A stretch of DNA of 49,712 bases. Source: Octopus bimaculoides (Eukaryota). A model generated the notes under the pieces. That model ran no database searches, was not told the origin of the DNA, and saw only the letters and a list, made by a program, of their open reading frames with translations. Positions 1-49,712 of the stretch are shown in pieces; positions within the stretch are counted from its first letter, which is position 1; each line of letters opens with the position of its first letter. A program made the position numbers and the translations under genes. The stretch is from positions 21,589,125-21,638,836 of the forward strand of contig NC_068991.1 of the NCBI RefSeq assembly GCF_001194135.2, in the 5' to 3' direction.

Positions 1-14315: not shown

Positions 14316-14374
14316 GTAAGAATTTTTAATTATGTCTTCTGTAAATATTTTCTCTGTATTTTTTTTATTAATAG

Positions 14375-14530
14375 TGGAGACATGTGGCCTAGTGGGTAGC
14401 ACGTTAGACTCCCAGTCATAATGTCATGGCTTCAATCCCTAGACCAGGCAGTGTGTTGTGTCCTTGAGCAAGGCATCTCATTTCATGTTGCTCTACTCTG
14501 CTCAACTGTAACGAGTACCAACTATGTACA
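14375..14530 (+). mobile_element. tRNA-derived SINE family E (degenerate)
   Basis: tggcctagtgg...ttcaatccc...gtccttgagcaagg. Similar copies at about 26935-27180(+) and 2990-3105(-). Confidence 0.6.
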
Positions 14531-14869
14531 ACACTTTCTCCCTCCTATTGTCTCATCCTGAACATTTCATTGCATCACGAATGAGAGGGTTCATGGGTAC
14601 ACAAGAATCTAAAACAGCTAGGAAAAAGCTTGGTATATACTATTACTTAAGCTTTACCTAAGCCTTTCACTCCCTATGGAGCATAAGCCATCCTCCACCC
14701 TTTTTCACTCTGGGCTATCTTTTCGACTTCTCTCCAGATGGATCTCTGCATTTTTTATCTCCGCTTCAGTATTGTATGTATCTCTGAGGGAAGGCCTTCC
14801 TCTCCCAGGTTTTGTTGATTTTGAGTTATCATCAAGGCTTCTCTAATTTTGCTTTTTTTCTAGATAGTG

Positions 14870-15194
14870 GTGTTGACCCTATGCAAACCCATTTTTACCA
14901 ATTTGGACTACGTCCTCCACAGGTGCCCCCTCGATTGTGATTGGCTCTTCCTGCTTGTTGTTGATATGCAGCACTTTTGTCTTTTCCTGGATGATCCTCA
15001 AGCCCACTCGCCATGATGTTTCTCTCAGGTGGTCTACCTTATCTTGCATGTGTTGAAGGCGATGTGACAGTAGTGCGAGATCATCTGTGTAGTCCAAGTC
15101 TTCCAGCTTGTTCATCAATGTCCACTGAATACCTTTCCCAGGGGTAGCGTAGGCCGTCCTGGTGACCCAGTCTAGCACGACAAGGAACAGGAGC

Positions 15195-15196
<2 letters not shown>
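14870..15196 (-). mobile_element. RTE-type RT fragment (second family)
   Basis: PLLFLVVLDWV...LEDLDYTDDLALLSHRLQHMQ...GLRIIQEKTKVL, a YADD-region RT motif truncated by (AT)n. Confidence 0.8.
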
Positions 15197-15231
<35 letters not shown>

Positions 15232-16519
15232 NNNNNNNNNNNNNNNNNNNNNNNNNNNNNNNNNNNNNNNNNNNNNNNNNNNNNNNNNNNNNNNNNNNNN
15301 NNNNNNNNNNNNNNNNNNNNNNNNNNNNNNNNNNNNNNNNNNNNNNNNNNNNNNNNNNNNNNNNNNNNNNNNNNNNNNNNNNNNNNNNNNNNNNNNNNNN
15401 NNNNNNNNNNNNNNNNNNNNNNNNNNNNNNNNNNNNNNNNNNNNNNNNNNNNNNNNNNNNNNNNNNNNNNNNNNNNNNNNNNNNNNNNNNNNNNNNNNNN
15501 NNNNNNNNNNNNNNNNNNNNNNNNNNNNNNNNNNNNNNNNNNNNNNNNNNNNNNNNNNNNNNNNNNNNNNNNNNNNNNNNNNNNNNNNNNNNNNNNNNNN
15601 NNNNNNNNNNNNNNNNNNNNNNNNNNNNNNNNNNNNNNNNNNNNNNNNNNNNNNNNNNNNNNNNNNNNNNNNNNNNNNNNNNNNNNNNNNNNNNNNNNNN
15701 NNNNNNNNNNNNNNNNNNNNNNNNNNNNNNNNNNNNNNNNNNNNNNNNNNNNNNNNNNNNNNNNNNNNNNNNNNNNNNNNNNNNNNNNNNNNNNNNNNNN
15801 NNNNNNNNNNNNNNNNNNNNNNNNNNNNNNNNNNNNNNNNNNNNNNNNNNNNNNNNNNNNNCATAGCTCATTCCCTCTTGTTAGTGGACATTTAGAATCT
15901 ACTGGAGTAGAGATTGTACGTTCATGAGAAAAACAGAGAGAAAGAAAAATGAGGAGGAGGAGGAGGAGGAGGAGGAGGAGAGAAAGAGTGGGAGGGAGAG
16001 AAAGAATTTTGGGAAAGTGTAAGGTGTGAAGGGTGTCACCAAACACAGAAGCTAGTACCAATCTACTCTTAATAAGATGCTTGAGATACCTTTAAGGGTA
16101 TATGTGCGTGGGGAGAGTCTAGTTTAATCTTGTCAAACGTCTCACTTATTTTAAAGAATATTGTTGATGGAAAAAGTCAAGACAAACTACTAATGAGTAC
16201 GTATGCGTGCATATGTGTGCATGTGTGTGTGTGTGTGCAGGTGTGTGTGTGTGCAGGTATGTGTGTGTGTGTGTGTGTGTGTGCAGGTATGTGTGTGTAT
16301 GTGCAGGTGCGTGTGTGTGAGCAGGTGCGTGTGTGTGAGCAGGTATATGTGTGTGCAGGTGTGTGTGTGTGTGTGTGTGTGTGTACATGTGCATGTGCAT
16401 TTGTACATGTAATATATATTTACATGCACACACATATATACATATACATATAATATATATCTTCTTCATCTTCTTAGCTGCTTTCTCGTATACGAGCAAA
16501 GCCATTGCTAAAAATAATT

Positions 16520-17290
16520 ACTGAAATGAGTCATTGTTGATGCAGCACGAGGCCTTTCTATGACTCTTGAGCTCGGTGAAAGTTTTGCACATTCTATTAC
16601 ATAATATACAGCTGTGCTGGCTGGCTGGCTGGCTGGCAGAAGAAACAGGTGTCACAGTATGAACGCTTTTGACATGCCTTTACAATCCTCCAACTGAGAG
16701 ACACACATGGTGCTTCTGTGAAGTCAGCTCCTAGACAGGAAAACTTTAGTGTGTCAATATCCAGAGAAGTAATATGTTCAAGATATGGTAAGTGACTGAC
16801 AGAGGGTATTCATTTGGTTGCATGTCTCAGGACAGCTTCCAGCTGATCAATATTCTGGACAAGATGGGGGTTCTGGTTTGGAGATGCAAATTGTAAGTGT
16901 GAGTGCTACATAGCCAAATATAATTTTAAGTACACTGCTGGTGAGTAGTTGACAAAGGGCTTACTGAGTGATATTAAGATACCTTTGATACCTTTGGCCT
17001 TTTTACAGTTTTAGAAATATGATTCATCGACACAGATTTTTGTTGACAATAATGTTTAGGTCACATTCATCTGCAGACTTTTTAATGTTGGTATTGAAGA
17101 CAGAGTAGGGAAATTCTAGAATTTTCCTTGCAAAATATATGGTAGCGCACTTCCTCACAACCAGCTTGAGTTGTTAGCCAGCAATTGAGTACATGGAGTC
17201 CAGGTCAGACTGCAAGGATGTATAGCATATAGCATCCATTCTTTTCATCTCAAGGCACAGCTTAGTGTCATTTGCATTTTTAACACAGTA
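16520..17290 (-). mobile_element. Highly decayed CR1/L2-like LINE RT C-terminal fragment
   Basis: Minus-strand frames read NANDTKLC...LQSDLDSM, KCATIYF, LKLYLAM*HSHLQFASP...IDQLEAVLRHATK*IP, LPYLEHITSL. These correspond to CR1 motifs ADDTKL / LQxDLD / RPHLEY / VQRRATK. Confidence 0.65.
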
Positions 17291-17489
17291 ACATGCTTCA
17301 GTTTAGCATTTATTTCATTTATGAATGCAACAAATAACAAGAGACTGAGAACAAATCTCTGGGAATGCCAGAAGACATTGCATTATGTACAGTATGTTGG
17401 TTCTAGTACAGTAACTATGTCTTTTCAATCAAAACTGAAGGACTACAAACTGTTATAAATATTGGTGATAAATATAAATATTAGTCCTC

Positions 17490-17950
17490 TCATCATCCTC
17501 ATCGTCATCATCGTTTAACGTCTGCTTTCCATGCTAGCATGGGTTGGACGATTTGACTGAGGACTGGTGAAACCAGATGGCTACACGAGGCGCCAATCTG
17601 ATTTGGCAGAGTTTCTACAGCTGGATGCCCTTCCTAATGCCAACCACTCAGAGAGTGTAGTGGGTGCTTTTACATGTCACCCGCATGAAGGCTAGTCAGG
17701 CGGTACTGGCAACGGCCATGCTCAAAATCATGTTTTTTATGTGCCACCTGCACAGGAGCCAGTCCAGCAGCACTGGCAATGACCTTGCTCGAATGTTTTT
17801 TCACGTGCCACCAGCACAAGTGCCAGTAAGGTGATACTGGTAACGATCATGCTCAAATGGTGCTATTTACGTGCCACTGGCATGGAAGCCAGACAGCTGC
17901 TCTGGCAATGATCATGTTCGGATGGTGTGCTTAGCGCTCCACTGGCACAT
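17490..17950 (-). mobile_element. Dispersed retroposon tail family C ending in (GAT)n
   Basis: catcatcgtttaacgt..ttccatgctagcatgggttggacg...ggatgcccttcctaa..caacc. Near-identical copies at 38566-38895 and 46969-47111, with degenerate copies in the opposite orientation at about 7260-7365 and 10960-11105. Confidence 0.8.
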
Positions 17951-18796
17951 TTTGTTTCACAAGGTCACCAGTTATAATGATAAAGGTTTTGTCTGAAAGC
18001 TGCAATTCTCTTGTTCAGGGTCACCAATTGTAACAGTAAGGTTTTTAGTTGAAGTCGAGGGTCACCACTTGTACGATTATAATTTGTTTGTAGTTACCAA
18101 TTGTAATGGTTGTAAGATGAACGATGAACAGTGATCGAAGTTGTAAAGAAATATTTATTTGCTGTTACTTTATAAATGCCATACCATGACGGGTAGGTTA
18201 GTGTAATAGTATAACACAATTCATAAAGTATGCAAGGTAAAGAAAGTTAATTTCGGCCTGTATATGTGTGTAAACAATCTTGTAACGGTATATAGACAGA
18301 GATATGGTAATGTTACAGAGAAAAAAAAGTGAGCTAGTGAAAGTTGTAGAGTCGAGGGAGGTTGTGTCTCATAGTTGGCTAGTTGTAACCTTCTTTCTCC
18401 CTCTAGTCAAGGTTCTGGCTGGTCAGCCAGACTTCGTTCTCTTTGAGTCGTCACTATGTGACTGAACTCGTTGAGTCATCACCGACTGGTGACTAGGCTA
18501 AATTTTTCTTGAGGTTTCCTTGCTTTTATAACAATCCAGAAGGATAGATATATTATTGAGAACAATAGATTTAGTTGGTGGTCTTGTTATCTCTATTCTA
18601 GATTTTGGTGATATAGAAGAGGTTAGAAAGGGTCAAGTGGTGAAGACATTGTTTCGGCCTAGTTAAAGGCATCTGGAAAATATTAAACTGCTGTCAGAGA
18701 AAAACCATTGTTCCACCGTGGGAAAAGTTCTGTTGCAGTTCTGTTAAATTTGGCTATAGTGGATCGAATCCACTTCATGCATGCAAGATCCACTAC

Positions 18797-18901
<105 letters not shown>

Positions 18902-19074
18902 TGTGTATGTATGTATGTATGTATGTATGTATGTATGTATCAAATACCCCATTAATATTTGGTTTTTTATTGTTTTTTTTTTATTTCACTGACATATTAA
19001 ACATCAGTCATGCTTCATTCTGCATATCAACCAACCGAATAATTTACATATTCATTCACTATTTCTACTAAAAG

Positions 19075-19248
19075 CCACTAGAGTTGGAAATATCAATGTA
19101 CCGACAAGCCTCAGCAACAGACTCACTAAAGTTGATCTTCACCCAACACACAAAATTAAACAGTACCCAGCAGGAACAAACCAGCTGGATAAACCTAGAG
19201 CTTTACCTGTCACCAAACCACACCAAAGTGGTTTCAGTACCATTATTG
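19075..19248 (+). CDS. Exon 4: MNNL/C2 C-terminal strands
   Basis: aaag| acceptor, TTG|gtaagt donor, phase 0 to 0, 174 nt: PLELEISMYRQASATDSLKLIFTQHTKLNSTQQEQTSWINLELYLSPNHTKVVSVPLL. The pattern parallels Delta GTFSLIIEA...LISRL..QRHL...EW. Confidence 0.7.
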
Positions 19249-19570
19249 GTAAGTAAATAGGATGTCTTAGTATATTTATTTGTTATTTTTATGTCTGTTT
19301 TCCATTATTATCTCACAATCCACCCAATGAGAGTTTCAGCAAAAAAGTATTCCAGTTGTTTAATCTACAGAATTACCTACTCATTGTATTATAGGTATCA
19401 TAGTGTAAGTGGCTGGGTATTCTAACCACTGGAATGTGCAGATATAAATACATATACATTCATATACATTCATATACGTTCACACACAAACACACACATA
19501 TACACACATGCATGTATACATGTGTATACATGTGTGAGTATGTGTGTGTGTGAGAGAGAGAGGAGAGAGG

Positions 19571-19603
<33 letters not shown>

Positions 19604-20323
19604 CATGCTGAGATAGCTCTGTTGCTACACTGAGCTTTCTAAATTCTCTCTGGCCATACACCTAAAATGCATTATATATCACAACTAAGCTAGACATGAG
19701 CAGTATCTTAACCAACATAAAAAACGGCTGATATTGAAATAATATTAATAATAATAATATGTAGTACCAGACAGTGGTTCTCATGGCTTCTGATCTTAAC
19801 TGATTGAAAGTGCTATCATGTAAATTGTTTTGTCTTAGTATAAACGATGGGTTACAGCAAATATTTTGCTCAATACCACAGATTTTCTTGTTGGTTGTTT
19901 GACCTTAACCAGTTGAGCATGCCCCTTGGTGGCTGATGATATGTGCATCTCTGATCATGAGCAGAAGTAGTGGAGGAGCATCATAGTCATGTGTTGAGAG
20001 GAATTTTTTGGAATTTGGATTATTCACCTCTGGAAATATGGGTGTTTCGTTCAACATCCTTAAACATTCCTAATTCAAGGACCTTTTGAGTGGTATGGGC
20101 TACTCGACCTGAAGAAAGTTCTAACTGGGCCCCACCTGCAAGGTCATGCACTGTTGATCTTCATATAAGATCACCATGTCATGCACACAGGGTTGTGATG
20201 CATGTGCCTTGTGTACCCTTATCAGACGGGTAGTCATGATGGGTATACTGGACCTCGTATATTTTACCCCAGTGTCACTTTGATGGCATGCACTGCTCTC
20301 TCACTTAGTAATAATACTAATAC

Positions 20324-20374
<51 letters not shown>

Positions 20375-20566
20375 AAAATTCGACCTGCTATCAGGAAATG
20401 ACTATATTCTATTAGATATAAAAGAAACTGAATTAGCTATTAAGTGCAGCCATGATAATCAATACCTTCCAATTAATGACAAGCTGAATACCGGTATACC
20501 TGGATCTAATGCATACACATTTGACTCACAATGAATATTCTATATATTCAGTCCACAAATATCACA

Positions 20567-20612
<46 letters not shown>

Positions 20613-20911
20613 TTTGTATGCATTGGCCCTCTTAACCTTTTAGCCCCTCTTTTTGACCCTCTGATGAAGCCATGAAGCACACTCAATACCCAAATTTTAT
20701 CTACCAATCCCTACAGAATACTGAAGAGATGGAAATAACATTGAGGGTACAGTAGCTTCTTGGCAGAAACGGCCGTAAGGAACTGTTCTTTTACTTTTTT
20801 ATGCATTACACATGTAATATGTACACATATATACATATATACATGCATACAGATATCTATACATATATACACCCATCACACACACATACACATGCACACA
20901 AACACACACAT

Positions 20912-21745
20912 TAGTCATTTGCTTTCTTATCCAAAACTACGTCAAAAGTACTGAATGGATCTTTATGAAATTTGGAAATTATATTCTTTGCATAACGGCC
21001 ATAACTCCCATGAAAATTCATATATTTTTGATGTTGATGAAATTTTAACCCGAACATAACAGATGAGCATTATTTAGAANNNNNNNNNNNNNNNNNNNNN
21101 NNNNNNNNNNNNNNNNNNNNNNNNNNNNNNNNNNNNNNNNNNNNNNNNNNNNNNNNNNNNNNNNNNNNNNNNNNNNNNNNNNNNNNNNNNNNNNNNNNNN
21201 NNNNNNNNNNNNNNNNNNNNNNNNNNNNNNNNNNNNNNNNNNNNNNNNNNNNNNNNNNNNNNNNNNNNNNNNNNNNNNNNNNNNNNNNNNNNNNNNNNNN
21301 NNNNNNNNNNNNNNNNNNNNNNNNNNNNNNNNNNNNNNNNNNNNNNNNNNNNNNNNNNNNNNNNNNNNNNNNNNNNNNNNNNNNNNNNNNNNNNNNNNNN
21401 NNNNNNNNNNNNNNNNNNNNNNNNNNNNNNNNNNNNNNNNNNNNNNNNNNNNNNNNNNNNNNNNNNNNNNNNNNNNNNNNNNNNNNNNNNNNNNNNNNNN
21501 NNNNNNNNNNNNNNNNNNNNNNNNNNNNNNNNNNNNNNNNNNNNNNNNNNNNNNNNNNNNNNNNNNNNNNNNNNNNNNNNNNNNNNNNNNNNNNNNNNNN
21601 NNNNNNNNNNNNNNNNNNNNNNNNNNNNNNNNNNNNNNNNNNNNNNNNNNNNNNNNNNNNNNNNNNNNNNNNNNNNNNNNNNNNNNNNNNNNNNNNNNNN
21701 NNNNNNNNNNNNNNNNNNNNNNNNNNNNNNNNNNNNNNNNTGCTA

Positions 21746-21748
<3 letters not shown>
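20912..21748 (-). mobile_element. Possible Helentron-associated non-autonomous (DINE/HINE-like) element
   Basis: On the minus strand it begins TACTAGC after (AT)n and ends with a caaatttcataaagatcc core next to a microsatellite. The middle is in a gap. Similar parts occur at 45417 and 46795-46880. Confidence 0.35.
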
Positions 21749-21781
<33 letters not shown>

Positions 21782-21878
21782 ATATATATTGATATATTGC
21801 ATATCCTTCGTATTCTTAAAATTCACACTTTCTTTTTTCTTTCTCGAACATGAAACCTCTGATGCACATCAATTGTAG

Positions 21879-22011
21879 CTTCTATGGAGTTGTGCAAATT
21901 ATTTCTATGGTACCAACTGCAGTACATTCTGTGATGCAACAAAGCACCAGCTGTTCTCTTGTGATAAGGCAGGAAATAAAGTCTGTCAACTTGGCACTGT
22001 AAATGAATACT
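21879..22011 (+). CDS. Exon 5: DSL domain
   Basis: tgtag| acceptor, T|gtaagt donor. LLWSCANYFYGTNCSTFCDATKHQLFSCDKAGNKVCQLGTVNEY(C) matches the DSL pattern C-x3-[YF]YG-x2-C-x2-FC...CD-x2-G-x-K-x-C-x2-G-x5-C. Confidence 0.9.
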
Positions 22012-22610
22012 GTAAGTACCATTTCTACTACAGCTACTGTTTTGGACTTAAATCCTTCATCAGAAAAAAATGAAAGCAAAGAAGAAAGGGTGAGATTGTA
22101 GGAGATAAAAATCTCAGTAAAAGAGGGAAGTTTATGCTATATATGGACCTACTTCAGCATCGCTTTCAAGATGGCACTAGAATAATTTAACTTATGGATT
22201 TCACCTCTCCTTTCTTCCTTCTAGTTTTCTCTAATTCTCTTTCCTTTTCTCTATTCCTGTCTTTATTTTCTGATGGAAGACTGAAGCTTGAAATAGTATG
22301 TAACATTTCTATATCTTCTTCATGCATTAAAAATAAAAGAATACTTCTTTTCAAATGTTAGCACAAGGCCAGCAATTCTGAGGGAGAGGGTTAGTCAATT
22401 ACATCAACCCAAATACTTGACTGGCACTTCATTTTATTGGTCCTAAAGAGAGGAAAAGATTTGAACAGGGAGTGTAAAGAGGTGGAAGAAATGCAGATGA
22501 ATATCTTTTTTTTTTTTTTGATGTGTTAATAATTCTGTAAACTTGCTGCCTAAATAATAACAACAACAACGACAACAACAACAACGACAACAATAATAAT
22601 AATAATAATA

Positions 22611-23094
22611 GTCAAGACGAAGAGCGCGATTCGATTGTATAAATGTTTTATTCTGAATCTACCCCACTTTCACTTCTCAGAATGTATGAGGAGAAATATG
22701 TTTNNNNNNNNNNNNNNNNNNNNNNNNNNNNNNNNNNNNNNNNNNNNNNNNNNNNNNNNNNNNNNNNNNNNNNNNNNNNNNNNNNNNNNNNNNNNNNNNN
22801 NNNNNNNNNNNNNNNNNNNNNNNNNNNNNNNNNNNNNNNNNNNNNNNNNNNNNNNNNNNNNNNNNNNNNNNNNNNNNNNNNNNNNNNNNNNNNNNNNNNN
22901 NNNNNNNNNNNNNNNNNNNNNNNNNNNNNNNNNNNNNNNNNNNNNNNNNNNNNNNNNNNNNNNNNNNNNNNNNNNNNNNNNNNNNNNNNNNNNNNNNNNN
23001 NNNNNNNNNNNNNNNNNNNNNNNNNNNNNNNNNNNCGAAATATTGTTCAACGAATAAAACATTTATACAATCGAATCACGCTCTTCGTCTTGAC
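22611..23094. mobile_element. TIR element (MITE-like), interior mostly in assembly gap
   Basis: 42-bp inverted repeats 22611-22652 and 23053-23094 (41/42 identical), with TA on both outer sides. Confidence 0.7.
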
Positions 23095-23131
23095 TATTTA
23101 CCTTCGTGAAGAGTTACGTCAATCCTTTTTA

Positions 23132-23188
<57 letters not shown>

Positions 23189-23189
<1 letters not shown>

Positions 23190-23644
23190 CTCAGAGACCA
23201 GACACTGTTGTGGTGGATAAAAGAAAAAAGGAAACTAAGTCCTTAGATATTACTATACCTGGAGATGTATGTGTAGGTGACAAAGAGCTGGAAAAGACAG
23301 AGAAATACAGACTACTAAAAGTCAAAATTGCAAGAATGTGAGCAATGAGGAGAGTAACTGTTATTCCAGCAGTCGTAGGGGAACTCGGATCACTAACAAC
23401 TAGGTTTGAGAAATATGTCAGAGAAATTGGAATTGACATGAGGGCAGAGCAGGCCCAAAAAGCTTCACTACTGGGAACAGCTAGGATTTTTAGATTGGTG
23501 ATTGGGTGCTGAGTGCCTTCCATGGTAGCATCCAGGTACCAAAGCTTATAATTTGTGGAAAGAGACATTGTGAGACCTCTGGTAACAGGTTGCTGCCTGC
23601 TCTCAAAAAATCAACCAGAGCAAGTAAGATTGAGACCTCTGAGA
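23189..23644 (+). mobile_element. 5'-truncated RLE-type (R4/Dong-like) retrotransposon inside (AAT)n
   Basis: QRPDTVVVDKRKKETKSLDITIPGD...ELEKTEKYRLLKVKIARM*...IPAVVGELG...QKASLLGTARIF, a PD-(D/E)xK restriction-like endonuclease. (AAT)n lies on both sides. Confidence 0.8.
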
Positions 23645-23686
<42 letters not shown>

Positions 23687-23786
23687 NNNNNNNNNNNNNN
23701 NNNNNNNNNNNNNNNNNNNNNNNNNNNNNNNNNNNNNNNNNNNNNNNNNNNNNNNNNNNNNNNNNNNNNNNNNNNNNNNNNNNNNN

Positions 23787-23828
<42 letters not shown>

Positions 23829-24281
23829 GTGTGTGTGTACATGTATCATCAGTATTATCATTGTTATCTATTTTAGCATCCACTTTTCTATACTTACATA
23901 GATCAGATAGAATGCATTCAGTCAGATTTTGTGAAGCTGGATGTCTTTCCTCTTACAATACCTCATTTGTTTCCAAGCAAGGTAATATTTCCCCACAACC
24001 AGACAATTTCACAAAAGACTCAAAGCAAATAACTCTTTTTATACGATGAGAACATTTGCTTACGACTATACAGCAATGTCAAAACAAAGAAACATAACCC
24101 ACCCACCTCAACAAACGCACATACACATGTTCAGTGTGGATTATAGTCTAGTCACCCGTATTGTAAATCGGGTGGTTCATGAAGATGTCATACCCAGTAA
24201 CTGGTGTAGCAGTACCATAGTCAACTGCTACAAAGGTAAAGGTGATGCCTAAGATAGAAATAATTACAGAAATATCAAATT

Positions 24282-24542
24282 TAGAAATAATACATTTCTA
24301 AATCTCCCAGAGAGATTTATGCAGTAGTGATACGATGAAGTAGTTGTATGCTGTCAACTTAATGTGACAGTCCCCTGAAGGGAGTAATACTACTGTTGGT
24401 TAGACCTAGGAAGCTGCACCACTTCCTGTTGGCCTTGACACATTTCCTGTGTCTTTATGCAGCTTCCTAGGTCTAACCAACAGTAGTATTATTCCCTTCA
24501 GGAGACTGTCACATTAAGTTGACAGCATACAACTACTTCAAG
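24282..24542. repeat. Insertion containing an 83-bp inverted repeat (24336-24418 / 24458-24540)
   Basis: Arms 81/83 complementary with a 39-nt loop, flanked by the direct repeat tatcaaatt (24273-24281, 24543-24551). A related single-arm copy lies at 33590-33775 in opposite orientation. Confidence 0.9.
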
Positions 24543-25161
24543 TATCAAATTGTTGGATCGGGTAATGAAAGTTGCAGAGAGTCATAGCCCAGCTAATTAG
24601 GGAGAGAGAGTTAGTCTAGATGCGATGCAGTTTGGTTTTGTGCCTGGTAGAAGCATCACTGATGCTATATTTCTGGTAGGGCATCTGCAGGAGAAGATAA
24701 ACCTCTATACTTGGCTTTTGTTGACTTGGAGAAAGCTTTTGACAGAGTCCCCCACTCCCTTATCTGGTGGTCAATGAGGAAACTAGGGATNNNNNNNNNN
24801 ACTCCCTTATCTGGTGGTCAATGAGGAAACTAGGGATAGATGAGTGGTTGGTGAAAGCCATACAAGCCTTGTACAGGGATGCTACCAGTAAGATGGGGAT
24901 AAGCAATGAGTGCAGCAAAGAATTCAGGGTACAAGTAGGGGTTCACCAAGGGTTGGTTGTCAGCTCCTTCTTGTTCATCATAGTCTTCCAGGCAATAACA
25001 GAGGAACTCAAGGCAGGATGCTCCTCAGAGCACCCCTATGCTGATGACCTTGCTCTTATACCTGAATAACCACCAGAACTGGAGAAGAAGTTCCAGGTAT
25101 AGAAGCAATTATTTACATTATTTACATTTGACGGATATTTGTCCTCATTTTGTTTGTTGTT

Positions 25162-25202
25162 AACACAACGTTTCGGCTGATATACCCTCCAGCCTTCGTC
25201 AG
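25162..25202 (-). ncRNA. Hammerhead-ribozyme-like core (minimal type I, truncated), Penelope-type
   Basis: Minus strand CTGACGA-A-GGCTG-gagggtatat-CAGCC-GAAA-CGTT-GTGTT. The 5' strand of stem I is missing in this copy. Confidence 0.4.
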
Positions 25203-25286
25203 TAGGGCATATGGTGTAGTGGTTAAGAGCGCGGGCTACTAACCCCAAGGTTCCGAGTTCGATTCACGGCAGCGACCTGATTAATA

Positions 25287-25325
<39 letters not shown>

Positions 25326-49712: not shown

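What the first reader, a model, noticed from the sequence alone, without database searches (positions are those of the whole stretch)
21879..22011. DSL domain has lost most of the canonical Notch-contact face
Seen: C2-C3-C4 region STFC-DATKHQLFS-CD, a 9-residue loop, with GTVNEY in place of GWxGxY. Established: canonical ligands have FC-RPRDDxFGHYx-C (11 residues), and in human JAG1 F199, R201, R203, D205 and F207 form the conserved Notch-interacting surface (numbering recalled, not recomputed). Here only the Phe is kept, with R to D, R to T, D to H, and the loop is 2 residues shorter. All six cysteines and the YG, CD, GNK motifs remain, so the fold looks maintained while the interface is rewired. 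Inference: a different binding partner, or weak/inhibitory Notch binding.
Basis: partly seen in the sequence, partly recalled or inferred. Interest (0 to 1): 0.72.

Follow-up and report, generated by a model that had tools for sequence, protein, structure and literature searches.

The report
Divergent DSL domain, cephalopod Delta-like gene
The stretch is a real exon encoding a Delta/Serrate-type (DSL) domain that keeps its disulphide scaffold but has lost nearly every residue that canonical ligands use to grip Notch. It belongs to a large, badly annotated, lineage-specific Delta-like membrane protein, so it is an unusual variant of a known kind, not a new kind of system.

Summary
Window 21879-22011 (+) is exon 4 of a gene with at least 10 exons. 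It translates to LLWSCANYFYGTNCSTFCDATKHQLFSCDKAGNKVCQLGTVNEY and hits Pfam DSL above threshold (34.7 bits against 75 for human JAG1). Of 20 columns conserved in canonical DSL domains it keeps 10: six Cys, one Tyr (the other is Y to F) and three Gly. It has lost the whole RPRDDxFGH loop, which is 9 residues instead of 11, and the GWxG Trp.

One correction: the sixth Cys codon is split (T|GT) across the exon boundary. It is probably completed by a 69-nt linker exon at 34847-34915.

The gene encodes a signal peptide, a fast-evolving N-terminal module not recognisable as MNNL, the DSL, a linker with an RVRR furin-type motif, and ordinary (non-DOS) EGF repeats that run off the window. A spliced mRNA from another species shows the same architecture with about 22 EGFs, a transmembrane helix and a short tail. 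It has the same 9-residue loop and also lacks the Trp, so the gene is not a pseudogene.

A canonical Delta exists separately in octopus. The protein is most likely a non-canonical DSL protein, either a modulator of Notch or one with a different partner, but no function was tested. Divergent Delta-like genes are already known in lophotrochozoans.

The parts
13355..13628 (+). Exon 1: start codon(s), signal peptide (MKMRLQSVFMHFFFLSFISFQFVLTFG) and first part of the N-terminal Cys-containing module; ends in phase 1
   Evidence: Colinear tblastn match to orthologue P0001 aa 14-85 with 4/4 Cys conserved and the CxVQRxFxFL motif. Donor AATG|gtaaga.
14203..14315 (+). Exon 2: N-terminal module (EYQNISP...IHLLIPGPIQ), phase 1 to 0
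   Evidence: 100% match to the annotated fragment P0254. Acceptor tttccag|, donor CAG|gtaaga. Same intron positions and phase in genomic contig L002 of a related species.
19075..19248 (+). Exon 3: rest of the N-terminal module (PLELEISMYRQ...VVSVPLL), phase 0 to 0
   Evidence: 96.7% tblastn match to P0254; the two mismatches are the flanking residues outside the exon. Splice sites aaaag| and TTG|gtaagt.
21879..22011 (+). Exon 4: the DSL domain of the finding (Cys1-Cys5 plus the first base of the Cys6 codon), phase 0 to 1
34847..34915 (+). Exon 5 (predicted, not confirmed by transcript): completes Cys6 (T|GT) and encodes the linker PSPEIQESSIARVRRQSDSSPK with an R-V-R-R furin-type motif; phase 1 to 1
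   Evidence: Best of 30 phase-compatible AG|GY...GT candidates in the 16-kb intron: 80% pyrimidine tract plus cag acceptor and gtaaga donor. IARVRR aligns with GIRRIRR of the orthologue's linker. It is the only RX[KR]R in the protein.
38159..38287 (+). Exon 6: EGF1 (PPDPCHSAPCKNGASC...LCDY), tandem NAGNAG acceptor, phase 1 to 1
   Evidence: 65% identity to P0001 EGF1; Pfam EGF; splice sites.
40470..40583 (+). Exon 7: EGF2 (GIDDCINNTC...LCET)
   Evidence: 60.5% identity to P0001 aa 300-337; splice sites.
42177..42526 (+). Exon 8: EGF3-5 (calcium-binding type, O-Glc and O-Fuc consensus sites)
   Evidence: 58% identity to P0001 aa 337-454, E=1.6e-45.
47800..48023 (+). Exon 9: EGF6-7
   Evidence: Colinear with P0001 aa 455-529.
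48752..49072 (+). Exon 10: EGF8-10. The donor at 49073 shows the gene continues beyond the window end.
   Evidence: Colinear with P0001/L001 aa 530-634.

Best explanation
The finding is exon 4 of an intact, multi-exon, plus-strand gene for a lineage-specific (cephalopod or mollusc) divergent member of the DSL protein family.

Architecture. The parts seen in the window are: a signal peptide; a rapidly evolving, beta-rich N-terminal module with four conserved Cys; a DSL domain; a short linker with a conserved R-x-R-R site; and a long array of ordinary, largely calcium-binding EGF repeats. About 22 EGFs, a single transmembrane helix and a 27-residue tail are seen only in the orthologue.

The DSL keeps what is needed to fold: three consecutive disulphides, YxG, GxK and the strand Gly. 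It has replaced the whole C3-C4 loop that forms the JAG1 F199/R201/R203/D205/F207 Notch-EGF11 face, and also the GWxG Trp. The protein lacks the DOS-type EGF1-2 and a recognisable MNNL/C2 domain.

Inference. It does not engage Notch through the canonical MNNL-DSL/EGF11-12 interface and is not the animal's activating ligand; a canonical Delta is encoded elsewhere. It most likely acts either as a non-activating modulator of Notch (DLL3-like cis-attenuator or decoy) or as a cell-surface or shed protein with a different partner. The fast-evolving head is presented on, or possibly cleaved from, a rigid EGF stalk.

Shown: exon and gene structure, domain identity, loss of consensus residues, conservation of the scaffold and of the short loop in an expressed orthologue.
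Inferred: everything about binding and function.
For: Gene model. Ten exons, all with AG/GTRAG splice sites and consistent phases, give an uninterrupted 633-aa ORF.

DSL identity. Pfam 34.7 bits against a cut-off of 24.2. The top PDB hits are the DSL domains of JAG1 and DLL1 (E 0.005-0.01); JAG2, DLL4 and Serrate follow more weakly. AF2 gives pLDDT 77.5 for the window DSL and 81-87 for the orthologue's DSL, and the top 21 Foldseek hits are all ligand DSL domains.

Divergence.
- The window DSL keeps 10 of 20 canonical conserved columns, and only 4 of the 14 non-Cys ones.
- Pfam DSL bit scores: JAG1 75.4, octopus Delta 69.1, Platynereis Delta-like 48.7, octopus paralogue 44.2, orthologue 38.2, window 34.7.
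- A non-aromatic residue at the Trp position was seen in only 9 of 215 DSL-like modules.

Not a pseudogene.
- The orthologue L001/P0001 is a spliced mRNA, 45% identical and colinear over the N-terminus, the DSL and 10 EGFs. It has the same 8,3,9,7,8 Cys spacing and also no Trp.
- Genomic contig L002 shares the intron position of exon 2.
- dN is 0.83 for the N-terminal module, 0.57 for the DSL and 0.33 for the EGFs. Rough dN/dS is 0.13-0.38, with dS saturated.

Other canonical features missing.
- No DOS motif and no Pfam EGF_DL_JAG or JAG1-like_EGF2 hit, while control Deltas are positive.
- No MNNL hit at E<=1, against 130 bits for octopus Delta.
- No VWC in the full-length orthologue.
- A canonical Delta is present in Octopus sinensis (P0090).

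Literature. The conserved JAG1 face is needed for trans-activation and cis-inhibition (PMC3415683). DSL contacts EGF11 and MNNL contacts EGF12 (PMC6202052). DLL3 is a precedent for a divergent DSL protein that does not trans-activate (PMC4391858).
Against: - No binding or signalling data of any kind exist.
- C. elegans DSL ligands lack the DOS motif and still activate LIN-12/GLP-1 (PMC2504490). A filarial nematode Delta-like protein (P0112) has also lost the RPRDD consensus. Sequence divergence alone therefore does not exclude Notch activation, especially if the receptor co-evolved.
- The N-terminal module aligns positionally with MNNL (GxFELxL-like start, the FFRxCL and PCxFG Cys pair), so a C2-like lipid- and Notch-binding head may persist. 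AF2 (pLDDT <50) and hhalign (probability 0.7%) could not decide.
- Exon 5, and hence Cys6 and the RVRR motif, is predicted rather than transcript-verified in this species. The intron holds 10 N-gaps that could hide another exon.
- No orthologue was found among annotated Octopus proteins, so expression in this species is unproven.
- The transmembrane helix and tail are known only from the orthologue.
Confidence: 0.55

Rival explanations
1. It is still a genuine activating Notch ligand. The DSL-Notch interface has been rewired and co-evolved, as in nematode DSL-only ligands, possibly working with a separate DOS-type co-ligand or a particular Notch-like receptor.
For: - The DSL fold, the N-terminal module in the MNNL position and a type-I membrane topology are retained.
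- C. elegans LAG-2 and APX-1 lack DOS yet activate Notch.
- A filarial Delta-like protein (P0112) has lost RPRDD.
- Purifying selection acts on the whole protein.
Against: - It has also lost GH and the Trp, which nematode and cestode ligands keep.
- The N-terminal module is not detectable as MNNL.
- The orthologue's 27-residue tail carries lysines only in the juxtamembrane stop-transfer stretch (read directly from the sequence). By my own recollection of the known motifs it has no obvious Neuralized or Mib docking motif; this was not tested.
- A furin-type site between the head and the stalk would uncouple the head from the endocytic pulling force.
- A canonical Delta already exists in octopus.
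Confidence: 0.22
2. It is specifically a DLL3-like cis-inhibitor: it binds Notch only in the same cell or in the secretory pathway and attenuates signalling.
For: DLL3 is the known precedent for a degenerate DSL without DOS that fails to trans-activate but cis-inhibits.
Against: - In JAG1 the same DSL face mediates cis-inhibition as well as trans-activation, and that face is gone here.
- The architecture (about 22 EGFs against 6 in DLL3) and the lineage are unrelated to DLL3.
- No localisation data exist.
Confidence: 0.12
3. It is a decaying pseudogene, or an assembly or annotation artefact, and the divergence is neutral drift.
For: - Only a 133-aa fragment is annotated (P0254).
- No annotated orthologue was found in other Octopus proteomes.
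- The assembly is 15.6% N.
- Cys6 depends on a predicted exon.
Against: - Ten exons have perfect splice signals and phases and no stop codon over 633 codons.
- All 6 Cys of each of the 10 EGFs and of the DSL are intact.
- The orthologue is an expressed, spliced mRNA with the same peculiarities.
- dN/dS is well below 1 in the EGFs.
Confidence: 0.04
4. It is not a DSL domain at all but a chance or aberrant EGF-like Cys-rich module.
For: The Pfam score is only about half that of canonical DSLs. Weak secondary hits to Teneurin-type EGF models appear for the orthologue.
Against: - DSL is the only Pfam hit for the exon and it is above the gathering score.
- All PDB sequence hits and the top 21 structural hits are ligand DSL domains.
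- The domain sits exactly between an N-terminal module and an EGF array, as in all DSL ligands.
Confidence: 0.02

Closest known systems
Canonical Delta/Serrate/Jagged ligands (human JAG1, DLL1, DLL4; Octopus sinensis delta-like protein D, P0090)
   Same: - Signal peptide, an N-terminal module, one DSL with identical Cys spacing except in one loop, an EGF array, and (in the orthologue) a single transmembrane helix.
- The predicted DSL fold superposes on JAG1, DLL1 and Serrate (TM 0.6-0.74).
   Different: - The C3-C4 loop is 9 residues rather than 11, and RPRDDxFGH is entirely replaced.
- The GWxG Trp is replaced by Thr.
- There are no DOS-type EGF1-2.
- The N-terminus is not recognisable as MNNL.
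- About 22 ordinary or calcium-binding EGFs without a Jagged VWC region.
- A furin-type site follows the DSL.
- The cytoplasmic tail is very short.
Vertebrate DLL3
   Same: A DSL-family protein with a degenerate DSL and no DOS motif that co-exists with canonical ligands. It is the best functional analogy for loss of trans-activation.
   Different: It is unrelated by descent (an amniote paralogue). It has 6 EGFs against about 22. DLL3 keeps a recognisable MNNL. No evidence here bears on cis-inhibition.
Octopus sinensis 'protein jagged-1b-like' XP_036362565.1 (P0284) and the O. vulgaris homologue (P0295)
   Same: - Closest named relative: 42% identity from the DSL through the EGFs.
- The DSL also lacks RPRDD, GH and Trp (DNPTSEQTRFQ; GFTGPF).
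- The same DPC[HR]SAPCKN EGF1 follows the DSL directly, with the same '[YE]GIDDC' junction.
- No Pfam MNNL hit.
   Different: - It is a paralogue, not an orthologue.
- It has an 11-residue loop, no linker and no R-x-R-R site.
- It has about 7 EGFs and ends in a Cys-rich module that looks to me like a chitin-binding domain (Pfam gave no such hit at E<=1) instead of a long stalk.
Lophotrochozoan 'Delta-like' and 'DSL-like' genes (e.g. Platynereis delta-like transmembrane protein 3, P0294; PMC5356439, PMC8166818)
   Same: Lineage-specific extra DSL+EGF genes of uncertain origin, fast-evolving, with modified C3-C4 loops and no DOS.
   Different: Those described keep MNNL (52 bits in P0294) and the GW motif and usually have fewer than 7 EGFs. 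This one is longer and more degenerate.
C. elegans DSL-only ligands (LAG-2, APX-1, DSL-1) with separate DOS co-ligands (OSM-11)
   Same: DSL without DOS. OSM-11 and DOS-3 are the precedent for a proprotein-convertase site in transmembrane Notch co-ligand precursors (PMC2504490).
   Different: The nematode proteins are short (1-2 EGFs) and are proven activators. No DOS-only partner was looked for here.

Membership tests
DSL domain (Pfam PF01414) | Score above the curated gathering threshold of the family model | tested here: met
   34.7 bits against a cut-off of 24.2, E=2.2e-8, profile positions 1-43 of 46. 32.0 bits in the context of the spliced protein.
DSL domain (Pfam PF01414) | Six cysteines with spacing C-8-C-3-C-(~11)-C-7-C-8-C | tested here: met
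   The spacing is 8,3,9,7,8, so only loop 3 is shortened. The Cys6 codon is split T|GT across the exon 4/5 junction, and the exon that supplies it is predicted.
DSL domain (Pfam PF01414) | DSL fold with consecutive disulphides | tested here: inconclusive
   The AF2 model has pLDDT 77.5. Its top 21 Foldseek hits are all ligand DSL domains, with TM 0.59-0.74 and rmsd 2.4-3.6 A. However, the input alignment consisted of canonical DSLs, and the disulphide pattern was not inspected.
Canonical activating DSL ligands (Delta/Serrate/Jagged) | Conserved Notch-binding face of the DSL (JAG1 F199, R201, R203, D205, F207) | tested here: not met
   Only the F199 equivalent is kept. R201 is D, R203 is T, D205 is H, and F207 is deleted or replaced.
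Canonical activating DSL ligands (Delta/Serrate/Jagged) | N-terminal MNNL / C2 domain | tested here: inconclusive
   No Pfam MNNL hit at E<=10 or E<=1, and hhalign probability 0.7%. AF2 gives pLDDT <50 but predicts beta strands. MAFFT places the module and two of its Cys in register with MNNL.
Canonical activating DSL ligands (Delta/Serrate/Jagged) | DOS-type atypical EGF1-2 immediately after the DSL | tested here: not met
   The published DOS regex is negative for the window, the orthologue and the paralogue, and positive in four control Deltas. There are no EGF_DL_JAG or JAG1-like_EGF2 Pfam hits above threshold. Note that DLL4 and nematode ligands also lack DOS.
Canonical activating DSL ligands (Delta/Serrate/Jagged) | EGF array, transmembrane helix and intracellular domain with E3-ligase (Mib/Neur) docking | not testable with these tools
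   The EGF array is present. The transmembrane helix and the 27-aa tail are seen only in orthologue L001. The window ends before them, and no motif library for Mib/Neur docking is available.
Canonical activating DSL ligands (Delta/Serrate/Jagged) | Binds Notch EGF11-12 and trans-activates | not testable with these tools
   This needs binding or reporter assays, or complex modelling.
Jagged/Serrate subfamily | At least 16 EGFs plus a VWC / Cys-rich region | tested here: not met
   The orthologue has about 22 EGFs but no VWC or other extra domain in Pfam. The 'jagged-1b-like' label of the paralogue is automatic naming.
DLL3-like non-activating ligands | Cis-interaction with Notch without trans-activation; intracellular localisation | not testable with these tools
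   Only the sequence analogy of a degenerate DSL without DOS is available.

The most novel reading that the evidence does not exclude
The N-terminal module plus DSL 'head' is a fast-evolving recognition unit that has left the Notch system. It is cut from its roughly 22-EGF membrane stalk at the conserved R-x-R-R site by a furin-type convertase. It then acts as a shed factor, or as a non-covalently held head, with a non-Notch partner. That would make this a cephalopod or mollusc invention built from Delta parts.
Probability: 0.13. Interest if true: 0.65.

Novelty: new variant of a known kind. Interest (0 to 1): 0.4.

Why it matters
The gene is a natural experiment on what the DSL scaffold can do once freed from Notch. 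The fold is kept under purifying selection, while the whole receptor-contact loop, the Trp, the DOS EGFs and the MNNL signature have been replaced. A canonical Delta persists alongside it.

If the protein still binds Notch, it would define an alternative interface. If it does not, it would be a clean case of a Notch-ligand module taking on a new partner in a lineage known for nervous-system and developmental novelties.

Practically, the gene is represented in databases only by a 133-residue fragment. Surveys of cephalopod Notch components that require MNNL plus DSL will miss it.

Tried and rejected
1. Two large protein searches with the DSL+EGF concatenate and with a window/orthologue profile were swamped by EGF-repeat proteins such as Notch, fibropellin, crumbs and SNED1. 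The tool also filters hits to roughly 0.5-1.75 times the query length. They yielded only P0001.

2. A third search with the N-terminus plus DSL found only the annotated fragment P0254.

3. Pairwise dN/dS against L001 is limited by saturated dS, which is above 2 or undefined.

4. AF2 of the orthologue's residues 1-341 failed on the N-terminal module (pLDDT <50). The Foldseek hits of that model to DLL1, JAG1 and DLL4 have TM of only 0.16-0.23 and are not evidence for a C2 fold.

5. hhalign of the N-terminal module against MNNL was not significant.

7. The microsatellite-encoded 'NNNNDNNN...SQDEE' stretch at 22547-22624 was considered as the linker exon. It was rejected because it has no acceptor and is a simple repeat.

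8. An alternative weak donor 33 nt downstream that would keep Cys6 in-exon was rejected in favour of the perfect GTAAGT (reasoning).

9. Direct splicing of exon 4 to exon 6 is phase-compatible but would replace Cys6 by Ser or Leu. It is kept as a minor possibility.

10. Look-ups of genomic loci for P0254 and P0284 found nothing. The run accession of L001 is in no paper held, so the orthologue's species is unknown.
Full report
**What is at the coordinates**

Window 21879-22011 on the plus strand translates to LLWSCANYFYGTNCSTFCDATKHQLFSCDKAGNKVCQLGTVNEY. It is preceded by an AG at 21877-78 and followed by a perfect GTAAGT donor, so it is an exon. It ends in phase 1 with a lone T.

Pfam's DSL model is the only family hit, at E=2.2e-8 and 34.7 bits against a gathering cut-off of 24.2. 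A phmmer search of all PDB sequences returns only DSL-ligand chains. JAG1 and DLL1 score E 0.005-0.01; JAG2, DLL4 and Serrate follow at E 0.05-0.8. The Cys pattern occurs nowhere else in six frames except in a (TG)n artefact, and 50 shuffles give 0.02 occurrences on average.

**How divergent the domain is**

Cys spacing is 8,3,9,7,8. It is 8,3,11,7,8 in 12 of the 14 other DSL domains I tabulated, which include human JAG1, octopus Delta, abalone and scallop Jagged-like, fly Delta and vertebrate DLL1/DLL4.

In an alignment with 15 canonical domains, 20 columns are at least 70% conserved.
- The window keeps 10 of them: the six Cys, one Tyr of YYG, and three Gly.
- It loses P, R, D, D, F, G and H of the C3-C4 loop, and W and G of GWxG. 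One further change is Y to F.

Only the F199 equivalent survives. HMMER puts the two-residue deletion at F206-F207.

Pfam DSL bit scores give a scale:

| Protein | Bits |
|---|---|
| Human JAG1 | 75.4 |
| Octopus sinensis Delta | 69.1 |
| Platynereis delta-like TM protein 3 | 48.7 |
| Octopus 'jagged-1b-like' paralogue | 44.2 |
| Orthologue P0001 | 38.2 |
| Window | 34.7 |

Among 215 DSL-like modules in the proteins retrieved, short loops of 7-9 residues are common (80 of 215, mostly in multi-DSL proteins). A non-aromatic residue at the Trp position is rare (9 of 215).

**One correction to the observation**

The sixth cysteine is not in the exon. The next coding exon with an EGF (38159-38287) is phase-compatible, but direct splicing would give Ser or Leu instead of Cys.

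I scanned the 16-kb intron for phase-1 exons that begin AG|GY. Of 30 candidates, one stands out at 34847-34915. It has an 80% pyrimidine tract plus a cag acceptor and a gtaaga donor. Its peptide is C-PSPEIQESSIARVRRQSDSSPK. The IARVRR stretch aligns with GIRRIRR in the orthologue's linker. I treat this as a probable exon 5. It is not transcript-verified, and ten N-gaps in the intron could hide alternatives.

**The gene**

With that exon, ten exons give an uninterrupted 633-codon ORF that runs off the 3' end of the window. All have AG acceptors and GTAAG/GTAAT donors, and their phases are consistent. The exons are:

| Exon | Coordinates |
|---|---|
| 1 | 13355-13628 |
| 2 | 14203-14315 |
| 3 | 19075-19248 |
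| 4 | 21879-22011 |
| 5 | 34847-34915 |
| 6 | 38159-38287 |
| 7 | 40470-40583 |
| 8 | 42177-42526 |
| 9 | 47800-48023 |
| 10 | 48752-49072 |

The product has, in order: a signal peptide; an N-terminal module of about 160 residues with four Cys; the DSL; a 27-residue linker; and ten EGF repeats. The EGFs carry five calcium-binding motifs, five O-glucose consensus sites and seven O-fucose consensus sites.

The only database record of this gene is a 133-residue UniParc fragment, P0254. It matches exons 2 and 4 exactly and exon 3 apart from the two flanking residues. It starts at an internal Met and stops at the DSL exon.

**Relatives**

*Orthologue.* The best relative is P0001, encoded on a 3.9-kb Logan contig, L001, from run SRR29271480. 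After one frameshift in a T-run is repaired, it encodes 1193 residues. These comprise a signal peptide, an N-terminal module, the DSL, an acidic linker ending in RIRR, about 22 EGFs, a transmembrane helix and a 27-residue tail.
- It is 45% identical to the window protein and colinear from the signal peptide through EGF10, including idiosyncratic junctions such as 'DYGIDDC'.
- Its DSL has the same 8,3,9,7,8 spacing (CDSKENATYYC) and also lacks the Trp (GINGIF).

*Evidence that L001 is spliced mRNA.* Genomic contigs L002 and L003 from two other runs carry exon 2 of a gene 95% identical to L001. The match covers exactly 110 nt and is flanked by cag| and |gtaaga. This shows that L001 is spliced mRNA and that the intron positions and phase match the window's exon 2.

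*Paralogue.* Octopus sinensis XP_036362565.1, labelled 'jagged-1b-like' (P0284), and an O. vulgaris homologue are paralogues. Identity is 42% from the DSL onward. Their DSL also lacks RPRDD, GH and Trp, and the same DPC[HR]SAPCKN EGF1 follows it.

*Canonical ligand.* O. sinensis also has a fully canonical Delta, P0090, with MNNL at 130 bits, DSL at 69 bits and a DOS motif. The divergent gene is therefore an addition to the standard ligand, not a replacement.

**Pseudogene test**

The intact ORF, the splice sites and the full complement of EGF and DSL cysteines argue against decay. So does an expressed orthologue sharing the odd features.

Against L001, dN is 0.83 for the N-terminal module, 0.57 for the DSL, 0.90 for the linker and 0.33 for the EGFs. 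dS is saturated, so dN/dS (about 0.13 for the EGFs and about 0.38 for the N-terminus) is only indicative. The head evolves about two to two-and-a-half times faster than the stalk.

**Fold**

AF2 on the window DSL, using an alignment of canonical DSLs, gives a mean pLDDT of 77.5. Its 21 best Foldseek matches in the PDB are all DSL domains of JAG1, DLL1, JAG2, DLL4, Serrate and Delta, with TM 0.59-0.74 and rmsd 2.4-3.6 A. The orthologue's DSL is modelled at pLDDT 81-87. The alignment biases the model towards the family fold, so I count this as moderate support for 'scaffold maintained'.

The N-terminal module could not be folded (pLDDT <50). It has no Pfam MNNL hit and is not significant in hhalign against MNNL. 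MAFFT does place it and two of its Cys in register with MNNL. Whether it is a C2 domain remains open.

**Other canonical features**

The published DOS consensus (PMC2504490) is absent from the window protein, the orthologue and the paralogue. It is present in four control Deltas. The Delta/Jagged-specific EGF models do not hit. The full-length orthologue has no VWC or other extra domain.

**Mechanism**

In canonical ligands the DSL contacts Notch EGF11 and MNNL contacts EGF12 (PMC6202052). The conserved JAG1 face is needed both for trans-activation and for cis-inhibition (PMC3415683). This protein has lost that face, the Trp, the DOS EGFs and the MNNL signature, while a canonical Delta exists. 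I therefore think it most likely does not use the canonical interface and is not an activating ligand (about 0.55).

Within that view it could be a non-activating modulator, for which DLL3 is the precedent (PMC4391858), or it could have a different partner.

The main rival (about 0.22) is a rewired but still activating ligand. C. elegans DSL ligands lack DOS and still signal, and a filarial nematode Delta-like protein has also lost RPRDD.

The pseudogene reading (about 0.04) and the 'not a DSL' reading (about 0.02) are largely excluded.

**A lead noticed on the way**

RX[KR]R occurs exactly once in the 633-residue window protein (RVRR) and once in the orthologue's ectodomain (RIRR). Both lie at the homologous position between the DSL and EGF1. 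That suggests convertase cleavage releasing or loosening the head. A convertase site in transmembrane precursors of the nematode DOS co-ligands is a precedent. The evidence rests on two sequences and one predicted exon.

**Comparison with what is known, and novelty**

Extra, fast-evolving 'Delta-like' or 'DSL-like' genes of uncertain origin are documented in lophotrochozoans (PMC5356439). PMC8166818 reports 138 DSL-family genes there, and that those combining DSL with EGF underwent 'rapid differentiation'. This gene is a more extreme and longer variant of that kind, so I rate it a new variant of a known kind. It is not categorically new.

Interest is moderate (0.4). It is a clean, testable case of a Notch-ligand scaffold stripped of its Notch-contact residues, but nothing about function is shown.

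The species is not identified by any tool. The nearest named relatives are Octopus proteins.

Noticed in passing
window 34880-34891 (RVRR in predicted exon 5); L001 protein residues 255-258 (RIRR): There is a single furin-type R-x-[KR]-R motif in each ectodomain, at the homologous position between the DSL and EGF1. It is a candidate proprotein-convertase cleavage site separating the head from the EGF stalk.
   Followed up: partly
window 22011/22012 and 34846/34847: The codon for the sixth DSL cysteine is split T|GT across an exon junction. Direct splicing of exon 4 to the EGF1 exon would be in frame but would replace this Cys with Ser or Leu, so exon 5 skipping would produce an unpaired Cys5.
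   Followed up: partly
window 38157-38161: The EGF1 exon has a tandem NAGNAG acceptor (tag|cag|). Either choice stays in frame, giving ...K-S-V-F-P-P-D or ...K-L-F-P-P-D.
   Followed up: no
window 14223-14315, 19075-19248, 21879-22010: The only database protein for this gene is a UniParc fragment of 133 aa (P0254). It starts at an internal Met of exon 2 and stops at the DSL exon, so the gene is badly under-annotated. No orthologue was found among annotated Octopus proteins.
   Followed up: yes
window 4932-6902 (+) and 32442-32975 (-): These are fragments of non-LTR retrotransposons. The upstream one has endonuclease (Exo_endo_phos_2) and RVT_1 pieces in different frames. The other is an Exo_endo_phos piece on the minus strand inside intron 4.
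   Followed up: partly
window 28317-28451 (-), 29491-29625 (-), 37767-37925 (+); also 2465-2665 (-) and 30526-30700 (+): Dispersed repeat copies share near-identical ORF-like translations (KLHEALAGDGGEPCCTLPPQLSLTL... and PRADQSLVSGFGRQKLKEARRI...). They are probably interspersed (SINE-like) elements in the introns.
   Followed up: no
whole window: The window has 20 runs of N totalling 7,776 nt (15.6%), and many (TG)n, (TA)n and (CA)n microsatellites. Ten of the gaps lie in the 16-kb interval between the DSL exon and the EGF1 exon and could hide exons.
   Followed up: partly
window exons 6-10 (38159-49072): The EGF stalk carries 5 O-glucose (C-x-S-x-P-C) consensus sites, 7 O-fucose (C-x4-[ST]-C) consensus sites and 5 calcium-binding EGF motifs. 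Its repeats therefore resemble those of Notch receptors and fibropellins more than the first EGFs of ligands.
   Followed up: no
L001 nt ~1900-1915: The orthologue's transcript contig has a one-base frameshift in a T-run (GTGTTTTTTGTC) that splits the ORF into 626-aa and 555-aa pieces. It is probably an assembly or sequencing error.
   Followed up: partly
proteins P0240, P0241, P0243-P0245, P0247, P0248, P0253: Proteins with 6-11 tandem DSL-like modules, many with short C3-C4 loops, turn up in Nematostella (labelled 'MEGF11', 'draper' and 'delta-like D') and in unnamed metagenome or transcriptome contigs. One module (CEEKENSTYVC) resembles the orthologue's loop.
   Followed up: no
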